Part shown: piece by piece, positions 1 through 64,000 of the stretch
How positions within the stretch are numbered: the stretch's first letter is position 1
Layout: each line of letters starts with the position of its first letter
Assembly: GCA_000996085.1 (NCBI GenBank)
Contig: LBYG01000001.1
Location: 651-64,650 of the forward strand
DNA: 64,000 bases
Source of the DNA: Parcubacteria group bacterium GW2011_GWB1_40_14
GTDB taxonomy: Bacteria > Patescibacteriota > Minisyncoccia > Terrybacterales > GWB1-40-14
Reading direction: 5' to 3'
The notes under the pieces: generated by a model
Databases searched by the model: none
The model's input: the letters and a program-made list of their open reading frames with translations, nothing else
Told to the model about the DNA's origin: nothing
Made by a program: the position numbers and the translations under genes

Positions 1-13
1 GGCGGGGGCTCTG

Positions 14-976
14 TTGGAAAATTTTCTTATTGCAGCCGTATCATCTCTTTTATTAATAAGGGCTTTTCTTAATTTAACCGGATATCCACAATTTGGTTCC
101 GGGGATTGGCATATTGCTCATATGTTATGGGGCGGCATGTTAATGATGGCCTCAATCTTCATGCTTTTATGGTTTTTGGATAAAAATGCCAAACGAATTG
201 CAGCAATAATAGGGGGGGTGGGTTTTGGAGCCTTTATAGATGAATTGGGCAAATTCTTAACCAGTGATAACAATTATTTTTTTCAACCAACCATAGTTCT
301 GATCTATATAATTTTTGTGTTTCTTTTTCTTGTTGTCCGCGCCATCGAAAAATATATTAAGTTATCAAACAAAGATTACGCTATAAACGCCCTTGAAGTT
401 ATGAAAGAAGTTGTTTTGTATGATTTAGATGAACAGGAACGACAACGCGCGCTGCATTTTCTGGAATTAAGCGATCACGACAATCCTGCCGTTGAACCTC
501 TTAAAAAAATGCTCAGTTCTTTAGAGGGCAAGCCCGTGAAAAAAATAGGCATTTTGACTAGATTTAAAAAATTGCTATACGATATCTATATCGAACTTAT
601 CCAAAAGAAGTGGTTTGTTAACGTTCTGGTTTTCTATTTTATAGTTTTCGCAATTTTTAATTTAAGCATCGCTTATGAGGCAATACAAAAAAATGTGACC
701 TTTAATACGCAAGGACAGTTTATTTCCTCAATAATTTCATTAGCTTTTTCTCTTCTCGGTACATACTTTATCGTAATGGATAAACGACTTCTTTCGTATG
801 AAATGTTTAAGGATTCTGTGATCGTGTCTTTGTTTCTTACCCAATTTTTCTTATTTTATACGAAACATTGGTTTGGACTATTTATACTCATAATTAATTT
901 GCTTATTTTAGTTGTATCGCAATATCTAATAGAACAGGAACAAATAATTTATCAGAAACAAAAACATATTATTTAA
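14..976 (+). CDS. hypothetical polytopic membrane protein
   Basis: 320-aa ORF dominated by hydrophobic helices. No catalytic motif recognised. Starts near the window edge, so the true N-terminus could lie upstream. Confidence 0.45.
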   Translation: MENFLIAAVSSLLLIRAFLNLTGYPQFGSGDWHIAHMLWGGMLMMASIFMLLWFLDKNAKRIAAIIGGVGFGAFIDELGKFLTSDNNYFFQPTIVLIYIIFVFLFLVVRAIEKYIKLSNKDYAINALEVMKEVVLYDLDEQERQRALHFLELSDHDNPAVEPLKKMLSSLEGKPVKKIGILTRFKKLLYDIYIELIQKKWFVNVLVFYFIVFAIFNLSIAYEAIQKNVTFNTQGQFISSIISLAFSLLGTYFIVMDKRLLSYEMFKDSVIVSLFLTQFFLFYTKHWFGLFILIINLLILVVSQYLIEQEQIIYQKQKHII

Positions 977-1102
977 ATTACGACTGTGCAGTAAAAATGA
1001 GACAAATTAAGAAAAACCGCCTATGCAAGGCGATTTTCTTGTTGTAAGAACGGTTTTTGGTATATAATTATACATATTAGTATTTAACTTTAATATATAA
1101 AC

Positions 1103-1714
1103 ATGAAAATAAGTGAAATATTTAAAACTCGTAAAACGCGCTTGCCGGCAATGGGACTTATCGTTGCAGTTTTTGTGATACCCGCTGCAGCTTTGATCAC
1201 AACAGCTTTTTGTAATAACAGATGGTGTCAAATTTTTCCGTGGCAGAACAAAACCATATCTGGGTTTGAAGAATGTGTTAGTTTGGGTTATCCTGTCGCA
1301 GAATCACAGCCTAGGCGCTGTTTAACTCCGCAGGGAAGTTTTGTAGAGAATTTAGAGCAACCCACAGGTGGAATAGCAGAATCTTTTTATAGTGAAGAAA
1401 TTGCGGTTGATACGCCGCTTATCAATGCTTTAGTTACAAGTCCGCTTGAAATTAAGGGGAAGGCCAGAGGAAGTTGGTTTTTCGAAGCGTCTTTTCCGGT
1501 TAGTATAGTTGATGCAAATAATAATATTTTAGGGCAATGGTACGCGGAAGCGCTTGAAGATTGGATGACCACAGAATTTGTACCATTCAAAGCAGAATTA
1601 AGTTTTTCTGCTTCTGAAACAAAAATGGGATTTTTAATACTTTCCAAAGACAATCCTTCAGGTTTGCCGGAAAATGACGCAGAAATAAAAATCCCCGTGT
1701 TGTTTACTGAATAA
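1103..1714 (+). CDS. secreted/membrane-anchored Gmad2-type Ig-like domain protein
   Basis: N-terminal hydrophobic anchor (GLIVAVFVIPAAALITTAF). The 'GKARGSWFFEASFPVSIVDANNNILGQWYAEA' segment resembles the Gmad2 Ig-like domain; family assignment made by eye. Confidence 0.45.
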   Translation: MKISEIFKTRKTRLPAMGLIVAVFVIPAAALITTAFCNNRWCQIFPWQNKTISGFEECVSLGYPVAESQPRRCLTPQGSFVENLEQPTGGIAESFYSEEIAVDTPLINALVTSPLEIKGKARGSWFFEASFPVSIVDANNNILGQWYAEALEDWMTTEFVPFKAELSFSASETKMGFLILSKDNPSGLPENDAEIKIPVLFTE

Positions 1715-1781
1715 ATAAGCTAAAAACGTTTAATGTTTAAAGGATCTATGTATATAGATTTAAAGCTTTTGTTTTAAGAAA

Positions 1782-2582
1782 ATGCACAATATTATTGAAG
1801 TTAAGGATTTAATAAAGAAGTATAAAGATTTTACCGCTGTTGACGGTATTTCTTTTTCTGTGGGCAGGGGAGAGTTTTTTGGCTTTGTAGGACCAAATGG
1901 CGCAGGAAAAACGACAACAATAAGCATACTTTCAACGTTGCTGGCGCCCACATCGGGAACGGTTATGGTCAATGATTTTGATGTTGCAAAACAAACCAAC
2001 CAAGTACGTTCTTCGATAGGTATAATTTTTCAGGATCCCGCTCTTGATGTTGAACTTACGGCCTGGGAGAATTTATGGCTGCACGCTAAATTATATGATG
2101 TTCCAAAAGATAAATTTGAAGAGCGAGCCAAAGAACTTTTAGAATTGGTAGATATGGTTGAATGGAAAAATAAAATAGTAAGATCTTTTTCCGGTGGCAT
2201 GAAGCGGAGACTTGAAGTAGTAAGAGGTCTTTTGCATCACCCCAAAGTCTTGTTTTTAGACGAACCTACTATAGGTCTTGATCCGCAAACCAGAGCTTTA
2301 ATATGGCAGTATCTCAAGAATTTGCGCGCAAAAGAGGATATAACTGTTTTTGTTACAACGCATTATTTGCCCGAGACAGAAAATTGTGACCATATTGCAA
2401 TAATGGATAAGGGTAAGATTATCGCATATGGATCACCCGAAGAATTAAAGACGCAATTTAATCAACATTCTATGGATGGTGTTTTTATTGAAGTAACCGG
2501 ACACGGTATACGCGATGAAGAACTTTCTGCTGACGCCACGGCGCGCACTCAGTTCAAACAGAGAGGAGGATGGAGAAGATGA
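1782..2582 (+). CDS. ABC transporter ATP-binding protein (ABC-2 exporter type)
   Basis: Walker A GPNGAGKTT, ABC signature FSGGMKRRLE, Walker B LFLDEPT, H-loop. Overlaps the downstream permease gene by 13 nt. Confidence 0.9.
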   Translation: MHNIIEVKDLIKKYKDFTAVDGISFSVGRGEFFGFVGPNGAGKTTTISILSTLLAPTSGTVMVNDFDVAKQTNQVRSSIGIIFQDPALDVELTAWENLWLHAKLYDVPKDKFEERAKELLELVDMVEWKNKIVRSFSGGMKRRLEVVRGLLHHPKVLFLDEPTIGLDPQTRALIWQYLKNLRAKEDITVFVTTHYLPETENCDHIAIMDKGKIIAYGSPEELKTQFNQHSMDGVFIEVTGHGIRDEELSADATARTQFKQRGGWRR

Positions 2583-3382
2583 GCCATTTTATCAACAGTA
2601 TATATATAATCTGGTATAGAGAATTACTCCGTTTTTGGCGTAATAAAATGAGGGTTTTGACGGGTTTTTCTTTTCCTTTGTTGTGGCTTTTGATTTTCGG
2701 TAATGGAATTTCTGCTTCACTTAGTCTTCCTATACCGGGAGTTAAATTCGTGCAATTTTTGTTTCCGGGGATAATTGCCCAATATTTGATATTTACCGGT
2801 ATGTTTTCTGCTATTTCTATATTGCAGGACAGGGAATTTGGTTTTTTGAAAGAAATATTGGTTTCTCCGATAAGCCGTACGGCTATTGCACTTGGCAAAA
2901 TATTGGGCGGTGCAACAACCTCAAGTCTTCAGGTACTGCCAATACTTTTTCTTGGGCCGCTTGTAGGTGTAAATCTGACAGTAAAAATGATTTTATTGCT
3001 CATACCCGCCATTATACTTTTAGCCATAGCTTTGAGCTCTATAGGCGTAGCAATTACAGCAAGAATGAAATCTCTAGATGCCGGGCAATATATTTTCCAA
3101 TTTCTTGCGTTTCCTCTCGTAATGCTTTCAGGCGCGGTTTTCCCTTTGCATAATTTACCGGTATGGTTGAATTTATTGACAAAAATAAATCCGATTTCTT
3201 ATGCCGTAGATATATTGCGTAAAATTGTTTTTGAAAATAGTAATTTGCCCCCGCAAGCAATAGAATCATTAAGTCCAACCATAAATGGACATGTAGTTGC
3301 CATACACCACGAACTGCTTATAGTTGTTCTCTTTTCTTCGGTAATGATATTTTTTGCTTCACGGGCATTCCATAAGGCATAG
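2570..3382 (+). CDS. ABC-2 family transporter permease
   Basis: 270 aa with six hydrophobic helices. Translationally coupled to the upstream ATPase. Confidence 0.8.
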   Translation: MEKMSHFINSIYIIWYRELLRFWRNKMRVLTGFSFPLLWLLIFGNGISASLSLPIPGVKFVQFLFPGIIAQYLIFTGMFSAISILQDREFGFLKEILVSPISRTAIALGKILGGATTSSLQVLPILFLGPLVGVNLTVKMILLLIPAIILLAIALSSIGVAITARMKSLDAGQYIFQFLAFPLVMLSGAVFPLHNLPVWLNLLTKINPISYAVDILRKIVFENSNLPPQAIESLSPTINGHVVAIHHELLIVVLFSSVMIFFASRAFHKA

Positions 3383-3504
3383 CCATACAAATATTTTTGA
3401 TAAAATAAAGAACTCTAATTTACTTTAAGGGGGGAAAGTCTGTGGCAGGCTTAAAGATATTACAGTTGCTAAGGTAATAGAAATATATCTAAGTAAAATT
3501 TATA

Positions 3505-3538
3505 AAACAGTCCCGATTAATTTTCAGGACTGTTTTTA
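3505..3538. terminator. bidirectional rho-independent terminator hairpin (ABC operon / obg)
   Basis: 'acagtcc' ... 'ggactgt' stem, A-run upstream, T-run downstream. The obg stop codon lies in the loop. Confidence 0.6.
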
Positions 3539-4509
3539 TTTTCAACGTATTTCTCTTTAATTAGTTTATTCAATATCTTCTTAACTTTTTCAAGCGTATC
3601 CCAATCATGTATGGAAAGAGGGTAGGCCTTTATTCTATTCTTTTTGAATTGTGCAATTTTCTTCTTTAATTCTTTTGTGTCTACGGTATCGCTTTTGCTT
3701 AAAAAAACAATTTCTTTCTTTTTTAACAGTGATTTATTGTAAGCGCCCAATTCTTTTCTGATAGTTTTATAATCATGAAACGGTTTTTCAGCGTCGGCTG
3801 CGACAAGATGAAAAAGTAATTTTGTTCGCTCGACATGTTTTAAAAATTTGATACCCAGTCCTTTTCCTAAAGAAGCGCCCTCAATTAGTCCCGGAATATC
3901 AGCTAGGATAAGCTCGTAATAAGTGCCCAAATTTGGTTCCAGTGTGGTAAAAGGATAATTGGCAACCTTGCTCTGGGCGTTTGTTAATTCGTTAAGCAAG
4001 CTTGATTTGCCGGCATTTGGTATCCCAATAAATCCAACGTCAGCAATCAATTTTAACTCAAGCCGTATCGTAAATTGTTCTCCTGGAAGTCCTTTTTGAA
4101 ATTGTTTTGGGCTTGTATTGCGTGAAGAACGGAACAGGAAATTTCCTTTTCCGCCGCGGCCGCCCCTTACCGCCAAAAGACGTTCTCCTATTTTAGTTAT
4201 TTCACTGTTAGTTCCTTTAGTTTTGTTATGTATGACAGTGCCGACGGGAACCTTCAGAATTATATCTTCCCCGTTTGGACCGTCGTTTAGCTGATGCCCG
4301 CCCAACTTACCGCTTTGCGCAAAAAACTCTTTTCTATATCTGAATTGTTGCAAACTTCCAAGATCAGAAATTCCTTCAAAATAAATGTTGCCTCCGTCTC
4401 CTCCGGATCCACCCGCAGGGCCAAGACTCATTTTGGTCTTGTGAAAGGCAACCGCGCCTTTGCCTCCGTCTCCGGCCTGAACCTTTATTGTTACGTCATC
4501 TACCAACAT
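3517..4509 (-). CDS. obg: GTPase Obg
   Basis: N-terminal Obg fold with glycine-rich 'AGDGGKGAVAFHKTKMSLGPAGGSGGDGGNIYFE'. G domain with G1 GIPNAGKSSL, G3 DIPG, G4 SKSD. Shorter than E. coli Obg because it lacks a C-terminal extension. Confidence 0.9.
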   Translation of the reverse strand: MLVDDVTIKVQAGDGGKGAVAFHKTKMSLGPAGGSGGDGGNIYFEGISDLGSLQQFRYRKEFFAQSGKLGGHQLNDGPNGEDIILKVPVGTVIHNKTKGTNSEITKIGERLLAVRGGRGGKGNFLFRSSRNTSPKQFQKGLPGEQFTIRLELKLIADVGFIGIPNAGKSSLLNELTNAQSKVANYPFTTLEPNLGTYYELILADIPGLIEGASLGKGLGIKFLKHVERTKLLFHLVAADAEKPFHDYKTIRKELGAYNKSLLKKKEIVFLSKSDTVDTKELKKKIAQFKKNRIKAYPLSIHDWDTLEKVKKILNKLIKEKYVENKNSPEN

Positions 4510-4511
4510 AA

Positions 4512-5747
4512 TTAATTACTTAACGCCGGGGATAATTTAAGTTGAATGCTTTCTCCTTGCGGATAAAAGTTTAATTCTTTATTGTTTACAATATAGATTT
4601 CCTGTACATCCCACCCGTAAAGGTTCCAGGTTTCAAGGCAATCACCGGAGCCGTTATTGCATAGAACAAGATGTTTTATTCCGGCGGAGTCGATTTCATA
4701 AATTGTTTTGGGGTCTTCATCCGATTTGATCCAACGCGAAGTTAAGTATTCATTTAAAGAACCGTCATTTATTACTTTAACTTTTCCGGCAAACGGTGAG
4801 AGATGCGGATACCATTGTTCTATGTTGCTGGTAAGTATATGCCGTTTAAATTTTTTGTTTCCGGTCTTTTTTATCAGATACACTTCGTGCCTTGAGCCTT
4901 CGCGGACCAAATCTCCATCATTAAGTGATGTTTCCGGGGCGGCAATTGCCGCAAGTGTAGAAGAATGAATTATTATCGGGGTGCCCACTTCGGCCCAGTC
5001 ATATAATTCTTTATCGTCACCATCAAAAAGCCTTATGCAGCCCAAAGAATAAGCAACGCTTACTTTTTTGCCGTTTTTAAAATAAGGCCAACCATGAAGA
5101 TAATAACCGTCGCTTCTGAAGTTTAAACTCCACGGCATCCATGCCTGCGAAAGACTTGAAAGATGTTTTGGTTCTTTGCGCAATACTTTATATTTTCCTT
5201 CCGGCGTATCGCCTCGTCCCGGTCTGCCCTTGCCGGCCACAGGAAAAGTTTTAACTACTTGTCCATCCTGGAATAGGGCAATAACCATGCTTTTGAGGTT
5301 AATATCTATATATTTACCGCTTGTGATTTGCGGATCATAGACCTCTTTTGAAATTTCTGTTGTATTATTTACATTAGTAACTTTAAAGGTATATGTTTTG
5401 TTTAGCGGTCCTACGGTCGCAAAAAAAGAAGGGGAAACAACTTTTATTTCGTAGTTTATATCGGGATTAAAACCCAAGTCAGGCAAGAATATTAATTCAT
5501 GCTGATCAGTCAGCCAAATGACCTCACCTTTTGTTTCAGGGAGGATTTTGAACGAATTTATTGCGGTCTTTTCGGAGATCCAAGAAGGATATTTTACTGT
5601 TATTTGGTCACCGATCTCGGGAGTTTCGGTGCGGTCTATAGAAACCGTATATCGGGGGGTTTTTGCTATTAGTGAAAACAACAAACCGCCTGCGGTTATT
5701 CCGCTAACGATAGCTAAGAAAAGAGTAGGTTTAACGATTTTGTGCAT
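4512..5747 (-). CDS. L,D-transpeptidase (YkuD) domain protein with N-terminal membrane anchor
   Basis: Catalytic motif 'HGWPYF...SLGCIRLFDGD' matches the YkuD His/Cys signature. N-terminal TM helix. Confidence 0.7.
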   Translation of the reverse strand: MHKIVKPTLFLAIVSGITAGGLLFSLIAKTPRYTVSIDRTETPEIGDQITVKYPSWISEKTAINSFKILPETKGEVIWLTDQHELIFLPDLGFNPDINYEIKVVSPSFFATVGPLNKTYTFKVTNVNNTTEISKEVYDPQITSGKYIDINLKSMVIALFQDGQVVKTFPVAGKGRPGRGDTPEGKYKVLRKEPKHLSSLSQAWMPWSLNFRSDGYYLHGWPYFKNGKKVSVAYSLGCIRLFDGDDKELYDWAEVGTPIIIHSSTLAAIAAPETSLNDGDLVREGSRHEVYLIKKTGNKKFKRHILTSNIEQWYPHLSPFAGKVKVINDGSLNEYLTSRWIKSDEDPKTIYEIDSAGIKHLVLCNNGSGDCLETWNLYGWDVQEIYIVNNKELNFYPQGESIQLKLSPALSN

Positions 5748-5795
5748 GTTTATAGTATAACAGTAAAAGAATTAAAACGGCAGAATGTTTTTATC

Positions 5796-5824
5796 TTGAC
5801 AATACTCCATTTATTTGTTATTAT
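5796..5824 (+). promoter_or_regulatory. sigma70-like promoter TTGACA-N17-TATTAT upstream of CAP-domain gene
   Basis: Read directly from sequence. Followed by the hairpin at 5834-5861. Confidence 0.45.
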
Positions 5825-5833
5825 ATAGAACAA

Positions 5834-5861
5834 GGCCACAGTATATAATATTGCTGTGGCC
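5834..5861 (+). promoter_or_regulatory. 8-bp stem hairpin (ggccacag/ctgtggcc) whose loop contains a TATAAT hexamer
   Basis: Perfect inverted repeat seen in sequence. Possible operator or 5'-UTR structure. Confidence 0.35.
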
Positions 5862-5938
5862 ATTCTACTAAAAATAAGGTTTTTACAAGTAAGGAAATAA
5901 AAGATATAATCTATATAGATATTTGGGGCAATCTCTTT

Positions 5939-6739
5939 ATGACAAAAGTATTTAAAAGAATCAGTGAGCATGCAATAGATTTCTTGGTTCCTTCGGAAAG
6001 GAACGGATTTATACCGCGGGCTTTGGGCGTGCGCTCTTTTTTTTACTACGGCTTTTTAATCTTTGTTGTAGCTATAATGCTTTTTTCTCCGCTAACAAAG
6101 ACTTTGCCCTGGAGAGTCTTTTTAGCCAATCTTTCACAGGAATTAATTTTGACTCAGACAAACCCGGTAAGACAATCAGTGGGCATTTCTCCTCTTCAAG
6201 TAGACCCGCTTTTAGCTGAGGCTGCGCGCATGAAAGCAGAGGACATGATAGCTAGAGATTATTTTTCACACATAGGTCCAAGCGGTGAATTGCCGTGGAA
6301 ATGGATAGAGGCTTTGGGTTATAAATATGCCGCTGCAGGAGAAAATCTCGCGATAGATTTTTCTGATCCAAGCGCTTTAGTTAATGCGTGGATGGCTTCA
6401 CCAACTCACGCGGCAAACATACAAAATGGGGTTTTTACTGATGTTGGTATAGGAGTTGCCGAAGGTGTGTTTGAAGGAAGAAATACAGCAGTTGTAGTTA
6501 TGTTTTTAGGAAGCAAAGCAAAAACCACTGTTGCGGTAGTTCAGCCTTCTCCTCCACCTGCTCCATTGTTCGCTCCTGAGCCCCCTCCCGCACCGGATCC
6601 TGTTTCACAGCCTGATCCAGTACCGTCACCAGTACCAGTTGAGCCTACTGAAACCTCACAACAAACAGTTACATCGGTTCCTATAAACACTCAAGCTGTC
6701 AGATCAGATACGCCTACAATATCTGAGAACAATATCTGA
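5939..6739 (+). CDS. CAP (SCP/PR-1/YkwD-like) domain secreted protein with C-terminal Pro-rich tail
   Basis: 'DYFSHIGPSGELPWKWIEALGYKYAAAGENLAIDFSDPSALVNAWMASPTHAANI' matches CAP-domain core motifs. N-terminal TM/signal. PPPAPLFAPEPPPAPDP linker. Confidence 0.75.
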   Translation: MTKVFKRISEHAIDFLVPSERNGFIPRALGVRSFFYYGFLIFVVAIMLFSPLTKTLPWRVFLANLSQELILTQTNPVRQSVGISPLQVDPLLAEAARMKAEDMIARDYFSHIGPSGELPWKWIEALGYKYAAAGENLAIDFSDPSALVNAWMASPTHAANIQNGVFTDVGIGVAEGVFEGRNTAVVVMFLGSKAKTTVAVVQPSPPPAPLFAPEPPPAPDPVSQPDPVPSPVPVEPTETSQQTVTSVPINTQAVRSDTPTISENNI

Positions 6740-6743
6740 GAAG

Positions 6744-7073
6744 GTGGTTGCATTAAATTCCGGAAATAATGAAACTGTAGAACTTCAAAAACCTCTTATT
6801 GTTAGAACAGAAGAGATTGTTCGTAACGATGTTGCTGTAGAAGAATCTGCGGAAATTGTTTCGGATGATAAAACCAATGCCAATACGTTGGGATTGTTTT
6901 TAATTCAAGCGCCAACAATAGCGCGATTTGGTTTAAGTTTGTTTTTTGCATCTATGTTTGGTGTTGCGGTTTTGATGTTTATGTTTGATAAAGCTTGGGC
7001 ACCGCGCTTTATTTCTCGGGCAAGCATTTCGTTATTGTTAATATCGGCTCTTTGGGTTCCGGAAATTTTATAA
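6744..7073 (+). CDS. hypothetical small membrane protein (GTG start)
   Basis: 109-aa ORF with C-terminal TM helices. Directly downstream of the CAP gene. No homology recognised. Confidence 0.3.
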   Translation: MVALNSGNNETVELQKPLIVRTEEIVRNDVAVEESAEIVSDDKTNANTLGLFLIQAPTIARFGLSLFFASMFGVAVLMFMFDKAWAPRFISRASISLLLISALWVPEIL

Positions 7074-7292
7074 AGCTATTTTTATGCGCGACGACTAAAT
7101 CTCCACACAGGGAGGTTTTTATTTATATATTATGGTTGCTAAGGTTTTTCACAAATAAAAGCATCTATTCTTGCGAATTGATAGTATTTATGGTATAGCA
7201 TTTCTAGCGTATTCGTTCTTTGAAAGGAGAATGGCATAATTATTTAAGCTTTAACACGGCAATTGCGAGACAAATAGTAGCGGAGGTTAGGA

Positions 7293-9241
7293 ATGTTTCG
7301 CTCGAAGCGTCACGCCCGGAACTTTTTTGCTGCATCTGCCTCAGCCCTTTTGTTTTTTTCGTTGTTTGTTCCACGCAGCGCATTTGCTGTTGGTCCAGAC
7401 ATCGTCTTAAGCGAAAGCGGCTGGAGTGATCCTGCGGTAGGTAAACCGGAGTTTCTGTTAGAAATATTTCGGTAAACGGTTTCTTTTACGGGTTATATGT
7501 AAATTTCTCGACAGGCGTTACTTTAGATGCCAATACACTTGGCATTAATAATTACGGTATATATCTGAATTTTTCCGACGGTAACGTCATTCGCAATAAT
7601 TCTGTTTCAGATAGTTCCGCAACAGGCATTTTTACTCAGGAATCCGATAACAATACGATTTCCGGAAATGAAGTTCGTCTCAGCGGTTTCGGTATTTTTC
7701 TTGGGAGATCTTCTCTCAATACAGTATCGAATAACATCGCCATATCAAACGGCCTTCACGGAATTACGCTTGATTCTAATTCGAATTCAAATACTGTTGC
7801 AGATAATTTTGTTTTGGATAATAGCGCAAACGGCATTGCTTTGTTTTTGAATAGCAGCGGCAATGTTTTGTCCGGAAACACTTCTTCGGGTAATGGCGCT
7901 AACGGTTTATTGCTTTATTTCTCTCCGAATAACGTTGTGAGCAATAACGTTTCGGAAGAGAATTTTAACGGTATCCAGATCGGTTCTTTTGCCAACGATA
8001 ATAGTATTGTCGGCAATACCGTACGTAATAATTCAAATTACGGAATTTTCATTTTTGACCTCAGTACCACAAATACTGTTAAGTACAATACGGTTTCGGG
8101 TAACGGAATCGGAGTTCAGATAACCAATGCTTCGAACAATTCTGTTTACAATAATAACTTTGTAAACAATGCGGTTCAGGCAAGCGTTGAAACTAACGAA
8201 AATACTTTTGGTAACGTTTTCTATAAAGATCTGCCCGTTGGCGGAAATCATTGGAGCGATGGAATTTCTCCGGATGCGGATAACGATGGCTTGCTCGATG
8301 AACCGTATATCTTCTCTGGCGGATTCGATGCGTTTCCGTGGATTGGATTAGACGGTTGGTTTTCGTCACTCCCGCCATCAGATGTAGTTGCTCCGACCAC
8401 AGCAGTTTCTTTAAGCGGAACACAAGGCAATAACAGTTGGTATATTTCAGCCATTAGCGTTGAACTTGTTGCTACGGATAACCAAGATGGTACGGGCGTA
8501 GCCTCGACTGAATATAGTTTTGACGGCTCTTCCTGGAATCTTTATGTTGGTCCGTTTGAAGTAACGCAACAAGGCGAAACGATGCTTTACTGGCGTTCAA
8601 CTGATAATGCCGGAAACGTCGAAGAAGTCTTGTCGCAGATGCTTCGCATCGACACAAGTCCTCCTGAGATAGTTATTGCGACACCGCAGAATAACGCGGA
8701 GTATCTTTTGCATCAAATTGTTAATGCTGACTGGAGTTCTAACGATTCGGTTTCGGGATTGCTCAGCGCAGAGAGCGTTTGTCTAAACGCAGCCGCTCTT
8801 GATACTTTGCAGGAAAATGTTCATACGTGTTCAGTAACAGCGGAAGATAATGCTGGCAATATTACTACGTACAGTGTTACGTATTATGTACGCTATGTAT
8901 TCGGCGGGGTTTTACAGCCAATTAATTCCGATGGCAGTAGCGTTTTTAAACTAAAAGGCTCAATAAAAGTAGCGTTTCAATTGTTTGACGCAAACGGCAA
9001 TTTTGTTACTGATGCAATCGCTACATTAACTTATAAAAAGTTGAGTAACAGTATTTCTGGCTCGCAAAGCGAATCAGTTATTACTGAATCAGCATCAGAA
9101 GGCAACGTCTTCCGTTACGATACCGATAAAGATCAATATTTCTTCATTCTTAAGACAAAAGGATTGTCTGCCGGAACGTGGCAGCTTTCAGTCTCTCTTG
9201 ATGACGGTACGGTTTACACCGTAAATATTTCAGTAAATTAA
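7293..9241 (+). pseudogene. signal-peptide-bearing right-handed parallel beta-helix (PbH1/NosD-like) surface protein, N-terminus out of frame with the body (frameshift near 7443-7446)
   Basis: Frame 0 (7293-7475) encodes 'MFRSKRHARNFFAASASALLFFSLFVPRSAFAVGPDIVL...'. Frame 2 is open from 7445 with no ATG/GTG/TTG until 7814 and encodes beta-helix repeats ('ISVNGFFYGLYVNFSTGVTLDANTLGINNYGIYLNFSDGNVIRNN...'). It continues through the 7814-9241 ORF (N-x-I-x-x-N repeats). The C-terminus ('STEYSFDGSSWNLYVGPFEV...LYWRSTDNAGNVEE') is a chitobiase/Ig-like domain. Confidence 0.6.
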
Positions 9242-9250
9242 CATTAATAG

Positions 9251-9285
9251 GCCTCCGAAGTAATTCGGAGGCATTTACTTTTCAT
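9251..9285 (+). terminator. rho-independent terminator (gcctccgaa-gtaa-ttcggaggc + T-rich tail)
   Basis: Perfect 9-bp stem followed by 'atttacttttcatttt'. Confidence 0.7.
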
Positions 9286-9381
9286 TTTATCTTTAGCACG
9301 ATATACTGAAAAGTAATCCTTCGGCTTCGCTCAGGATGCACGTGATTGCAACTGCTCGCGAAACTCGCAGGCAATTACGGC

Positions 9382-9582
9382 ATGGATGATGAAATATTAA
9401 AACAACTTAAAGAAAATCAAGTTTTACTTGAAAAGACATATAAAACTGTTGAGCGCCTAAAAAAATATTTTATGTGGACGCTTATAATAACAGTTATTAC
9501 CGTTATACTGCCCATTATCGGATTAATATTTTTGTTGCCAATGCTTATGAGAAGTTTAGGCGGAGGGATTTTGGGACTATAA
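9382..9582 (+). CDS. hypothetical small membrane protein
   Basis: 66 aa from the ATG at 9382; the ORF-track start at 9346 is a TTG. One TM helix and a Gly-rich C-terminus. Weak call. Confidence 0.3.
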   Translation: MDDEILKQLKENQVLLEKTYKTVERLKKYFMWTLIITVITVILPIIGLIFLLPMLMRSLGGGILGL

Positions 9583-9607
9583 AAACACTAGTTAATATAT
9601 TATAAAC

Positions 9608-10069
9608 ATGAAACAAATTTCTGTATTTTTTAGACTAATAGATAAATTTTATCCTCCCGTCAAAGTGCATGCGCATTGTGATGTGCCGTGCGGTTTATAC
9701 GATACTGCTGCGGCAAAAATGGCGGCAAGTACGGTCGTTAAAATGGTAGAGAAAATTAACGCCCTGCCTGACGATGAAAAAGATCCGCAAAAAATGCTTG
9801 AGGCGCGCAATTCTTTTGTCCGTATGGTAATCACTAAAGAACAGCATGCTGAGATATGTAAGCGTGAGCTTTTAATATTATGGACAGACTTTTTTAAATC
9901 CGAGCATCTTGAAATGTTTCCGCAATTACACGAAACATTTTGGCATGCCGCTAAATTATGTTCTAAAAATAAACAGAATATAAGCGCGGAAGCCGCGGAG
10001 GAATTACAGGAAGCGGTGGTTAAGATAGAAGAAATGTTTCTGGCCGTAAAAGCTAAATCAGTAAAATAG
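9608..10069 (+). CDS. sodN: nickel superoxide dismutase precursor
   Basis: After a 22-aa leader comes 'HCDVPCGLYD', the Ni-hook motif of NiSOD (His1-Cys2-x-x-Pro5-Cys6-Gly-x-Tyr9). The remaining ~130 aa match the helical-bundle length. Cognate peptidase gene follows. Confidence 0.8.
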   Translation: MKQISVFFRLIDKFYPPVKVHAHCDVPCGLYDTAAAKMAASTVVKMVEKINALPDDEKDPQKMLEARNSFVRMVITKEQHAEICKRELLILWTDFFKSEHLEMFPQLHETFWHAAKLCSKNKQNISAEAAEELQEAVVKIEEMFLAVKAKSVK

Positions 10070-10070
10070 A

Positions 10071-10367
10071 ATGTTTTTTCCGATCGCTCGTTTTGTTGTT
10101 GATGGTAAGAGCATGCAGCCAACGTTTCAAGAAGGCGAACATCTTTTAATTAATAAACTTTTATATAAAATAAAAAAACCCCAAAAAGGAGATATTATTG
10201 TTTTGCGTGATCCAAGAGACAAGCAAAGATTGTTATTAAAGCGCGTTTTTGAAATACAAAAAGATAAACTTGAAGTAATAAGCGACAATATAGACGGAAA
10301 TGACAGCAGAACCTTTGGTCCCGTAAATATAGAGAGCGTTGTCGGAAAAGTTTTTTTTCGATATTGA
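10071..10367 (+). CDS. sodX: S26 signal-peptidase-like NiSOD maturation protease
   Basis: 98 aa. 'GKSMQPTF' Ser box and 'LLLKRVFE' Lys box of S26 peptidases. Starts 1 nt after the sodN stop. Confidence 0.7.
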   Translation: MFFPIARFVVDGKSMQPTFQEGEHLLINKLLYKIKKPQKGDIIVLRDPRDKQRLLLKRVFEIQKDKLEVISDNIDGNDSRTFGPVNIESVVGKVFFRY

Positions 10368-10372
10368 TATAT

Positions 10373-10402
10373 AAAAACCCCGATGTTGTGTCGGGGTTTT
10401 TT
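10373..10402. terminator. bidirectional terminator hairpin (ccccga ... tcgggg) between sodX and moxR
   Basis: A-run/stem/T-run architecture, readable on both strands. Confidence 0.65.
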
Positions 10403-10406
10403 GGTA

Positions 10407-11486
10407 TTAAAACTTTATTTGCGGTTCAGTCCAGTTTTGTTCTGATGGGGTCGCTACGCTTGCAACAATTCTTTTGATTGCTTCCTCGGCAGTTCGGTTT
10501 TCATTTCCTGAACGCACTACACGCATATTGACACCTACGCGATGTGCAAGAACCGGAACTGCAAGAGCTCGGATATCTTGAGGAATTACATAATCTCTAT
10601 CATTCATGAAAGCATAGGCGCGTGCCGCGTCACGCAAAGCAAGAGTGCCGCGTGTTGAGGCGCCGTAATCCAGCATTCTTTCGGATTTTTCTTTAGCGAC
10701 TTCTTTGCGCGTGGCATCAATGATCGCGACAATATATTCTTCTATAAGCCTGTGCATGTATATGAATCCATCCTCAGATGGATTAATAGTTAGCGCCTGC
10801 TGAATATGTAAGATTTCATCACAACTTATGACCGGTCTAAGGTCGTGGATCGGATGATGATTTCTCTGGCTGGCCAGAATTTCAAGTTCAGCTTCTTTGC
10901 TTGGGTAACCCAGACTTAATCTGAGCATAAAGCGGTCCAATAAAGCTTCGGGCAGAACAAATGTGCCCTCTTGTTCTATCGGGTTTTGTGTCGCAATAAC
11001 TAAGTAGGGTTTAGGCACGTTGTAGGATATTCCGTCGATTGTGACCGTTTCTCTGGACATGGCCTCAAGAACAGCCGAATTAACTTTTGGCGGTGTTCGG
11101 TTTAGTTCATCATCTAAGACGATATTTCCGGTTGCAATCGGGCCAAGTTTAGGCTCAAATTCCTTTGTTTCCGGATTGTAGATGCTGATACCGGTTACAT
11201 CGCCGGGCATAAGATCAGGAGTGCCCTGAATCCTTTTGAAGACCGCAATTCCGCTTTCTCCAGCGCTGACAGAGCGGGCTAGAGATTCAGCTAGAATGCT
11301 TTTGCCTGTTCCAGGAATATCGTCGTAAAGTATATGTCCACGAGCCAAGAAACCAGCTAAAGTAAGCCGGATAACCTCTTCTTTATCTTTAATTACAGTG
11401 TTTAAATTGGCGATAAGCTTATTGATTTTTTCGACAGCCGTTTTGCGGTCGATGATGGGTGGGTTGCCCATTGCACTGCCTTTCAT
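10407..11486 (-). CDS. MoxR-family AAA+ ATPase
   Basis: Walker A 'DIPGTGKS', Walker B 'VLDDELNR', sensor regions. 359 aa, typical of MoxR/AAA_3. No adjacent VWA/DUF58 partner gene. Confidence 0.85.
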   Translation of the reverse strand: MKGSAMGNPPIIDRKTAVEKINKLIANLNTVIKDKEEVIRLTLAGFLARGHILYDDIPGTGKSILAESLARSVSAGESGIAVFKRIQGTPDLMPGDVTGISIYNPETKEFEPKLGPIATGNIVLDDELNRTPPKVNSAVLEAMSRETVTIDGISYNVPKPYLVIATQNPIEQEGTFVLPEALLDRFMLRLSLGYPSKEAELEILASQRNHHPIHDLRPVISCDEILHIQQALTINPSEDGFIYMHRLIEEYIVAIIDATRKEVAKEKSERMLDYGASTRGTLALRDAARAYAFMNDRDYVIPQDIRALAVPVLAHRVGVNMRVVRSGNENRTAEEAIKRIVASVATPSEQNWTEPQIKF

Positions 11487-11714
11487 GTAAAGTCAAAGTG
11501 CAGATTTTCTAAAATAATATACTAACATACCAAAATAGTCAATATCGGTTAGGCCAAAAGCAAGGTTCAAATTATTCCATTACGCAATAAAACGATCCAT
11601 GTCATTTGCTGTATAGTTCGTTCCCGAAAAGAGTTGTTTTTATTGACAAAATCATAAAAATAGTATATATTTATTGAATAAAGAAGCAAAAACGATAAAA
11701 TAAAGCAGAAAAAT

Positions 11715-12470
11715 ATGATAAATTTGTTCAAAAATAAAATTCAGCAAGCGCCCCGCGTTTTTATAAGTGGAGCACTGGTTATTATTTTTGGATTTGTAAT
11801 TGGTTTTTTAACTGTTCCAACCTTAGTATCAATGGTCTGGGAAAAATTGGTAAGCAAAAGTATAGCTACTTCAATCGAAGACGGGGAAATTACAACCGGT
11901 ATAGTGCTGTCGGATTCTCAATTTGCCGCTTTAGTTAATTCTGTTAATGGCGTTCTTAAAACAAATGGAATAGCGCCTGTGATAAATAATAATATCTCTT
12001 CTGCGTCACAAAATAACTCAGCGACAAATATTAACTCCAAGACCGCTTCTTTACCCACAGCCAAACAGCCGCAAGTTAGACGATTGTATGTGCCAACGGC
12101 AAATACCGACTTGGCTATTGTTGAGGGCGCAAACGAAAAAGCTCTATTCAAAGGCGCGTGGCGTTCGCCATACGGCAGCACTCCTGAAAATGGAGGCAAT
12201 ACGATTCTTTTTGGGCATCGCTATTTACACCTTCCTCCGCGCAAAGATACATTGTTTAGTTTAGATAAAGTAAAAGTAGGGGATCCGTTTGAAATAAGTT
12301 GGGACGGTAGGACCTATAAATATAAAGTCGTCGAAGTCAAAGTAGTCAATCCGGACGATATTTCTGTTCTTAACCCAACAGCTAAGCCATCAGTAACTAT
12401 AATCACTTGTACTCCGGTATTTACCACCAAGTTTAGATTAGTAGTTCGAGGGGAACTTGTTTCAGAATAA
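11715..12470 (+). CDS. sortase family transpeptidase
   Basis: N-terminal TM anchor. Catalytic His 'ILFGHRY', Cys in 'SVTIITCTP' (TLxTC-type motif), downstream Arg. Confidence 0.75.
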   Translation: MINLFKNKIQQAPRVFISGALVIIFGFVIGFLTVPTLVSMVWEKLVSKSIATSIEDGEITTGIVLSDSQFAALVNSVNGVLKTNGIAPVINNNISSASQNNSATNINSKTASLPTAKQPQVRRLYVPTANTDLAIVEGANEKALFKGAWRSPYGSTPENGGNTILFGHRYLHLPPRKDTLFSLDKVKVGDPFEISWDGRTYKYKVVEVKVVNPDDISVLNPTAKPSVTIITCTPVFTTKFRLVVRGELVSE

Positions 12471-12505
12471 ACCCATTTTTTCATATTTATTAAAGGCGGT
12501 TTGTG

Positions 12506-12573
12506 CCAGGTAGTGAAAATTCGACCGTTCGCCAATGGCGAACAAAGGCTTAAGTCGAATTTCTACTACCTGG
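12506..12573. repeat. nested palindromic element: ~20-bp outer stem (ccaggtagtgaaaattcgac / gtcgaatttctactacctgg) enclosing inner hairpin gttcgcc-aatg-gcgaac
   Basis: Read directly. Same architecture and partial sequence similarity to the elements at 15694-15775 and 33306-33431. Confidence 0.6.
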
Positions 12574-12590
12574 TGTGGTATAATATTCTT

Positions 12591-12881
12591 ATGGATATAG
12601 AATTTCTACAAACCGTTTTTTTTGTTGTCGCAATTATTTTCTTTATCATTGTGGGTGTTTTAGTTTTGCCCGCGCTTATCCGCATTAACCGGATTCTTAA
12701 GCGAGTCGATTCTATTTCCAAAGATCTTGTTGGTCCCGCAAAACATTTAGCTAAGGCCGCAGCTGCTTTACAGGAAAGCGCCATAGCCGCAGGAGTAGCT
12801 TATTTTATTAAAAAGGCGCATGATTTTATGGAAAACAGAACTGAAGATCATCATAATCAACCACCAAGAAGAGTGTTATAA
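12591..12881 (+). CDS. DUF948-like small membrane protein
   Basis: Start moved to the ATG at 12591; the ORF-track TTG start at 12501 lies inside the palindromic element. One TM helix then a helical region, typical of the DUF948/YtxG group. Extended -10 'tggtataat' sits 6 nt upstream of the ATG (possible leaderless mRNA). Confidence 0.45.
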   Translation: MDIEFLQTVFFVVAIIFFIIVGVLVLPALIRINRILKRVDSISKDLVGPAKHLAKAAAALQESAIAAGVAYFIKKAHDFMENRTEDHHNQPPRRVL

Positions 12882-12910
12882 TATAAATAATAATTTTTAA
12901 GTTTAATTTT

Positions 12911-13312
12911 ATGGCCACTAAAAAATACATATACGAAAGCGATGCTTTAAAAGCAGCAAAGAAAACAGCTGCTTCAGCGGGAACATTAGCCGCGCTAGTT
13001 GGAGCGGCTGCCGGTTTTGCAGCGGTACTTTTCTCACCCAAATACGGGAAACAATTAAAATCAGAAGTTGGTTCAGTTGCCGAAGCCGTTAAAGCTCAGG
13101 TTGCAGCTGACGCGGCATTGCAGTTAAATAAAGTAAAAGTCATGTCAAAAACCGTATATGATGCAATAGTGCAGGAGGCTATGGCTGAATATAACAAAAG
13201 TTCAAGAATGGCCGAAAAGGATCTGAAAGTTATCGAAAAGGATCTTGATAAAAGATGGAAACATATTTTGCGTGTGGCTAAAGCAAGTCAGAAAAATTCT
13301 TCTGCAAAATAG
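12911..13312 (+). CDS. YtxH-like protein
   Basis: 'GTLAALVGAAAGFAAVLFSPKYGKQLKSEV' matches the YtxH N-terminal motif. Helical remainder. Confidence 0.5.
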   Translation: MATKKYIYESDALKAAKKTAASAGTLAALVGAAAGFAAVLFSPKYGKQLKSEVGSVAEAVKAQVAADAALQLNKVKVMSKTVYDAIVQEAMAEYNKSSRMAEKDLKVIEKDLDKRWKHILRVAKASQKNSSAK

Positions 13313-13331
13313 CTCCTTAATTTAGTGAACA

Positions 13332-14105
13332 ATGTTTATGGATTTGCAAGACAATTTAAAAAAGGTTTTGGCGGGAGCGCTTTTTATTTTTTTAATGGTT
13401 CTCTCCGGAAGCAAACTACTTGAAACCTTTATTGATTACACTAATTTTAAATCTCAAGTGCCCGAGAGAACTATTGCTATATCAGCCGAAGGTAAAGTTG
13501 ATGCCGTACCCGATGTTGCCACGCTTAATTTTTCTGTAGTAAGCCAAGGTAAGGATGCCCGGACAATTGAAGACAGCAACACTAAGAAAATGAATGCCGT
13601 TGTAGCATTTCTTAAAGAACAAGGCATTTCAGATCGCGACATCAAAACTACAAATTATAATTTGAATCCGCAATATGATTACAACAAATCTTCCAGTCAA
13701 ATAGGCGTGCCTTATCCGATAGTCGGGTATGTGCTTACACAAACTTTGACTGTAAAAGTTCATGAACTTGATAAGATAGGAACAATCTTGGAAGGAGCGA
13801 TATCCCAAGGCGTTAACGAGAGTGGCGGAGTAAGTTTTGATATAGAAGACCCCGATGAACTTAAAGCGCAAGCTCGTGCCGAAGCTTTTGCAAAAGCCAG
13901 AGAAAAAGCAGAAGCCTTGGTTGCACAAAGCGGCGCTCGTATCGGAAAAATAGTAAGTATATCCGAAAACGATTCTTATGTGCCATACCCGTATGCTTAT
14001 GGTATGGGGGGCGGGGCATTAGAGCGCGACGCGGTACCGCCTCAAATACAACCAGGAACTCAAGATGTCAGAATCACGGTAAATGTAGTTTTTGAACTAC
14101 TTTAA
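13332..14105 (+). CDS. SIMPL (DUF541) domain periplasmic protein
   Basis: N-terminal TM. 'ISAEGKVDAVPDVATLNFSVVSQGKDA...' resembles the SIMPL-domain core. Confidence 0.7.
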   Translation: MFMDLQDNLKKVLAGALFIFLMVLSGSKLLETFIDYTNFKSQVPERTIAISAEGKVDAVPDVATLNFSVVSQGKDARTIEDSNTKKMNAVVAFLKEQGISDRDIKTTNYNLNPQYDYNKSSSQIGVPYPIVGYVLTQTLTVKVHELDKIGTILEGAISQGVNESGGVSFDIEDPDELKAQARAEAFAKAREKAEALVAQSGARIGKIVSISENDSYVPYPYAYGMGGGALERDAVPPQIQPGTQDVRITVNVVFELL

Positions 14106-14124
14106 ATAAGGACAATAATAGTTT

Positions 14125-14156
14125 AAAAGCCGTCTTTTTAAAGGCGGCTTTTGTGT
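14125..14156 (+). terminator. terminator hairpin after SIMPL gene
   Basis: 'aaagccgtc ttttta aaggcggcttt' imperfect stem plus T-tail. Confidence 0.5.
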
Positions 14157-14174
14157 TAAAATAGTTTCATAATT

Positions 14175-15332
14175 ATGCGAGTTTCATACTCTAAACTTGA
14201 TACCTATAAGCAATGTCCGCGGAAATATAAGTTTTATATCGATAAGGCGCCGCAGGATCCTTCACGTACTTTGGCTTTGCGGTTTGGCAGTGCGGTCCAT
14301 GCCGCGTTGGAATTTGCTTACGCCAAAAGATATAAATATCCTTCTCCGGAAAGAGTAATTAATTATTACCGGGGTCTTATGCAACAGGAAAGCGATCCTC
14401 AAGTTTTAAAATTATTCGAGAAAGGAATACCGGCCCTTGAGAAATATTTGGCAAAAAATGAAGCTGCGCACATGAGCATTGTTGAAGTTGAAAAGAAATT
14501 TATGATCGAGATCGGACGAGGCCATCAACTCGAAGGTATTATAGACCGTCTTGATATGTTGCCGGACGGGTCTTTTGAGATAATAGATTATAAAACAGGA
14601 CAAATACCTGACGCTGAAAGCCTTTCGAAAAATTGGCAATTAGCCATTTATCAATTTGCTAAACAGCGCAAACTGCAGACAAGCCGTATTAAGGCAAGTT
14701 TGGTCTATATAGCTTTTGACGGCCATAAACTTACTTATCAATTCGGGAAAAACGAACTTGAGCGTATACATAGCGAAATTCTAGATCTGATAGCCAAAAT
14801 AGAAGCAGATAACGTTTATGCCCCACGCGTAAGCGCATTGTGCAATACCTGCGCTTATCAGCCTATTTGTCCGGCCTGGACGCATAAATATAATATTAAA
14901 GACCAGGTTTTAACAGGAAAAATAAAAGATACGGATGTTATAGATATCCAGTCAAAAATTGATAAATTATTAGTTTTAACTTCAACAATTAAAAAACTTG
15001 AGAAAGAATCAAAACAACTCAAAGAAATAGTCGCAATTTTTGGTAAAGAAAATAATATGACGCGACTTTTTTCTGATTTGGGGACAGTTTCATTGTCATT
15101 CCAGAAAAAACGCGCGTATGATGCCGCACGTATTGCCGAGGTGTTGCGCGAAAATTTATTGCGAAAGATAGTTAAAACTCTTGATACAAAAAAACTGGAG
15201 AAAGCCTTGCCTTATTTAACTCAAGAAGAAAGAAAGCAAATAGAAGCATTCACTACCGAAAAAGAATCGCATACCATTGCTGTGCGCCCGACCATAGAAG
15301 AAAATGAAGACGTTGAAGAGCTTCTGACATAA
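14175..15332 (+). CDS. Cas4/AddB-type PD-(D/E)XK nuclease with iron-staple cysteines (stand-alone)
   Basis: N-terminal 'YSKLDTYKQCPRKYKFY' and 'GSAVHAALE'. Nuclease core 'IIDRLDML...EIIDYKTG', 'QLAIYQF'. Cys cluster C14 plus 'CNTCAYQPIC' (C-x2-C-x5-C). Confidence 0.7.
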   Translation: MRVSYSKLDTYKQCPRKYKFYIDKAPQDPSRTLALRFGSAVHAALEFAYAKRYKYPSPERVINYYRGLMQQESDPQVLKLFEKGIPALEKYLAKNEAAHMSIVEVEKKFMIEIGRGHQLEGIIDRLDMLPDGSFEIIDYKTGQIPDAESLSKNWQLAIYQFAKQRKLQTSRIKASLVYIAFDGHKLTYQFGKNELERIHSEILDLIAKIEADNVYAPRVSALCNTCAYQPICPAWTHKYNIKDQVLTGKIKDTDVIDIQSKIDKLLVLTSTIKKLEKESKQLKEIVAIFGKENNMTRLFSDLGTVSLSFQKKRAYDAARIAEVLRENLLRKIVKTLDTKKLEKALPYLTQEERKQIEAFTTEKESHTIAVRPTIEENEDVEELLT

Positions 15333-15393
15333 TTTGATAAAAATATATAGCTAGGATAATATAGATTTAGTTCTTTAAGTTAAGAGGTATCCA

Positions 15394-15693
15394 ATGTCGG
15401 TTAATCTGAATGATGAGTGTCAAACAGAAAAGAAAATTGCGAACATCTTGAAGATAGCAGCTATTAAAGAAATTAAGAGAATAGGCTTTGACGAAGCATC
15501 TGAGAAATTAAGTTTATCTCGTACCGGTTTGAGGTTGATTTGGTCAAAGGAAAGATGGAAAGTTACTGAAGCTATTCGTGTTGCCGAAGCGCTTAATTTG
15601 CCGGCGCTAAAAAAGATGTTGCGCGTATTAGATAAAACTGACGGAAGATCAGGATCTGAAGAAGGGGATTATCCTGATTGGAAAATGCAATAA
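15394..15693 (+). CDS. XRE/Cro-like helix-turn-helix protein
   Basis: 'FDEASEKLSLSRTGLRLIWSKERWKVTEAIRVAEALNL' fits the HTH_3 pattern. 99 aa. Confidence 0.45.
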   Translation: MSVNLNDECQTEKKIANILKIAAIKEIKRIGFDEASEKLSLSRTGLRLIWSKERWKVTEAIRVAEALNLPALKKMLRVLDKTDGRSGSEEGDYPDWKMQ

Positions 15694-15775
15694 GCCCAGT
15701 AGAGCTACCTCGACTGTTCCCTTTGGCGTCGCCAAAGGGAACAAAAACTAAAGTGTCGAGGTAATTCTACTGGGT
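15694..15775. repeat. nested palindromic element: outer stem (cccagtagagctacctcgac / gtcgaggtaattctactggg) enclosing inner hairpin ccctttggcg-t-cgccaaaggg
   Basis: Read directly. Begins 1 nt after the HTH gene stop. Related to the elements at 12506 and 33306. Confidence 0.6.
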
Positions 15776-15803
15776 AAGCCTCAATAATGAGGCTTTTAAT
15801 TTA
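15776..15803 (+). terminator. plus-strand terminator (aagcctca-ataa-tgaggctt + ttaattta)
   Basis: Perfect 8-bp stem plus T-rich tail. Confidence 0.6.
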
Positions 15804-15837
15804 TGAAAGTAAAGCGGTCCGATTATTATCGGACCGC
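15801..15837 (-). terminator. minus-strand terminator (gcggtccgat-aataa-atcggaccgc followed by tttactttcat)
   Basis: Perfect 10-bp stem. T-rich tail on the minus strand. Would terminate the small minus-strand ORF at 15858-16085. Confidence 0.5.
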
Positions 15838-15857
15838 TAAGTTCTTGTTTGTGGAAG

Positions 15858-16085
15858 TTACCTTACGTGAACTTCCGTAATGTTCGGGTATCCTTTAGGG
15901 ATCCAACGGTTTTCGGTGGGCTGACTTCGGCGGAACAGATATGCAGGTCCGCTGATTTGGTACGCGTCTTCGGTCTGCGCGACGACCAAGAACATGTTTC
16001 CATGCGCATCGGTTTCGGTTCGCCGAAGGACAACGTAATTCCCTAGGATGAGTTGAACAAAGAACGAAACAAGCTTCTTGAGCAT
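15858..16085 (-). CDS. hypothetical 75-aa protein in GC-anomalous segment (alternatively part of a structured RNA)
   Basis: Minus-strand ORF has an RBS-like 'gagaagg' 8 nt before its ATG and a near-consensus promoter upstream. The segment is visibly more GC-rich than its surroundings and contains several UUCG-type hairpins. A plus-strand ORF overlaps it. Confidence 0.3.
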   Translation of the reverse strand: MLKKLVSFFVQLILGNYVVLRRTETDAHGNMFLVVAQTEDAYQISGPAYLFRRSQPTENRWIPKGYPNITEVHVR

Positions 16086-16121
16086 CTGAGGTACCTTCTC
16101 TTACGTTACGAAGCTAGTGAG

Positions 16122-16157
16122 TTATTCATATTATATCATAAATAGAATTATTGTCAA
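16122..16157 (-). promoter_or_regulatory. near-consensus sigma70 promoter on minus strand: TTGACA-N17-TATAAT
   Basis: The minus-strand read between the uvrC stop and the small ORF is 'ttgacaataattctatttatgatataat'. Confidence 0.5.
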
Positions 16158-16160
16158 TAT

Positions 16161-17459
16161 TTAAGCTGATTCGGTTTTAGAACGTAATTTGTGATGATAG
16201 CTTTTAGCAAAACGATGCGATTCATCACGCGCGTGCATAAACATCAACAATATCGGGTTATTGTGCGATAAAGCATAAGGCTTTTTTTCGGTGGTTATAT
16301 ATAGCTCTTCCTGTCTTTTTGCTAAGCCGATTATTATCGGCATTTTTTTGAAAGGAATGTCATAAAGTTTTTGCCATTCAAGCAGAGTATTATTAACGGC
16401 GTTTACTTGTGGTCGCCCACCATCAATAAGAAATATATCGGGCAGAGGCCATTCTTTATAATGAGTAAGGCGCCGTCCCATTACTTCTTTATGCATCGCA
16501 ACATCGTTTGCGCCTTCAACCGTTTTTATGCGGAATTTTTTATATAAGGCTTTGATAGGTTTTTTGCCCATAAAAGATACCAAGGAGCCGGTGGCAGAGC
16601 CGCCTTGGATGTTTGAAATATCATAACCTTCAATGAGCCACTCAGAAACATCTTTTTTGGGGAGATATTCTAAAAGACTTTCGGGCAAACCGTTTAACGG
16701 CGAATTTTTATGTTCATGAGTCTGGTCTCCGATAATTTTTTTATGGGCATATATATTTTCTAAACCATTTATCTGATCGCGTAATTTTACAGCTTTTTCA
16801 AAATTTTCCAATTTTGCATATCCCAACATTTCTTTTTTAAGATTTTTTACAAGACGTTTAATTTCACCTTGCAGGATCCTTTTGATTGCTTCGATATTGT
16901 TTTGACAATTTTTGATCTCCTCCGAAGTAGGTTTTTCGGGGATTGGGCATAAGCCCAAAGTGTACCAAAGACAATTTTTTGGCATGTCTTTGTGCGTGCG
17001 GTACGGGAATATTTTGCGTAATAGTTTTAAGGTTCTTTTTAATGCGGCGCCATCTGTAAAAGGTCCTATATATTCCATTTCTATTTTATTGTTTGTTTTG
17101 GCGGGTTGGTGGGTAAGGAAAATGCGCGGACAGGTTTCTTCAGTAAACCCCACATAGAAATATTGTTTATCATCACGTAAGGAAACGTTGTAATAGGGTT
17201 TATGCTGTTTTATTAATTTTGCTTCTATTATCAAGGCTTCAATAGGCGATATTGTAGTTTGCCAAGTCAGTCGCGTTGCGCGTTCAACCAAGGTCACTTT
17301 TCTTGAGTCGGAATTCCCGGTATTGAAGTACGATCGTAATCGCGATTTAAGATTCGTCGCTTTGCCCACATAAATAATTGTATTTTTATCCCAAAAGAAA
17401 TATACGCCCGGCTCAGTAGGGGCTTTTTTCAGTATTTTATCGGCGTTTTCTTTGATCAT
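16161..17459 (-). CDS. uvrC: excinuclease ABC subunit C (short form lacking C-terminal HhH2)
   Basis: GIY-YIG N-terminus 'GVYFFWDKNTIIYVGKATNLKSRLRSYF'. UvrBC-interaction and RNase-H-like endonuclease regions. 432 aa versus ~600 for canonical UvrC. Confidence 0.85.
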   Translation of the reverse strand: MIKENADKILKKAPTEPGVYFFWDKNTIIYVGKATNLKSRLRSYFNTGNSDSRKVTLVERATRLTWQTTISPIEALIIEAKLIKQHKPYYNVSLRDDKQYFYVGFTEETCPRIFLTHQPAKTNNKIEMEYIGPFTDGAALKRTLKLLRKIFPYRTHKDMPKNCLWYTLGLCPIPEKPTSEEIKNCQNNIEAIKRILQGEIKRLVKNLKKEMLGYAKLENFEKAVKLRDQINGLENIYAHKKIIGDQTHEHKNSPLNGLPESLLEYLPKKDVSEWLIEGYDISNIQGGSATGSLVSFMGKKPIKALYKKFRIKTVEGANDVAMHKEVMGRRLTHYKEWPLPDIFLIDGGRPQVNAVNNTLLEWQKLYDIPFKKMPIIIGLAKRQEELYITTEKKPYALSHNNPILLMFMHARDESHRFAKSYHHKLRSKTESA

Positions 17460-17534
17460 GAGCTGAATCGCTTATGCTTGCTTATAACACTAAAAACTTG
17501 TATAATACATGATTTCTAAGCGACTATTTATATT

Positions 17535-20468
17535 ATGAAAAATTCTGAAATTAAACAAGAAAAAGACCTGATACGCATACGTGGGGCGCGGGTTCATAAT
17601 TTAAAAAATATAGATGTGGATATTCCACGTAATAAGCTTACAGTTATAACCGGACTTTCAGGTTCAGGTAAATCGTCTTTAGCCTTTGATACTCTATATG
17701 CTGACGGTCAGCGCCGGTATGTTGAATCTTTATCTGCTTACGCGCGGCAGTTTTTGGGTGTTATGGAAAAACCCGATGTAGATAATATAGACGGAATTTC
17801 TCCCGCAATATCTATAGATCAAAAAAGTGTTTCAAAAAATCCTCGTTCAACCGTAGGGACTATAACTGAAATCTACGATTATTTGCGTTTATTATACGCC
17901 CGAGTTGGTACACCTCATTGTCCGATTTGTAGTAGAGAAGTTAAAAAGCAAAGTCCTACGCAAATTATAAATCAAATTATCAATTTGCCCCTGAAAACTC
18001 CGATTGCAATTTTAGCTCCTGTTATACGCGGCAAAAAAGGGGAACACAAAAGCGTTATTGAAGAGATCGGACGTGCCGGTTTCAGCCGCGTGCGCGTAAA
18101 CGGCGAAATTCTTAAGGTGGAAGAGGCGCAGACAAAATTATTGGCAAGATACAAGATACACGATATTGAAGTTGTTGTTGACAGATTGGAAGTTGGTAGA
18201 AGCGCAGACGATCGCATGCGTATTGCTTCTTCCGTTGAAACCGCATTGAAAATGGGTAATGGAATACTGATTATCAATATTCAAAATGCTAAGAAAAAAT
18301 CCGATATGGTTTTCTCTGAAATGTTTGCTTGTGACGTGGACGGTATTAATTTGCCGGAAATTGAACCCCGTACATTTTCATTTAATAATCCTCATGGTGC
18401 GTGTTCAACTTGTACCGGTATAGGGTACCAACTTCAGGTTGATCCCGATTTGGTTATACCCAATCCCAGATTAACTATTGCCGAGGGCGCCATACGCGCT
18501 TGGATGGGCGCTTCGCATAAAGTAGGAAGACAATCTTGGTATTGGTGGATACTTTCTGAGTTTGCAGATAAGCGCGGTTTTTCCTTAAATACGAGATGGC
18601 AGGACCTTCCAAAAGATATTCAACAAGAAATTTTATACGGTGAAAAATCACAGCACCGGAGCTTACAGCTTGGTGTCGGGCAAGGGATTTCTACGGTTAG
18701 GAAAGATGAAGAAGAGGCTTTATTTGAAGGCGTTGTGTTAAACCTTTTGCGAAGACACAACTCGAGCGATTCTGATTGGACGCGGGCGGAAATTGAAAAA
18801 TACATGATAATAAAAAAATGTTCCGCATGTAATGGTAAGAGATTGCGTCCCGAGGCTTTGGCTGTAACTGTTAACGGCAAATCTATAGACTTAATTACGG
18901 CTATGAGCATTAAGGATGCCCAAAAGTTTTTTGAAAGTTTAACAAACGTACTAACGCAGACGCAGAAAGCAATCGCGCGGTTAATTGTAAAAGAAGTTAT
19001 AAATCGCCTTCAATTTCTTATGGACGTTGGTTTAGATTATCTTACACTTAATCGTTCAGCAGAAACTTTATCCGGCGGAGAAGCTCAGCGTATTCGTTTA
19101 GCCACACAAATAGGCACGCGTCTGGTTGGAATACTTTATATTTTGGACGAACCATCTGTCGGTTTGCATCCGCGTGACCAAGCAAGACTTATCAAAACCT
19201 TGAAAGAGTTACGTGATATAGGTAATACCGTTGTTGTTGTTGAGCACGATGAACAGACAATCATGGCTGCGGATTGGGTCATTGATATCGGTCCGGGTGC
19301 GGGCAAACACGGCGGTAAAGTTATTTTTGTGGGCACGCCAAAAGAATTACTTAAAGCAAAAACTCTGACCGGAGAATATTTATCCGGGCATAAACAAGTA
19401 GGTAAAGCCGAAAGTAAACTGGTTGAACAGGCGGTTTATAGAAATTTGCAGCGGATGGGCGCACCAAATATCGAGAATAAATTTTTGACTATAAAAGGTG
19501 CCAGAGAACACAATTTGAAAAATATTGATGTTAAAATACCTTTGGGAAAATTTGTAGCAGTTACAGGAGTTTCCGGTTCAGGAAAATCTACTTTAGTTAA
19601 CGATATTCTGGCCAAAAGTTTGCTTAAATACTTTTGGGACGCAAAAGAGCAACCGGGACAACACGGCAGCATAGAAGGATTAAATAATATCGATAAAGCT
19701 ATCGTTATTGACCAGTCGCCAATAGGGCGCACGCCTCGTTCGAATCCGGCTACATATACCGGCACATTTACAGTTATACGCACACTTTTTTCCTCAACTA
19801 AAGAAGCTAAAGTGCGCGGTTATGGTCCGGGCAGGTTTTCTTTTAACGTAAAAGGTGGTCGTTGCGAAACGTGTCAAGGCGAAGGAATGCGTAAAATAGA
19901 AATGCAGTTTCTAGCTGATGTCTGGATAGAATGTGAAGAATGTCAGGGTCAGCGTTATAATAAAGATGCGCTTGAAATAACTTGGCGGGGCAAAAACATT
20001 GCTGAAATTTTAGCTATGACCGTTGAGGACGCTTTGAGGTTTTTTGGAGGCATGCCTTCAATTACCGTAAAGTTGCGAACTCTAAATGATGTGGGTTTGG
20101 GTTATATTACTTTGGGCCAGCCGGCTACAACCTTATCCGGAGGCGAGGCGCAACGTATAAAATTGGCTGCCGAGCTTTCTCGCAGGACTACGGGCAAAAC
20201 ATTATATTTACTGGATGAGCCCACAACAGGATTACATTTTGCTGATATAGATAAATTGTTGGGATTGCTTAAGGGATTGGTAAAATTGGGCAATAGCGTG
20301 CTTATAATTGAACACAATCTTGACGTAGTAAAATGCGCAGATTGGATCGTTGATTTGGGCCCAAACGGAGGTGATCTAGGCGGAGAAATTGTCGCTGAAG
20401 GCACTCCGTCGGACATTATTAAAAATAAAAAAAGTTATACAGGACAATATTTACGCAATATCAAATAA
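17535..20468 (+). CDS. uvrA: excinuclease ABC subunit A
   Basis: Two ABC modules: '[12 protein letters not shown]' / '[12 protein letters not shown]' and '[11 protein letters not shown]' / '[12 protein letters not shown]'. Zn-finger cysteines. 977 aa. Confidence 0.95.
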
Positions 20469-20561
20469 TAAAGCTCAAATATCAAATAAAAAGTTAAAAA
20501 TTAACGGTTTGAACTTTGGATTTTGGAATTTGAGTTTTATCTGTATTTTGTTTCGTGTTAG

Positions 20562-21521
20562 TTGATTATTTTTATGTTATCTGATTTACAGAAAGCCATT
20601 TTGTCTACAATCGTATACTATGACGTTCTTGATATGGCGCCGACCTTTCAAGAAATTTATAGCAACTTATTGAATTGGTCCAACGATGCAAAACCTTCAC
20701 TGGGAGAAATTTTAACCAATCTTGATTATTTAAAAAAAGAAGGCATTATAGATCAAAATTTAGGATTTAATTTTTTACCGGGCAGAGATAATTTATCTTC
20801 TGAGCGCATAGATAGATTAAATTTTCTTGATCAAAAATGGAAAAAAGCCAAATGGGGATTTAAGTTACTGGCGACAATTCCATATGTACGGATAGTTTTT
20901 GCTTCAGGTTCGTTTGCGTTGGGAAATACGGATAAAGATAGCGATATAGATGTTCTTATAGTTTTAAAAAAAGGACGGATTTGGACGGGCCGTTTTTTGG
21001 TTACTTTATTGCTGCATATATTACGCTTGCGCCGTCACGGAAAAAAAATAAAAGACAGAATTTGCTTAAACCATTTTATAACGGATGAATCCATGAAAAT
21101 CCCATTTGAAAGTTTGTATAATGCTCACGTTTATGCAAATTTAGTACCGGTATTGGCACTACACGGCGCAAAACCCGAAGATTTTTTCAGAGCCAATGAA
21201 TGGATAAAGAAATATATAAATTTTGATACTAACGCTGAAAATTTTATATCAAGTCGTACGATAAAATCAAACAGACTTTTAATAGCTAAAGGAAGTGTCC
21301 GTGAAATAATTTTAAATACTTATCTTGGTGATCTGATCGAAAAAATACTGAAACAAGTTCAGGAAAAACGCATTTTAAACAATCCATTGTCGCACGAACC
21401 GAAGGGTCATGTGGTTGCAAACGATAATATGCTGGCATTTCATCCGGACTCTCCGGAAGACAAAATAATGCAGAAGTATCGTTTAAAGCTTGCAGAATTA
21501 GGTATTAGTCAAGTTAACTAA
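20562..21521 (+). CDS. Pol-beta-superfamily nucleotidyltransferase-fold protein
   Basis: 'GSFALGNTDKDSDIDVLIV' is the minimal NTase [GS]x9-13Dx[DE] motif. Winged-helix-like N-terminus. Specific family not determined. Confidence 0.45.
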   Translation: MIIFMLSDLQKAILSTIVYYDVLDMAPTFQEIYSNLLNWSNDAKPSLGEILTNLDYLKKEGIIDQNLGFNFLPGRDNLSSERIDRLNFLDQKWKKAKWGFKLLATIPYVRIVFASGSFALGNTDKDSDIDVLIVLKKGRIWTGRFLVTLLLHILRLRRHGKKIKDRICLNHFITDESMKIPFESLYNAHVYANLVPVLALHGAKPEDFFRANEWIKKYINFDTNAENFISSRTIKSNRLLIAKGSVREIILNTYLGDLIEKILKQVQEKRILNNPLSHEPKGHVVANDNMLAFHPDSPEDKIMQKYRLKLAELGISQVN

Positions 21522-21540
21522 AAAATACTACAATAGCCTT

Positions 21541-22509
21541 ATGGACATGGTTATTATTATACTTCTGGCATTGACAGCCGTCGTTTCTGTGGGGGCGTTT
21601 TTCTTATTATGGTCCGGAAAAAACAAGAAATCTGCTGAAAGCGAGCTTATGAAACTGATGCTTGAGCAAATGAGTTCTTTGAAGGGGGATTTAAGTGAAC
21701 GACTTCGGGACGTTAAAGAAGAAGCTAATAAATCGGGTGAAGCAACAGCGCGTTTGCTGACTCAGATAGGAAGACAGGAAGAAGCAGTAAAAATGGTTCT
21801 TGAGCAGACGCGGGATCTTAAAACATTTCAGGATCTATTGCGACCATCAAAAAGCAGAGGAGTTGTCGGAGAGATTATTCTGGAAAATATTCTGAAGGAT
21901 AAGCTCGTTGAAGGCAAACACTATCAAAAACAATATGGATTTAAAAGCGGCGAAGTTGTCGATTTTGTTCTTTTCTTGAATGATTATATAGTTCCGCTTG
22001 ATTCAAAGTTTCCTATGGAAAGTTATGAGCGTCTGCTTAAGGTTTCTCCTGAAGAAAAAGAATCAGCTGAAAAAGCTTTTGCTTCTTCTGTTAAGCAAAA
22101 AATTGAAGATATCCGTAAAAAATATATTTTGCCACAGGAAAAGACCACAGATTTTGCATTTATGTATATTCCTTCTGAAGGCATGTATGCAACGGTATTA
22201 TCTATTCAGCCACTTATGGATTTTGCAGCTGCATCACGTGTTATTCCGGTATCACCCTCAACGCTTTTTGCCTATTTAGTAACAATTGAAATGGGATTTC
22301 GCGGAATGCAGATTGAGGAAAGCGCGAAAGAAATACGAGCCGCTCTTTCGTCGTTTATAAAAGATATGTCAGATCTTGATATGAAACTTAAACTTGCCGG
22401 CAAGCATATGAAAGATGCCGTTAAAGCTGAAGAAGACGCCGAGAAAACAATTTCAAAAATAGGTGATAAACTCCGTTCTGTTGTTTCGCAGACGGGAGAA
22501 GAGGAATGA
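21541..22509 (+). CDS. rmuC: DNA recombination protein RmuC
   Basis: N-terminal TM, long coiled coil, then a nuclease-like C-terminal region. Overall architecture and sequence resemble the RmuC family. Confidence 0.7.
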   Translation: MDMVIIILLALTAVVSVGAFFLLWSGKNKKSAESELMKLMLEQMSSLKGDLSERLRDVKEEANKSGEATARLLTQIGRQEEAVKMVLEQTRDLKTFQDLLRPSKSRGVVGEIILENILKDKLVEGKHYQKQYGFKSGEVVDFVLFLNDYIVPLDSKFPMESYERLLKVSPEEKESAEKAFASSVKQKIEDIRKKYILPQEKTTDFAFMYIPSEGMYATVLSIQPLMDFAAASRVIPVSPSTLFAYLVTIEMGFRGMQIEESAKEIRAALSSFIKDMSDLDMKLKLAGKHMKDAVKAEEDAEKTISKIGDKLRSVVSQTGEEE

Positions 22510-22796
22510 GCATGGAAGAAAAAAGACTTTTAGAATTTTATGGAACAGAATGTCCGCATTGTATTAAAATGCGACCTTTAATTGAACGGCTTGAAAAAGA
22601 AACAAATATGAAAGTTGAACAATATGAAACTTGGCACAACGAACAAAACGCCAGATTATTAGAACAATACGATAAGGGTTATTGCGGAGGTGTTCCGTTT
22701 TTTTATAACACTCTAAGTAATAAATGGATTTGTGGCGCTGTACCATATGAGGAATTAAAAAGTTGGGCAGAGGGGAGTGATGTAATAAAAGAATAG
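22506..22796 (+). CDS. thioredoxin-fold / glutaredoxin-like protein (CPHC active site)
   Basis: 'YGTECPHCIKMRP' CxxC motif in a 96-aa thioredoxin-fold-sized ORF. 4-nt overlap with rmuC. Confidence 0.65.
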   Translation: MSMEEKRLLEFYGTECPHCIKMRPLIERLEKETNMKVEQYETWHNEQNARLLEQYDKGYCGGVPFFYNTLSNKWICGAVPYEELKSWAEGSDVIKE

Positions 22797-22800
22797 AAAT

Positions 22801-23454
22801 ATGCTTTTAAGTAAAACTCAGATTGCGATGATGGTGGGTTCAGTTGCCGTGACCGCACTTGTTGGGGGCGGAGCCGGATTTTTATATAAGCAACTGCCAA
22901 GCATCAGAAGCAATTTTTTGAATAATAACGAACAACAGAATAATGTAGAAGTTATAGACGCCCACGATGAAGGACAGGAAGAAACTGAAGTTAATTTGCC
23001 GGATATATCCGTATCATACGTTTCAAATTGGGAAATTTATCAAAATACTCAATATGGATTTGAGATAAATTATCCCAAAGAATGGTTTTTGGAAGAACAA
23101 ACCATTGAAGATAGCGAAATATTTGGCGTATCGATATCATCGCAACAAGTTTTGGAAGACTCTAACCAGGAAAAATATTTTATTGTTTCAATTATGCCCA
23201 ACGTTTTTACAGAACAAGATCTTGCCATGAACGGAGAAGCTGCGGGATATAAATTCCAATCGATCGATTTTCTCGGTTTACCCTCAAACAAGCTGATAGT
23301 CACAGGAGAAAATGAATTAGGAAAACCAAGCACCTCTATTTTATTTAACCGCAACTCAAAAGGTTGGCTTATTTCACATAACAATTATGACATGACCGGC
23401 AATCATAATTCCGTATATGACGAAATATTTTCCACCTTTAAATTTATAGATTAA
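22801..23454 (+). CDS. hypothetical membrane-anchored extracytoplasmic protein
   Basis: N-terminal TM helix then a soluble domain. No motif recognised. Confidence 0.4.
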   Translation: MLLSKTQIAMMVGSVAVTALVGGGAGFLYKQLPSIRSNFLNNNEQQNNVEVIDAHDEGQEETEVNLPDISVSYVSNWEIYQNTQYGFEINYPKEWFLEEQTIEDSEIFGVSISSQQVLEDSNQEKYFIVSIMPNVFTEQDLAMNGEAAGYKFQSIDFLGLPSNKLIVTGENELGKPSTSILFNRNSKGWLISHNNYDMTGNHNSVYDEIFSTFKFID

Positions 23455-23463
23455 TTTATACAT

Positions 23464-24210
23464 ATGTACGATGTTAGTTCTCTTTTTCTACCCGCATTTA
23501 TATCCGGATTAGTTACTTTTTTTGCTCCCTGCACCTTTCCATTAATACCGGCTTATTTGGGTTTGATTTCGGGTGCGACCGCAGAAAATTTGGCAGTTCC
23601 CGCAAAACGAAAGATTATTAATTGGAACATGGTTAAGAACGGCGCATTATTTATAGCCGGTTTTTCGTTTGTTTTTGTTTTTTTGGGTGCGGGGTTTGGG
23701 CTTCTTGGGACAGTTGTTGTAGGTTTTCGTTTATGGATAACCAAATTAGCCGGAGTTTTTCTTGTTTTTGCAGGAATAGGCATGCTCGGCTTTATTAAGT
23801 TTCCTGTTTTTAACCTTTTTAAAATTAAAAATACCGGCAGTATGGATCCATCGTTAAGAGCTTTCGTATTAGGCGCAGCTTTAGGCGCCGGATGGACTCC
23901 GTGTGTGGGGCCTATTTTGGGAGCCGTTCTTACGCTGGCCAGCGCTTCATCAACGTGGTTTGCGGGCGCACAACTTTTAGCTGTATTCTCATTGGGGTTA
24001 GCTATACCTTTTATTGTAGTAGCTATTTTGTTTAGTTCTGCTAATAAATACCTGTTAAAACTTAATAAATATATCCAAGTTTTATCGTTTATTTCAGCGA
24101 TATTATTGATCTTGTTCGGCATTTTGATATTTAGTAATAAATTAGGTTATTTAATGGGTTGGGGTTTTAAAATACTTAAATATCAAGATGTTATAATGCC
24201 TTTATTATGA
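23464..24210 (+). CDS. ccdA: cytochrome c-type biogenesis / disulfide-transfer membrane protein CcdA (DsbD beta-domain family)
   Basis: 'FFAPCTFPLIPAYLGLISG' and second conserved Cys in 'GWTPCVGPILGAVL'. Six TM helices. Confidence 0.8.
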   Translation: MYDVSSLFLPAFISGLVTFFAPCTFPLIPAYLGLISGATAENLAVPAKRKIINWNMVKNGALFIAGFSFVFVFLGAGFGLLGTVVVGFRLWITKLAGVFLVFAGIGMLGFIKFPVFNLFKIKNTGSMDPSLRAFVLGAALGAGWTPCVGPILGAVLTLASASSTWFAGAQLLAVFSLGLAIPFIVVAILFSSANKYLLKLNKYIQVLSFISAILLILFGILIFSNKLGYLMGWGFKILKYQDVIMPLL

Positions 24211-25115
24211 TTTTTAATCGGGAAAACTTTTTTAATTCTTCGTCCATTGGACGAACTTTAGAATCGGGAAAAAACACTGAACAAAAATCCGCTCAGGAGC
24301 AGTTTGGCGGCTTGCAAGGATATCTTCAGCATGAATTTAAAAATGCCATTTGGTCTGACGATATAAAACCTTTACATAAATCTTACGAAGGAAGAGTTCG
24401 TGAGGTTATAAATGCTATTGTATTGGGTGAGGCACAAAACGTAGATAGAGGAAAGCGTAGAGAGGCGGAATCAGTTGTGCGTTCCAGTAAAACCGCAGAA
24501 GTTACCGATACTGTAATTAAAAAATTTGTAGGAAATTCCGAAACAAGTGATAGAAAATATTTTTGGAGGCTTGAACAAGCGGCTTGGAGAAAAGCGCTTA
24601 ACGGTAAGGAACAAATTGAAAAAGCAGAAACCCCCTTTTTGCAAGAAGTATTTAGAGTTGCTCTTGAAGATGAAATCGAAGTGTTGCGAGTTCCAAAAAG
24701 TCAAAATGATTTCAGAGCTGCGCTGGACAGAGCTGCGGATTATGCGGCGCAATATAGAATTCTTTTTGGGCCAGCTGACAGTACTCAAGAACAGCCTGAT
24801 TCAGAATTGCCTTTACCGCCTGCGGATTATGAATATCTTAAAGGATTAATGCATGATGAAATTGAGCAAGGACTTGCTAACAGAACAGATGTTAAGCTTG
24901 CGCTTGATAATAAAGGAATGATCCAGAGTAATTATGATCCAAATCTTTTAGTAGATTATCGTATAATAAATGCTCAGCGTCTTAGTTTTACAGAAAACGG
25001 TGTTGATATAATCGACAGGCCTTTATATATAATTCAGCAGGAGCAGGAGGCAAAATTAAAAACGGAAAGTGAGAAACGTACCGATGCTTATTATTCGTCA
25101 GAACGCGAACCATAG
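24207..25115 (+). CDS. hypothetical soluble protein (no recognisable domain), co-operonic with ccdA
   Basis: 302 aa, charged, no TM. 4-nt overlap with the ccdA stop. Confidence 0.4.
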   Translation: MIFNRENFFNSSSIGRTLESGKNTEQKSAQEQFGGLQGYLQHEFKNAIWSDDIKPLHKSYEGRVREVINAIVLGEAQNVDRGKRREAESVVRSSKTAEVTDTVIKKFVGNSETSDRKYFWRLEQAAWRKALNGKEQIEKAETPFLQEVFRVALEDEIEVLRVPKSQNDFRAALDRAADYAAQYRILFGPADSTQEQPDSELPLPPADYEYLKGLMHDEIEQGLANRTDVKLALDNKGMIQSNYDPNLLVDYRIINAQRLSFTENGVDIIDRPLYIIQQEQEAKLKTESEKRTDAYYSSEREP

Positions 25116-25167
25116 AATAGTGTTAGCAAGTATTTAAGTGAATGTATTTTCGTGATACAATAAATTT

Positions 25168-25578
25168 ATGGCGAGAAATAAGATTTTTATTACAGCTTTT
25201 GGAATATTCGTTTTACTTTTTATAGCCGGCAGCGGATTTGTTTTTTATCAGGAAGGTCTGAAAACCGATCAATTTTTGGCTGAAGCATCTTTAAAAAAGA
25301 CAGAAGTATTAATCAAACAAAAACAAAGAGATAATTATCTTCGGTTAAATTCTCAATCAACAACAGATTATTCTGAAGGCGATTGTATCACTGAAGCACA
25401 ATGTTCGTGGGCAGGACAGGGATGCGGCGGAAGGCATGGTGTTTGTACTGATCAACCCGAAAAATATGCGGGAGTAATTACAACATGCATTCTCAATATT
25501 GATCCCGACTTTCCGAGCAATAATGGGTATTCTTGCGGATGCATTTTAGATATAAGGAAGTGTGGTTGGGAGAAATAG
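25168..25578 (+). CDS. small exported Cys-rich protein
   Basis: N-terminal TM/signal. Ten Cys in the C-terminal ~60 aa ('CITEAQCSWAGQGCGGRHGVCTDQ...CILNIDPDFPSNNGYSCGCILDIRKCGW'). Confidence 0.4.
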   Translation: MARNKIFITAFGIFVLLFIAGSGFVFYQEGLKTDQFLAEASLKKTEVLIKQKQRDNYLRLNSQSTTDYSEGDCITEAQCSWAGQGCGGRHGVCTDQPEKYAGVITTCILNIDPDFPSNNGYSCGCILDIRKCGWEK

Positions 25579-25593
25579 TTTAGTTGTTAAATA

Positions 25594-25640
25594 TAAAAAA
25601 CCTCCATTTCCGCAAGCCTGCGGATTAAACGGAGGTTTTT
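25594..25640. terminator. bidirectional terminator with nested hairpins
   Basis: Outer stem 'aaaaacctcc' / 'ggaggttttt' around an inner 'ccgcaagcctgcgg' hairpin. Confidence 0.6.
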
Positions 25641-25643
25641 AAT

Positions 25644-26612
25644 TTAAGATTTTATTTTTTTTGATGTTTTCTTTACTCGAGAAACTCTGAATAATCCGGA
25701 GCAAGGAACAATTTCAACGCCGCGTTTTTCAAGTTCATCTAAAAATAAATTCATTCCTATAGAATCAGAAGACATGTGTCCGGCGACAATAGCATTTATA
25801 TGAGCTTTTTTTGCGGCTTCGGTATGTTTTTCTGACATGTGCATCGCAACAACAGTTCCAATACCGGCATGCGCTAAGCGTTCATATATTTCTGCGGAGC
25901 CTTCAGTGCCGCCTGTTATTTCAGTGAGGGCTATTTTGCCGCAGCGTCTATCTTCGGAGCCTGAAAATAACGCCGGTCCGGATCCTAATTTTATGGCTGC
26001 CTGATATTCCGGAATTTCTTTGATCAATTTCATTAGGTCGCCAACAAATTCTGGTTTTGCATCATCTATTTTTTTCTTCAGAAAAGATGCGGCCATATTA
26101 TCTGCAATTGTATGAGTGCACATTAACGAAATTTTTAAAAGTTCCGCGATTTGTACCGCTCTTTCGTGATTGCTTGGAGAGAGTCCGCGCGCAACTTCAG
26201 AAATTCTAGTATGAAGTAAAGACTCGGCAATATTGATCGGTACCCCATATTGGGCCAAAACGTCGGCTTGTAGGTGCATTACCTCGTCGAGTCGGGCTAA
26301 ACCCTTGCCTTCGGGATGATGGCCTATTACCAGGTCAATATTTCCTAAACGATCCGCAAGAAGCATTTCAGACGCTTCGGTATCTATTCCGGTCAAAATG
26401 CGTTTCACTTTTTTTCCGCTATCGTAAAGGATCCTTGTATCAGAATAAGGATTTGTCAGTCGTTCTGTATCAAACATTTTTTTATCTTCAGCGGACATCT
26501 TTTCATATTTTTCTTCGAGCCGAGAGAGCATTTTATCTATATCTTTCGCCGGCCTGAAGTCGTTTTTGCGTCCAAGCTCAATAGCTAATTTATATATTTG
26601 TTCTACTGTCAT
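25644..26612 (-). CDS. Nif3-family (YqfO/YbgI-like) dinuclear metal-centre protein
   Basis: 'NIDLVIGHHPE' and C-terminal 'GHMSSDSIG' resemble Nif3 metal-binding motifs. 322 aa. Confidence 0.55.
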   Translation of the reverse strand: MTVEQIYKLAIELGRKNDFRPAKDIDKMLSRLEEKYEKMSAEDKKMFDTERLTNPYSDTRILYDSGKKVKRILTGIDTEASEMLLADRLGNIDLVIGHHPEGKGLARLDEVMHLQADVLAQYGVPINIAESLLHTRISEVARGLSPSNHERAVQIAELLKISLMCTHTIADNMAASFLKKKIDDAKPEFVGDLMKLIKEIPEYQAAIKLGSGPALFSGSEDRRCGKIALTEITGGTEGSAEIYERLAHAGIGTVVAMHMSEKHTEAAKKAHINAIVAGHMSSDSIGMNLFLDELEKRGVEIVPCSGLFRVSRVKKTSKKIKS

Positions 26613-26734
26613 GCCAATTTTGCTCCTGAGCTACGCGAAGGAATGCAAAATTGTGCACCCTGAGCGAAGTCGAAGGATTACTTATTTATATATTAGACAT
26701 CTTAATTTATCTTATGTATTATAGGTTATTGCCG

Positions 26735-27013
26735 ATGAATAATCAATCAGATAATAATACAGATAAAAATAAAAATACGGCCTCAAACGCCGCTTTTTCT
26801 TCGGCTTTTGCGCTTGGCTGGGAGATGGGGTATACAATTACAGTTCCTTTGGTGTTATTCGCTCTGCTTGGTCGTTTTGCGGATAAATATTTCAGCACTT
26901 CGCCCGTATTTTTATTGACCGGAATTATATTATCTATTTTCGTATCAGTATTTCTTTTATATCATAAAGTAAAAAGAATTATAAAAGAACAGGAAGAAGG
27001 AAATAAAACTTAA
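26735..27013 (+). CDS. atpI: ATP synthase protein I / AtpZ-like small membrane protein
   Basis: Start set at the ATG at 26735 (RBS 'aggtt' 7 nt upstream). Two TM helices and an 'AFxxAFALGWEMGYTITVPLVLFALLGRFADKYF' motif, typical of ORFs preceding atpB. Confidence 0.55.
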   Translation: MNNQSDNNTDKNKNTASNAAFSSAFALGWEMGYTITVPLVLFALLGRFADKYFSTSPVFLLTGIILSIFVSVFLLYHKVKRIIKEQEEGNKT

Positions 27014-27016
27014 TAT

Positions 27017-27742
27017 ATGCATATTTCTATTGCCGCGGAAAAACTATTTAATATTTTCGGATTTCCTGTTACTAACAGTCTTTTAATGTCATGGCTTGCC
27101 ATAATTATTTTGATATCTGTTGCCGTTTATTTTAAACGAACCGCCTCGTCCGTACCCGGAAAATTTCAATCGTTACTTGAGATGGTTTTTGAAGCGCTTC
27201 TTAATCTCATAGACAGCATTACACAGGACAGGAAAAAATCAGAAAAGTTTTTACCTTTAGTATTAACTATTTTTCTTTTTGTTATTGTCGCTAATTGGAT
27301 AAGTTTGGTTCCCGGAGTAGGCAGTATCGGATTAAATACTGAGGACGGATTTTTGCCGCTTTTTCGTCCTACAAATACCGACCTAAACAATACTTTAGCG
27401 TTAGCCGTTATAGCGGTTGTTTCGGCTCATTTCTTTGGCTTAAAAGCTCTTGGAATTAAAAAACATATCGGAAAATTCTTAAATTTTAAAGGACCGATAG
27501 ATTTTTTTGTGGGTTTGCTTGAGGCGGTAGGCGAAGTTTCAAGGATTTTATCTTTTTCTTTCCGGCTATTCGGTAATATGTTTGCAGGCGAAGTTTTGTT
27601 ATTGGTTTTGGCAGGCTTAGTTCCGTTTTTGGTACCAATCCCGTTTTTGGGCTTTGAGCTCTTTGTGGGCTTTATTCAAGCGTTAGTTTTTGCTATGTTA
27701 ACTTTGGTCTTTTTAACAATAGCTACCGCAGAACATCATTAG
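27017..27742 (+). CDS. atpB: F0F1 ATP synthase subunit a
   Basis: Conserved Arg-containing helix '[16 protein letters not shown]' and C-terminal '[20 protein letters not shown]'. Confidence 0.9.
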
Positions 27743-27744
27743 TT

Positions 27745-28073
<329 letters not shown>

Positions 28074-28075
28074 GG

Positions 28076-28576
28076 ATGTCTGAACTGTTAACAAAATTAG
28101 GAATAGATTGGCACTTGTTTTTAGCGCAGGTTGTTAATTTTGGTATATTGGCTTTTTTGTTACACAGATTTTTATATAAGCCAATGCTTAAAATATTATC
28201 CGAAAGGAGCGCCAAAGCTAAAGAAGTTGTTGAAGGCGCGGCAAGTATGGCTCAGGCTAAACGCGATTTGGAACAGGAAATAGTGGAAACAAGAAATAAG
28301 GCGCGCAAGGAGGCGGATGAGATATTGGTTGAAGGTCAAAAAAAAGCAGAAATTATTCGTGCTGGCGTTATAGCACAACTTGAAAAAGAACTTGTTTTAT
28401 TGAAAAATAAAGCTTTAGCGGAAATAGAGAAAGAGCGGGCAAAAGCAATGAACGAAGCAAAGAATGAATTGGCTTCTACGGTTATTTTAGCCGCGGAAAA
28501 AGTACTTGCGCGCGAGGTCAAAAATGAAGACAGTATAAAACTTGCACAAGAAGCGCTTAGTAAAGTCAAAGAATAA
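28076..28576 (+). CDS. atpF: F0F1 ATP synthase subunit b
   Basis: Single N-terminal TM helix then a long charged helix. Position in operon. Confidence 0.8.
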   Translation: MSELLTKLGIDWHLFLAQVVNFGILAFLLHRFLYKPMLKILSERSAKAKEVVEGAASMAQAKRDLEQEIVETRNKARKEADEILVEGQKKAEIIRAGVIAQLEKELVLLKNKALAEIEKERAKAMNEAKNELASTVILAAEKVLAREVKNEDSIKLAQEALSKVKE

Positions 28577-28581
28577 AAACC

Positions 28582-28989
28582 ATGACTCAACATATTGACG
28601 CAAAACAAATCGCAAAAACCTTTCTTGATTCTTTAGCGGATAAACATTCGCAACATGATCAGATCGAGACGGTTAAACAGTTCGTTGCTTTCCTTGTTCA
28701 AAACAATCTTTTGTCGCATTCGGGAAAATTAGTGGAAGCTATACAGGAAGAAATGATAAAGCGCTCAGGGCAGACAACGGTTCAAATGGAAAACTCCGGA
28801 GACTTAAGTGAAGAAGATATTGAAAACATCAGAAAAACAGCCGCTTCTTTATTGGGAGAAACTGTTAATATGGACCAGGAAACAAGTAAAAAACTTTTAG
28901 GCGGCATCAAAATGAAAATTGCCGATAAGGTAATTGATGCGACAATTAAAAGAAGACTGGAACAGCTTTCTAAAAATATTAAACAATAA
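28582..28989 (+). CDS. atpH: F0F1 ATP synthase subunit delta (short form)
   Basis: C-terminal '[25 protein letters not shown]' matches the delta/OSCP C-terminal motif. 135 aa. Confidence 0.65.
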
Positions 28990-28991
28990 GT

Positions 28992-30497
28992 ATGGATTCT
29001 AAAAAAATAATTGAAGAACTTAGAAAAGAAATATCCGGAGCAAAATTAGAAACTCGAGCGGAACAAACCGGCAATGTTCTTTTGGTAAAAGACGGCGTTA
29101 TACGTATTTCCGGGCTTTATTCGGTCGGAGCGCTGGAAATGTTGACTGTAAGAACCTCAGAAGGAGAAATTTCTGCAATGGCCTTAAACCTTGGGGCCGA
29201 AGATGTCGGAGCCATAGTTTTGGGCGATTGGGAAAAAATTAAGGAAGGCGATGAAGTTGTCGGAACCGGAAAAATTCTTTCTGTTCCTGTCGGCAAGGCT
29301 TTTTTAGGACGAGTTGTTAATCCTTTAGGCGAATCTTTGGATGGTAAGGGGCCGATTCATGCCGACAGATATAACCAGCTTGAGCGCATTGCGCCCGGTG
29401 TTATCACGAGAAAATCCGTAGATACATCTTTAGCTACAGGAATCAAAGCCATAGATGCAATGATCCCGATAGGACGCGGTCAGCGTGAACTTATTATCGG
29501 TGACAGACAAGTGGGTAAAACTGCGATTGCCGTTGATACCATTATCAATCAAAAAAATTCAGACGTTAAATCTATTTACGTTGCCATAGGTCAGAAATTA
29601 TCACGTGTTGTAAAAATAGTTGCGGAATTGGAAAAGCGGGGCGCTTTAGATAATACGATAGTTGTTGTGGCCTCAGCTTCTGATCCTGCTGCTTATTCGT
29701 ATATTGCGCCGTATGCCGGATGTGCTATGGGCGAATATTTTATGGACGAGGGACAAGATGCTTTGGTGGTTTATGACGATCTCTCCCGTCATGCATGGGC
29801 TTATCGTCAGGTGAGTCTTTTGCTTGAACGCTCCCCAGGACGTGAAGCTTATCCCGGAGATGTTTTCTATTTACACTCACGTCTTCTTGAACGCGCCGCT
29901 AAACTTTCAAAAGAATATGGAGGAGGCTCTTTAACGGCTTTACCGATAATTGAAACTCAAGCGGGCGATATTTCCGCATATATTCCGACAAATGTTATTT
30001 CAATTACCGACGGTCAAATATATCTTGAACCGGAATTATTTTACCAAGGAACCCGTCCTGCTTTAAATGTAGGTTTGTCTGTATCCCGCGTGGGTTCTGC
30101 CGCTCAGACCAAAGCGATGAAAAAAGTTGCCGGTAAGTTGCGTTTGGATCTGGCTCAATATCGTGAATTGGCTGTTTTTGCTCAGTTTGCGCAAGATTTA
30201 GATGAAGCTACCAAGAAACAACTTGAGCGAGGCAAGCGCCTTACTGAATTATTAAAACAAGGTCTATACGCGCCCGTTCCTGTAGAAGAGCAGGTTGTAG
30301 TATTGTATGCCGGTGTTAATGGTTATCTTGATAATATTGCACCGGAAAAAATTCATGATTGGGAAGAAGGCTTTATTGAATACTTGAAACGTCAAAATAA
30401 TAAAATACTTGAAAATATACGCATCAGTAAAAATTTGGAAGAAGATACAGAGAATATGCTTAAAGAAGCGACAGAAGGATACAACAAGATTCTATGA
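28992..30497 (+). CDS. atpA: F0F1 ATP synthase subunit alpha
   Basis: Walker A '[11 protein letters not shown]' and highly conserved alpha-subunit blocks ([43 protein letters not shown]). Confidence 0.95.
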
Positions 30498-30727
30498 GCT
30501 TAATGGGTAAAATAATAGGAAGCAGAAAGGGGATATTTATACTACTTTTTATTCTGATTATTTTGCTCGCCGCCATATTTTTCTGGCAAACCATTATAAC
30601 CATAAGAGTAAAAACATATTACAAAGAAGTAGAGCTTAATAATAAAAAACAGGAATACATGCAAAGACTTGAAAAAATAATTAAAACTGAGCAAGAACAA
30701 AAATTAAATATTGTATCCGGTAATTAA
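30494..30727 (+). CDS. hypothetical small membrane protein inserted between atpA and atpG
   Basis: 77 aa with one TM helix. 4-nt overlap with the atpA stop, ends 3 nt before atpG. Confidence 0.4.
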
Positions 30728-30729
30728 AA

Positions 30730-31647
30730 TTGTATATGGCACAGAATACACGAGAATTAAGAAGAAGAATAAAATCCACAAAATCTATCAGGCAGATAAC
30801 TAAAGCTATGGAAATGATAGCCGCAAGCAAAATGCGTAAAGCGCAGCTTGCAGCTTTATCTTCGCGTCCATATTCTGTTTTAGCGTGGGAAATGCTTTCT
30901 TCGGTAGCCGAAAAATCGGAACAGTTTGCCGGAGCCGACGCCGAATTGTTCTATAAATTTTTATCCAGAGGAATAAAGGTTAATTTAAATAAAGAACTTA
31001 TAATTTTAATAACATCAAATAGGGGATTGTGCGGTTCCTTAAATTCACAATTGGTGAATGCCGCGTTTTCAATAGTAAAGAACAATAAAGACACGTTCGA
31101 CGAGCTCAGTGCAAGTAAATATTCATTTATAATTGTCGGAAGAAAAGGTTTGCGCTCTGCGTTACGTTTAGGTCTGGATGTTTTTGCGTCTTATGACGGT
31201 TTTGAAAATCAACCAACTTTTGCCGATACATTGCCGATCGCGCGTTCTGTTATGGATAGTTTTGCCGGCGGACAATTCAAAAGCGTAAAACTTATTTATG
31301 CGGATTTTATTTCCACACTTAAATATGAGATCCGTGTAACGCAGCTTTTGCCGATCAACATAGGTGATGAATCTGTCGAGACAAAGCATGCGGAATTTTT
31401 ATTTGAACCTTCGCCGGCAGAAGTACTGAATTCTTTGATCCCGAGATTGATAGAATTACAGGTTTATCAGGCGCTGGTTGAGAATTTGGCTTCGGAGCAT
31501 TCAGCGCGCATGGTAAATATGAAAAACGCTTCTGATTCTGCCCGCGATATTATCAATGATCTTACTCTTACTTATAATTCAGTCCGTCAGGCGTCTATTA
31601 CTGCTGATTTGGCAGATATAATAGGCGGCAGAATGGCGGTGAAGTGA
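30730..31647 (+). CDS. atpG: F0F1 ATP synthase subunit gamma
   Basis: N-terminal 'RRRIKSTKSIRQITKAMEMIAASKMRKAQ' and C-terminal 'ITADLADIIGG' gamma-subunit signatures. Confidence 0.85.
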   Translation: MYMAQNTRELRRRIKSTKSIRQITKAMEMIAASKMRKAQLAALSSRPYSVLAWEMLSSVAEKSEQFAGADAELFYKFLSRGIKVNLNKELIILITSNRGLCGSLNSQLVNAAFSIVKNNKDTFDELSASKYSFIIVGRKGLRSALRLGLDVFASYDGFENQPTFADTLPIARSVMDSFAGGQFKSVKLIYADFISTLKYEIRVTQLLPINIGDESVETKHAEFLFEPSPAEVLNSLIPRLIELQVYQALVENLASEHSARMVNMKNASDSARDIINDLTLTYNSVRQASITADLADIIGGRMAVK

Positions 31648-31794
31648 AGACTTATGCGTTTGTCCTTTTTTTCGCTCATTCTCGGCAAGCCAGCGCTTGC
31701 CTCCGAGGTTTCGACTGTTTTGTCCCTCGTATTACTCGGGAACCATGCCAAAACAGCCTCAAAAACCGCTCAAAAAAGACAAACGTCTAAGTCT
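31648..31794. repeat. palindromic element in atpG-atpD spacer: 17-bp terminal inverted repeat (agacttatgcgtttgtc / gacaaacgtctaagtct) around a ~110-nt GC-richer core; contains a 47-codon ORF (31654-31797)
   Basis: Read directly. The core shares blocks (ggtttcgact, tccctcg, ctcggga, ccgctcaaa) with the atpD in-frame insertion at ~31955-32015. Confidence 0.55.
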
Positions 31795-31825
31795 TAACAA
31801 GGGTAGAAAGAGGAAATAAAAATAA

Positions 31826-33271
<1,446 letters not shown>

Positions 33272-33305
33272 AATGCAAAGTGAAAAGCTGAAAATAATGC
33301 ATGAA

Positions 33306-33431
33306 CCCCGTTAGAAAATTGCTATTATTTATGGATTATTATTTATATAAAAAGAGTTGTTCGGTTTATAATAGTCAAACAAGTTTTTCGACTTGTTTGA
33401 CCGTTAACTTTTCGGCAATTTTCTAACGGGG
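33306..33431. repeat. nested palindromic element: 17-bp outer stem (ccccgttagaaaattgc / gcaattttctaacgggg) enclosing perfect inner hairpin gtcaaacaagt-ttttc-gacttgtttgac
   Basis: Read directly. Shares the 'tttcgact(t)gtttg' core with the atpG-atpD spacer element and 'gaaaatt' with the 12506 element. Confidence 0.6.
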
Positions 33432-33661
33432 TGAAAAAATTTCTTGCGGATCTAGTTTTAATTACCAGTTTAACCGTTCTCATTTTTGGTTTAGGCTTAT
33501 TTTTTGGCTTTGCGCCAAGATACACTAGCGGTGAAAGCCTTGAGGGGTTAGTCCAATTTTTCTCTATATTAGTCGGACTAATACTATTTTTTATCTATTT
33601 AGTTTTAGTGTTTAGCGAACCCGAAAGAACAGAACAAAAAAATAATCCAAATAGGTATTGA
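33431..33661 (+). CDS. hypothetical small membrane protein (GTG start) preceding atpC
   Basis: 76 aa with two TM helices. Start lies within the right arm of the palindromic element. Stop overlaps the atpC leader. Confidence 0.3.
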   Translation: MKKFLADLVLITSLTVLIFGLGLFFGFAPRYTSGESLEGLVQFFSILVGLILFFIYLVLVFSEPERTEQKNNPNRY

Positions 33662-33666
33662 AAGAT

Positions 33667-34149
33667 ATGTTTAAAATTCAATTTGAAATTACGACACCCG
33701 AGAGAACAGCTTTTAAGGATGAAATTGATTCTTTAACCGTACAGACAAGAGACGGAGAAATTACTATTTTACCCAATCATATTCCGTTAGTTGCTCCACT
33801 TGCTACCGGAGAATTGGTTGTTCGTAAAAATAAAGAAATCATCCCTTTACATGTGGGAGAGGGATTTGTTGAAATAAAACCATCTTTAAGCGGCTCTCAC
33901 GTTACGAGAGTTATAATATTGGCTGATGAGGCAGAGCGAGCTGAGGAAATAGATGTTAAAGCAGCCGAAGAAGCGCAGCAACGCGCGCAAAAAGCTATGG
34001 AAAGCTATAAAAATGCCGATGATGTTAAATTTGCTGATGCGACCGCAGTTTTTGAAAGAGCGTTATCCCGTACGAAGATAGCAAGAAAACACGCCCGTGG
34101 TTCAGGTGGGTTCACCACAGGCGGAAGAGCGTCTATTGATAACGAATAA
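33667..34149 (+). CDS. atpC: F0F1 ATP synthase subunit epsilon
   Basis: Start set at the ATG at 33667 ('MFKIQFEITTPERT...'); the ORF track begins at an upstream TTG. Beta-sandwich plus a C-terminal helical region. Confidence 0.8.
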   Translation: MFKIQFEITTPERTAFKDEIDSLTVQTRDGEITILPNHIPLVAPLATGELVVRKNKEIIPLHVGEGFVEIKPSLSGSHVTRVIILADEAERAEEIDVKAAEEAQQRAQKAMESYKNADDVKFADATAVFERALSRTKIARKHARGSGGFTTGGRASIDNE

Positions 34150-34199
34150 ATATTTTGTTATTCTTAAACAAAATGCACTTTTAGAAAAGAGGTAATTGT

Positions 34200-34529
34200 A
34201 TGTCTAAAAATACGGTTGAAGTAACCAATGCAACCTTTGAACAAAAAGTTTTAAAATCAAAACTTCCTGTGATTGTAGATTTTTGGGCTGAGTGGTGCGG
34301 ACCATGTCACGCCATGATATCAATTGTTGAGGAATTGGCTTTAGAATATAAGGAGAAAGTTAAATTTGCCAAGTTAAACGTTGATGAAAATATGGCAACC
34401 GCGCAGGTTTATACCGTCATGTCTATTCCTACGTTTATCTTGTTTAAGGAAGGCCAACCCGTTAAGCGCTTTGTAGGCGCTAGGTCAATTACTGCATTTA
34501 AACAAGAAATTGAAGGATGTATTAAATAA
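34200..34529 (+). CDS. trxA: thioredoxin
   Basis: 'WAEWCGPCH' active site. 109 aa. Confidence 0.9.
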   Translation: MSKNTVEVTNATFEQKVLKSKLPVIVDFWAEWCGPCHAMISIVEELALEYKEKVKFAKLNVDENMATAQVYTVMSIPTFILFKEGQPVKRFVGARSITAFKQEIEGCIK

Positions 34530-34539
34530 TAATTTAAAT

Positions 34540-34568
34540 AATCGCCGCGCAAAGGCGATTTTTATTTT
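34540..34568 (+). terminator. rho-independent terminator after trxA (aatcgcc-gcgcaaa-ggcgatt + T8)
   Basis: Read directly. Confidence 0.7.
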
Positions 34569-34737
34569 GCGATTGACCCAGCCCCAATTCTTAATTAGAG
34601 CTGGGTTGACCCCACACCAGTTTTTGCATAATGAACTATCGGTTTTGGAGCGTTGTAACACCCCAAAACTTTTGTATTATCGATAAAAGTTAAAGTTTGG
34701 TATATCTGAATATTCTTGCGCAAAAATGGTGTGTGGG

Positions 34738-34765
34738 TTGACTTTTATGATAAAAAGAGTATAAT
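34738..34765 (+). promoter_or_regulatory. sigma70-like promoter TTGACT-N16-TATAAT
   Basis: Read directly. Followed by the 5'-UTR hairpin 'cgtcta-acaagttaaat-tagacg', which abuts the RBS 'gaggt'. Confidence 0.45.
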
Positions 34766-34800
34766 TAATTCGTCTAACAAGTTAAATTAGACGAGGTATT

Positions 34801-35214
34801 ATGAGTTCAGTAAGCAAAGGTCATACTTGTGAAGCATTAGTCTTAATGTGCATAGACTTTCGTTTCCGAGAAAATGTGCAGGAAAACCTAAAAGCAAAAG
34901 GCATAAAAAGCTATGACATCATGGCTTTTCCGGGCGCCTCGCTTGGACTGTCTTCAGATAGTAATCCGGCACAGAAACCATTACTGAACGCAATAACTAT
35001 CTCAAAAAATTTGCACAACATTCAGCGCGTGGTTATAGTTGACCATGAAGATTGCGGAGCCTATGGGGGCTCAAGTAATTTTGTATCTCTAGATGAAGAA
35101 AAAGCAGAGCACAGAGAAAAAATGATCTTGGCCGCACGTGCCGTTAAAGCGGAAGTAGATCTTCCGATCGAAACATGGCTGGCGCGTCTGGACGGCACTC
35201 TGGAAGCCCTATAA
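34801..35214 (+). CDS. short beta-class carbonic-anhydrase-like protein (CxDxR ... HxxC zinc motifs)
   Basis: 'LMCIDFRF' (Cys17-Asp19-Arg21) and 'VVIVDHEDCGAYGG' (His82-Cys85) match the two beta-CA zinc-ligand motifs with similar spacing. At 137 aa it is shorter than the smallest characterised beta-CAs. Confidence 0.4.
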   Translation: MSSVSKGHTCEALVLMCIDFRFRENVQENLKAKGIKSYDIMAFPGASLGLSSDSNPAQKPLLNAITISKNLHNIQRVVIVDHEDCGAYGGSSNFVSLDEEKAEHREKMILAARAVKAEVDLPIETWLARLDGTLEAL

Positions 35215-35244
35215 AGCAATACTTAATTCAGTGAAGTAAAAATT

Positions 35245-35278
35245 AAAACCCGATTCTTTAAGAATCGGGAATTTTTTA
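35245..35278. terminator. bidirectional terminator (cccgattctt-t-aagaatcggg flanked by A/T runs)
   Basis: Read directly. Confidence 0.65.
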
Positions 35279-35295
35279 TATAAAAATATCAGAAA

Positions 35296-36936
35296 CTAAA
35301 AATCAAGATAGCGTAATTTTTTTAGCGCTAATTTTATTGAAATCAATACGATCAAACCGGAAGTTAAGGCGCCTATTAGTTCAAGTATATACAAATTTAA
35401 AGAAATGTCGTTTGCGTTCATCGCTAAAACAGCCATGAGTCCAATATAAATTAAAGAAATAAAAGTTGTAATAAGGCCCATAGGCGTTGTACTCATACGT
35501 TCCGGATCGCGTTTGCGCAATTCAGGAGATATTGCTCCCATACTGATTTGAAAAATAGCAATAAAAATAGATGTAATAACGCCCAGAATTAAGATATTTA
35601 TAGTGACATATGACGATATATTAAAAAACGGCAAGGTTACATATAGGCCCGTTGTCATTAATACAGTTAAAAGTATTGTTCCAAATAAAAATTTAGCAAA
35701 AAGTATTTTTTGAGGTGAAACGGGCATTGAAGCTAAAATCCATGCGCTTTGCCCTTCGCGACCTACAAGCGGGAAAAGAAAACGTAACGATATTGTGGTT
35801 ATAAAATAACCCAATCCGCCAAAATGCAAAGCTAAAAGAACGGCTAATTTATCCTTATATCCTTCGTTTGCTTGTTGCGCCAAACCGGCAAGTAAAAAAA
35901 GATATACCGAGGCAAGAAGAATGAAAAAACCAATGTTGGCCAGATCTCGTTTATTTCTTATTATACTTCTAATATCTTTTTCAATTATTATTCCAATTTT
36001 ACCTTTTAAGATAAGCGGGAACGGCCAGCGCTTAATGTCATTAATAGTTGCATCAACCGCGCGAGCTATAAAAACACCTTCTTGTCCCTTTATAAATAAC
36101 GGATGATAGAGTTTCTTTGCTATCACAAAAGTGACGGCTAATAAACTAAGGGACGCAATTAAAATAATAAGAAAAATAAGGAATACATTTTGCGTATTTG
36201 TAGCAGAAGCAAAAGCCAATTTAGCGATCAAATGGGAAGGAAAGGGCAAAAAAATCTTTTCAACCTGATCAAGCGGAGCTTGAACTTTAGTTAAATCTAC
36301 GGCATTAAATATATTTGAAATGTTTTGGGGTACCAAAATTCTGGCCGTGATCCATCCGCCAAGAACAGCCACTAAACTTAGACCGGCACTCAGTAAATAA
36401 CTTGCACGTATTTGACTGATACGCGCTACAAAAAAAGAAATTAATGCGGCTATTGAACACACAAAAGAAAGAAATAAAAATAAAGCCGTAAAATTGAGCA
36501 AATAAAAACCTAAAGATGTCTTATGGGTTATGCCCAGTGCAAGTATGCCCGGCAGCGCAATAAGCAGCAGGGGCCATGAAGATAATAAAAAAAGTAAGAT
36601 GAGACGCCACGCAAAAATATGATTGGCCGGTGTTGGAGTAGTAAAAATAAATTTAAGTTCCGGGGAGTAGAAAAATATACCGGAAGCCAAAATTGCCGAC
36701 GATATCAGGGTGAGAATAAAAGCAAGCAGAAGAAAGGCCTCTAATATGTAGAGAGTTATGGCATTACCGAAATATTCCTGACGCAAAAGATATTTGAATC
36801 CTTCGTGAAAACCGATGAATTCAGCTGCAAAAACCAGTCCAAGTACCATGAAGAAAATAACCGCAACGATGGCGGTTGCCGGCTCTTTAAGCAATCTTCC
36901 GATAAGAATAAATTGATTTTTAAGCAAAAAAAGCAT
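35296..36936 (-). CDS. large polytopic ABC-transporter permease-like membrane protein
   Basis: 546 aa with many TM helices. Stop-to-start adjacency (3 nt) with the upstream ABC ATPase gene on the same strand. Confidence 0.55.
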   Translation of the reverse strand: MLFLLKNQFILIGRLLKEPATAIVAVIFFMVLGLVFAAEFIGFHEGFKYLLRQEYFGNAITLYILEAFLLLAFILTLISSAILASGIFFYSPELKFIFTTPTPANHIFAWRLILLFLLSSWPLLLIALPGILALGITHKTSLGFYLLNFTALFLFLSFVCSIAALISFFVARISQIRASYLLSAGLSLVAVLGGWITARILVPQNISNIFNAVDLTKVQAPLDQVEKIFLPFPSHLIAKLAFASATNTQNVFLIFLIILIASLSLLAVTFVIAKKLYHPLFIKGQEGVFIARAVDATINDIKRWPFPLILKGKIGIIIEKDIRSIIRNKRDLANIGFFILLASVYLFLLAGLAQQANEGYKDKLAVLLALHFGGLGYFITTISLRFLFPLVGREGQSAWILASMPVSPQKILFAKFLFGTILLTVLMTTGLYVTLPFFNISSYVTINILILGVITSIFIAIFQISMGAISPELRKRDPERMSTTPMGLITTFISLIYIGLMAVLAMNANDISLNLYILELIGALTSGLIVLISIKLALKKLRYLDF

Positions 36937-36939
36937 AGT

Positions 36940-37692
36940 TTAAGCAACAAAGTGCAGATAAAGCTCTTCCAATGTTTTATTTTTTTCTTCAGCTTCCACT
37001 AAGGTTTCGGCCGATAAACCGGCCATTTTCAGTAATTCGTCTATGGTACCTTCTATTAGTAGTTTTCCATCTTTAATAATTCCAATACGGTCACAAATAT
37101 CTTGGGCAAACGAAAGCGTATGCGTGGAAATAAATATCGTTCCGCCGTCCTCTTTAGCAAAGTTGCGGAAAAGTTTTTTAGTGATAGATATACTTTCGGG
37201 GTCTAAACCGACCACGGGTTCATCAACTAAAAGAGCCTTTGGAGTGTGGAGGAAGGCCGCCAATATAACTAATTTCTGTTTATTGCCGCGGGAATAGCTG
37301 TCCATATAACCGTCAAGTATTTTTTTCAAAGGATAGATTTTAGATAATTTTTCTATACGTTCATCCCGTTCTTTTTTATTTATACCGAATATTTCACCTA
37401 CGAAGGACAAATATTCCCAGCCCGTCATTTTTTCATATACAAAAGGGTCGTCAGGAACATAACCAAGTTGTTTTTTTGTATATTCCGGATTCAAGCGTAC
37501 ATCTTTATCGTCAATGAATATTTCTCCTTGAGATGGTTTCATTAATCCGACAAGCATTTTTATGGTGGTTGTTTTACCGGCACCATTCGGGCCGATAAAA
37601 CCAAAAATAGTTCCCTGCGGTATACTTAAAGATAGTTGGTTTACCGCCGTTAGAGGGCCGAATTTTTTGGTTACATTTTTAATTTCGATCAT
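36940..37692 (-). CDS. ABC transporter ATP-binding protein
   Basis: Walker A 'GPNGAGKTT', signature 'YSRGNKQKL', Walker B 'LLVDEPV'. Confidence 0.9.
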   Translation of the reverse strand: MIEIKNVTKKFGPLTAVNQLSLSIPQGTIFGFIGPNGAGKTTTIKMLVGLMKPSQGEIFIDDKDVRLNPEYTKKQLGYVPDDPFVYEKMTGWEYLSFVGEIFGINKKERDERIEKLSKIYPLKKILDGYMDSYSRGNKQKLVILAAFLHTPKALLVDEPVVGLDPESISITKKLFRNFAKEDGGTIFISTHTLSFAQDICDRIGIIKDGKLLIEGTIDELLKMAGLSAETLVEAEEKNKTLEELYLHFVA

Positions 37693-37873
37693 ATTGTCTG
37701 TTTATATTTATGATATAATCATTATATCATACGAACATTACTTTTATGTTTAACAGTAAAAAATCCAAGAATAGTAAGATTTGTTGGCCCTGCGCTCTTT
37801 TGCCCCCGTTTTTTATAATATTTGTCGTTGTCGTTATAGTATATTTGTTGTTCTTTTCTCCGAATTACTAGAC

Positions 37874-38563
37874 ATGAATAAGGTATCATTAAATAAATCA
37901 AAAAGAGCCGGGAAAATCCTGGCTGTTTTATGTAAAGAGTATTCTAATGCTAAAATTGCATTGAAATATAACAACAATATACAACTTCTTGTTGCGGTTA
38001 TTCTTTCGGCTCAATGCACCGATAAAAAAGTTAACGAGGTAACCGAAAAAATATTCAAAAAATATAAAACCACAAGCGATTTTGCCAAAGCCGATATAAA
38101 AGTTTTTGAGCAAGAAATACGTTCAACGGGATTTTATAGGGCCAAGGCTCGAAATATTATTACTTCGTGCGGAATAATTGATAAAAGGTATGGAAGCAGG
38201 GTGCCAGATACCATGAAAGAAATACTTACCTTGCCCGGGGTTGCCCGTAAAACTGCGAATGTTGTTTTGGGCAATGCGTATGAAATCGTAGAGGGTATTG
38301 CGGTAGACACTCATGTGCGAAGACTTTCACAGCGCATGGGCTTTACAGCGGAGGAAAATCCGGTCAAGATCGAACAGGATTTAATGGCGCTTTTTCCAAA
38401 AAAAGATTGGTTCAAGTTAACATATACTTTAATTGATCACGGAAGAGCCGTATGTAAAGCGCCTACGCCTCTATGTGAAATTTGTCCGGTAAATAAAACA
38501 TGTCCGACGGGGATACAAAGATTAAAAAAATCCGGTAAAAAGAAATCCTCATATGCTAAATAA
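37874..38563 (+). CDS. nth: endonuclease III
   Basis: HhH-GPD motif 'LPGVARKTANVVLGNA' and 4Fe-4S cluster 'CKAPTPLCEICPVNKTC'. Start set at the ATG at 37874; the ORF-track start is an upstream alternative codon. Confidence 0.85.
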   Translation: MNKVSLNKSKRAGKILAVLCKEYSNAKIALKYNNNIQLLVAVILSAQCTDKKVNEVTEKIFKKYKTTSDFAKADIKVFEQEIRSTGFYRAKARNIITSCGIIDKRYGSRVPDTMKEILTLPGVARKTANVVLGNAYEIVEGIAVDTHVRRLSQRMGFTAEENPVKIEQDLMALFPKKDWFKLTYTLIDHGRAVCKAPTPLCEICPVNKTCPTGIQRLKKSGKKKSSYAK

Positions 38564-39194
38564 TGTAACCTGGTTTAAACAATCCGCGTTCTTCTTTAAT
38601 GCAGAAACAAAGAGGAAAATATATATTGATCCATGGGACGTACCCAATACCTATCCCATCGCTGATTTAATATTCATAACCCACGCTCATTTCGATCATT
38701 TTGATATTGGAACAATAAAACAGTTGTCGTCCGATCATACTTTAATAATATGCCCTAAAGATGTCGCAGAAGAATTAGATGCTAATTTCAAAGTGATTTC
38801 TGTTAAACCGGGAGACCGGATAAATCCCGAAAATATTGTCAAAGTAGAAGTTGTGCCGGCTTATAATATAGATAAACCCTTTCATCCAAAAGAAAATAAT
38901 TGGGTTGGATACATTTTTGAAATTAACGGTAGGCGTTATTATCATGCAGGTGACACTGATCGTATTCCTGAGATGAGTGATATAAGGTGCGACATTGCCA
39001 TGCTTCCAATAGGCGGAATCTATACTATGAACATAGAGGAAGCCGTAACAGCCGCTTCTGATATTGGGCCACAAATTGCTGTTCCAATGCATTACGGTTT
39101 TGAGGTTGGTAAACATGACGATGGTGAAAAATTTAAGAAATTATCGAAAATACCGGTTGAATTGTTACAACCGATAAGACCGTTTGAAAAATAA
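38553..39194 (+). CDS. MBL-fold metallo-hydrolase
   Basis: 'ITHAHFDHF' HxHxDH motif and downstream His/Asp ligands. Confidence 0.75.
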   Translation: MLNNVTWFKQSAFFFNAETKRKIYIDPWDVPNTYPIADLIFITHAHFDHFDIGTIKQLSSDHTLIICPKDVAEELDANFKVISVKPGDRINPENIVKVEVVPAYNIDKPFHPKENNWVGYIFEINGRRYYHAGDTDRIPEMSDIRCDIAMLPIGGIYTMNIEEAVTAASDIGPQIAVPMHYGFEVGKHDDGEKFKKLSKIPVELLQPIRPFEK

Positions 39195-39237
39195 ATATTT
39201 TTGAGTAAAAAAGAAAAACTTCGCATAACGCGAAGTT

Positions 39238-39744
39238 TTATTTTTCGGGAGGTTTATCAAGATCATCTAATTCTGAAAGACCGCCAATAAAATCCTGGAA
39301 AGCTTCCGGAAGCTTTTCTTTTACGGGCGAATCGTTTTCGTTATCTTCTTCCAGTTCAACGCAGTTAGCATTAAATATTTCTTTATCAACATAAATGGGG
39401 GATTGAGTTTTGAGAGCAATTGCAATTGAGTCACTGGGACGAGCATCAATTTTTTTTGTTTCCCCGTTTTGCTCAAGAACAAGTTCTGAATAATAAATAC
39501 CATCTATTATTTCGTTGATAGTCACAAATTTGATCTCAGCATCCAGGGTCATTATTACATCAAGTAACAAGTCTTGCGTTAGCGGACGTTCTGAATCTAT
39601 GCCGAGCAGAGCATTTGAAATATAGGTAGCTTCATACCGGCCTGTATATATAGCAAGATATCGGTTTTTATTTTTTTCTTTAAGAATGAGCATGTTTGCG
39701 TTCGTTATTTCTAGAACGCCCTTAACATAGACCTCTATTAACAT
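39238..39744 (-). CDS. bifunctional nuclease (DUF151/BFN) family protein
   Basis: 'RPSDSIAIALK' motif and overall ~165-aa architecture of BFN domain proteins. Confidence 0.65.
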   Translation of the reverse strand: MLIEVYVKGVLEITNANMLILKEKNKNRYLAIYTGRYEATYISNALLGIDSERPLTQDLLLDVIMTLDAEIKFVTINEIIDGIYYSELVLEQNGETKKIDARPSDSIAIALKTQSPIYVDKEIFNANCVELEEDNENDSPVKEKLPEAFQDFIGGLSELDDLDKPPEK

Positions 39745-39793
39745 GCGCTCTCCGGAGTTTTATAAGAGCTTTGGTTTGATTGTATGAAAATTA

Positions 39794-40732
39794 TTACTTC
39801 AACGCAATGCCTATAAGGTTTCTGTGTCCATTTGTAAAGCTCTTACCATCCGTAACTTCCGCGCCTTCTTTTTGTATTTTTTTAAGAATAATTGCTTCCT
39901 TACCGCAAGTAACTGCTGCCTGGCCATCGGCGGTCTCAAATATAGTGCCGGGCGCATAATCAAAGTTTTCTTTTAGTAATTCTGATTCCAATATTTTTAG
40001 TCTTTTGCCGTTAGGTAAAAAAGTAAATGTACCAGGCCAGGGATAATATGCGCGAATTGCACGCTCTAATTCCTGAGCCGGTTTTGTCCAATCAATTTTA
40101 CCGTCTTGCCGCAAAATTATTTTTGTATAAGTGGCTTCGGCATGAATTTGTTCTATGGGTTTTATCCTATTCTCAACCCATTTGGACAAAGTTTTAATCA
40201 TCATTTCTGAGGCAATAGAGGCAAGACGCCAATGCAGACTTTTATTTGTATCCGTTGCTTCAATATGTGTTTTTCCCTGAGCTATTATTGGTCCGTGATC
40301 CATTTGTTCATCGGCAAGAATAAGAGTAACGCCGGTTTCCTGTTCTCCGTTTAAAATAGCAGTTTGGATGGGGGAGGCGCCTCGATATTTAGGAAGTAGG
40401 GAAGGATGAACATTTATTGTGCCGTGAGAAGGAATATCCAAAATGGTTTTTGGGATAATTTTACCGTAAGCTGCCATTATAAACATATCAGCGCCAAAAG
40501 CGGATAATTCTTCAACAAACTTTTTGTTTTTAAGATCTTTCGGTTGTAATGTTTTTATGTTTGCCTGTTCTGCCCATTTTTTAATTGCAGATTTCTGTAT
40601 TTCATAGCCACGTCCGGCTGGCGTATCCGGAGCTGTAACGACGTCAACAATATTATATTTGGCACAGCGTAATTCATCCAAAATAGGAATTCCAAATTCC
40701 GAGGTCCCGAAAAATATAATTTTATTTATCAT
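39794..40732 (-). CDS. fmt: methionyl-tRNA formyltransferase
   Basis: 'HGTINVHPSLLPKYRGASPIQ' formyltransferase motif plus C-terminal domain. Immediately downstream of def. Confidence 0.9.
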   Translation of the reverse strand: MINKIIFFGTSEFGIPILDELRCAKYNIVDVVTAPDTPAGRGYEIQKSAIKKWAEQANIKTLQPKDLKNKKFVEELSAFGADMFIMAAYGKIIPKTILDIPSHGTINVHPSLLPKYRGASPIQTAILNGEQETGVTLILADEQMDHGPIIAQGKTHIEATDTNKSLHWRLASIASEMMIKTLSKWVENRIKPIEQIHAEATYTKIILRQDGKIDWTKPAQELERAIRAYYPWPGTFTFLPNGKRLKILESELLKENFDYAPGTIFETADGQAAVTCGKEAIILKKIQKEGAEVTDGKSFTNGHRNLIGIALK

Positions 40733-41234
40733 ATTCTTCGGATTTTATATAAATATGTAAACTTGATGGAAGTGCTTTGTCGATATAAAGAATGCCCTCT
40801 AAATGATCGGTTTCATGTTGAAAAACCCTAGCTAAAAGATCTGACGCTTTAAGTTTAAATTTTTCTCCGTTAATATCATAAGCTTCGAGCGTGACGGTTT
40901 TGGCTCTTTTTACCGTTCCATACATTCCTTTTACCGATAAACATCCTTCTTCTCCTGAGGTTTGTTTAAAAGAACGTTTCAATATCTTAGGGTTGATAAA
41001 GATATCTGAAGGAATCGCAATATCGGGAAATAAACTTGTTTCTATCAAAAAAATTCTTTTTGATTCACCTATTTGGGGAGCCGCTATACCAATGCCATCT
41101 AAAAATCGCATTGTGTCGCGCATAGTATCACAGAGATCTTTTAAGTATAAAAAATTGTCGTTCTTTGGTTTAACCGACAAGGACCGGTCTCTTAACGGAT
41201 AATTTGGCTCTTGTATGGTTTGAAGTGTTGTCAT
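40722..41234 (-). CDS. def: peptide deformylase
   Basis: Motifs 'GIAAPQIG', 'EGCLSV', 'HETDHLEG'. Confidence 0.9.
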   Translation of the reverse strand: MTTLQTIQEPNYPLRDRSLSVKPKNDNFLYLKDLCDTMRDTMRFLDGIGIAAPQIGESKRIFLIETSLFPDIAIPSDIFINPKILKRSFKQTSGEEGCLSVKGMYGTVKRAKTVTLEAYDINGEKFKLKASDLLARVFQHETDHLEGILYIDKALPSSLHIYIKSEEYDK

Positions 41235-41235
41235 A

Positions 41236-43155
41236 TTACAAAATAGATTCGGGATTTACATCGATATCAAAATTAGCGGAAACAATTTTTTGCAGTTCAT
41301 CCTGAAGCGAAAAACTTAATTTATTTGAATCTGCTACATATTCTTTTATAAGAATATGCCATCTGTATTGATTTTTAATTTTACGGATATATGCGGGATA
41401 CGGTCCGATGATTTCAAAGCGTAAATTTCTTGATTTTTTCAGAATAGATAGATTTTCTGCGAGCTTTATTAAGCTTTCATGAGCAGAGGCTTCTTTTTTA
41501 TTATGTGTTGTTATTTTAATTAGTTTAGTATAAGGCGGCCAGGTAAGTTCTTTGCGCATTTGGAGTTCATCTTTGAAAAATGTCTCAAAGTCGTTTTGCT
41601 CTAAGGTATTTAGGATTTTTTGTTCTGCTCGATACGTTTGTATGACCAAAATCCCTCCAGATTTAACTAAGCTTTTCAATTTAATGATGGTGTCAAATAA
41701 TATTTCTTGCGCATTGAAATTGGGTATAGTTAGAAATTGATCAACTGCGACAATAGCAGCAATATCCACCGCTTTAATTTTTTCAGTTAAAGCCATTTTT
41801 GTTGCAATAAGTATACTGCTTTTTGTTCGGTTAAAATCCTCAATCACCCCAGCTTTATCTTTATCTGTTTTAACAGTACTTCCGTCAAAAAGAAAGATTT
41901 TGGCCTCAGGGAAAAACTTGTTTAAATATTCGGCTATTTTACTACTTGCCAACCCGATCGGTTTGAAGCGCCACCCACCGCAATTTGCGCATGTTTTAGG
42001 CGGGAGTATCATTTGTCCACAATGACGGCAAATCAGTTTATTTTGTTCGCTGTCTACTGAAGTATACAAAGCAAAAGGCGCGCTACATGCGGGACATTGT
42101 ATTATTTCTTCACAATCTTTGCACATAAGTCCGCTGGCCTCGCCTTTACGTGCAGATAAAATAATCACTCTTCCTCCCTTTTTAATGATTTTTTCCAGAT
42201 TATCAAGAAATTTAGGAGAAAACCTGTAATTGCTTCTGCGTTGTTTTTTATCAGTTAAATCCTCAATTCTAATTTTTAATTCTTTTTGTGCCGGTTCTCT
42301 AAAAAAATTATATATTTTTTCGGTTGATTCAGTTATGGATTCCAAAGACGGTAATTCTCCTCCAAAAATAACATCGCATTTGAGTATTTGTGCAAGAGCT
42401 AATGCGGTTTCTTTTGTATTATATTTCGGATGCTGGAGAGATATTTTATGAAGAATATTATTTTCATCTTCAATTATAATAAGTCCGATATCGCTTAGTG
42501 GAGCAAAAACGGCTTTTTTTGCTCCTATCAAAATTGTTTTTTTGGCGCTATATAGTTTAAGCCATAGTTCGTGCTGAGCTTTAGGATTTTTTGAAGATAG
42601 CATAACCGCGCGTTTCTTATTTGCGGGCGTAAGCTTTCTTGACACCTCAGTTTCTTGTTTTATTGTAGGTACCAATATCAGAACGTTTTGATCTTTTGAT
42701 AATTTTTCGGCAATTTGTTCGTTGTATTCTGTAAATCTGTCGGAGCCGAAAGCGTAATTACGTCTTTCTGTTGTTTCGGATTTTGTTTTGTTTATTTTGG
42801 GTATTTGTTTTGCCGCGTGCGCTACTTTTTGCAGATCTAAACCCGATAAAACAGACTTAAATACCAGTCCTTTGGGCGTGATATAATATTTCGACACCCA
42901 TTCAAGTAATAGTTTAGTATGTAACGGCAGAACCGGATTTTCTGATATAATAGATAGTATGGGTTTTAAATACGGGGGAAGAGGGTCGTTTTTTTGGTGC
43001 ATTTCTTTAACTATTGCCGGAAAACTTCTTTTTCCAAAAGGCACTAAAACCAATGAACTAGGCGCAAGATCAAGATTCGTTTCATAACTAAATATAGAAG
43101 AGTGCGGTCGGGGAATATATGTTAAGGGGATAACGTTTACTATCTTTTTAATCAT
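41236..43155 (-). CDS. priA: primosomal protein N' (PriA)-like, with degenerate ATPase motifs
   Basis: Conserved priA-def-fmt order. Cys4 zinc ribbon 'CPACSAPF...CRHCG...CANCGG'. The helicase region aligns, but the Walker A position reads 'AFGSDRFTEY' (canonical GxxGSGKTEVY) and the DExH position reads 'IIIEDENN'. Confidence 0.6.
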   Translation of the reverse strand: MIKKIVNVIPLTYIPRPHSSIFSYETNLDLAPSSLVLVPFGKRSFPAIVKEMHQKNDPLPPYLKPILSIISENPVLPLHTKLLLEWVSKYYITPKGLVFKSVLSGLDLQKVAHAAKQIPKINKTKSETTERRNYAFGSDRFTEYNEQIAEKLSKDQNVLILVPTIKQETEVSRKLTPANKKRAVMLSSKNPKAQHELWLKLYSAKKTILIGAKKAVFAPLSDIGLIIIEDENNILHKISLQHPKYNTKETALALAQILKCDVIFGGELPSLESITESTEKIYNFFREPAQKELKIRIEDLTDKKQRRSNYRFSPKFLDNLEKIIKKGGRVIILSARKGEASGLMCKDCEEIIQCPACSAPFALYTSVDSEQNKLICRHCGQMILPPKTCANCGGWRFKPIGLASSKIAEYLNKFFPEAKIFLFDGSTVKTDKDKAGVIEDFNRTKSSILIATKMALTEKIKAVDIAAIVAVDQFLTIPNFNAQEILFDTIIKLKSLVKSGGILVIQTYRAEQKILNTLEQNDFETFFKDELQMRKELTWPPYTKLIKITTHNKKEASAHESLIKLAENLSILKKSRNLRFEIIGPYPAYIRKIKNQYRWHILIKEYVADSNKLSFSLQDELQKIVSANFDIDVNPESIL

Positions 43156-43183
43156 AATAGTATTGTAACATTTTACTAATTAT

Positions 43184-43978
43184 ATGGCGGATGCGCTAAA
43201 TCAATCAAAACTGGTCAAGATATTTTTGGGTGGCGTAGGTATTAATGCTATCAAAAAGCAAGAGGCGCTTGATTTTGCTAAAGAAGTTTTAAATGCCGCC
43301 AATCACAAGACTGTTTTTGTTGTAACTCCAAACCCCGAAATTATTGTTGAAGCTTTACGGAATCCCGAATTTTTTAACGTATTGAATAATGCGGATCTAT
43401 CTTTAGCTGACGGGATAGGTTTAAACATTGTATGTAAAATTTTTGGTCATTATAATATTGAAAGGATAACGGGTATAGATTTTGTTGAGCAGATGCTGAA
43501 ATTCTATAAAGACAGAACGCTTAACGTTTTTCTTGTGGGCGGTGAAGGTAATACCGCTCAACTAGCCGCACAAAAATTAAAAAAACGTTTTGCGTTGCAT
43601 AATTTTAGAGGAGCAACATTTGGACCGGATATTTTGCATGACGGCACGTTTAAACAAGATTATGACCGTAAAGAAATTATTAAAGAATTGGCTTATTTTT
43701 TTGCAGATATTATAGTGGTTGGTTTTGGCGCTCCCAAACAAGAATTGTGGATAAAAAAAAATATGAGTTATTTCCCGTCAGCAAAAATGATGATAGGTGT
43801 CGGCGGGGCTTTGGATGTTTGGGCCGGAAGCAAAATAAGAGCGCCTGGTTTTATCAGAGCTTTGGGCTTTGAATGGTTGTGGAGATTGATGACGGAGCCC
43901 AGACGCGTTAAGCGCATTTTTAATGCACTTATTATTTTTCCGGTTTCACTTTTGCGTCATGGAAATAAACATACATAA
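43184..43978 (+). CDS. WecB/TagA/CpsF-family glycosyltransferase
   Basis: Matches GT26-family blocks ('VVTPNPEIIVEA', 'DGIGL', 'FLVGGEGNTAQ', 'VVGFGAPKQELWI'). Confidence 0.8.
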   Translation: MADALNQSKLVKIFLGGVGINAIKKQEALDFAKEVLNAANHKTVFVVTPNPEIIVEALRNPEFFNVLNNADLSLADGIGLNIVCKIFGHYNIERITGIDFVEQMLKFYKDRTLNVFLVGGEGNTAQLAAQKLKKRFALHNFRGATFGPDILHDGTFKQDYDRKEIIKELAYFFADIIVVGFGAPKQELWIKKNMSYFPSAKMMIGVGGALDVWAGSKIRAPGFIRALGFEWLWRLMTEPRRVKRIFNALIIFPVSLLRHGNKHT

Positions 43979-45383
43979 AGCAAAAAAAATTCATCTGGTG
44001 GGCATTAAGGGTGTGGGCATGACCGCTCTTGCCCAAATGCTTAAGGCTTTGGATAAAAATATTAGCGGTTCGGATAAAGAAGAGGTTTTCTTTACAGATA
44101 ATATTTTAAAACGATTCAAAATTAAAGTATTTAAAGGGTTTTACGTAAAAAATATTGATACTGATACCGATTTAATAATAAGCTCTGCTGCTTATATACG
44201 GAAAAAAGGCAATACATTTTTGGGTTCCGGTCCAGGTACTAAAATTATTAATTATGCCATCTCAAAAAACATTCCGGTATTGTCATATCCGGAAGCCATT
44301 TCTCAGCTTTTTAACAAAAGTTTCGGAATAGCGGTTGCGGGAACACACGGCAAATCGACAACAAGCGCTATGGCAGCGGTGATGTTGGAGCATTGCCGCA
44401 AGGATCCGCGCGCAATTATCGGAACAAAAGTATTGAATTGGCAGGCAAATGCACGCGTTTCTCAAGCCTCATTACAACGAACGCCTTTTGTTCTTGAAGC
44501 GGATGAATATAGGGATGCGTTTTTAAATTATTATCCCCACGTTATATTGCTTACAAATATTGAATGGGATCATCCCGACTATTTTTCAAATAACGCGATA
44601 TATAAAAAATCATTCTTAAAATTTTTAAAGAATTTAGATAAAAGAGGTTCATTAATATATTGCGCTGACGATCCCGGAGCGACTGAAATTGCTGAAAAAA
44701 ATCAAAACGTACCTATGTTAAGTTATGGTTTTAGTTTAGAAAGCCGATTGCGCATAATTTCTGAAAAGGGGAGCAGTAAAGGGACAAATTTTAGTCTTGT
44801 TTTGAACAACGAAAATATAGGATATTTCAATATAAAACTTTTTGGCAAGCATAACGTTCTCAACGCTACTGCCGTTGTGGCCCTTGGAATTATTTTGGGG
44901 TTGCCGGTTAAAAATGTGCGTAAGGGTCTGGCGGCGTTTAAGGGCACTGCAAGACGCTTTGAAGTGATCTCATATCGACCAAATATAATTGTTGATGACT
45001 ATGCGCATCACCCCACAGAAATTTCAGCAACTATTTCTGCGGTAAAGAAGGCTTGGCCGGATAAAAATATCGCTGTATTGTTCCAACCGCACACATTTTC
45101 GCGCACCCGAGCGTTGTTTGGAGGTTTCGTTTCTGCGTTAAAGAATGCGGACAGATCATTTATCTTAGAAACTTATGGTTCTGCGCGAGAAAGGGCAGTA
45201 AAAAATAAAACAGCAAAAAAACTTGCCAAAAAACTGAATTCGTTGTATTTTAATAATATCAGTACCGCGCAAAAAAAACTGCCTAAAGTTTTAGGAGATA
45301 AAGATGTTCTTATCACAATGGGTGCAGGTGATGTGTGGCGCGTAGGCGAAATTTTAAAAAAACAAAAATTTCAAAAGAGGTAA
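43959..45383 (+). CDS. murC: UDP-N-acetylmuramate--L-alanine ligase
   Basis: 'IHLVGIKGVGMTALAQ' Rossmann N-terminus, 'VAGTHGKSTTSAM' P-loop, Mur ligase middle and C-terminal domains. Start set at the ATG at 43959; the ORF track begins upstream inside the tagA-like gene. Confidence 0.9.
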   Translation: MEINIHKAKKIHLVGIKGVGMTALAQMLKALDKNISGSDKEEVFFTDNILKRFKIKVFKGFYVKNIDTDTDLIISSAAYIRKKGNTFLGSGPGTKIINYAISKNIPVLSYPEAISQLFNKSFGIAVAGTHGKSTTSAMAAVMLEHCRKDPRAIIGTKVLNWQANARVSQASLQRTPFVLEADEYRDAFLNYYPHVILLTNIEWDHPDYFSNNAIYKKSFLKFLKNLDKRGSLIYCADDPGATEIAEKNQNVPMLSYGFSLESRLRIISEKGSSKGTNFSLVLNNENIGYFNIKLFGKHNVLNATAVVALGIILGLPVKNVRKGLAAFKGTARRFEVISYRPNIIVDDYAHHPTEISATISAVKKAWPDKNIAVLFQPHTFSRTRALFGGFVSALKNADRSFILETYGSARERAVKNKTAKKLAKKLNSLYFNNISTAQKKLPKVLGDKDVLITMGAGDVWRVGEILKKQKFQKR

Positions 45384-45388
45384 ATAAT

Positions 45389-45571
45389 ATGTCAGGACCA
45401 GAAAAACAATTCCGAGAAAATGATTGGACCGCCGATCAGCTTAAGCGAGGTGAAATAGTTATGACTCCGGAAGAAATGGAAGAATATCAAAAAGAAAGGA
45501 AACCGCATCCGGATAGTTTTGGCGGAGATATAGATCCAGAAGAAGAAAAGCCACGTATAGACGAAGAATAA
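45389..45571 (+). CDS. hypothetical small acidic protein
   Basis: 60 aa from the ATG at 45389 with RBS 'aaagagg'. No homology recognised. Confidence 0.3.
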   Translation: MSGPEKQFRENDWTADQLKRGEIVMTPEEMEEYQKERKPHPDSFGGDIDPEEEKPRIDEE

Positions 45572-45586
45572 AAAATCATTTCAAAA

Positions 45587-45620
45587 ACCGTCTTTTGATA
45601 ATTCAAAGACGGTATTTTTT
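45587..45620 (+). terminator. rho-independent terminator (accgtctttga-taat-tcaaagacggt + T7)
   Basis: Perfect 11-bp stem plus T-run. Confidence 0.75.
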
Positions 45621-45623
45621 TGC

Positions 45624-45653
45624 TTGACATCAACAATTAAATAAAGATATAAT
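45624..45653 (+). promoter_or_regulatory. sigma70-like promoter TTGACA-N18-TATAAT upstream of the AbrB-type regulator/efflux operon
   Basis: Read directly. Confidence 0.45.
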
Positions 45654-45685
45654 CATACATGTAGGATTTGTAGGAATTTATATAT

Positions 45686-45931
45686 ATGGAAGAAATGCAA
45701 AATCAAAAATTTTACGGAACCACAACCCTTGGCGAGAAGGGTCAAGTTGTTGTTCCTGCAGAAGCAAGGACCAGTATGAAACTTGGTAAAGGAGAAAAAT
45801 TACTCGTTTTTGGTATGGGTGAGGATATGCTTATACTGTCTAAAATATCAAATCTTGAAAAATTTGCTTCACATTTAGCAAAAAAAATGGAGGTTATTCA
45901 GAATATTATCGATAAAACTACTAAAAATTAA
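45686..45931 (+). CDS. AbrB/MazE/SpoVT-family DNA-binding protein
   Basis: 'TTLGEKGQVVVPAEARTSMKLGKGEKLLVFG' swapped-hairpin barrel motif. Confidence 0.55.
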   Translation: MEEMQNQKFYGTTTLGEKGQVVVPAEARTSMKLGKGEKLLVFGMGEDMLILSKISNLEKFASHLAKKMEVIQNIIDKTTKN

Positions 45932-45939
45932 TTTACTGT

Positions 45940-47523
45940 ATGAAAAAACGAATTATTTTTTTTGGTTCAATTGGGTTTATTATTTTGGTGGGTGTTGGTT
46001 TGGGACTGATCACACAAACCAAAAAGTCTCTTTATGAATTTGTTAATGTTCAGCGCGGAACGCTTGTTGAACGCGTACTCGCAACAGGAACCGTTAAAAA
46101 ATCCGATGAGATCTCTTTAGCATTTGCAGCCAGCGGACGGGTTAAATTAATTTCGGTTAAAGTTGGCGAGCATGCAGAGACAGGAAAAGAATTTGCCCGT
46201 CTTGATACCGCTTCAATTGAAGCGCAAATCCGTAATGCCGAGGCGGCTTTTGATGTGGCAGAAGCCAATTTAATTAAAGCGCAAGCCGGAGCTTCGGCTC
46301 AGGATATTGCGGTTGCCGAAGCCGCTGTTATAGCCGCAGATGTTGCATTACAAAATGCTATTATTGCCGCAATAAAAGCGCTCGAAAAAGAATATCTTGA
46401 TGCATATAATTCTATTCAAACAGTTAAAGCAAAAGCAGACGGAGCAATTCAGGAAATGGATAATTATTTTGAGCCTTGCGGCGGAACTCAATGTTGGAGC
46501 AATTGGGGCAATTTTTATACGACCATAGAAGCGATCCATAATGCAGAAGTAAAAAAAGTTGCCGCAGATGCAGCACTTTTACGCGTTAATGCAACAATTT
46601 CTTCGGTGACAAGCGCTTCGGCAACAACGTCTATTGATTCAGCATTTATTTCGTTGGCTAGTGATCTTGCAATAATTCGTGCCGGAGCACAAGCAACTTA
46701 TGATGCGCTACAGACCGGGACTCAAAAAACGGCAGTTCAAGCAAAGATTATTGATCTTGATACAATAAGTGCAACTTTACGCAACGATGAACAGACAATA
46801 ATCTCAGTTAAATCTTCAAACGATTCAAGTATCCGTACAGCAGAATCAAATTTGGCTACAACTAAAGCTCAATTGGAACAAAAAAAGGCACCTGCGCGCG
46901 CTGTAGATCTTGAACCCTTAAGGGCTCAGGCTTTGCAAGCAAAAGCAAGCTTGGATTCAGCTCGGGCAATCCTTGATAACTCAATCATTAAAGCGCCGCT
47001 TGACGGTATTGTAATAGATATTCTTGTTAGCCGGGGTGAAATTGCTGGAGCAACCGGAACAGCGATAAAATTTTTGCCTGACGCACCATTTACAATTGAA
47101 TCAAACATACCCGAAGCTGATATTGCCGATCTGACTTTGAACGATCCTTTAGCTATAACTTTGGATGCAGTTAAAAATATTGAATATCAGGGAAGGATCA
47201 TCAGCATTGATCCGGCATCAAAAGATGTAGGCGGCGTAGTAACATATCGTGTAACTACGAGTATTGAAGATGGAGATGAAAGAATAAAAACCGGTATGAC
47301 GGCAAATTTGGATATAAAAACAGATCGCCGCGAGAATGTACTTTCTGTCCCGCAAAGAGCAGTTATAGAGCAAAACGGAAAGCGCTACGTTAGAATATTG
47401 AACGACAAACAAGTAGAAAATATTGAAGTTGTCGTAGGTATTCGTTCGGCAGACGGACTTATTGAAATTAGATCCGGGGTTAATGAAGGTACTGAAATAA
47501 TCAGTTTTGTTCGTGCTCAATAA
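45940..47523 (+). CDS. HlyD/MacA-type periplasmic adaptor (membrane fusion protein)
   Basis: N-terminal TM, biotinyl/lipoyl-like half-motifs, very long coiled coil, beta-barrel C-terminus. Precedes the MacB-type ATPase and permease. Confidence 0.8.
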   Translation: MKKRIIFFGSIGFIILVGVGLGLITQTKKSLYEFVNVQRGTLVERVLATGTVKKSDEISLAFAASGRVKLISVKVGEHAETGKEFARLDTASIEAQIRNAEAAFDVAEANLIKAQAGASAQDIAVAEAAVIAADVALQNAIIAAIKALEKEYLDAYNSIQTVKAKADGAIQEMDNYFEPCGGTQCWSNWGNFYTTIEAIHNAEVKKVAADAALLRVNATISSVTSASATTSIDSAFISLASDLAIIRAGAQATYDALQTGTQKTAVQAKIIDLDTISATLRNDEQTIISVKSSNDSSIRTAESNLATTKAQLEQKKAPARAVDLEPLRAQALQAKASLDSARAILDNSIIKAPLDGIVIDILVSRGEIAGATGTAIKFLPDAPFTIESNIPEADIADLTLNDPLAITLDAVKNIEYQGRIISIDPASKDVGGVVTYRVTTSIEDGDERIKTGMTANLDIKTDRRENVLSVPQRAVIEQNGKRYVRILNDKQVENIEVVVGIRSADGLIEIRSGVNEGTEIISFVRAQ

Positions 47524-47528
47524 AATTT

Positions 47529-48245
47529 ATGTTAATTGAACTACAGGACGTTAAGAAAACTTTTGATGAAGGTGAAAGTGCCACTCATGCGTTGCGTGGC
47601 ATTTCGTTATCTATAAATAAAGGAGAGTTTGTTGCAATAATGGGCGCTTCAGGATCGGGGAAATCAACCCTTCTTCACATATTAAGTTTTCTTTCCCGTC
47701 CGACTAGCGGTCGGCATTTTTTCGACGGCAAAGATGTGAGTAATTTTTCTCTGATGGATCTGGCAAATTTACGAAATAAAAGCGTCGGATTTGTTTTTCA
47801 ATCGTTTAATCTTTTAGCCCGGGCAACAGTTTTAGAAAATGTAGAATTGCCTATGTTGTATGCCAATATCCGGCCAAAAGAACGACGACAACGAGCGCTG
47901 ATTGTTATTGAACGGCTTGGTTTAGGGCACAGAACAAAACATCTTTCAAATCAACTTTCCGGAGGAGAGAAGCAAAGAGTTGCTATTGCGCGCGCTTTAG
48001 TAAATCAACCCGAAGTGATTTTTGCTGATGAGCCAACAGGGAATCTAGATTCATCATCCGGAGAACAGTTGATGGGGGTTCTTGAAGAATTACACGGTGA
48101 AGGCAAAACAATTGTTCTTATAACTCATGAAACATATACCGCCGCATTTGCCGAAAGAATTATTCACATAAAAGACGGCTTGATAGAAGCCGATACTGTT
48201 GTTGAAGAACGTCATTCGATCAAAGATCATAAATTTATAAAATAA
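47529..48245 (+). CDS. MacB/LolD-type ABC transporter ATP-binding protein
   Basis: '[11 protein letters not shown]', 'LSGGEKQRVAIARAL', 'IFADEPTGNLD'. Confidence 0.9.
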   Translation: MLIELQDVKKTFDEGESATHALRGISLSINKGEFVAIMGASGSGKSTLLHILSFLSRPTSGRHFFDGKDVSNFSLMDLANLRNKSVGFVFQSFNLLARATVLENVELPMLYANIRPKERRQRALIVIERLGLGHRTKHLSNQLSGGEKQRVAIARALVNQPEVIFADEPTGNLDSSSGEQLMGVLEELHGEGKTIVLITHETYTAAFAERIIHIKDGLIEADTVVEERHSIKDHKFIK

Positions 48246-48246
48246 T

Positions 48247-49485
48247 ATGGGATTTTTTGATCTGATTAAAACATCACTAGCGAGCTTGAACGCAAACCGT
48301 TCCCGTTCAGTATTAACTATTTTGGGTATTGTAATTGGCGTTGCCGCAATAATGCTTGTAATGTCTTTGGGTGCGGGCGCGCAAAACCTTATTCTTCAAC
48401 AGCTTCAAGCAATAGGCTCAAAAACAATAGCGATTATTCCGGGAAGAGAACCTAAAGGTCCGACAGATTTCCTTTCCGCTTTTTCGGATTCACTAAAAGA
48501 ATCGGATCTTAAACAGCTTAAAAATCCTGCAAATGTTCCTCATGCCGCAAGGGTTATACCGATGGTATTTGGAAGCGAGGTTGTATCTTATAAAAACGAT
48601 ACTTATCAGACAACTATTTTTGGTTTCACCGAACACTATGCGCCCTTGTATGATCTTTATCCAAGAGAGGGTCAGAATTTTACTGCAGATGATGTTGAGA
48701 GTTCGTCCAGCGTTATTGTAATCGGTTCAAAAGTTAAGGAAGAACTTTTTGGAAATAATGAAGCGGTGGGGGAGAAGTTACGCATTAAAGGTACGACTCT
48801 CCGTGTTGTCGGTGTATTACCCAAAAAAGGTGGCGCATCTTTTATTAATTTTGACAATGCGATTTTGGTTCCCTATACAACCGCACAGAATTATATTTTT
48901 GGTATTAAATATTTTAATCGCATTATTGTTGAAACCGATGAAGAAATTAATGTTCCGGTCACTGAAATTGATATTATATCAACCCTTCGTAATGCACATA
49001 ATATTACCGATCCAGATAAAGACGATTTTTTTCTTGAAACACAGGCCGGAGCCATGGAAACCGTAAGCGCCATAACAAGCGTGATGACATTATTTGTTGC
49101 AGCCGTAGCCGCAATATCGCTACTTGTCGGCGGAGTTGGAATTATGAACATCATGCTCGTATCTGTTACTGAACGGACCCGAGAAATAGGTTTACGTAAA
49201 GCGGTTGGAGCAACCGATAGAGATATAATGCGTCAGTTTTTGCTTGAAGCCATGACACTTACAACGCTGGGAGGAGCGCTTGGGATAATCATAAGTACTT
49301 TGCTTGGTCTGATTATTTCTGTTGTGCTTTCCAAGGCTCTTAATGCGACATGGACATATACATTTCCGGTTGTTGCAATGATCATCGGACTTTTTGTCGC
49401 AGCAGGAATAGGAATTATTTTTGGTCTATATCCGGCACGCCGCGCAGCAAGACTAGATCCCGTTGAGGCTTTAAGATACGAATAA
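48247..49485 (+). CDS. FtsX/MacB-family ABC transporter permease
   Basis: N-terminal TM, large periplasmic domain, three C-terminal TM helices with conserved 'TEIGLRKAVGAT' motif. Confidence 0.85.
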   Translation: MGFFDLIKTSLASLNANRSRSVLTILGIVIGVAAIMLVMSLGAGAQNLILQQLQAIGSKTIAIIPGREPKGPTDFLSAFSDSLKESDLKQLKNPANVPHAARVIPMVFGSEVVSYKNDTYQTTIFGFTEHYAPLYDLYPREGQNFTADDVESSSSVIVIGSKVKEELFGNNEAVGEKLRIKGTTLRVVGVLPKKGGASFINFDNAILVPYTTAQNYIFGIKYFNRIIVETDEEINVPVTEIDIISTLRNAHNITDPDKDDFFLETQAGAMETVSAITSVMTLFVAAVAAISLLVGGVGIMNIMLVSVTERTREIGLRKAVGATDRDIMRQFLLEAMTLTTLGGALGIIISTLLGLIISVVLSKALNATWTYTFPVVAMIIGLFVAAGIGIIFGLYPARRAARLDPVEALRYE

Positions 49486-49564
49486 AGATATTCATATCAT
49501 GTCGCAAAAGGTATATTGTGCGAAGTATCATCACTATAGAAAAAGGCTAAGGAGACTTGTCCCC

Positions 49565-49909
49565 TTAGCCTATTTTGTTTGCCACTTTGGGCTGCCATCT
49601 GATATTTACTTTATATGTTTTAATCGCGTCTTCAGGAAAGCCGTTTTTTCTAGGATCAAACGCTCGACCGGGAACCCAATTTCTGTCCGATGGCGTAGGA
49701 ATTCTTATATACTCAGCAATCCTATCGGACAGTCCTTCCCAGCTATACCCATGAGGATGACCGATCTTTAGAAAATATTCTGCGTGACCATAAATAGGAT
49801 GGTCTTCTATGCTAATAATTAACACCGCTTCCCATAGTTCTCGTGCGGTACCGGAATCTCCAGGGATTCTTTTTCTGTATTCTTTACATGCGCCTAGACG
49901 AGTTTTCAT
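49565..49909 (-). CDS. hypothetical protein
   Basis: 114-aa ORF with normal composition and no recognisable motif. The overlapping plus-strand ORF looks like a shadow. Confidence 0.3.
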   Translation of the reverse strand: MKTRLGACKEYRKRIPGDSGTARELWEAVLIISIEDHPIYGHAEYFLKIGHPHGYSWEGLSDRIAEYIRIPTPSDRNWVPGRAFDPRKNGFPEDAIKTYKVNIRWQPKVANKIG

Positions 49910-50002
49910 TTCTAGACTCCCTAAAGAAATGTTAAATATCTAAGTTAATTACTATATAGAATTATCTGCACAAAAAAGCAATACTTAAAACTAGTATTTA
50001 CG

Positions 50003-50389
50003 TCAATAGCAACTTTTTGCCATGGTATATCCTACAGATTCAGCCTCTTCTTTGGTGCCAAACCATATCATATTTTCTTCTGCTATCCTAAATGCACCGG
50101 GGCATTCCAGAGGGTAATACTTTTCTCCGCTTTTGGACGCTACATAGGCTTCTTGAGCCTGTTTTTGGCCATTTTTGGGGGCATTAATGACCGAATTATC
50201 CCCCGTTTTAAGGGCTTCTTGAGGAATATTTTTTATAGTTAATTTGTCTTTTTTGGGTTCTGTAAGAATTAAATAACTATATAAAACAATATTTGCTATA
50301 GCTAAAGTGCTTAAAATAGCGATCCAAAAATTTTTACTGATATTAAATTTTTGATTAAGATTTAAATCTCTCATAATTACGTCGCACAA
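50003..50389 (-). CDS. membrane-anchored protein with Ada-type metal-binding domain
   Basis: C-terminal 'YYPLECPGAFRIAEENMIWFGTKEEAESVGYTMAKSCY' resembles the Ada Zn-binding domain. N-terminal TM. Confidence 0.5.
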   Translation of the reverse strand: MCDVIMRDLNLNQKFNISKNFWIAILSTLAIANIVLYSYLILTEPKKDKLTIKNIPQEALKTGDNSVINAPKNGQKQAQEAYVASKSGEKYYPLECPGAFRIAEENMIWFGTKEEAESVGYTMAKSCY

Positions 50390-50491
50390 TATATTCTATG
50401 TTTTGTTCAACTATGAATATCTCATTTACAGGTTGACATACATTCTTAGTTCTTATAAAATCCCTAGGTAATTTATTAAGTATTTTAAGTT

Positions 50492-50764
50492 ATGTCAAAG
50501 ACAAAAGCCTCAGGTTCTACAAAGCTTGGTCGAGATTCTATATCTAAAAGACTAGGCATAAAGTTGTTTGCCGGAGAAAAAGCAAAAACCGGCTCTATTT
50601 TGGTTCGCCAACGAGGCACTAAATTTTTGCCCGGGAAAAACGTTAAGCGTGCCGATGACGATACTTTGTTTGCGCTTTCAGCAGGTACGGTTAAATTCAA
50701 AACAATAAAAAAGAAAAGATTTGATGGAAGAATGCGATTAACAAGCGTTGTAAGCGTTGAATAA
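50492..50764 (+). CDS. rpmA: 50S ribosomal protein L27
   Basis: '[38 protein letters not shown]' matches L27. No rplU (L21) immediately upstream. Confidence 0.9.
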
Positions 50765-50782
50765 AAATATTACTTTTATATA

Positions 50783-50812
50783 AAACACTCCGTCTTAAAG
50801 CGGAGTGTTTTG
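50783..50812. terminator. bidirectional terminator (aacactccg-tcttaaag-cggagtgtt)
   Basis: Perfect 9-bp stem flanked by A-run and T-run, between convergent rpmA and rplI. Confidence 0.7.
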
Positions 50813-50824
50813 ATTTATAACTCA

Positions 50825-51286
50825 TTATTCTTTTATTTCTTGAGGCAACTCTTCAACTATAACCTTAATATTTGCTTCAAGGCCGTGGTCAAAAGAAAGC
50901 AAAACTGTATATTCCCCCACTGCATCCAAAGCTTTTTCCAGCTTAATTTGTCGGGATGGAACTTTAAACCCTTGGACAGCTAAAGCTTCACTTATAATTT
51001 TAGGCGTGATACCGGCATACAAAGTTCCGTTTTCGTTTGCTTTTGCGGGTATAATAACCTCGTAATCAGCTAGCGCACCGGCTAATTCCTGAACTTTTGA
51101 AAGGTCTTGCTCAGCAAGTTTAGACAAATCCTCTTTTCTCTTGTTTGCGTCAGCGACAGCGTCGACTGTAGCAAGAACGGCAAAACCTTTAGGGATTAAA
51201 AAATTACGGGCGTAACCATCAGCAACGCTTTTGATATCCCATTGTTCGCCTAGATTATCCACTTGTTTTAGTAATATTACTTTCAT
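50825..51286 (-). CDS. rplI: 50S ribosomal protein L9
   Basis: '[37 protein letters not shown]' matches the L9 N-domain. Confidence 0.85.
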
Positions 51287-51298
51287 ACCAATAATATT

Positions 51299-51568
51299 TT
51301 ATTTTTCCGCCTGAGACCGATCGGTTTTAGGCAGAGAGTTTAACCATGTTACCTCAACGTTTATTACTTTGGCAAGAGGCGGGCCGCCGTTGCACCAGGA
51401 AATAAATTTTTCTATATTTATCCCCTCTCCCCCGACAATAAATTGTACTGTTCCGTCAGATTTATTTTTCGTTATACATTTTAAACCAAATCGTTGAGCC
51501 AATGAAAGTCCGCTAACCCTAAAAAATACTCCTTGTACCTTCCCGGAAATTAGAATAGATGCGCGCAC
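51299..51568 (-). CDS. acyP: acylphosphatase
   Basis: 'ISGKVQGVFFR' signature 1 and 'TKNKSDGTVQFIVGGE' signature 2. Confidence 0.8.
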   Translation of the reverse strand: MRASILISGKVQGVFFRVSGLSLAQRFGLKCITKNKSDGTVQFIVGGEGINIEKFISWCNGGPPLAKVINVEVTWLNSLPKTDRSQAEK

Positions 51569-51574
51569 ATTATA

Positions 51575-52792
51575 TTAATTATTGTTTATGCGTTGCAGTA
51601 AAATCTCTTTTGCTTTTTCGTATTGAGCATCTTTTTGTGTATTTTCTGATGTTTCTGTTGCGGTAATTTCTACCGTAGGTTTAATACCCTCGTTGTTTAT
51701 CGAGATTCCATTTGGTGTAAGCCAATGCGCAACAGTAATTTTTACCGCAGAACCATCAGATATTGATTCAAGGCTTTGTACCGAACCCTTACCAAATGTT
51801 TTTTGACCCACCAAAGGAATGTTTAGGTTCTCAGATAAAGCACCGGCAAGAATTTCAGAAGCTGATGCCGAACCCTCATTTATCAGAATAATGAGCGGGA
51901 TATCCTTAAGCCATCCATTTCCTTCCGAACGCAAAATTGTACGGCTTTTATCTTTAGTTTCTTCCATAACAACAGCGGTTTCTCTGGGCAAGAACCAACC
52001 GGCAATATCTACAGCTCTGTCCAAATAGCCCCCGGGATTATTTCTAAGATCCAAAATTATGCCGGATGGTTTTTGCAGAAGTATATCTTTTGCGGCTTTT
52101 TCAAATTCCTGGTCGGAACGTTGAGAAAAATTAAACAGTTGCAGATAAGCTATATTATTATCTCTCATTTCCCAACTAAGTGAGGGTATTGTTATTTGAT
52201 CTCTTATAATTTCGATTATGAAAGGTTCGCCTTCATCTCTGATAATCAAAAGTTTAACAGGGGTATTTCTTGGTCCGCGTATTTTAGATACCGCCTGATC
52301 TAAGGTTAGATTTGCGGTAGAGATCTCGTCTATTTGTAAAATTATATCCCCCGCTTTTAATCCGGCGCGCTGGGCCGGCGTTCCTTGTATCGGCGCAATA
52401 ATAATAATATTTCCTTTACGCATTCCGATTTCTGCGCCTATGCCTTCAAAAGAACCTTCTGTATCGGAAAGAAAAAGCTTAGCTTCTTCAGGATCAAAAA
52501 AACTGGTGTACGGATCCCCTATTGAACTTACCATACCTCTTATCGCACCAAATAAAGCTTTTTCAGAATCCAATGCCGATGGATCTATGTATTCGTCGTT
52601 TAATAATTGCCATACTTTATCCAAACGAGAATGATTTAACGTGGTTACTGTTTTATTGCTTAAATTAGATGAGGCAATATAAGTTTGAATCGGCTGCCAA
52701 GAATATTCAAAAGCCATCCCAAGAACAATGGCGGATATAAAAAGAATGCTTTTTAGAAAAAACTTTTTTGAATATTTGAGTAATATTTTCAT
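51575..52792 (-). CDS. ctpA: S41-family carboxyl-terminal processing protease with PDZ domain
   Basis: PDZ 'GIGAEIGM...AGLKAGDIIL', catalytic region 'LDLRNNPGGYL' and downstream Ser/Lys. N-terminal TM. Confidence 0.85.
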   Translation of the reverse strand: MKILLKYSKKFFLKSILFISAIVLGMAFEYSWQPIQTYIASSNLSNKTVTTLNHSRLDKVWQLLNDEYIDPSALDSEKALFGAIRGMVSSIGDPYTSFFDPEEAKLFLSDTEGSFEGIGAEIGMRKGNIIIIAPIQGTPAQRAGLKAGDIILQIDEISTANLTLDQAVSKIRGPRNTPVKLLIIRDEGEPFIIEIIRDQITIPSLSWEMRDNNIAYLQLFNFSQRSDQEFEKAAKDILLQKPSGIILDLRNNPGGYLDRAVDIAGWFLPRETAVVMEETKDKSRTILRSEGNGWLKDIPLIILINEGSASASEILAGALSENLNIPLVGQKTFGKGSVQSLESISDGSAVKITVAHWLTPNGISINNEGIKPTVEITATETSENTQKDAQYEKAKEILLQRINNN

Positions 52793-52819
52793 TAATTAAA
52801 ATCTAATACTATTATTTTC

Positions 52820-53671
52820 TTAAAGTTTTGCCGATGGAACCGGTTTATTTTTGTACTTACGAAAATATTTATACGCGCTTGCCGCATGGATTCGGGTTTG
52901 CTTGTTATTAATAATATCTAGAATTCCCCTGCCGGTATGGCTGGCTTTCTGGTGGTAATGATAGGCCAATGCTTGAGGAAGATAAACTACAGCAAAACCA
53001 TTTTCCCAAAACCTTCTGCACCAGTCAACATCCTCAAAATACATGAAAAACCTTTCATCCATAAGACCTACTTTATTCATGGCAGAGCGTTTCACACAAA
53101 GAGCTGAACCCATTAACCAGTCAGCGGCTAGGGGTTTATTATAATTTGCAGCCAATTCATCTTCCATTAAAAATTTACGTATAGCTTCTGCGCCAAAAGT
53201 TGTTTTAGCAAGGAACGTTCTACGTGCCATTACCGTAAAGGGTTTATAAAATTTGAAACATGAGTGTTGATGGGTTCCGTTAAAATTTAATAATTTAGGA
53301 CCGACTAACCCTACTTTTTCGTTGTTTTTAAGATATTCAATAAGAGTTTTTGCGGTATCCTTGAGCAAAACTATATCCGCATTTAAAATAAGCACATAAT
53401 CGCTTTGACTATTTTTAATGCCTGAGTTAACTAAACGGGCATATCCCACGTTATCTTTAAAAGCATGATGTTTAACTTCAGGGAACTCATCAGCCAACAT
53501 TTCTATGGTTTCGTGCTGAGCTTCTGCGTCGCTAACAATAATTTCATAGTTTATTTCCTTGCAGGTTTCTTTGATAGATCGAAGAGCCAATTTTAGTAAA
53601 TGTGGTGTTTTATAGTGTGTAATTATTATCGAAAGAACTTTGAGCATTGTATTAATTTTTGTTAAATACAA
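52820..53671 (-). CDS. family 2 glycosyltransferase
   Basis: 'LSIIITHYKTP', 'DAEAQ...', 'LNADIV' GT-A blocks. Confidence 0.75.
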   Translation of the reverse strand: MYLTKINTMLKVLSIIITHYKTPHLLKLALRSIKETCKEINYEIIVSDAEAQHETIEMLADEFPEVKHHAFKDNVGYARLVNSGIKNSQSDYVLILNADIVLLKDTAKTLIEYLKNNEKVGLVGPKLLNFNGTHQHSCFKFYKPFTVMARRTFLAKTTFGAEAIRKFLMEDELAANYNKPLAADWLMGSALCVKRSAMNKVGLMDERFFMYFEDVDWCRRFWENGFAVVYLPQALAYHYHQKASHTGRGILDIINNKQTRIHAASAYKYFRKYKNKPVPSAKL

Positions 53672-53680
53672 ATAATTAAT

Positions 53681-54736
53681 TTATTCTGTAAAAATATTTC
53701 TGACAAAATCGTGCACATCCGAAAAATCTCCTTTAGTCGGCAATAGAATATAGGCGCCTTCTGTCGAATATGTAGAAAAAAGTAATCCGCCGGAAGTATC
53801 CAGCACTTTAAGATTAGGTTTTGAATTTTCAATTTTTTTAACAACTGAAAATAACTTTGTAATTTCACTGACAGTAAGGTCTGTTTTTACATTTCGACCA
53901 AGAATATCTAATAATTTAAAAGCTTTTTGTGGGCTTGCCGATAAACCCATAGATTCAGCTTTTTGTCTTATGGCAAGTATAATTTCCTGTTGTCTTCGCG
54001 CGCGATCAAAATCAGAAGTAGTAAATCTTGAACGGGCATACAATAATGCCGTATCGCCGTCCATGTGGTGTACTCCTGGTTCAAACGAAAAATTTATACC
54101 CCCCCATTGTAAATTTTCACTAAATTTTTTTGTTACATTCACATCGATTCCGCCCATTAAATCCACCGTCTCCTTAAAAGCAGTAAAATCAACAACAATA
54201 GCGTAATCTATATTTACACCCGCAACCTCAGAAACAGCAAGTTTTGCAAGGGCAATACCGCCACCGTTGCGTTGTTTTTGTTCTCCCACCTCATATGCTT
54301 CATTTATTTTTGCAGAAATATTTACTATCGGAAATTTAAGATATGTATCTCTCGGGATAGAAATAAGGGCAGTTTCGTAAGTTTTTGTGTCTATACTGGC
54401 TAAAATAATAGTATCGGTTAGTTTCCCTCCGTAAGGGTCTTCATCGCCACGAATACCAAGTATCAAAATATCTAATCTATTACGTTCTGCCGGGTCAGCC
54501 ACAGGAAATTTTGCCGCCGAAATACCGAGAAAAGATGTTATTTGTTGGGAAACTATACTGAAAGTTGAACTGGCTTTAAAAACAAAAACGAAGAATATAA
54601 CGGCAAGTATTATTATAAAACTAGCAAAAAACAAAAACATCATTTTAAGTAAAGATTTTTCTTTACGTTTTGCAGATAGCGGTGAGGTGTTTATATCCGA
54701 TTTAAATTCTTTATTTTTATCAAATAAATCTTTCAT
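53681..54736 (-). CDS. LytR-CpsA-Psr (LCP) family protein
   Basis: N-terminal TM. 'ILILGIRGDEDPYGGKLTDTIILASID...ISIPRDTY' LCP core. Confidence 0.8.
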   Translation of the reverse strand: MKDLFDKNKEFKSDINTSPLSAKRKEKSLLKMMFLFFASFIIILAVIFFVFVFKASSTFSIVSQQITSFLGISAAKFPVADPAERNRLDILILGIRGDEDPYGGKLTDTIILASIDTKTYETALISIPRDTYLKFPIVNISAKINEAYEVGEQKQRNGGGIALAKLAVSEVAGVNIDYAIVVDFTAFKETVDLMGGIDVNVTKKFSENLQWGGINFSFEPGVHHMDGDTALLYARSRFTTSDFDRARRQQEIILAIRQKAESMGLSASPQKAFKLLDILGRNVKTDLTVSEITKLFSVVKKIENSKPNLKVLDTSGGLLFSTYSTEGAYILLPTKGDFSDVHDFVRNIFTE

Positions 54737-54740
54737 ATTT

Positions 54741-55796
54741 CTAAGATTTAAACCAAAAACTTATATCCTGAGAGTTTTTAATTCGTTTGTGTGTCATTAT
54801 ATAAGAACGTTTATGGATCGCATTCGGCAGTTGTTTTAAAAGCACAAAAAAACTTTTGGAATTTTTTGTTTCGAATAAAATAATATATCCAATAGATAAG
54901 ATTTCTTTAATTAAAATAACGGGTAGGTCTTTTAAAAACAGGACTGGCAACTCATTTTTTATCTGCATTAAGCGTTGGTTTTTCCATGAATAAAACTTTG
55001 ACCATGAAGGTATTTTTCTTCGTTCCCGTATTACCGCCATCATGTTTTTTGCGGCAGATTCCCCCGCTCCTCTGGCATGCCACGCCTTTGCTGAAGGCAC
55101 AAAAATACTTTGCCAGCCGAATAAAATAAACCGCCAGGCCAGATCAACATCTTCTTTGTACATAAAAAAATCTTCATCGAAATATTCAAATTTATTTTTA
55201 CCAATCGGGATTTTAATATCTTCCAACGCCTTTTTACTATAAACCGGCAAAGCTCCGTCAACTCCAAAAATAACCCTCATGTTGTTATATTGCCCGTTGT
55301 CTTTCTCGCCTTGACCGCGGCTAATTATCCGTCTATTTTTAAGCATCTCCAGTCCGCAAGAATCTAAAATATCGGTTTTATCAAAATTTGAACCAAGCCT
55401 AAAAAGTTTTCCTTGGATTGCGGCTATTTTTTCATCCTGTTTTTCAAATTCAATCACAACATTTTGTACAAAATTTTCGTCCATTATAATATCTTGATTC
55501 AACAGACATACATATTTACCGTTCGCCTGACTTATCCCTATATTATGCGCCGCCGCAAAGCCCAGATTGGTTGGGTTTTCTATCACTTTAAGGTTGGTAT
55601 GTTCTTGCGCTGTTTTTTTTAACCATTCTTTTGAGCCGTCAACAGATGCATTATCCAAAGCTATTATTTCAATATTACCGTAAGTTTGAGCAAATAAAGA
55701 AGAAAAACAGCGTTCTAACCAGCGCAATCCGTTATAGGTTACTATATTCACCGAAACAAGAGGTGTTTTATCCATGTTTTTGAACCAGTTTTTCAA
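54741..55796 (-). CDS. family 2 glycosyltransferase
   Basis: 'VSVNIVTYNG', 'ALDNASVDGS', 'LLNQDI' GT-A motifs. Confidence 0.75.
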   Translation of the reverse strand: MKNWFKNMDKTPLVSVNIVTYNGLRWLERCFSSLFAQTYGNIEIIALDNASVDGSKEWLKKTAQEHTNLKVIENPTNLGFAAAHNIGISQANGKYVCLLNQDIIMDENFVQNVVIEFEKQDEKIAAIQGKLFRLGSNFDKTDILDSCGLEMLKNRRIISRGQGEKDNGQYNNMRVIFGVDGALPVYSKKALEDIKIPIGKNKFEYFDEDFFMYKEDVDLAWRFILFGWQSIFVPSAKAWHARGAGESAAKNMMAVIRERRKIPSWSKFYSWKNQRLMQIKNELPVLFLKDLPVILIKEILSIGYIILFETKNSKSFFVLLKQLPNAIHKRSYIMTHKRIKNSQDISFWFKS

Positions 55797-57561
55797 TAAA
55801 AAGACCCGAGAACGTCCCGAGTATTGATGCGAATAATAACAAAACTTTGTCGTTGATTAAAACAACATCAAAAAAATTATATAACGCGATCCATATAAAG
55901 TAAATACCAAATATCGCCCCCAAAATCCTGTTATCTGAAGTATTAAAAAGTTTATTAGCGTAAAGAATAAGCAACGCAAAAAATCCGACTATCAATCCGC
56001 CGCCAACAAGACCTGTTTCTGCAGCAAAATCCAGATATAAATTATGTGCCGAAGCCCCTCGTTTTGATGCATCTATATTTTCATCTAAAACCTTAGCGTA
56101 ATTACCTATACCAACGCCCAATAACGGATACTTCAAAATTGAACTTGCGGTGATCTTCCATATATCAATTCTGGCCTTATTGGACTCCTCTGTAATATCC
56201 AGTATAGATGAAGCTCTAGCTAAAAGGAGCGTCTCATCTTCAGAATTAACTCCTTTTCCATGCGCGTGCGCGATAATGGCAGAAGAAACAGGCAAAAGCA
56301 ACAAGAACATAAACAAAGGCAAAAGCATTGTTTTGGGTAGAAGAAAATTTCCAAAAATTTTAAACCTGACCGCTAAAAGAAAAGACAGCAAAAGTATTAT
56401 CCCGGCCGCGCACAAAGCAGTAATTATAATCCATAAACTATAAGGGAATTGATATGCTTTTACTACGATATCGGTACATAAAAATGGCGTTGGATTACAT
56501 GCGCCAAAAGCAACGCTTAACGCTAATTTATTTAAAATAAAGTAAATAAATAAAATACAAACGGTAAACGAAAGAAGAAAAACTCCAAAAAATTGTTTGG
56601 TCCTGTGAAAACGGTTATTTGTAAGTAAATAAACCAACATTACGGCAAAAATAAGCGGCAGAACAGCTAACCATAAACCCCGTGTTCCGGAAAGATAGAT
56701 ATTTAAAGATAAAATTCCCCAAAAAATCAAAAAAACAAATCTGTTTTTATTCTCACGTAATTTAAACAATATTAATGCGGCACAGGCCGACAACAAGGAA
56801 AACAGTCCGAAAGAATGTGAATCCGGAAAAACAGAAAACAATCTAAGCGTCGGCGGAGAGGCCGGATAATAGGAAAACCAAGTATTGCTTTTTTCCAACA
56901 GAACCGCTAAAGAATTTCCGTAAAAAATAGGGATCACCCACTGAACCCAATGTTTCCAAAACTCAAAAAGAGATGTGAATTGAATGCTTATAAACTGAAT
57001 AAATCCCACAAATACCGAGATTAAGCCCGCGCCAAGTATACTGAAAAATATTAAAGAACGCGTTTCTTTCTTCACCGTCAAAGATCTTATAACTATATAT
57101 AAAGGAAATACGTTCCCTAAAAATATAATTTTTCGCAGACCAAAGCCCGGACTTTCTGCAACAAAAAGTGAAGCTATGGCAACGAACATAAAAATTATGA
57201 TGCACCACTCAAAGTTTAAAATTTTACCGATTATTTCTTTTGTTTCTTTGAGACTAAAAAAGGCCAGGTTGATTTTTTGTTTAATTAGCCACATTACAAA
57301 TAAATAAAAGATTATTATCCGCCAAGCGGCAAAATTATCAAAATTTTGGTTTATAGGCAGAGCAATAAAAAGCGGTATAGAAAAAATAAAAAAAGTTAAA
57401 CCTTCTTCAATGGGCAAAAAAGTTAGTATTAGAACAACTCCTCCAAAAATCAAAAAAGACGCTTCGCGATCTAAAGCACCTGTATATATAGCAAATACAG
57501 CCAGGCATTCGATAGCAACAAATAAAAACACACGTTTTAATTTTATTAACGGAAAATCCAT
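55768..57561 (-). CDS. O-antigen-ligase/Wzy-like polytopic membrane protein
   Basis: 597 aa with ~12 or more TM helices and a large loop containing 'GTRGLW'-type motifs, similar to Wzy_C/O-antigen ligase proteins. Within a glycosyltransferase cluster. Confidence 0.5.
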   Translation of the reverse strand: MDFPLIKLKRVFLFVAIECLAVFAIYTGALDREASFLIFGGVVLILTFLPIEEGLTFFIFSIPLFIALPINQNFDNFAAWRIIIFYLFVMWLIKQKINLAFFSLKETKEIIGKILNFEWCIIIFMFVAIASLFVAESPGFGLRKIIFLGNVFPLYIVIRSLTVKKETRSLIFFSILGAGLISVFVGFIQFISIQFTSLFEFWKHWVQWVIPIFYGNSLAVLLEKSNTWFSYYPASPPTLRLFSVFPDSHSFGLFSLLSACAALILFKLRENKNRFVFLIFWGILSLNIYLSGTRGLWLAVLPLIFAVMLVYLLTNNRFHRTKQFFGVFLLSFTVCILFIYFILNKLALSVAFGACNPTPFLCTDIVVKAYQFPYSLWIIITALCAAGIILLLSFLLAVRFKIFGNFLLPKTMLLPLFMFLLLLPVSSAIIAHAHGKGVNSEDETLLLARASSILDITEESNKARIDIWKITASSILKYPLLGVGIGNYAKVLDENIDASKRGASAHNLYLDFAAETGLVGGGLIVGFFALLILYANKLFNTSDNRILGAIFGIYFIWIALYNFFDVVLINDKVLLLFASILGTFSGLFIEKLVQKHG

Positions 57562-58709
57562 TATAATTTTGATGAACCAATTAAAATATCAAGCGTTTGA
57601 GCTGCGCAATCTTTCCACGAAAACTTTTCAGCTTGTGTGACCGAACATGAATTAAGTTCTGACATTTTTTCATTATCGTTTATAGTTTTCTGCATTGCGT
57701 TATAAATAGAACGTATATCTGTAATGTCTTCAACAAAAATTGCGCAGTCCCCTACCACCTCAGGTAAAGATGCGGCCTTATTAGTAATTACCGGAGTTCC
57801 ACAAGCTAACGATTCAAGAGGCGGCAAACCAAAGCCTTCATATTCGGATAACCAAATAGTAGCATGAGCAGAACTATATAATCCCGGCAAGTCTTTATTT
57901 TCGATAAAATCTTTACGTATAAAAGCGTTTCGTTTTAATGCCTTGTTCAAACTTTGAGCTAAACCGCTAAGTTCATTATGTGAGCCATAACGATCTGATC
58001 CGGCAATTAAAAATTGATAATTTTTATGTTGTACGGCGATATTCATAAAAGCTTCCATACATTCACGTACGTGCCGGCGTTTGAACGCGGATCCCACAAA
58101 AAAGAAAAACTTATCTTCTATATCATAACGCAAACGAAGTTCCTGTTGTTTTTCCTGTTCTTTGACGGGTTTAAATTCTTCACCGGCCGCTTCTCTTGTT
58201 ACAAATATTTTATTTTCTTTAACTTTCCATATGCGCATTATTTCTTTTTTAACAAATTCTGACGGGGTTAATATTGCAGAAGCTTTTTTTGCGGATAATT
58301 TTGAAACCTGAGTTAATAAAATATGGTCCAGCGGACTGGGCCAAAAGTGTAACTCGGGACGCGCGGCATACACTATATCGTGCAAAGTTAAAACAAAGGG
58401 TTTTGTTAAAGTAAGAGGTGCTATATATTCAGGAAAGAACATTATATCAGGACGGTCGGTCAAAACGGCATCCGGTAATGCCTTATGCATAAAAAGAGCC
58501 GTGCTATTGCGCCCAAAAACTTTCGGCAATAGTTTTGAGGCAAAACCCTTCTCAGTAAAAGAAAAATCCTTGGGTATCTCGTTCTTAAAATACAGCAAGA
58601 ATTCGTGGTCTGATTTTTCTGCCTTCCACTCATTTAAAATTGCAGAAAGATACCGGCCAACGCCGGTACGGTTTCCTTCTAAACAATGAGAATCTATTCC
58701 AATTTTCAT
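57561..58709 (-). CDS. family 4 (GT-B) glycosyltransferase
   Basis: '[21 protein letters not shown]' EX7E-type motif. Confidence 0.8.
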
Positions 58710-59644
58710 GCTATTTTTCCCTTTTTAACGGTCCAGACATCTATTATACCTTGGAGTACGGCCTTAGCCCAAGATCTTTTGATGGAAAATATAAGTTTAA
58801 ATATTTGCCATAAAAAACGCGGGAAAGTAAGCATATAAGCAAATAAAATTTGCGCCGGATTTCCATTCCTAAAAATAAACAGTAATCCGTTTCGCACATG
58901 GTAACGTATATAATTTGGCGAACCTTCTTTGCTGGAGGCGGCTCCTTTATGCCATATTTTTGCAGACGGAACCACCACGCAATATAAACCTTTGCGTCTG
59001 GCGCGTAAACTCCATTCAGCATCTTCATAATAAAGAAAATACTCCTCGGGCATGAAACCAATATCATCTATCAGACTAGCTTTAAACAACAAGCAGCATC
59101 CGGTTGCGTAAGCGGTTCTATTGATCTCTTCTTTTAAAAAACTTGTTTCATCTTTAAGCCCATATTTAATATGCGTGCCGCGCATGTTAATAGGATTTAT
59201 TTTCCCGCCTATAAACCAAATTTTATTTTCATTTTTATCGGCACCAAGGAATATTTTGGGGTTTGCAAAAGCAATTTTACGATCTTTTTTTATTCCGGTT
59301 ATTAGTTCGACCAAAAAATCCTTATCAACTATAGTATCGTTATTGAGCATTAAGATCCAATCAGCTTTTTTCTCCAAAGCATATTTGATCCCAAAATTAT
59401 TTCCCCCGGCAAAACCCGCATTGTGTTTATTTTTTAACAACACAACATTTTTTTGCGTGGAATGATTTTGAATATATTCGTTCAAACGTTCAACGGAATG
59501 GTTCGCTGAAGCATTATCAACCACAACGATATTCAGTTCCGTTAACGGAGGCAAAACAATTTCCGACAAAGAATCAAGACACTCGTAAGTGTCTTGCCAT
59601 CCGTTCCAATTTACAATAATAATAAAAATTTTAGAAAGCCCCAT
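58706..59644 (-). CDS. family 2 glycosyltransferase
   Basis: 'IIVNWNG', 'VVDNAS', 'LNNDTIV', 'YEDAEWSLR' motifs. Confidence 0.8.
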   Translation of the reverse strand: MGLSKIFIIIVNWNGWQDTYECLDSLSEIVLPPLTELNIVVVDNASANHSVERLNEYIQNHSTQKNVVLLKNKHNAGFAGGNNFGIKYALEKKADWILMLNNDTIVDKDFLVELITGIKKDRKIAFANPKIFLGADKNENKIWFIGGKINPINMRGTHIKYGLKDETSFLKEEINRTAYATGCCLLFKASLIDDIGFMPEEYFLYYEDAEWSLRARRKGLYCVVVPSAKIWHKGAASSKEGSPNYIRYHVRNGLLFIFRNGNPAQILFAYMLTFPRFLWQIFKLIFSIKRSWAKAVLQGIIDVWTVKKGKIA

Positions 59645-59645
59645 T

Positions 59646-60632
59646 TTATTTATACGCTTGAGTTAAAACAATACCGGGATAGTATTTTTTAAGTATATCT
59701 TCTGCTTTTGAACCTAGTGCCGCCATGCGACGAGCGCCATCGGCATCCAAACCGACGCAATGGTTAGTAGCTGAACAGGATTGGTTTTTATATATTGTTC
59801 CTGCCGGATCATCTACTCCCCCATTTAAATAAATATAGTCGGCAGTACAATATTTTCCGCCCCATACCTCACAGGCATTCTTAGTAAGTCCAGGCGCTCC
59901 GGAGGAATAAGCGGCAACAATAGGTTTATTGTTATATGTTGCAACTTGCGCATGGGTTGCCGTTACTCCTGTTACAGTATCTTTTGCGCGTAGCTCAAAA
60001 TTATATCCTTTATACCATTGGTCTGAGGGCGTATTTATTAAATGATATGGTTCACCGATTCTCTTCCCTCCTGCTTTAATATAATAGTAAGCGTATGAGC
60101 GGGCAGCTATCATGAAAGCTTTAGCGTATTCCGGCAATTCGCCGTTTGCCATTTCAGCAATTCCTTTAAGATAAGATTCTATGGGCAACTCGTTTACTAC
60201 CCAATATTTTTGTGAGGTTGCAGAATATACAATTTCTATTATTCCACGAAAAGTACTATCGTTTGTCCCATTATAAGCCAAATTTGTATAAGAATTTAAT
60301 GTAATTATACCGTTGCTGTCTTTGGGAATTATTCGTGTGGTTGTTGTGGTATCAGGAATAATATTTGTAATAATACCGGCAAGCTTATCTTCATTTACTG
60401 AATTTGTTTTAGTGATTGTATATACTGAACTTGAAGTAACTTGAACTGTTTCGCCTTGCGCAGGAGAATAAATACCTATTCTTATTTTTGGTTCTTCAGC
60501 TAAAACCGGCGCGGTAGGCGGAACAGGCGGAGGAGGAGTTGGTGGAACCGGAGTCTGTGGCGGAGTTGGAATGGATGATATCTGATTTATCGGAATTTTT
60601 GACCAGTCTATTTGACTGCTTTGAATACCCAA
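59646..60632 (-). CDS. SpoIID/LytB-domain protein with Pro-rich N-terminal linker
   Basis: 'ESYLKGIAEMANGELPEYAKAFMIAARSYAYYY' SpoIID motif. PPTPPPPVPPTAP linker. Confidence 0.7.
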   Translation of the reverse strand: MGIQSSQIDWSKIPINQISSIPTPPQTPVPPTPPPPVPPTAPVLAEEPKIRIGIYSPAQGETVQVTSSSVYTITKTNSVNEDKLAGIITNIIPDTTTTTRIIPKDSNGIITLNSYTNLAYNGTNDSTFRGIIEIVYSATSQKYWVVNELPIESYLKGIAEMANGELPEYAKAFMIAARSYAYYYIKAGGKRIGEPYHLINTPSDQWYKGYNFELRAKDTVTGVTATHAQVATYNNKPIVAAYSSGAPGLTKNACEVWGGKYCTADYIYLNGGVDDPAGTIYKNQSCSATNHCVGLDADGARRMAALGSKAEDILKKYYPGIVLTQAYK

Positions 60633-60681
60633 GTCTTTTGCGAGGGTTTCGGGATTAGAATAAGCTATTCCGGTTATTAAA

Positions 60682-62373
60682 TTATAAATAGTGTTGAGCT
60701 TCCTGATAAGAGCTTATTTCATCCGCGCTTACGATATTAATTGAATTCCATGAAAAACCCAGAGCTTTCAAAACGTTGCCGTCTTGGATCCAACGCTTAA
60801 AACCGCTTTGTATATACCACACCTTTGTATCGTTTGAAGAACGCAGCAATGTACCGCCTGGCCAATTTACATATTGACCGACAGGATAAAAACTCATCTC
60901 CGTATCACTTATTTTTTTAATATTTTTAGTGCTTAATTTAAGCTTAATAAATAAGGTCTGAGAGCTAATCGGTCGCCTTTGTCCGCTTTCAACTTTATAT
61001 ATTGTGTTTGAAACACCTTTTATTATCTTATTCGAAGTTATTAAAGTTCCATCCGGATATACCAAAGGTTGACCTTTAGCATAAAGGTTCAGGGAAGTTA
61101 TATATCTTAATTTCTCTCCTTCAAATTTATAAACTGATCCTTTTTCATCCTTTACCAAAGTTCCGTCAGGATACGGAATCGGTTCACCGAAAGGATACAG
61201 GATCAATTCGCGATCAGAAACTATTTTAATATCTTCCCATTTGAAATTGGCAAATTTAAATATCTCTTCGTTTAAAATATCCCGGCGTTTTTCGGCTTCT
61301 ACTTTATAAATACGGCCGCGGCTAGCTGAACGTATCAAAGTTCCGTCGGCAAATTTTGCCAATGTTTCTGACGGAAAAAGGTGCAGTTGGGTTTCTGAAA
61401 TAGCTACAATTTTATCAGCGCTTGCGGAAACCATTTTGCGCGCAGCGCCGCTTGAAAGAGAAAAAATATCAGAACTGTTAGTTGTTTTATAAAACAAATT
61501 TTTATACGTATTGGCAAAATTCTGAGCTTTTGTTCTCAATAAAGTAAAATCAAAAAAATCCGAATTGCCGGCTTCAATATCGCCGTGGCTCAGAACCGTC
61601 GGACCGGTGAATGTTGTCGAGTATGCTCCGGATGAAATATCACACTTCCCTTCTATGTTTCTAGGATTTTCCCAGATTTCACTTGTGGAAACTGCAGAAG
61701 GTTCAAATCCATTAACAACAGCTAACCAAGCTGAAAGTCTGGCTAAACTATCTTCCATAGCTTGAGGCATGGGTGTTGCTGCGTAATTACCAAGCAACAT
61801 AATTCCTACTGTATTTATATTAAAATTTTGACATTTTCTGGAATGATAAAGATGCGCTCCTCGTGTGCCGTTACCGCCAAAACGTCCTTCATATATCCGC
61901 CCTTGACGATCTATTATGTAGTTATAACCTATGTCTTCCCAGCCATATGTTATTGCGTGAAATCTATAAACAGCTTGAATTAAAGATATAGGATTGGTCG
62001 AATCGCTGTTACAGGCAGGCGAGGATAAACGACAACCCAAATCATGAACAACTATTCTTTCAACTGAAGCATAATCGGGCGGAATATGACTTTCTTCCGG
62101 GAACCAAGTCATCATAGCTCTTAATTCATCAGTATTTTCCCACGTACTACGTGGCAATATAACCGGCACACCTTCCGCGGTAAAATTGTTCCCAGATATA
62201 ACGGTTCCGGGACCCGAAGAAGAGGTTGTATCCAAAACGCTCGGGTCTATGTCCGCAGCCTGAGCTTGAGAATTCAAAAACAAAATCGCCACCGCAAACG
62301 CTGTGGCAAACCCCTTCGACAAGCTCAGGACAAGCCTTTTTTTAATTAAATATCCGATATTATATGAGCTCAT
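60682..62373 (-). CDS. N-acetylmuramoyl-L-alanine amidase (amidase_2/PGRP domain) with four C-terminal ~57-aa repeats
   Basis: 'IVVHDLG...WEDIGYNYIIDRQGRIYEGRFGG...GAH' amidase_2 zinc-site motifs. C-terminal repeats share '[YF]PDGTL[IV]...IYK[VF]E.G.[KR]R.I'. Confidence 0.75.
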   Translation of the reverse strand: MSSYNIGYLIKKRLVLSLSKGFATAFAVAILFLNSQAQAADIDPSVLDTTSSSGPGTVISGNNFTAEGVPVILPRSTWENTDELRAMMTWFPEESHIPPDYASVERIVVHDLGCRLSSPACNSDSTNPISLIQAVYRFHAITYGWEDIGYNYIIDRQGRIYEGRFGGNGTRGAHLYHSRKCQNFNINTVGIMLLGNYAATPMPQAMEDSLARLSAWLAVVNGFEPSAVSTSEIWENPRNIEGKCDISSGAYSTTFTGPTVLSHGDIEAGNSDFFDFTLLRTKAQNFANTYKNLFYKTTNSSDIFSLSSGAARKMVSASADKIVAISETQLHLFPSETLAKFADGTLIRSASRGRIYKVEAEKRRDILNEEIFKFANFKWEDIKIVSDRELILYPFGEPIPYPDGTLVKDEKGSVYKFEGEKLRYITSLNLYAKGQPLVYPDGTLITSNKIIKGVSNTIYKVESGQRRPISSQTLFIKLKLSTKNIKKISDTEMSFYPVGQYVNWPGGTLLRSSNDTKVWYIQSGFKRWIQDGNVLKALGFSWNSINIVSADEISSYQEAQHYL

Positions 62374-62471
62374 ATGAACATTTTACCCAAAAATCATCTT
62401 TTTAGCCAAACAAACGAATACTTATAATATATGACGTAATATAAGGCAAAATATTTCGTGCTAAAACCACT

Positions 62472-62765
62472 TTAATTATTGGGTCGAATAACGTGGATAA
62501 AAACGGAAGAAACTTCTTTGAATGTTTTTTGGACTAAAATATATACTTGAGCGCCTAATTCCCAAGTTCTATTCCAAATATCTTGTGGAACGTACTTAAA
62601 AATAAGGTTTTTGGCGTTATTTAGTTGTTCAACTATCTGTGTTATGAGCGCTGAGGCTAATTCTTTTTCATCTACCTGAACTGTTACTTCGGCGGCATAA
62701 ATACCGCTTCCTGTTAAAAGGATGCCGACAAGCACTAAAATAATAAAATGTTTAGTATGTGGCAT
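62472..62765 (-). CDS. hypothetical small membrane-anchored protein
   Basis: 97 aa with N-terminal TM/signal. No motif recognised. Confidence 0.3.
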   Translation of the reverse strand: MPHTKHFIILVLVGILLTGSGIYAAEVTVQVDEKELASALITQIVEQLNNAKNLIFKYVPQDIWNRTWELGAQVYILVQKTFKEVSSVFIHVIRPNN

Positions 62766-62784
62766 AATGTTGTATTTTTTTAAT

Positions 62785-63987
62785 TTATAAATATTCTATC
62801 GGATCAAGATGTCCGCCTATCGGTAAGGGACCATACCATCTTTGTATAACCTCAAATGTATTTGCGGCATAAACTGTAAAATGCAGATGAGGTCCTGTAG
62901 AAAAGCCCGTGGAACCCATATAACCGATAACTGCACCCTTGCTCACATTTTGTCCGTTTGAAACAGCAATCCTTGAAAGATGGGCATATAAAGTAACCAA
63001 GCCGTTTTTATGGTCTACGGCTACCCAGCGACCGTAAGCATATCGGCTATCGTCACCTTTTGAGACAACCTTGCCGTCTCCCGCGGCATAAATTGGAGTG
63101 CCTATTCCGCTTGTAGGCGCGATATCAATTCCGTTATGAAATTCATATCCGTTATTCACAAATCCGGTTTTAGATGTTGATCCGTAATATTGAGTAATCC
63201 TTACTTCATCGACAGGCCATGCCAATACTCCCTTTCCTTTGGGTAAAGTATCAGGATTGATTGCATAACGTAATTTCGCTTCCAAACCGACTATTTCTTT
63301 TTGAGCGTCAACCTGCTGTGTTTCAAGTTGTTTAAGAGATTTCTGATAAACCGTTTCCTGTTGCTTTGTATTTTTCAATACCTGACTTTTTTCCGTGCGT
63401 TGTTCTTCCGCCAAATCTTGCTGCAAGCTTAATTTTGTACGCAACGTAATTAAATTTTCTTCTTCTTGGGTTGCGTCTTCTTTTTCTTTTTCTAAGTTCA
63501 CAGTCAATTCTTTTGCAACACTAAGTCTGGTTTTCAACTCGCCCTCAAGTCTTTGCGCTCCGTAAAAATCATTAAAAATTGTACTTAAGCTGTCAGCACC
63601 CAAAGAAAGTTCAATAATATCCGGAGTCCCAGTCTCATAAAGCATTCTCAGAGCTGAAGCAATTCGAGCTTTTTCAAGATTTATAGCGTCTTCTGTTTGC
63701 TTGATCCGCGCTTCCAACTCTGTTATTTTAAGCCGCGTTTCTTCAATTTGCCCTTCGGTTATTGCCATTTCTAACTCAAAAGCTTCAATTTGTTTGTTAA
63801 ATCTATATATCTGATTTTGTAGAGAGCGTGCTTGTCCCTGTGCCTCAACAAGATTCTGCTTTGCTTCAGCCATCTTTTGTTGTAATTGTTTTACCTCTTC
63901 ATTTTTTGTAGAAATTTGCTTACGCAAGTCATCAATCATGCTGCCTTTGGCGACCATTGGTGAAATAAACAAAAAGCCCATAAACAA
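62785..63987 (-). CDS. M23-family peptidoglycan endopeptidase with N-terminal coiled coil (EnvC-like)
   Basis: Long coiled coil, then 'HNGIDIA...GTPIYAAGDGKVV...LVTLYAHLS...GSTGFSTGPHLHF' M23 zinc-site motifs. Confidence 0.85.
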   Translation of the reverse strand: MFMGFLFISPMVAKGSMIDDLRKQISTKNEEVKQLQQKMAEAKQNLVEAQGQARSLQNQIYRFNKQIEAFELEMAITEGQIEETRLKITELEARIKQTEDAINLEKARIASALRMLYETGTPDIIELSLGADSLSTIFNDFYGAQRLEGELKTRLSVAKELTVNLEKEKEDATQEEENLITLRTKLSLQQDLAEEQRTEKSQVLKNTKQQETVYQKSLKQLETQQVDAQKEIVGLEAKLRYAINPDTLPKGKGVLAWPVDEVRITQYYGSTSKTGFVNNGYEFHNGIDIAPTSGIGTPIYAAGDGKVVSKGDDSRYAYGRWVAVDHKNGLVTLYAHLSRIAVSNGQNVSKGAVIGYMGSTGFSTGPHLHFTVYAANTFEVIQRWYGPLPIGGHLDPIEYL

Positions 63988-64000
63988 AAGGGCTAAAATG

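Follow-up and report, generated by a model that had tools for sequence, protein, structure and literature searches.

A nickel superoxide dismutase gene and an adjacent SodX-type peptidase gene in a groundwater Terrybacteria genome

A 64-kb stretch of DNA, hereafter the window, from Parcubacteria group bacterium GW2011_GWB1_40_14, a member of the Terrybacteria lineage from groundwater (Rifle), carries side by side the genes of a nickel superoxide dismutase precursor (SodN) and of a short soluble S26 peptidase of the SodX family. The two very probably form a functional sodN-sodX module, to which we give a probability of about 0.93. This genome of the Rifle aquifer holds a complete NiSOD maturation pair, and one that is kept by selection. 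NiSOD modules are already known in this bacterial group; the new part is the re-annotation of two proteins together with the reason for the generic label that SodX has received, and the significance is modest and mainly one of annotation.

The sodN-sodX locus

The features of the locus are collected in Table 1. An earlier note on this DNA had described two adjacent open reading frames, one with the nickel-hook motif and the other with the serine and lysine boxes of an S26 peptidase, and the reading frames, their coordinates and their motifs were all reproduced exactly. A single nucleotide (position 10070) separates both genes.

Table 1. Features at and around sodN-sodX, in window coordinates.
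Feature	Position	Strand	Details
Terminator-like hairpin closing the NosD-like gene, 5' boundary of the unit	9251..9272	+	9-bp perfect stem GCCTCCGAA/TTCGGAGGC, then T-rich tail
Promoter-like block	9270..9316	+	TTTTCA 9279-9284, 17-nt spacer, TATACT 9302-9307 (promoter scan)
Small membrane protein gene	9382..9582	+	66 aa, C-terminal TM helix; ATG 9382; TTG 9346 would give 78 aa
sodN, nickel superoxide dismutase precursor	9608..10069	+	153 aa; TAG stop 10067-10069
SodN leader	9608..9673	+	22 aa, ...PPVKVHA; SodN start reads MKQISVFFRLIDKFYPPVKVHA|HCDVPCGLYD
Ni-hook	9674..9700	+	H23-C24-D25-V26-P27-C28-G29-L30-Y31; aligned with residues 1-9 of 1q0d/1t6u
sodX, short soluble S26 Ser/Lys peptidase	10071..10367	+	98 aa; ATG at 10071
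Variant box E ('Omega') loop of SodX	10281..10310	+	S71-D-N-I-D-G76-N-D-S-R
Bidirectional intrinsic terminator between convergent sodX and MoxR-type ATPase gene	10373..10401	.	12-bp stem, A-run upstream, U-run downstream

SodN, its leader and the nickel hook

The first protein scores far above the cut-offs of the family models, with 145.6 bits on Pfam Sod_Ni PF09055 (E=1.5e-42, cut-off 25) and 156.3 bits on the NCBIfam equivalog TIGR02753 (E=5.9e-46, cut-off 90), and its identification as nickel superoxide dismutase in the earlier note is confirmed. Among PDB sequences it matches NiSOD chains only, in an end-to-end alignment (E=2.6e-17) that places His23 (codon 9674-9676) on residue 1 of the mature crystallised Streptomyces NiSOD. 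Alignment of HCDxPCG with the NiSOD N-terminus had been proposed as a check, and the whole HCDxPCGxY motif falls in register with residues 1-9 of the Streptomyces crystal chains. The H, C, D, P, C, G and Y of the hook are invariant in the 81 SodN sequences of an alignment that covers many phyla. AlphaFold2 predicts a four-helix bundle (pLDDT 87), and the 16 significant PDB matches of this predicted fold are NiSOD in every case (target TM 0.86-0.89). Family membership and motif register are established here by sequence comparison, and the fold by prediction.

The residues that precede the hook are also conserved. In the same alignment of 81 sequences, position -1 is Ala without exception, position -3 is Val or Ala in 77 and position -7 is Pro in 59, the -3/-1 pattern being that of the classical S26 '-3/-1' cleavage rule. 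The leader is not an export signal, because it lacks a hydrophobic core (maximum Kyte-Doolittle-19 value of 0.89). By analogy with the Streptomyces system (PMC3919588), cutting of the leader would expose His23 as the new N-terminus of the protein.

Two further cysteines of SodN were considered as a novelty of the lineage, and this was rejected given that both occur well outside this genome: C118 is found in 65/81 sequences, across phyla, and C84 in 23/81.

Identity of the adjacent S26 peptidase

Of the two identifications, that of the peptidase was the less secure. The second protein carries the motifs GKSMQPTF, with the Ser14 codon at 10110-10112, and KRVFE, with the Lys57 codon at 10239-10241, and matches Pfam Peptidase_S26 PF10502 with 75.5 bits (E=6.4e-21). 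On the SodX equivalog TIGR02754 it covers model positions 3-88 out of 90 and reaches 62.7 bits, that is 0.55 below the cut-off of 63.25, and on the generic model TIGR02227 (sigpep_I_bact) it obtains 76.6 bits, well over the cut-off of 47. These scores, the GenBank name 'Signal peptidase I' (KKR47254.1) and the lack of a second S26 paralogue, and specifically of a canonical LepB, within the 64-kb window would fit a general (Sec) signal peptidase I that lies beside sodN by coincidence. However, accepted SodX proteins, with 71-90 bits on TIGR02754, score equally high on TIGR02227 (62-86 bits), and the match to this generic model is therefore uninformative against SodX. Scores on TIGR02754 across this lineage (59.1, 60.9, 62.7 and 64.4 bits) straddle the cut-off, which narrowly misses these Terrybacteria, and the GenBank label is explained by the 0.55 bits that are wanting. 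As to the missing lepB, 64 kb is too small a stretch to expect it.

The architecture of the protein is not that of a housekeeping signal peptidase either. Only 13 residues stand ahead of the catalytic Ser14, with no transmembrane segment that could act as an anchor (maximum Kyte-Doolittle-19 of 0.48). The insert domain is missing, so that the alignment to signal peptidase I consists of two separate stretches, and the length of 98 aa, against a median of 108 aa in the family, is that of the short soluble form (about 90-130 aa). The AlphaFold2 model (pLDDT 86) shows the catalytic core fold of SpsB, SipA and LepB, with query TM of 0.76-0.80.

The linkage of such peptidases to sodN was analyzed at 80 sodN loci from species-representative genomes, using a profile of sodN-linked peptidases over the 4 kb around sodN. 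The sample spans CPR lineages, Chloroflexota, Cyanobacteria (Prochlorococcus MIT 9201 among them), Myxococcota, Planctomycetota, Omnitrophota and several archaea. This profile found a homologue at no more than 4 kb from sodN in 73 of the 80 genomes, across phyla; it lies downstream on the same strand in 68 of them (immediately downstream in 65) and divergently upstream in the other 5. In three of the seven loci without a linked peptidase, the contig breaks off right behind sodN. Residues S14, M15, P17, K57, D78, S79 and G83 are invariant in the sodN-linked homologues. When 5.8 billion proteins were searched with a profile, 2223 relatives came up, and the named ones, mostly 'nickel-type superoxide dismutase maturation protease', place SodX as the nearest named relative. 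In the literature, SodX is presented as the cognate peptidase of SodN (PMC3919588).

Homology, linkage to sodN, naming, score calibration, size and catalytic residues thus support membership of the SodX family, in agreement with the earlier note, which had taken the neighbouring S26 protein for SodX. That the protein is instead a general signal peptidase with a fortuitous position is highly improbable.

The box E loop of SodX and the integrity of the module

Box E of the family reads G-D-N-x-x-x-S-T-D-S-R, and this canonical form is not found in the SodX of the window, in which Ser71 replaces a Gly and Gly76 a Ser, both at nearly invariant positions, and the loop lacks one residue. The variant is common to the whole lineage (P0121, P0122 and L092). 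[quoted passage not shown] The window SodX presents a Ser at the position of LepB-Gly272 and a Gly at that of LepB-Ser278.

The two changes appear paired among the sodN-linked peptidases, of which 178 could be scored. In 8 out of 8 cases a Ser at the first position goes with a second position that is neither Ser nor Thr, while of the peptidases with Gly at the first position 0 out of 170 lack Ser/Thr at the second (Fisher p=5e-14, a statistic in which phylogeny is ignored). The 8 carriers belong to this lineage (3), Myxococcota, a cyanobacterium, Planctomycetota, Kofleriaceae and a Chloroflexota MAG.

Changes of this kind could mean that the module is decaying, the substitutions in box E having inactivated SodX so that SodN can no longer mature. 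Both substitutions and the one-residue deletion fall in the loop that in LepB positions the nucleophile and contacts the substrate, and a dip in the AlphaFold2 confidence of SodX (pLDDT 64) coincides exactly with it. Nevertheless, both genes are under purifying selection, as judged from dN/dS values of 0.05-0.13 for sodN and 0.12-0.16 for sodX in a comparison that took in three diverged strains or lineages and reached a dS of about 1.7. The near-identical pair formed by the window and L087, with 9 differing sites only, gives a dN/dS of 0.30 for sodN. Moreover, the variant loop is kept in all members of the lineage, the same paired swap (8/8 vs 0/170) occurs in several unrelated lineages, and the cleavage site and the hook of SodN are still perfect. 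Decay of the module is therefore very unlikely.

Recurrent pairing together with purifying selection make the swap look compensated instead of degenerative. Since it recurs in other sodN-linked members, the swap is, on comparison of the family sequences, a variant within the family and no ground for excluding the protein from SodX. A further reading, which we hold to be possible rather than likely, is that the lineage might have undergone a compensated relocation of a functional hydroxyl group, arisen independently several times, which would constitute an alternative and still active box E architecture of Ser/Lys peptidases. The swap is the one feature of the locus of which no description was found in the full-text literature searched for SodX and box E.

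The transcription unit and its neighbours

At its 5' side the unit is bounded by the hairpin that closes the NosD-like gene, the stem of which is kept with compensatory changes in L087 and L092. It is followed by a non-coding block of about 40 nt that hardly varies from the window to the diverged L092, despite a coding dS of about 1.7. Because this block is near-invariant while synonymous sites are saturated, the elements at 9279-9307 are probably the promoter of a unit composed of the small ORF, sodN and sodX. An imperfect inverted repeat of 17 nt (9275-9291 / 9300-9316) overlaps the promoter-like block, and the segment 9270-9316 could possibly be an operator as well. At the 3' side, the strong terminator shared with the convergent gene has a folding energy of -21.6 kcal/mol (z=-6.0), and 0 of 200 shuffled sequences fold as well. 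An Rfam scan of the window gave nothing at gathering thresholds.

The small membrane protein encoded ahead of sodN has a maximum Kyte-Doolittle-19 of 3.07, and with a dN/dS of about 0.10 in comparison with L092 its ORF is a genuine gene under selection. It belongs to a widespread family of proteins of about 65-70 aa (273 representative clusters) with no Pfam or NCBIfam match, and its gene is probably co-transcribed with sodN-sodX. Its candidacy as a third NiSOD component was rejected, for it stands beside sodN only in this lineage: the family profile has no match at any of the other 80 sodN loci, and two metagenome scans returned the same lineage only. It is probably not a part of the NiSOD module. 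The convergent MoxR gene (AAA+, 10407-11486) was also discarded as a metal-insertion partner, its adjacency being incidental because no homologue lies near sodN in the 80 other genomes.

Proposed working of the module

Transcription of the unit probably starts from the conserved promoter near 9279-9307, may include the small membrane-protein gene, and would end at 10373-10401. SodN would be made as a cytoplasmic precursor with its 22-residue leader, and the synthesis of SodX is probably coupled translationally to that of SodN, given the 1-nt gap. The anchor-less SodX, through its Ser14/Lys57 dyad, would cut after Val(-3)-His-Ala(-1) and free His23 as N-terminus. Nickel would then be held by the amine and imidazole of His1, the amide of Cys2 and the thiolates of Cys2 and Cys6 of HCDVPCGLY, and the four-helix-bundle SodN would dismutate superoxide by Ni(II)/Ni(III) cycling. 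Cleavage of SodN by SodX, nickel binding, hexamer assembly and superoxide dismutase activity are all proposed here by analogy with the Streptomyces and cyanobacterial systems. The module probably helps its groundwater CPR host to tolerate low or intermittent oxygen.

Dependence on nickel, as suggested by the earlier note, is implied by the SodN enzyme itself; a search for nickel-uptake genes gave it no complement, since no recognisable nickel importer or chaperone was found in the 64-kb window (Pfam on most ORFs, NCBIfam on some). No match to the NiCoT, UreH, HupE, CbiMNQ or Nik families was obtained, including all seven ORFs with at least three predicted transmembrane segments. The only one of the seven left without an assignment, an ORF with six such segments at the left edge (14-976, with a full-length copy in L001), matches no family and has no His-rich loop. 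As the window is only 64 kb long, the absence of an importer neither supports nor contradicts nickel dependence.

Comparison with known systems

The pair belongs, by curated HMMs, to the same families as the NiSOD of Streptomyces coelicolor and S. seoulensis (SodN SCO5254; 1T6U, 1Q0D) and its SodX (SCO5255). The identity of SodN with the Streptomyces protein is only about 30-34%, and the window protein differs by an insertion of 11 residues in the loop between helices 1 and 2 and by the extra cysteines C84 and C118. Its Ala39 and His80 align with Glu17 and Arg47 of the Streptomyces enzyme, which are second-sphere residues there. The leader has 22 residues, against 14 in Streptomyces. In both systems a cleavable leader, with Val and Ala as its residues -3 and -1, comes before HCDxPCGxY, the register of which is identical, the fold is a four-helix bundle (predicted for the window protein), and the gene of a short S26 peptidase is adjacent (PMC3919588). 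The arrangement of the genes is different, sodX being placed here directly downstream on the same strand and in Streptomyces across a conserved intergenic region; Nur-type regulation is not evident at the sodN-sodX locus of the window.

The marine cyanobacterial sodN-sodX-sodT cluster (Prochlorococcus / Synechococcus) also has sodX immediately downstream of sodN and on the same strand. The SodX proteins share about 33-35% identity and the same catalytic boxes, and the leader end V-H-A|HCD is that of most cyanobacterial SodN. In cyanobacteria, SodT, a six-TM permease of the UreH family, is encoded beside sodN and sodX (PMC4284471), whereas in the window it is found neither beside the pair nor elsewhere. 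Some cyanobacterial SodX proteins have a hydrophobic N-terminal extension, which the window SodX does not have.

With type I signal peptidases (E. coli LepB, S. aureus SpsB; MEROPS S26), SodX has in common the Ser/Lys dyad, boxes B, D and E, the core beta-barrel and the preference for small residues at -3 and -1. It differs from LepB and SpsB in the absence of a membrane anchor and of the domain II insert and in the variant box E; its presumed substrate is cytoplasmic and without a hydrophobic signal core, unlike the substrates of those enzymes.

Host, origin of the locus and annotation

The attribution of the window to a Patescibacteria/CPR-like host in the earlier note proved correct. SodN, SodX and UvrA correspond exactly to KKR47253.1, KKR47254.1 and KKR47263.1 of GW2011_GWB1_40_14, and near-identical proteins are found in Candidatus Terrybacteria bacterium RIFCSPLOWO2_01_FULL_40_23 (Patescibacteria group, Parcubacteria group, Candidatus Terryibacteriota). 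The contigs of the lineage that bear sodN-sodX all come from groundwater metagenomes, at least one of them (L004) from the Rifle-aquifer project PRJNA268031. The order of the NosD-like gene, small ORF, sodN, sodX and convergent MoxR is unchanged in every assembly compared.

Contamination of the bin or assembly by DNA of a non-CPR organism, for instance a member of Chloroflexota, is a hardly conceivable source of the locus: SodN has relatives at about 63-65% identity in Chloroflexota and Limnocylindria, and the published phylogeny puts the Patescibacteria NiSOD inside Chloroflexota sequences, but ancient horizontal transfer accounts for that phylogeny, the nearest SodN homologues belong to other CPR members, UvrA and further flanking genes carry the same attribution to Parcubacteria/Terrybacteria, GC is uniform (0.40 at the locus, 0.35-0.40 over the window) and the pair lies with identical synteny inside contigs of 40-138 kb, one of 130 kb among them, from independent assemblies.

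The earlier note had described CPR bacteria as a group generally viewed as poor in oxidative-stress enzymes, and the implied view that a superoxide dismutase is unexpected in them does not hold. Superoxide dismutase genes are present in 66-83% of groundwater Patescibacteria MAGs (bioRxiv 10.1101/2021.07.28.454184), and NiSOD itself has already been published in the group: it was noted in Saccharibacteria in 2017 (bioRxiv 10.1101/211649), and in a SodN phylogeny at least three Patescibacteria clusters are nested in Chloroflexota NiSOD and have been read as horizontal transfers (bioRxiv 10.1101/2021.01.12.426412). The pair described here agrees with both the published carriage of superoxide dismutases and the horizontal acquisition of NiSOD in groundwater Patescibacteria. 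Proteins named 'superoxide dismutase, Ni' are numerous in other CPR MAGs, those of Wildermuthbacteria, Magasanikbacteria and Doudnabacteria included.

The SodN of RIFCSPLOWO2_01_FULL_40_23 (OHA50546.1), with identical synteny, is about 97% identical to that of the window (5 of 153 residues differ) and falls in the same 90%-identity cluster. It already bears the name 'superoxide dismutase, Ni', whereas KKR47253.1 is a 'hypothetical protein' that should be corrected to SodN. SodX is labelled only 'signal peptidase I' in the records of both genomes, and KKR47254.1 and OHA50545.1 should be renamed SodX.

SodN and SodX

The sodN-sodX pair occupies positions 9608-10367 of the window. In GenBank the SodN of this genome (KKR47253.1) is entered as 'hypothetical protein' and SodX as 'Signal peptidase I', both here (KKR47254.1) and in the sister MAG (OHA50545.1). 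The SodX members of the lineage score 59-64 bits on TIGR02754 and are narrowly excluded by its cut-off of 63.25 bits.

The second coordination sphere of this SodN clade differs from that of the structurally characterised Streptomyces NiSOD, since Glu17 and Arg47 of the latter, the hydrogen-bond partners of His1, are replaced in the alignment by Ala39 and His80, and since additional conserved cysteines occur at positions 84 (23/81 sequences) and 118 (65/81).

In box E of SodX the Gly-to-Ser and Ser-to-Gly/Ala changes are paired. The correlation is perfect: the second-position Ser/Thr is lost in 8/8 sodN-linked peptidases with Ser first, against 0/170 of those with Gly first. The same paired swap is found in several unrelated lineages (loci L036, L040, L056, L061 and L075, from outside this lineage), and its correlated and recurrent nature suggests that the active-site loop has been rearranged with one change compensating for the other.

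Features of the window and their positions
Feature	Position	Strand	Remarks
Membrane protein, six predicted TM segments	14-976	+	Truncated by the window's left edge
Insertion in CAP-domain gene	6716-6728		13 nt, ACAATATCTGAGA
Junction in NosD-like gene	7444/7445		145 nt missing
Promoter-like non-coding block	9270-9316		TTTTCA-17-TATACT; 17-nt imperfect inverted repeat
Small protein gene, 66 aa	9382-9582	+	Alternative TTG start 9346; C-terminal TM helix
SodN variant positions	9608-10069 (gene)		Codons 39, 80, 84, 118
SodX box E, residues 71-80	10281-10310		SDNIDGNDSR; family form GDNxxxSTDSR
MoxR-type AAA+ ATPase	10407-11486	-	AAA_3 + AAA_lid_2; convergent with sodX
Stretches with ATP synthase, thioredoxin and DsbD-like genes	22801-25115; 26651-34529
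DsbD-like membrane protein	23464-24210
Thioredoxin gene	34200-34529

Flanking genes and upstream region

The small gene lies upstream of sodN, from which 25 nt separate it. Its product is conserved (dN/dS ~0.10) and belongs to an uncharacterised family of ~65-70 aa proteins (273 representative clusters; consensus ...SVEKTRKYFLWTLIIT...LPLIGL...) that has no model in Pfam or NCBIfam and no linkage to sodN outside this lineage.

The non-coding block is almost unchanged across lineages whose synonymous sites are saturated, and is a candidate promoter and operator. An insertion of 67 nt separates the -10 hexamer from the ATG of the small ORF in the window and in L087, a contig of the same lineage. 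The insertion is absent from the diverged contig L092, where that ATG stands 9 nt past TATACT in what looks like a leaderless arrangement.

On the other side, the MoxR-type ATPase gene shares a terminator with sodX. Its position is conserved only in this lineage, and no such ATPase was found near sodN in any of the 80 other genomes compared.

Other genes of the window

Relative to L001, an independent 130-kb assembly, the 13-nt insertion breaks the CAP-domain gene (373 aa) in two, leaving one ORF of 266 aa and another of 109 aa, and the absence of 145 nt shortens the NosD-like beta-helix gene from 697 to 475 aa. These differences are either strain-level disruptions or assembly errors of the 2015 MAG. 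In another assembly, L088, the NosD-like gene is likewise shorter, being called at 434 aa.

The protein with six predicted TM segments, full-length in L001 (positions 212-1237; 341 aa), matches nothing in Pfam or NCBIfam. The a, b, gamma and epsilon subunits of an F-type ATP synthase operon were identified, followed by the thioredoxin gene; the ORFs on either side of the DsbD-like gene are without family match. The window also has UvrA, UvrC and a gene resembling endonuclease III, and with these its genes cover several redox and repair functions.

Follow-up and report, generated by a model that had tools for sequence, protein, structure and literature searches.

Nested palindromes in a Parcubacteria genome are MITE-type mobile elements with relatives that encode a GIY-YIG nuclease

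Several intergenic palindromes in a 64,000-nt stretch of the Parcubacteria group bacterium GW2011_GWB1_40_14 genome (hereafter, the window) are mobile DNA and not dedicated RNA regulators. Two of them, E1 and E2, are very probably non-autonomous MITE-type transposable elements of a single family (family A). With the same high confidence, E3 and two elements near 34.6 kb are MITEs of separate families that likewise start with CCC. Family A is presumably mobilised in trans by an enzyme that recognises its ends, a GIY-YIG nuclease being the likeliest candidate. Each element consists of two ~20-bp terminal inverted repeats (TIRs) flanking a short variable interior. A preliminary description had called such sites nested palindromes, because the TIR pair encloses an interior that usually forms a hairpin of its own. 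The coordinates of all features are collected in Table 1.

Table 1. Palindromic elements, their target-site duplications and an adjacent hairpin in the window
Feature	Position	Strand	Remarks
E1, family-A MITE, 68 bp	12506..12573	+	TIRs CCAGGTAGTGAAAATTCGAC / GTCGAATTTCTACTACCTGG; inner hairpin GTTCGCC-AAT-GGCGAAC, then A-rich tail
E1 target-site duplication TGTG, left copy	12502..12505	.	right copy 12574-12577, read from sequence
E2, family-A MITE, 80 bp	15695..15774	+	TIRs CCCAGTAGAGCTACCTCGAC / GTCGAGGTAATTCTACTGGG; 13-bp inner hairpin
E2 target-site duplication TAAG, left copy	15691..15694	.	right copy 15775-15778
Intrinsic-terminator-like hairpin, host sequence	15776..15795	+	directly 3' of E2; also in strains without E2
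E4, hairpin-forming region, 155 bp	31644..31798	.	atpG-atpD spacer
E3, family-B MITE, 126 bp	33306..33431	+	TIR CCCCGTTAGAAAATTGC, 17/17 complementary; inner hairpin 33375-33401
E3 target-site duplication TGAA, left copy	33302..33305	.	right copy 33432-33435
Mini-palindrome, 29 bp, CCCAGCCCCAATTCTTAATTAGAGCTGGG	34577..34605	.	flanked by TTGA at 34573-34576 and 34606-34609
E5, 128-bp MITE	34610..34737	.	TIRs CCCCACACCAG... / ...GGTGTGTGGG; inner palindrome 34663-34700; TTGA at 34606-34609 and 34738-34741

The palindromes are real and lie far beyond chance. Inverted repeats enclosing an inner hairpin had been described at 12506-12573, 15694-15775, 33306-33431 and 31648-31794, and arms were found at all four places: 12506-12525 with 12554-12573 in E1 and 15695-15714 with 15755-15774 in E2 (both 18/20 complementary), 33305-33322 with 33415-33432 in E3 (18/18), and 31644-31670 with 31772-31798 in E4 (85%). 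The folds of E1 to E4 were more stable than those of dinucleotide shuffles (z of -5.4 to -12), with predicted RNA hairpins of -37 to -66 kcal/mol. Both strands fold about equally well, each carrying one G.T and one A.C pair in a check of strand asymmetry. A strict scan of the window, requiring a CC start, 10-nt arms and an exact 4-bp direct repeat, returned E1, E2 and E3 and gave 0 matches in 20 shuffles. The arms of the window elements measure 17-20 bp, and E1, E2, E3 and E5, which at 68, 80, 126 and 128 bp lie well below the ~500-bp size limit of MITEs, have no ORF inside. Every one of these elements is bordered by a 4-bp target-site duplication: TGTG for E1, TAAG for E2, TGAA for E3, and TTGA for the mini-palindrome and E5. 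An Rfam scan at gathering and E-value thresholds gave no match at the elements, nor any in the window.

E1 and E2 have 20-bp TIRs of the form CCNNGTAG...TCGAC around a variable inner hairpin, and they align in register as CCNNGTAGNGNNANNTCGAC-N-GTTC[hairpin]GAAC-AAA...-GTCGANNTNNTNCTACNNGG. Both show a G.T pair plus a mismatch at arm positions 10/11, and both contain the junction motifs TCGAC-N-GTTC and GAACAAA...GTCGA; the pattern GAACAAA-N(3-16)-GTCGA occurs twice in the window against 0.15 expected. A covariance model built from 68 family copies found E1 (67.8 bits) and E2 (59.3 bits) in the window and nothing else there. The partial sequence similarity proposed for all of the sites therefore holds for E1 and E2 as one family, but E3 and E4 fall outside it. 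As a count for the source genome, these two family-A copies cover the 64-kb window only. The interior of E1 makes it a member of the subfamily TGTTCGCCAAAGGCGAACAAAAGATGAAAAT, and its right TGTG copy is part of TGTGGTATAAT, a look-alike of an extended -10 box. E1 was found in all eight strain contigs compared.

Mobility is seen most directly at E2. Twenty near-identical contigs were fetched, and the E2 site was compared in ten of them. The element is carried by the window and by L002, L007 and L009, and is missing from L001, L003-L006, L008 and L010 (four present, seven absent). The contigs without E2 (7/10) are shorter by exactly 84 bp, which is the 80-bp element plus its 4-bp duplication. 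Their empty site reads GCAATAAGCCTCAAT, with a single TAAG, while the filled site reads GCAATAAG, then the element (CCCAGTAG...CTACTGGG), then TAAGCCTCAAT. E2 is a presence/absence polymorphism with exact boundaries. Its left TAAG includes the TAA stop of a 99-aa ORF (15394-15693). Three other length differences among the strains were considered as elements and rejected: 145 bp at 7444/7445 is a deletion within a beta-helix gene, 99 bp in L001 reflects an alternative gene 3' end, and 116 bp in L011 is a scaffold gap. The AtpD protein encoded in the window is 100% identical to proteins of Parcubacteria GW2011_GWA2_40_8 and Terrybacteria RIFCSPLOWO2_01_FULL_40, members of a groundwater population.

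More distant relatives supplied empty sites for the remaining elements. The sites of E3, the mini-palindrome and E5 are all empty in L154, the closest relative compared (AtpD 91% identical). At the E3 site, L154 reads ...AATACT ATGAAAAAATTT, whereas the window reads GCA-TGAA-E3-TGAA-AAAATTT. The insertion at TGAA overlaps the original ATG of a 76-aa ORF, which now begins with a GTG at 33431 (ORF 33431..33661) made of the last G of the E3 TIR and the TG of the right TGAA. Two elements had been described as abutting start codons; E3 does so through this GTG, but the ATG at 12591 lies 17 nt beyond E1. The E3 TIR (CCCCGTTAGAAA...) recurs with 4-bp duplications in L138 (941-1106), L036 (2618-2721) and L102 (232-357), and mini forms of 29-33 bp with this TIR are also present in the fetched loci.

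Near 34.6 kb lie two further elements that the preliminary description had overlooked, at 34577-34605 and 34610-34737. This mini-palindrome and E5 stand in tandem between three copies of TTGA, inside a TTGACT -35 box. L154 has an unbroken GGGATTGACTTTTAAT...TATAAT at this site with its TTGACT -35 box uninterrupted; therefore, the last TTGA restores the box after E5. TIRs related to those of E5 occur with 4-bp duplications in L079 (1937-2036), L027 (1456-1622) and L102 (4543-4669 and 6920-7046). E3, the mini-palindrome and E5 thus resemble family A in their CCC start and 4-bp duplications.

The hairpin-forming region E4 is a different case. The atpG-atpD spacer that contains it is 187 nt long in the window, compared with 2 nt in L154 and 5 nt in a second relative, L155, so that E4 is an insertion by comparison with either of them. 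It lacks CCC ends and a 4-bp duplication, does not match the covariance model, and has no second copy in 839 kb of loci. We kept E4 apart from the MITE families because it lacks CCC ends, a duplication and another copy. A core of tcgact(g)tt had been thought to link E4 to the other sites, but words like TCGACTGTT or TCGACNGTTC occur at chance level, with 8 matches against 7.7 expected. A record lookup for the atpC ORF that starts with TTG came back empty.

Family A extends well beyond the window. E2-type TIRs recur in another Terrybacteria genome; two copies in Candidatus Terrybacteria RIFCSPHIGHO2_01_FULL_43_35 have E2-type arms, CAAG and TGTG duplications, and wholly different inner hairpins. 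We scanned metagenomes with a pattern that fixed arm positions only and allowed interiors of ≤ 48 nt, and at least 118 contigs matched, mostly from groundwater and sediment. The 4-bp flanks were identical in 76 of 108 unique sites, as compared to 0-6 in controls with either flank shifted. The number of independent insertion events is below 108, because these unique sites include orthologous sites of related genomes. The covariance model detected ~125 sites in 100 loci (661 kb), ~20 of which the exact pattern had missed. Further copies and flanking duplications, two of the things that the preliminary description had proposed to look for, were thus both found, with more than 100 additional copies in other genomes and metagenomes. 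A scan of viral contigs for the junction pattern gave three matches, all attributable to chance and without hairpins.

Comparison of copies indicated that the arms are maintained as pairs and that the targets vary. Across 68 copies, eight arm pairs showed double changes (130 cells) and pairing was kept in 94% of cells, while some of the conserved TIR positions were set by the search pattern itself. Arm position 11 was unpaired in 64/68 copies, even though the pattern left it free. Inner sequences differ completely between copies, which adjoin unrelated genes. The duplicated words are mainly of the form YWWR (TATG 32, TAAA 7, and also CTTG, CAAG, TCAA, TTTA and TTTG). Near-identical copies of the E1 subfamily carry five different duplications: TAAG, TTTG, TAAA, TATG and TTTA. 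Since targets vary within one subfamily, the duplication results from a staggered cut in the target DNA rather than an overhang inherited with the element, and we rejected a restriction-ligation model with fixed, inherited 4-nt overhangs on the same grounds. Insertion duplicates 4 bp of the target.

The insertions that persist are found at gene punctuation, namely start codons, stop codons and promoter boxes, and beyond the element the signal is re-created by the duplicated 4 bp. In the window, the signals rebuilt are a TAA stop (E2), a new GTG start (E3) and the TTGACT -35 box (E5). Among the 108 metagenomic sites, the right-hand duplication was xATG in 40, and in 30 of these 40 the ATG opens an ORF that is at least 60 codons long or runs off the contig, compared with 27% for all TATG words. 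In approximately 30 cases the insertion coincides exactly with the start codon of a host ORF of at least 60 codons, most often at TATG, and the element runs in the same direction as the gene. A single insertion on a start codon has the opposite orientation, and in six others the element falls, as E2 does, on a stop codon that ends the upstream ORF. Away from start codons, orientation was roughly balanced. This orientation bias at start codons could stem from selection or from a mechanistic preference.

Many TATG targets are preceded by boxes resembling a -10 element, whose ends lie 6-12 nt from the ATG, which suggests that leaders of the targeted genes may be short or absent. Tandem arrays sharing TATG are common. 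Element lengths range from 66 to 83 nt without bias toward multiples of three, so an element and its duplication do not in general serve as a frame-keeping N-terminal extension of the host protein. In genomes this compact, insertions into gene punctuation with a duplication that rebuilds the signal may be the main survivors.

Longer relatives of family A encode a protein. Elements of ~315 bp with family TIRs and 4-bp duplications occur in L058 (3484-3803, TGGA), L075 (8564-8876, TATG) and L029 (140-461, TATG). These three are 86% alike, and each directly adjoins a MITE of the same TIR type, so that a MITE and a coding element stand in tandem on the same contig. Further elements with the same TIRs and 4-bp duplications were identified in L144 and L157, and both arms of E1 are identical to the TIRs of the one in L144. 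The single ORF of each ~315-bp element encodes a ~90-residue nuclease resembling the Slx1/UPF0213 group of GIY-YIG proteins (Pfam PF01541, E = 7.5e-17). In L075, L029, L144 and L157, the duplicated host ATG is in frame with this ORF through the left TIR, giving M-PGSENS.... The element in L127 has a diverged TIR and a protein of 48% identity; its ORF has no start codon other than the duplicated ATG, and the second ATG serves as the start of the host gene.

A protein search returned 767 homologue clusters at 90% identity, the named ones coming from Patescibacteria, Parcubacteria and Nealsonbacteria. Among the best 120 of the 767 clusters, 97 start with Met followed by the TIR-encoded PGSENS, and 106 contain the peptide, 9 of them without an internal Met. 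The query included the PGSENS peptide, which biases retrieval toward it, although the set still represents ~100 distinct clusters at 90% identity. Across 94 homologues, Y27, G29, R37 and E73 are invariant and Y14 and Y16 nearly so. An AlphaFold model of the ORF had a pLDDT of 83, and its best Foldseek matches were 1zg2, 7cq2, 4xm5 and 6seh, the closest being UPF0213 BH0048 and Slx1. By its motifs, its predicted catalytic Arg and Glu and its modelled alpha/beta fold, the protein is assigned to the Slx1/UPF0213 branch of the GIY-YIG superfamily. It has no obvious DNA-binding domain.

Stand-alone Slx1/UPF0213 nucleases of the BH0048 type thus match this ORF in fold and catalytic motifs, but here the gene sits within an element bounded by TIRs and a target duplication. 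Prokaryotic Slx1-like proteins have been described as vertically inherited repair enzymes, and the selfish GIY-YIG members as derivatives of a UvrC-related lineage (PMC1564403). Our literature searches found no description of an element with TIRs and a target duplication that encodes only a GIY-YIG protein.

We consider the GIY-YIG nuclease the most likely mobilising or co-mobilising factor of family A. It was the only protein found between family-A ends in 839 kb of loci, and its ORF has long remained in frame with the TIR, which argues for a nuclease that serves the element. One enzyme recognising the CCNNGTAG...TCGAC ends would move the MITEs and the coding elements alike, the former in trans. 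A possible reading, which we rate as somewhat less likely than not, is that the ~315-bp elements are an unrecognised type of autonomous transposon whose sole protein is the ~90-residue Slx1-like nuclease, and that the 60-80-bp palindromes of the window are deletion derivatives mobilised by it in trans. Such a transposon would have no promoter of its own and often no start codon of its own. It would insert at a host TATG, the ORF would be translated from the duplicated ATG through the left TIR, and the host gene would keep the second ATG. To our knowledge, no GIY-YIG nuclease catalyses transposition or strand transfer.

A serious rival, which we regard as possible but do not prefer, is that the palindromes are MITEs of the usual kind, belonging to a classical DDE insertion sequence such as one of the IS1380/piggyBac type, with the GIY-YIG ORF as cargo or as an invading homing-endonuclease gene. 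TIRs with a fixed-length duplication are the signature of DDE transposition, and a subfamily with one interior and varied duplications is what staggered cutting of varied targets predicts. The CC ends and 4-bp duplication would fit IS1380 as tabulated in ISfinder. We take the likeness as a lead only: CC(C) ends and an AT-rich 4-bp duplication of approximately YWWR (TATG, TAAA, TTTA) seem to us comparable to the TTAA of piggyBac. However, no DDE transposase was found with these ends. We searched the 839 kb of loci for approximate TIR matches and for paired TIRs separated by 150-4000 bp and bordered by exact 4-bp duplications, and detected no transposase between family TIRs, leaving the GIY-YIG ORF as the only coding content. 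The long TIR-pair candidates enclosed a mannosyltransferase, a tyrosine integrase with a beta-lactamase-fold protein, or a fumarase with a lycopene cyclase, and none of them had family TIRs. A DDE transposase acting in trans nonetheless stays a serious contender, because the loci were collected via the MITE pattern (interiors ≤ 48 nt), a sample not designed for long elements and in which long autonomous ones appear by chance only.

Two further observations count against a passenger role for the nuclease: its catalytic residues are kept over hundreds of clusters, and the ORF keeps its in-frame connection to the TIR even where protein identity has fallen to 48%. Mobile insertion cassettes (MICs) are TIR-flanked cassettes that carry passenger genes and no transposase, and the ~315-bp elements resemble them in having TIRs, a duplication and one non-transposase ORF. 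Unlike the passenger genes of MICs, the nuclease ORF has been conserved in hundreds of copies; it forms an in-frame fusion with the left TIR and frequently lacks its own start codon. Free-standing GIY-YIG homing endonuclease genes are likewise small selfish nuclease genes between host genes. A homing endonuclease possesses DNA-binding domains and uses gene conversion to spread to a single cognate site, whereas the elements here occupy many unrelated sites and have TIRs and target duplications.

A less probable alternative, and one that we consider unlikely, holds that the elements act in cis as RNA structures, such as attenuators, mRNA stabilisers or RNase III processing sites, and are retained to regulate their neighbours. 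The predicted hairpins are very stable, and all of the elements lie in transcribed intergenic positions, oriented with the flanking genes. RNase processing is documented for the Correia and ERIC MITEs (PMC10969869), which we count in favour of this alternative. An attenuator or RNA processing site, as initially suggested, is nevertheless unsupported as the reason for the existence of these elements. E2 is dispensed with in most of the near-identical strains compared, and the closest relative, with its atp genes 2-6 nt apart (2 nt between atpG and atpD, and 6 nt from atpD to the next small ORF), has neither E3 nor the 34.6-kb elements. The neighbouring genes are unrelated, the interiors are wholly different and unconserved, Rfam was blank, and the two strands fold with about equal stability. 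Mobile elements may still influence host mRNAs. Judging by sequence, a transcribed copy would place a stable hairpin in the 5' leader or 3' UTR of an mRNA, with possible consequences for the stability or translation of that mRNA. Plausible effects include those of the leader and 3'-UTR hairpins themselves and of short upstream ORFs ending in the right TIR.

We think it very unlikely that the palindromes are REP/REPIN elements mobilised by RAYT, a Y1 HUH transposase. The conserved GTAG/CTAC near the ends recalls the GTAG tetranucleotide that is a hallmark of REPs, and the short, intergenic, hairpin-forming doublets have a similar layout. On the other hand, the elements show a consistent 4-bp target-site duplication and true 20-bp TIRs, their arms are not themselves palindromic REPs, and neither a Y1 transposase nor a RAYT was present among the inspected ORFs of the loci. 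Insertions of the REP/REPIN or IS200/IS605 type are not known to duplicate their target. The earlier proposal of a REP/MITE-like mobile repeat family survives in its MITE half, with 4-bp duplications and more than 100 further copies, while the REP half is unsupported, REPs not being known to make target duplications. The PATE elements derived from IS200/IS605 have subterminal hairpins, no TIRs and no duplication, and insert 3' of one fixed tetranucleotide; here, the TIRs are true and the duplicated tetranucleotide varies within one subfamily.

Chance palindromes, plain terminators or integron attC sites, which the location downstream of genes and the imperfect palindromes might recall, are refuted by the more than 100 homologous copies elsewhere, the flank identity (76/108), the 0 comparable sites in shuffles, the lack of a T-run after the E1 and E2 stems and, given that attC sites have R''/R' cores (RYYYAAC...GTTRRRY) at their outer ends and accompany an integrase or cassette array, by outer ends of CCNNGTAG/CTACNNGG with no R''/R' core sites and no integrase among the neighbouring genes.

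As MITE-type elements, the palindromes join a well-described class. Prokaryotic MITEs are characterised by a length below 500 bp, TIRs, direct repeats, intergenic position and clustering, and the review that lists these features makes no mention of CPR bacteria or GIY-YIG (PMC10969869). The Correia elements of Neisseria, ERIC and RUP are like the family described here in having ~20-bp TIRs, target duplications, no transposase and positions near gene starts, in inserting beside or into one another, and in forming mRNA hairpins. The present elements differ in belonging to another sequence family, in their Patescibacteria/Parcubacteria host, and in the many copies placed exactly on a start codon. 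Their duplication is 4 bp long, as opposed to TA in Correia, and their coding relatives carry a GIY-YIG nuclease and not a DDE transposase.

Bacteria of the candidate phyla radiation (CPR) have genomes of ~1 Mb with almost no intergenic space. The mobile repeats of these bacteria have been little studied. Our literature searches found no report of MITEs in CPR/Patescibacteria, and the elements described here are new MITE families in this bacterial group. Several MITE families are active in the CPR, as the polymorphism of one insertion between co-occurring strains shows. The insertions show how elements can survive in compact genomes, by landing on punctuation and rebuilding the interrupted signal through the duplication. 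They also have a practical consequence for the annotation of CPR genes, where they give rise to false "MPGSENS..." N-termini and displaced start codons. The palindromes are furthermore linked to hundreds of tiny elements whose sole gene is an Slx1-type GIY-YIG nuclease fused to the terminal repeat, and this coding relative could be a new kind of transposon. If the nuclease does drive mobility, it would represent a new enzyme class for DNA transposition and would supply a role for some of the bacterial UPF0213 proteins, a family at present unexplained.

The terminal inverted repeats (TIRs) of the elements are not perfect mirror images. At arm positions 10-11 of the alignment (A7), the main type consistently differs between left (GA) and right (AG), while the type represented by E2, a MITE in the window, has GC on the left and AT on the right. 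In 64 of 68 copies, arm position 11 forms no base pair. Symmetric arms occur in a few of the GIY-YIG elements, the ~315-bp relatives that carry the family TIRs and a single nuclease ORF, and there the N-terminus reads MPGSRNS. Mini-palindromes of 25-33 bp consist of hardly more than two shortened TIRs. A full MITE often immediately adjoins a mini-palindrome, with the 4-bp duplication common to both.

Mini-palindromes, and small ORFs of the atp operon
Feature	Sequence	Coordinates	Length	Location
Mini-palindrome	L025	4201-4233
Mini-palindrome	L103	6159-6187
Mini-palindrome	L126	2743-2770
Mini-palindrome	L076	2452-2476
Mini-palindrome	window	34577-34605
Small ORF	window	30494-30727	77 aa	between atpA and atpG
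Small ORF	window	33431-33661	76 aa	between atpD and atpC

At the start of atpD, a different element is apparently present in another strain of the population. In the near-identical strain contig L011, the counterpart of the sequence upstream of window position 31835 (9913-10000) contains a scaffold gap (a run of N), behind which lies an alternative sequence ending in ...ACAGACTTCTAACGGG followed by ATG. This end is a right TIR of the type found in E3, the MITE behind atpD, and it is placed directly against the atpD start codon. Neither small ORF of the atp operon has a Pfam match, and both are kept in the closest relative, L154 (AtpD 91% identical), at 1869-2102 and 4378-4608. The atpD-atpC position is occupied by a 285-aa ORF in the 84% relative. 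AtpD itself is longer in the window (478 aa) than in either of the two closest relatives (456-457 aa), and its N-terminal region (31885-32010) contains two insertions that keep the reading frame. One of them, a GC-rich stretch of 48 nt at about 31950-32005 in a genome of 38% GC, has no second copy among the sequences compared.

Strains also differed at other genes. The window lacks 145 bp at 7444/7445 that are present in all other strain contigs. This site lies inside a 697-aa NosD/beta-helix gene whose ORFs are split there in the window, which therefore has a strain-specific deletion or pseudogene. In one strain (L001 11536-11640, approximately window 13250-13312), the 3' end of the YtxH-like gene is a divergent alternative of 99 bp, which looks like a recombined allele, not a MITE.

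GIY-YIG elements were found within operons too (L157 1170-1215 and L144 1490-1505), where the targeted ATG meets or overlaps the end of the upstream gene. The L157 dprA ORF as called extends 11 nt into the element, so the C-terminus of its product is probably altered by the insertion. A GIY-YIG homologue on the minus strand of L120 (1100-1480) adjoins a tRNA-Cys-like sequence. Its insertion context differs from that of the TIR elements, with a 10-bp direct repeat, AAGTAGCTAA, and a partial second copy of the tRNA 5' end flanking it.

The left flanks of TATG-type insertions, most of which are sited on a host start codon (e.g., L038, L047, L079, L104, and L141), contain extended -10-like boxes: TGATATAAT, TGATAGAAT, TGTTACAAT, and TGATAAAAT. 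These boxes end 6-12 nt before the targeted ATG, a placement which suggests that leaders are very short or absent in many of these CPR genes.

Follow-up and report, generated by a model that had tools for sequence, protein, structure and literature searches.

The segment that follows uvrC in the window (the whole 64-kb stretch of DNA analysed here) very probably carries a lineage-restricted gene for a small protein, equipped with a promoter and a terminator of its own and seen in just a few close groundwater Parcubacteria, and is not a structured RNA. This minus-strand gene (ATG at 16085, stop at 15858; 75 aa) would form its own transcription unit directly after uvrC. It seems to be an object of an ordinary kind with an odd composition: an orphan small gene that was probably acquired. 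A cryptic small gene with a consensus promoter was one of two options offered for this segment by an earlier sequence-only reading, and this option is now supported by a syntenic orthologue, by coding-type substitutions and by a conserved Shine-Dalgarno (SD) sequence and start, in a gene left uncalled in an NCBI record and in two ENA sets.

The small gene and its expression signals

As had been noticed before, overlapping ORFs occur on both strands of the segment (two on the minus strand, of 75 and 56 aa, and a plus-strand one of 65 aa). In comparison to the second lineage (contig L001, 76% amino-acid identity), the 75-codon ORF has 12 differences at first, 5 at second and 19 at third codon positions. 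Nineteen of these 36 substitutions, on which the comparative statistics rest (two full lineages and one fragment), are synonymous versus 8.4 expected (P = 1.2e-4), with a pN/pS of 0.27. The remaining five frames carry stops and show pN/pS ratios of 0.43-2.3, and the sole indel between the lineages is 3 nt long and in frame. Close strains differ from the window ORF by three synonymous and one non-synonymous changes. The two other ORFs were considered and rejected, as neither is conserved: the plus-strand 65-aa ORF is truncated in L001 (pN/pS of its frame 0.83), and the minus-strand 56-aa ORF suffers stops/truncation there (pN/pS 2.3). Judged by this comparison, the 75-codon ORF is a protein-coding gene under purifying selection; TETDAHGNMFLVVAQTEDAYQISGPAYLFR is an example of a tryptic peptide of its predicted product.

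In L001 the order of genes is uvrC, the small ORF and a convergent 98-aa HTH gene, with a SIMPL gene further on. The sequence-only reading had itself named orthologous hits with conserved synteny as the mark of an ordinary gene, and since such an orthologue was found in the second lineage, the segment is a gene. In a search of 5.8 billion proteins the sole matches were an orthologue with 76% identity (P0002) and a variant with 99% identity, 1.84 billion representatives scanned exhaustively with HMMER gave no additional family member, and scans of genome and metagenome contigs for relatives led to the same two lineages only; nothing similar was found in GTDB representative genomes, IMG/VR, or phage and plasmid records. 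A third lineage is represented by a 651-nt contig (L021, sample ERZ28563625, with an HTH protein 70% identical), which holds the last 13 codons, KSHPNIVEVHVH, a stop at the position matching that of the window ORF, and its own terminator. Among named organisms, Candidatus Terrybacteria / Parcubacteria GW2011_GWA2_40_8 come closest. On contigs with a 98%-identical UvrC the ORF is intact and was skipped by their gene calls; neither the NCBI record (L022) nor the ENA calls (L019, L020) include it.

Two observations concern the public annotation of these relatives. The call in L001 (2798-3064, 88 aa) starts at an ATG located 8 nt past the -10 hexamer; in the alignment, the GTG at 2834 is the counterpart of the window ATG and is preceded, 7-8 nt ahead and at the matching place, by a conserved AAGG, and a 76-aa product is more likely. 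In the near-identical genome L022 (NCBI GCA_000993865.2, 1890-3243) the gene calls split the nuclease into two ORFs (166 and 164 aa) and give the HTH protein 80 aa, which suggests frameshifts or assembly errors in that record.

Table 1. Predicted features of the small gene and its transcription unit (window coordinates).
Feature	Position	Strand	Remarks
-35 hexamer TTGACA	16152..16157	-	starts 3 nt past the uvrC stop codon; unchanged in L001
Extended -10 TGATATAAT	16130..16138	-	TATAAT at 16135-16130; 16-nt spacer to -35
5' UTR	16086..16123	-	start site at about 16123, inferred from the -10 position
Shine-Dalgarno GAAGG	16094..16098	-	8 nt ahead of the ATG; read from the sequence
75-codon ORF, stop included: MLKKLVSFFVQLILGNYVVLRRTETDAHGNMFLVVAQTEDAYQISGPAYLFRRSQPTENRWIPKGYPNITEVHVR	15858..16085	-	sole frame open in both lineages; pN/pS 0.27
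7-bp hairpin GGAAGUU-N10-AACUUCC around the stop codon	15853..15876	-	-9.7 kcal/mol, z -3.5
Bidirectional intrinsic terminator	15813..15838	both	11-bp stem, 4-nt loop, U-rich tails; -19.9 kcal/mol, z -7.2

The signals that would drive expression of the gene are listed in Table 1. The promoter, described earlier as near-perfect, matches the consensus (TTGACA-N16-TGnTATAAT) at 12 of 12 positions and carries the extended -10 TG in addition, but its spacer is 16 nt and not 17 nt as had been stated. Perfect TTGACA-N16-18-TATAAT sites number two in the 64 kb, versus 0.10 expected. The other one, TTGACA-N18-TATAAT at 45624-45653 (+), lies ahead of an 81-aa ORF (45686-45931, +) which has the look of an AbrB/SpoVT-type regulator by eye and stands just before a 527-aa ORF.

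Between the window and L001 the promoter is identical at 25 of 28 positions, versus 15 of 42 (36%) in the adjoining UTR. The leader between the -10 and the start is essentially random between the lineages, with the AAGG/SD and the start-adjacent bases kept; the RBS-like sequence reported 8 nt upstream of the start is the GAAGG at 16098-16094. The hairpin terminator reported earlier is real as well, and only its position needs correction, from 15801-15837 to that given in Table 1. It shows two compensatory pairs in L001, and in L021 a different hairpin with a U-tract stands at its place. The stem of the stop-codon hairpin is invariant in L001, with an altered loop; in L021 one U-A pair has become U-G, and the non-coding arm is kept there but the remainder of the 3' region is not. 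On these comparisons, a predicted transcription unit with a sigma-70 promoter and an intrinsic terminator is conserved between lineages, and so are its putative translation start signals. As no terminator was seen between uvrC and the promoter of the small gene, read-through from uvrC into the small gene may take place. The terminator would then end the small gene plus any such read-through, and the convergent HTH gene shares it.

Composition, RNA structure and slow synonymous change

The segment had been described as visibly GC-richer than anything around it, and this is the case: the 200-nt GC content is 0.48-0.515 across 15800-16099 and about 0.38 in the surroundings, and the highest 228-nt GC value of the 64-kb window (0.513) falls in the segment after uvrC. 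The ORF itself (16085..15858) has a GC content of 0.50, equalled or exceeded by just 0.18% of the 228-nt windows in the 64 kb. A comparison of codon usage with the neighbours had been proposed as a check. The GC3 of the ORF is 0.58 versus 0.318 ± 0.030 in 51 genes (+8.7 SD), above all 1396 of 1396 in-frame 76-codon control windows (control maximum 0.49), and its codon-preference score of -0.21 is under all of these controls (lowest -0.06). GC2, at 0.355, equals the genome mean, i.e. second positions are normal. The GC excess is codon usage at third positions and not amino-acid composition. The ORF uses CGN for Arg, CTN for Leu and NNC over NNT, and such GC-rich third positions together with CGN/CTN usage point to a source genome of roughly 50-55% GC, and not to RNA structure. 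In L001 the GC3 of the small gene is also high, at 0.52, compared to 0.31-0.37 in neighbours.

The other option of the sequence-only reading, a structured RNA, found no support. Rfam searched at E<=10 on 15300-16500 gave no match within 15840-16160, the listed sub-threshold matches (E<=10) falling on hairpins at 15687-15851; at the gathering score the whole window gave no match to any family, RNase P, tmRNA, SRP and 6S included; and ARAGORN found neither a tRNA nor a tmRNA. The three UUCG/GNRA-type hairpins to which attention had been drawn are no better than shuffled sequence: on the plus strand they score z -1.5, +0.2 and -0.6 against dinucleotide shuffles, and on the transcribed minus strand just the third reaches z -2.1. 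Folding of the ORF only gave z-scores of -0.85 and -2.35, compared to -0.43 ± 1.16 in 48 ordinary coding segments, 15% of which are at or below -2. Predicted pairs survive substitutions in a proportion of 0.31-0.37 in the ORF and 0.37 in neighbouring genes, a comparison of two lineages and thus of low power. A conserved mRNA structure was rejected on the same ground, as single-sequence minimum-free-energy pairs tested on the other lineage behaved like controls. The RNAalifold consensus contained five "compensatory" pairs, of which two are in the terminator and one inside the ORF, the two others being a doubtful pairing of the leader with sequence past the terminator. A search of the window gave neither a paralogue nor a complementary site. 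The in-window matches are a 15-nt likeness to an AT-rich promoter-like stretch at 37705 and a 14-nt palindrome, CCGATTATTATCGG, shared by the terminator stem-loop (15819-15832) and the uvrC 3' end (16327-16340; blastn E 0.07); the palindrome is not kept in the L001 terminator and may be there by chance.

A second peculiarity of the ORF is its slow synonymous change. Its pS of 0.37 is lower than that of all 369 control windows of equal length, drawn from nine pairs of orthologous genes of the same contig (mean 0.62, minimum 0.384; binomial P = 1.9e-4), and it is lowest, 0.24-0.32, over codons 5-46. The flanks are normal in this respect (0.62-0.72 at the uvrC 3' end, 0.59-0.65 in the HTH gene). 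A gene that had simply been foreign since the common ancestor would not be predicted to show such a low value, which suggests either constraint at the nucleotide level or later exchange. Because the flanks have normal pS, a long recombination tract is unlikely, and with the leader scrambled as well we rejected such a tract, but not a short patch confined to the ORF. The low pS would reflect either constrained synonymous sites or a short patch that was exchanged later.

Two readings that place a function in the RNA have to be weighed against these results. In AT-rich genomes, RNA genes typically show up as GC-rich islands that have a strong promoter and a terminator, and the segment looks like one of them, as a GC island between a consensus promoter and a terminator; moreover, long ORFs on both strands are expected from GC-rich sequence, and several gene callers skipped the ORF. 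However, a purely non-coding structured RNA gene, with the ORF being incidental, is largely refuted and has hardly any probability left: Rfam and the tRNA/tmRNA search are empty, the substitutions follow a coding-type pattern, the indel is in frame, the SD and start are kept within a scrambled leader, and neither excess structure nor pair conservation was seen. A bifunctional transcript seems somewhat less remote, while still unlikely. In this scenario the ORF is translated into the 75-aa protein and the GC-rich body of the mRNA also works at the RNA or DNA level (by structure, stability or base-pairing), which would keep third positions rich in G/C and slow down synonymous change. On one hand, this might account for a pS under every control window, for the runs of 29 nt and 45 nt with 0-1 change, for a GC3 that is high in both lineages, for a stop-codon hairpin kept together with its non-coding arm, and for the folding of the whole transcript (z -2.1 and -3.7). 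On the other hand, the ORF-only z-scores lie within the spread of the ordinary coding segments, predicted pairs survive no better than in neighbours, Rfam gave no match and no complementary target was found in the window. Dual-function sRNAs that encode a small protein include SgrS/SgrT, RNAIII/hld and SR1/SR1P, and their ORFs are mostly of 26-45 codons and fill part of the RNA. Our predicted transcript is like SgrS/SgrT-type RNAs in being short and stand-alone, with a strong promoter, a terminator and an ORF, and in a nucleotide-level conservation beyond the need of the protein, but unlike them its ORF fills the transcript, and neither a base-pairing target nor a conserved structure was found. 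If true, a second function at the nucleotide level would mean compact overlapping protein and RNA constraints in a reduced genome.

The predicted product

The protein HMM search that had been suggested for the 75-aa product matched no family: Pfam, NCBIfam, PHROGs, PADLOC and PDB sequences gave none for the 75-aa, 65-aa or 56-aa products. In PADLOC the small protein and the HTH protein had no match, and the neighbouring nuclease matched Cas4-like PD-(D/E)XK models only. AlphaFold was run twice on the product and gave unreliable models (pLDDT 40 and 47). Residues 5-20 form a hydrophobic stretch of 16 residues, including Q and N (and D in L001), followed by a 55-residue polar tail. A split-off UvrC C-terminal domain was rejected as a candidate, as no helix-hairpin-helix pattern was seen on reading and Pfam gave no match.

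The one resemblance that was found concerns FG-GAP_2 (PF14312), the blade unit of integrin-alpha/VCBS-type beta-propellers, and new propellers are believed to arise by amplification of a single blade (PMC9218822, PMC8023676). Among the matches of the exhaustive scan were giant FG-GAP_2 repeat proteins, with database E-values that are inflated by the summing of 5-6 near-identical repeats. Compared with single repeats, residues 28-61 show 38-43% identity over 34 aa, and hhalign gave 80% probability. Against an HMM of 83 FG-GAP_2 repeats the window protein scored 27.2 bits, 20,000 shuffles peaking at 10, and its core, G-N-x-[FL]-V-V-A-x-x-E-D-A...S-G-P-A-Y-L-F-R-R...W, can be aligned with strands two to four of the repeats in P0003-P0006. 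The L001 orthologue, however, scored only 8.5 bits against the same HMM, because AYLF is replaced there by TDLL (SGPTDLLHRR in place of the window SGPAYLFRRS), i.e. the AY-F part of the motif is lost. The Pfam model itself (gathering score 23 bits) matched neither the window protein nor P0002 at E<=1 or E<=10. Furthermore, unlike in FG-GAP_2 proteins, there is no tandem blade array but one unit of 34 residues, a second internal copy scoring 1 bit with no tandem repeat in the DNA, and there is no confident fold. We regard the FG-GAP resemblance as a lead and not as family membership. We also observed a weak internal similarity in residues 15-35 (15981-16043, -), where GNYVVLRRTETDAH resembles GNMFLVVAQTEDAY; its score of 1 bit is not significant, and it may be a trace of an ancient beta-hairpin duplication.

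With low confidence, one might guess that the product has a hydrophobic N-terminal segment followed by a beta-rich part, the core of which is like one strand-loop-strand of an FG-GAP-type blade. It may perhaps be a small beta-rich binding or self-associating protein, possibly membrane-associated, which is again a guess. That it is a free-standing single FG-GAP-like blade assembling as a homo-oligomer is less likely than a bifunctional transcript; if true, the "single blade" stage that has been proposed in the evolution of propellers would have a natural example here.

The same features of the product invite two further readings of the locus. Its hydrophobic N-terminal stretch, where the low-confidence models put a helix, recalls a type I toxin, a small membrane-active peptide whose translation is restrained by mRNA folding and an antisense RNA. 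In line with this, the SD in L001 is buried in a 7-bp hairpin of the predicted fold, and the gene is an orphan, usually unannotated, beside repair genes. We consider a type I toxin-like element very unlikely, since the search for an antisense RNA found no plus-strand promoter-like site (>=9/12) in 15840-16160, the antisense ORF is the one truncated in L001 (frame pN/pS 0.83), 75 aa with the 55-residue polar tail is long for the class, an Asp stands within the hydrophobic stretch of the L001 orthologue, the SD is free in the window's own predicted fold, and PADLOC gave no match. The alignment to single FG-GAP_2 repeats, with its hhalign probability and its score well beyond the shuffle maximum, could alternatively be taken, together with the foreign codon usage, as a sign of a decaying relic, i.e. 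a fragment of an FG-GAP-repeat gene captured from a GC-richer organism and left without a function of its own. This reading is very unlikely too. The frame is under purifying selection, lineages with saturated neutral sites still share the promoter, SD, stop and terminator, the FG-GAP-like motif is not conserved in the orthologue, and PF14312 matches neither protein even at E<=10.

Origin of the gene and the variable slot behind uvrC

The distribution of the gene is patchy. In two further relatives, L015 and L017 (UvrC 63% and 60% identical), the matching locus is without the cassette and without an HTH homologue, and uvrC ends 10-40 nt from an unrelated convergent gene; the PD-(D/E)XK nuclease beside that locus is still 81% identical in L015. 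The atypical composition together with this patchy presence suggests that the cassette is probably foreign. The horizontal acquisition put forward by the sequence-only reading fits the composition and the distribution, but a donor was not found: genome, metagenome, viral, phage and plasmid collections show the same clade only, with no donor or mobility gene. Like horizontally acquired genes of atypical composition, the small gene has odd GC3 and codon usage, occurs in two or three close lineages but not at the locus of the next relatives, and occupies a slot whose contents vary between relatives. Unlike typical acquired genes, it has no integrase, repeat boundary, or phage or plasmid relative that we could find, its promoter and terminator are of native AT-rich composition, and its foreign composition outlasted a divergence that saturated neutral sites. 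We propose that the cassette and the neighbouring 99-aa XRE-like HTH gene may be a gain specific to one narrow clade of Parcubacteria from groundwater, close to Candidatus Terrybacteria, in a variable slot with uvrC on one side and the PD-(D/E)XK nuclease gene on the other. An acr/aca-like pair with the HTH gene was considered and rejected in view of the convergent orientation, the chromosomal repair-gene context and the lack of a phage or plasmid relative.

Several observations concern the slot itself and its borders. The interval between uvrC and the SIMPL gene varies (window 14175-15693; L001 3154-6912; L015 5385-7219; L017 5307-7859). In L001 a 1107-aa UvrD-helicase/PD-(D/E)XK fusion stands in place of the 385-aa PD-(D/E)XK nuclease of the window; L015 and L017 retain the 385-aa type, unrelated genes of 220 aa or 189 aa adjoin their uvrC, and the L017 interval has an extra glycosyltransferase. 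UvrC itself (16161-17459, -) is 432 aa long, with Pfam domains (GIY-YIG, UVR, RNase H-like) ending at residue 418 and no C-terminal helix-hairpin-helix domain detected by Pfam; as the best 120 UvrC homologues are also of 405-484 aa, the short form seems typical of the group. Between the HTH stop and its terminator, at 15695-15774, lies a near-perfect palindromic hairpin of about 80 nt, single-copy in the window, which is present in L022 and missing in the near-identical strains L004, L019 and L020 and in L001. A 5-bp direct duplication, TAAGC, borders the filled site, and the empty site reads AATGCAATAAGCCTCAATAATG. This hairpin has the look of a miniature inverted-repeat insertion which some strains carry and others lack.

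The small gene is like other orphan small genes missed by pipelines in several respects: it is shorter than 100 codons, belongs to no family, has its own promoter, SD and terminator, occurs in a narrow clade and is left uncalled. It departs from the usual ones in a GC3 that lies 8.7 SD above the mean of its genome, in a synonymous divergence under that of every neighbouring gene and in a promoter of perfect consensus. The point of wider interest is that a foreign GC3 in two lineages is coupled with unusually slow synonymous change. For annotation, our analysis brings a correction, as the NCBI record and two ENA call sets lack a conserved and probably well-expressed small gene of the candidate phyla radiation (CPR), apparently owing to a codon usage foreign to the genome. 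More generally, even where a consensus promoter and a terminator flank a GC island in an AT-rich genome, the island is not necessarily an RNA gene.
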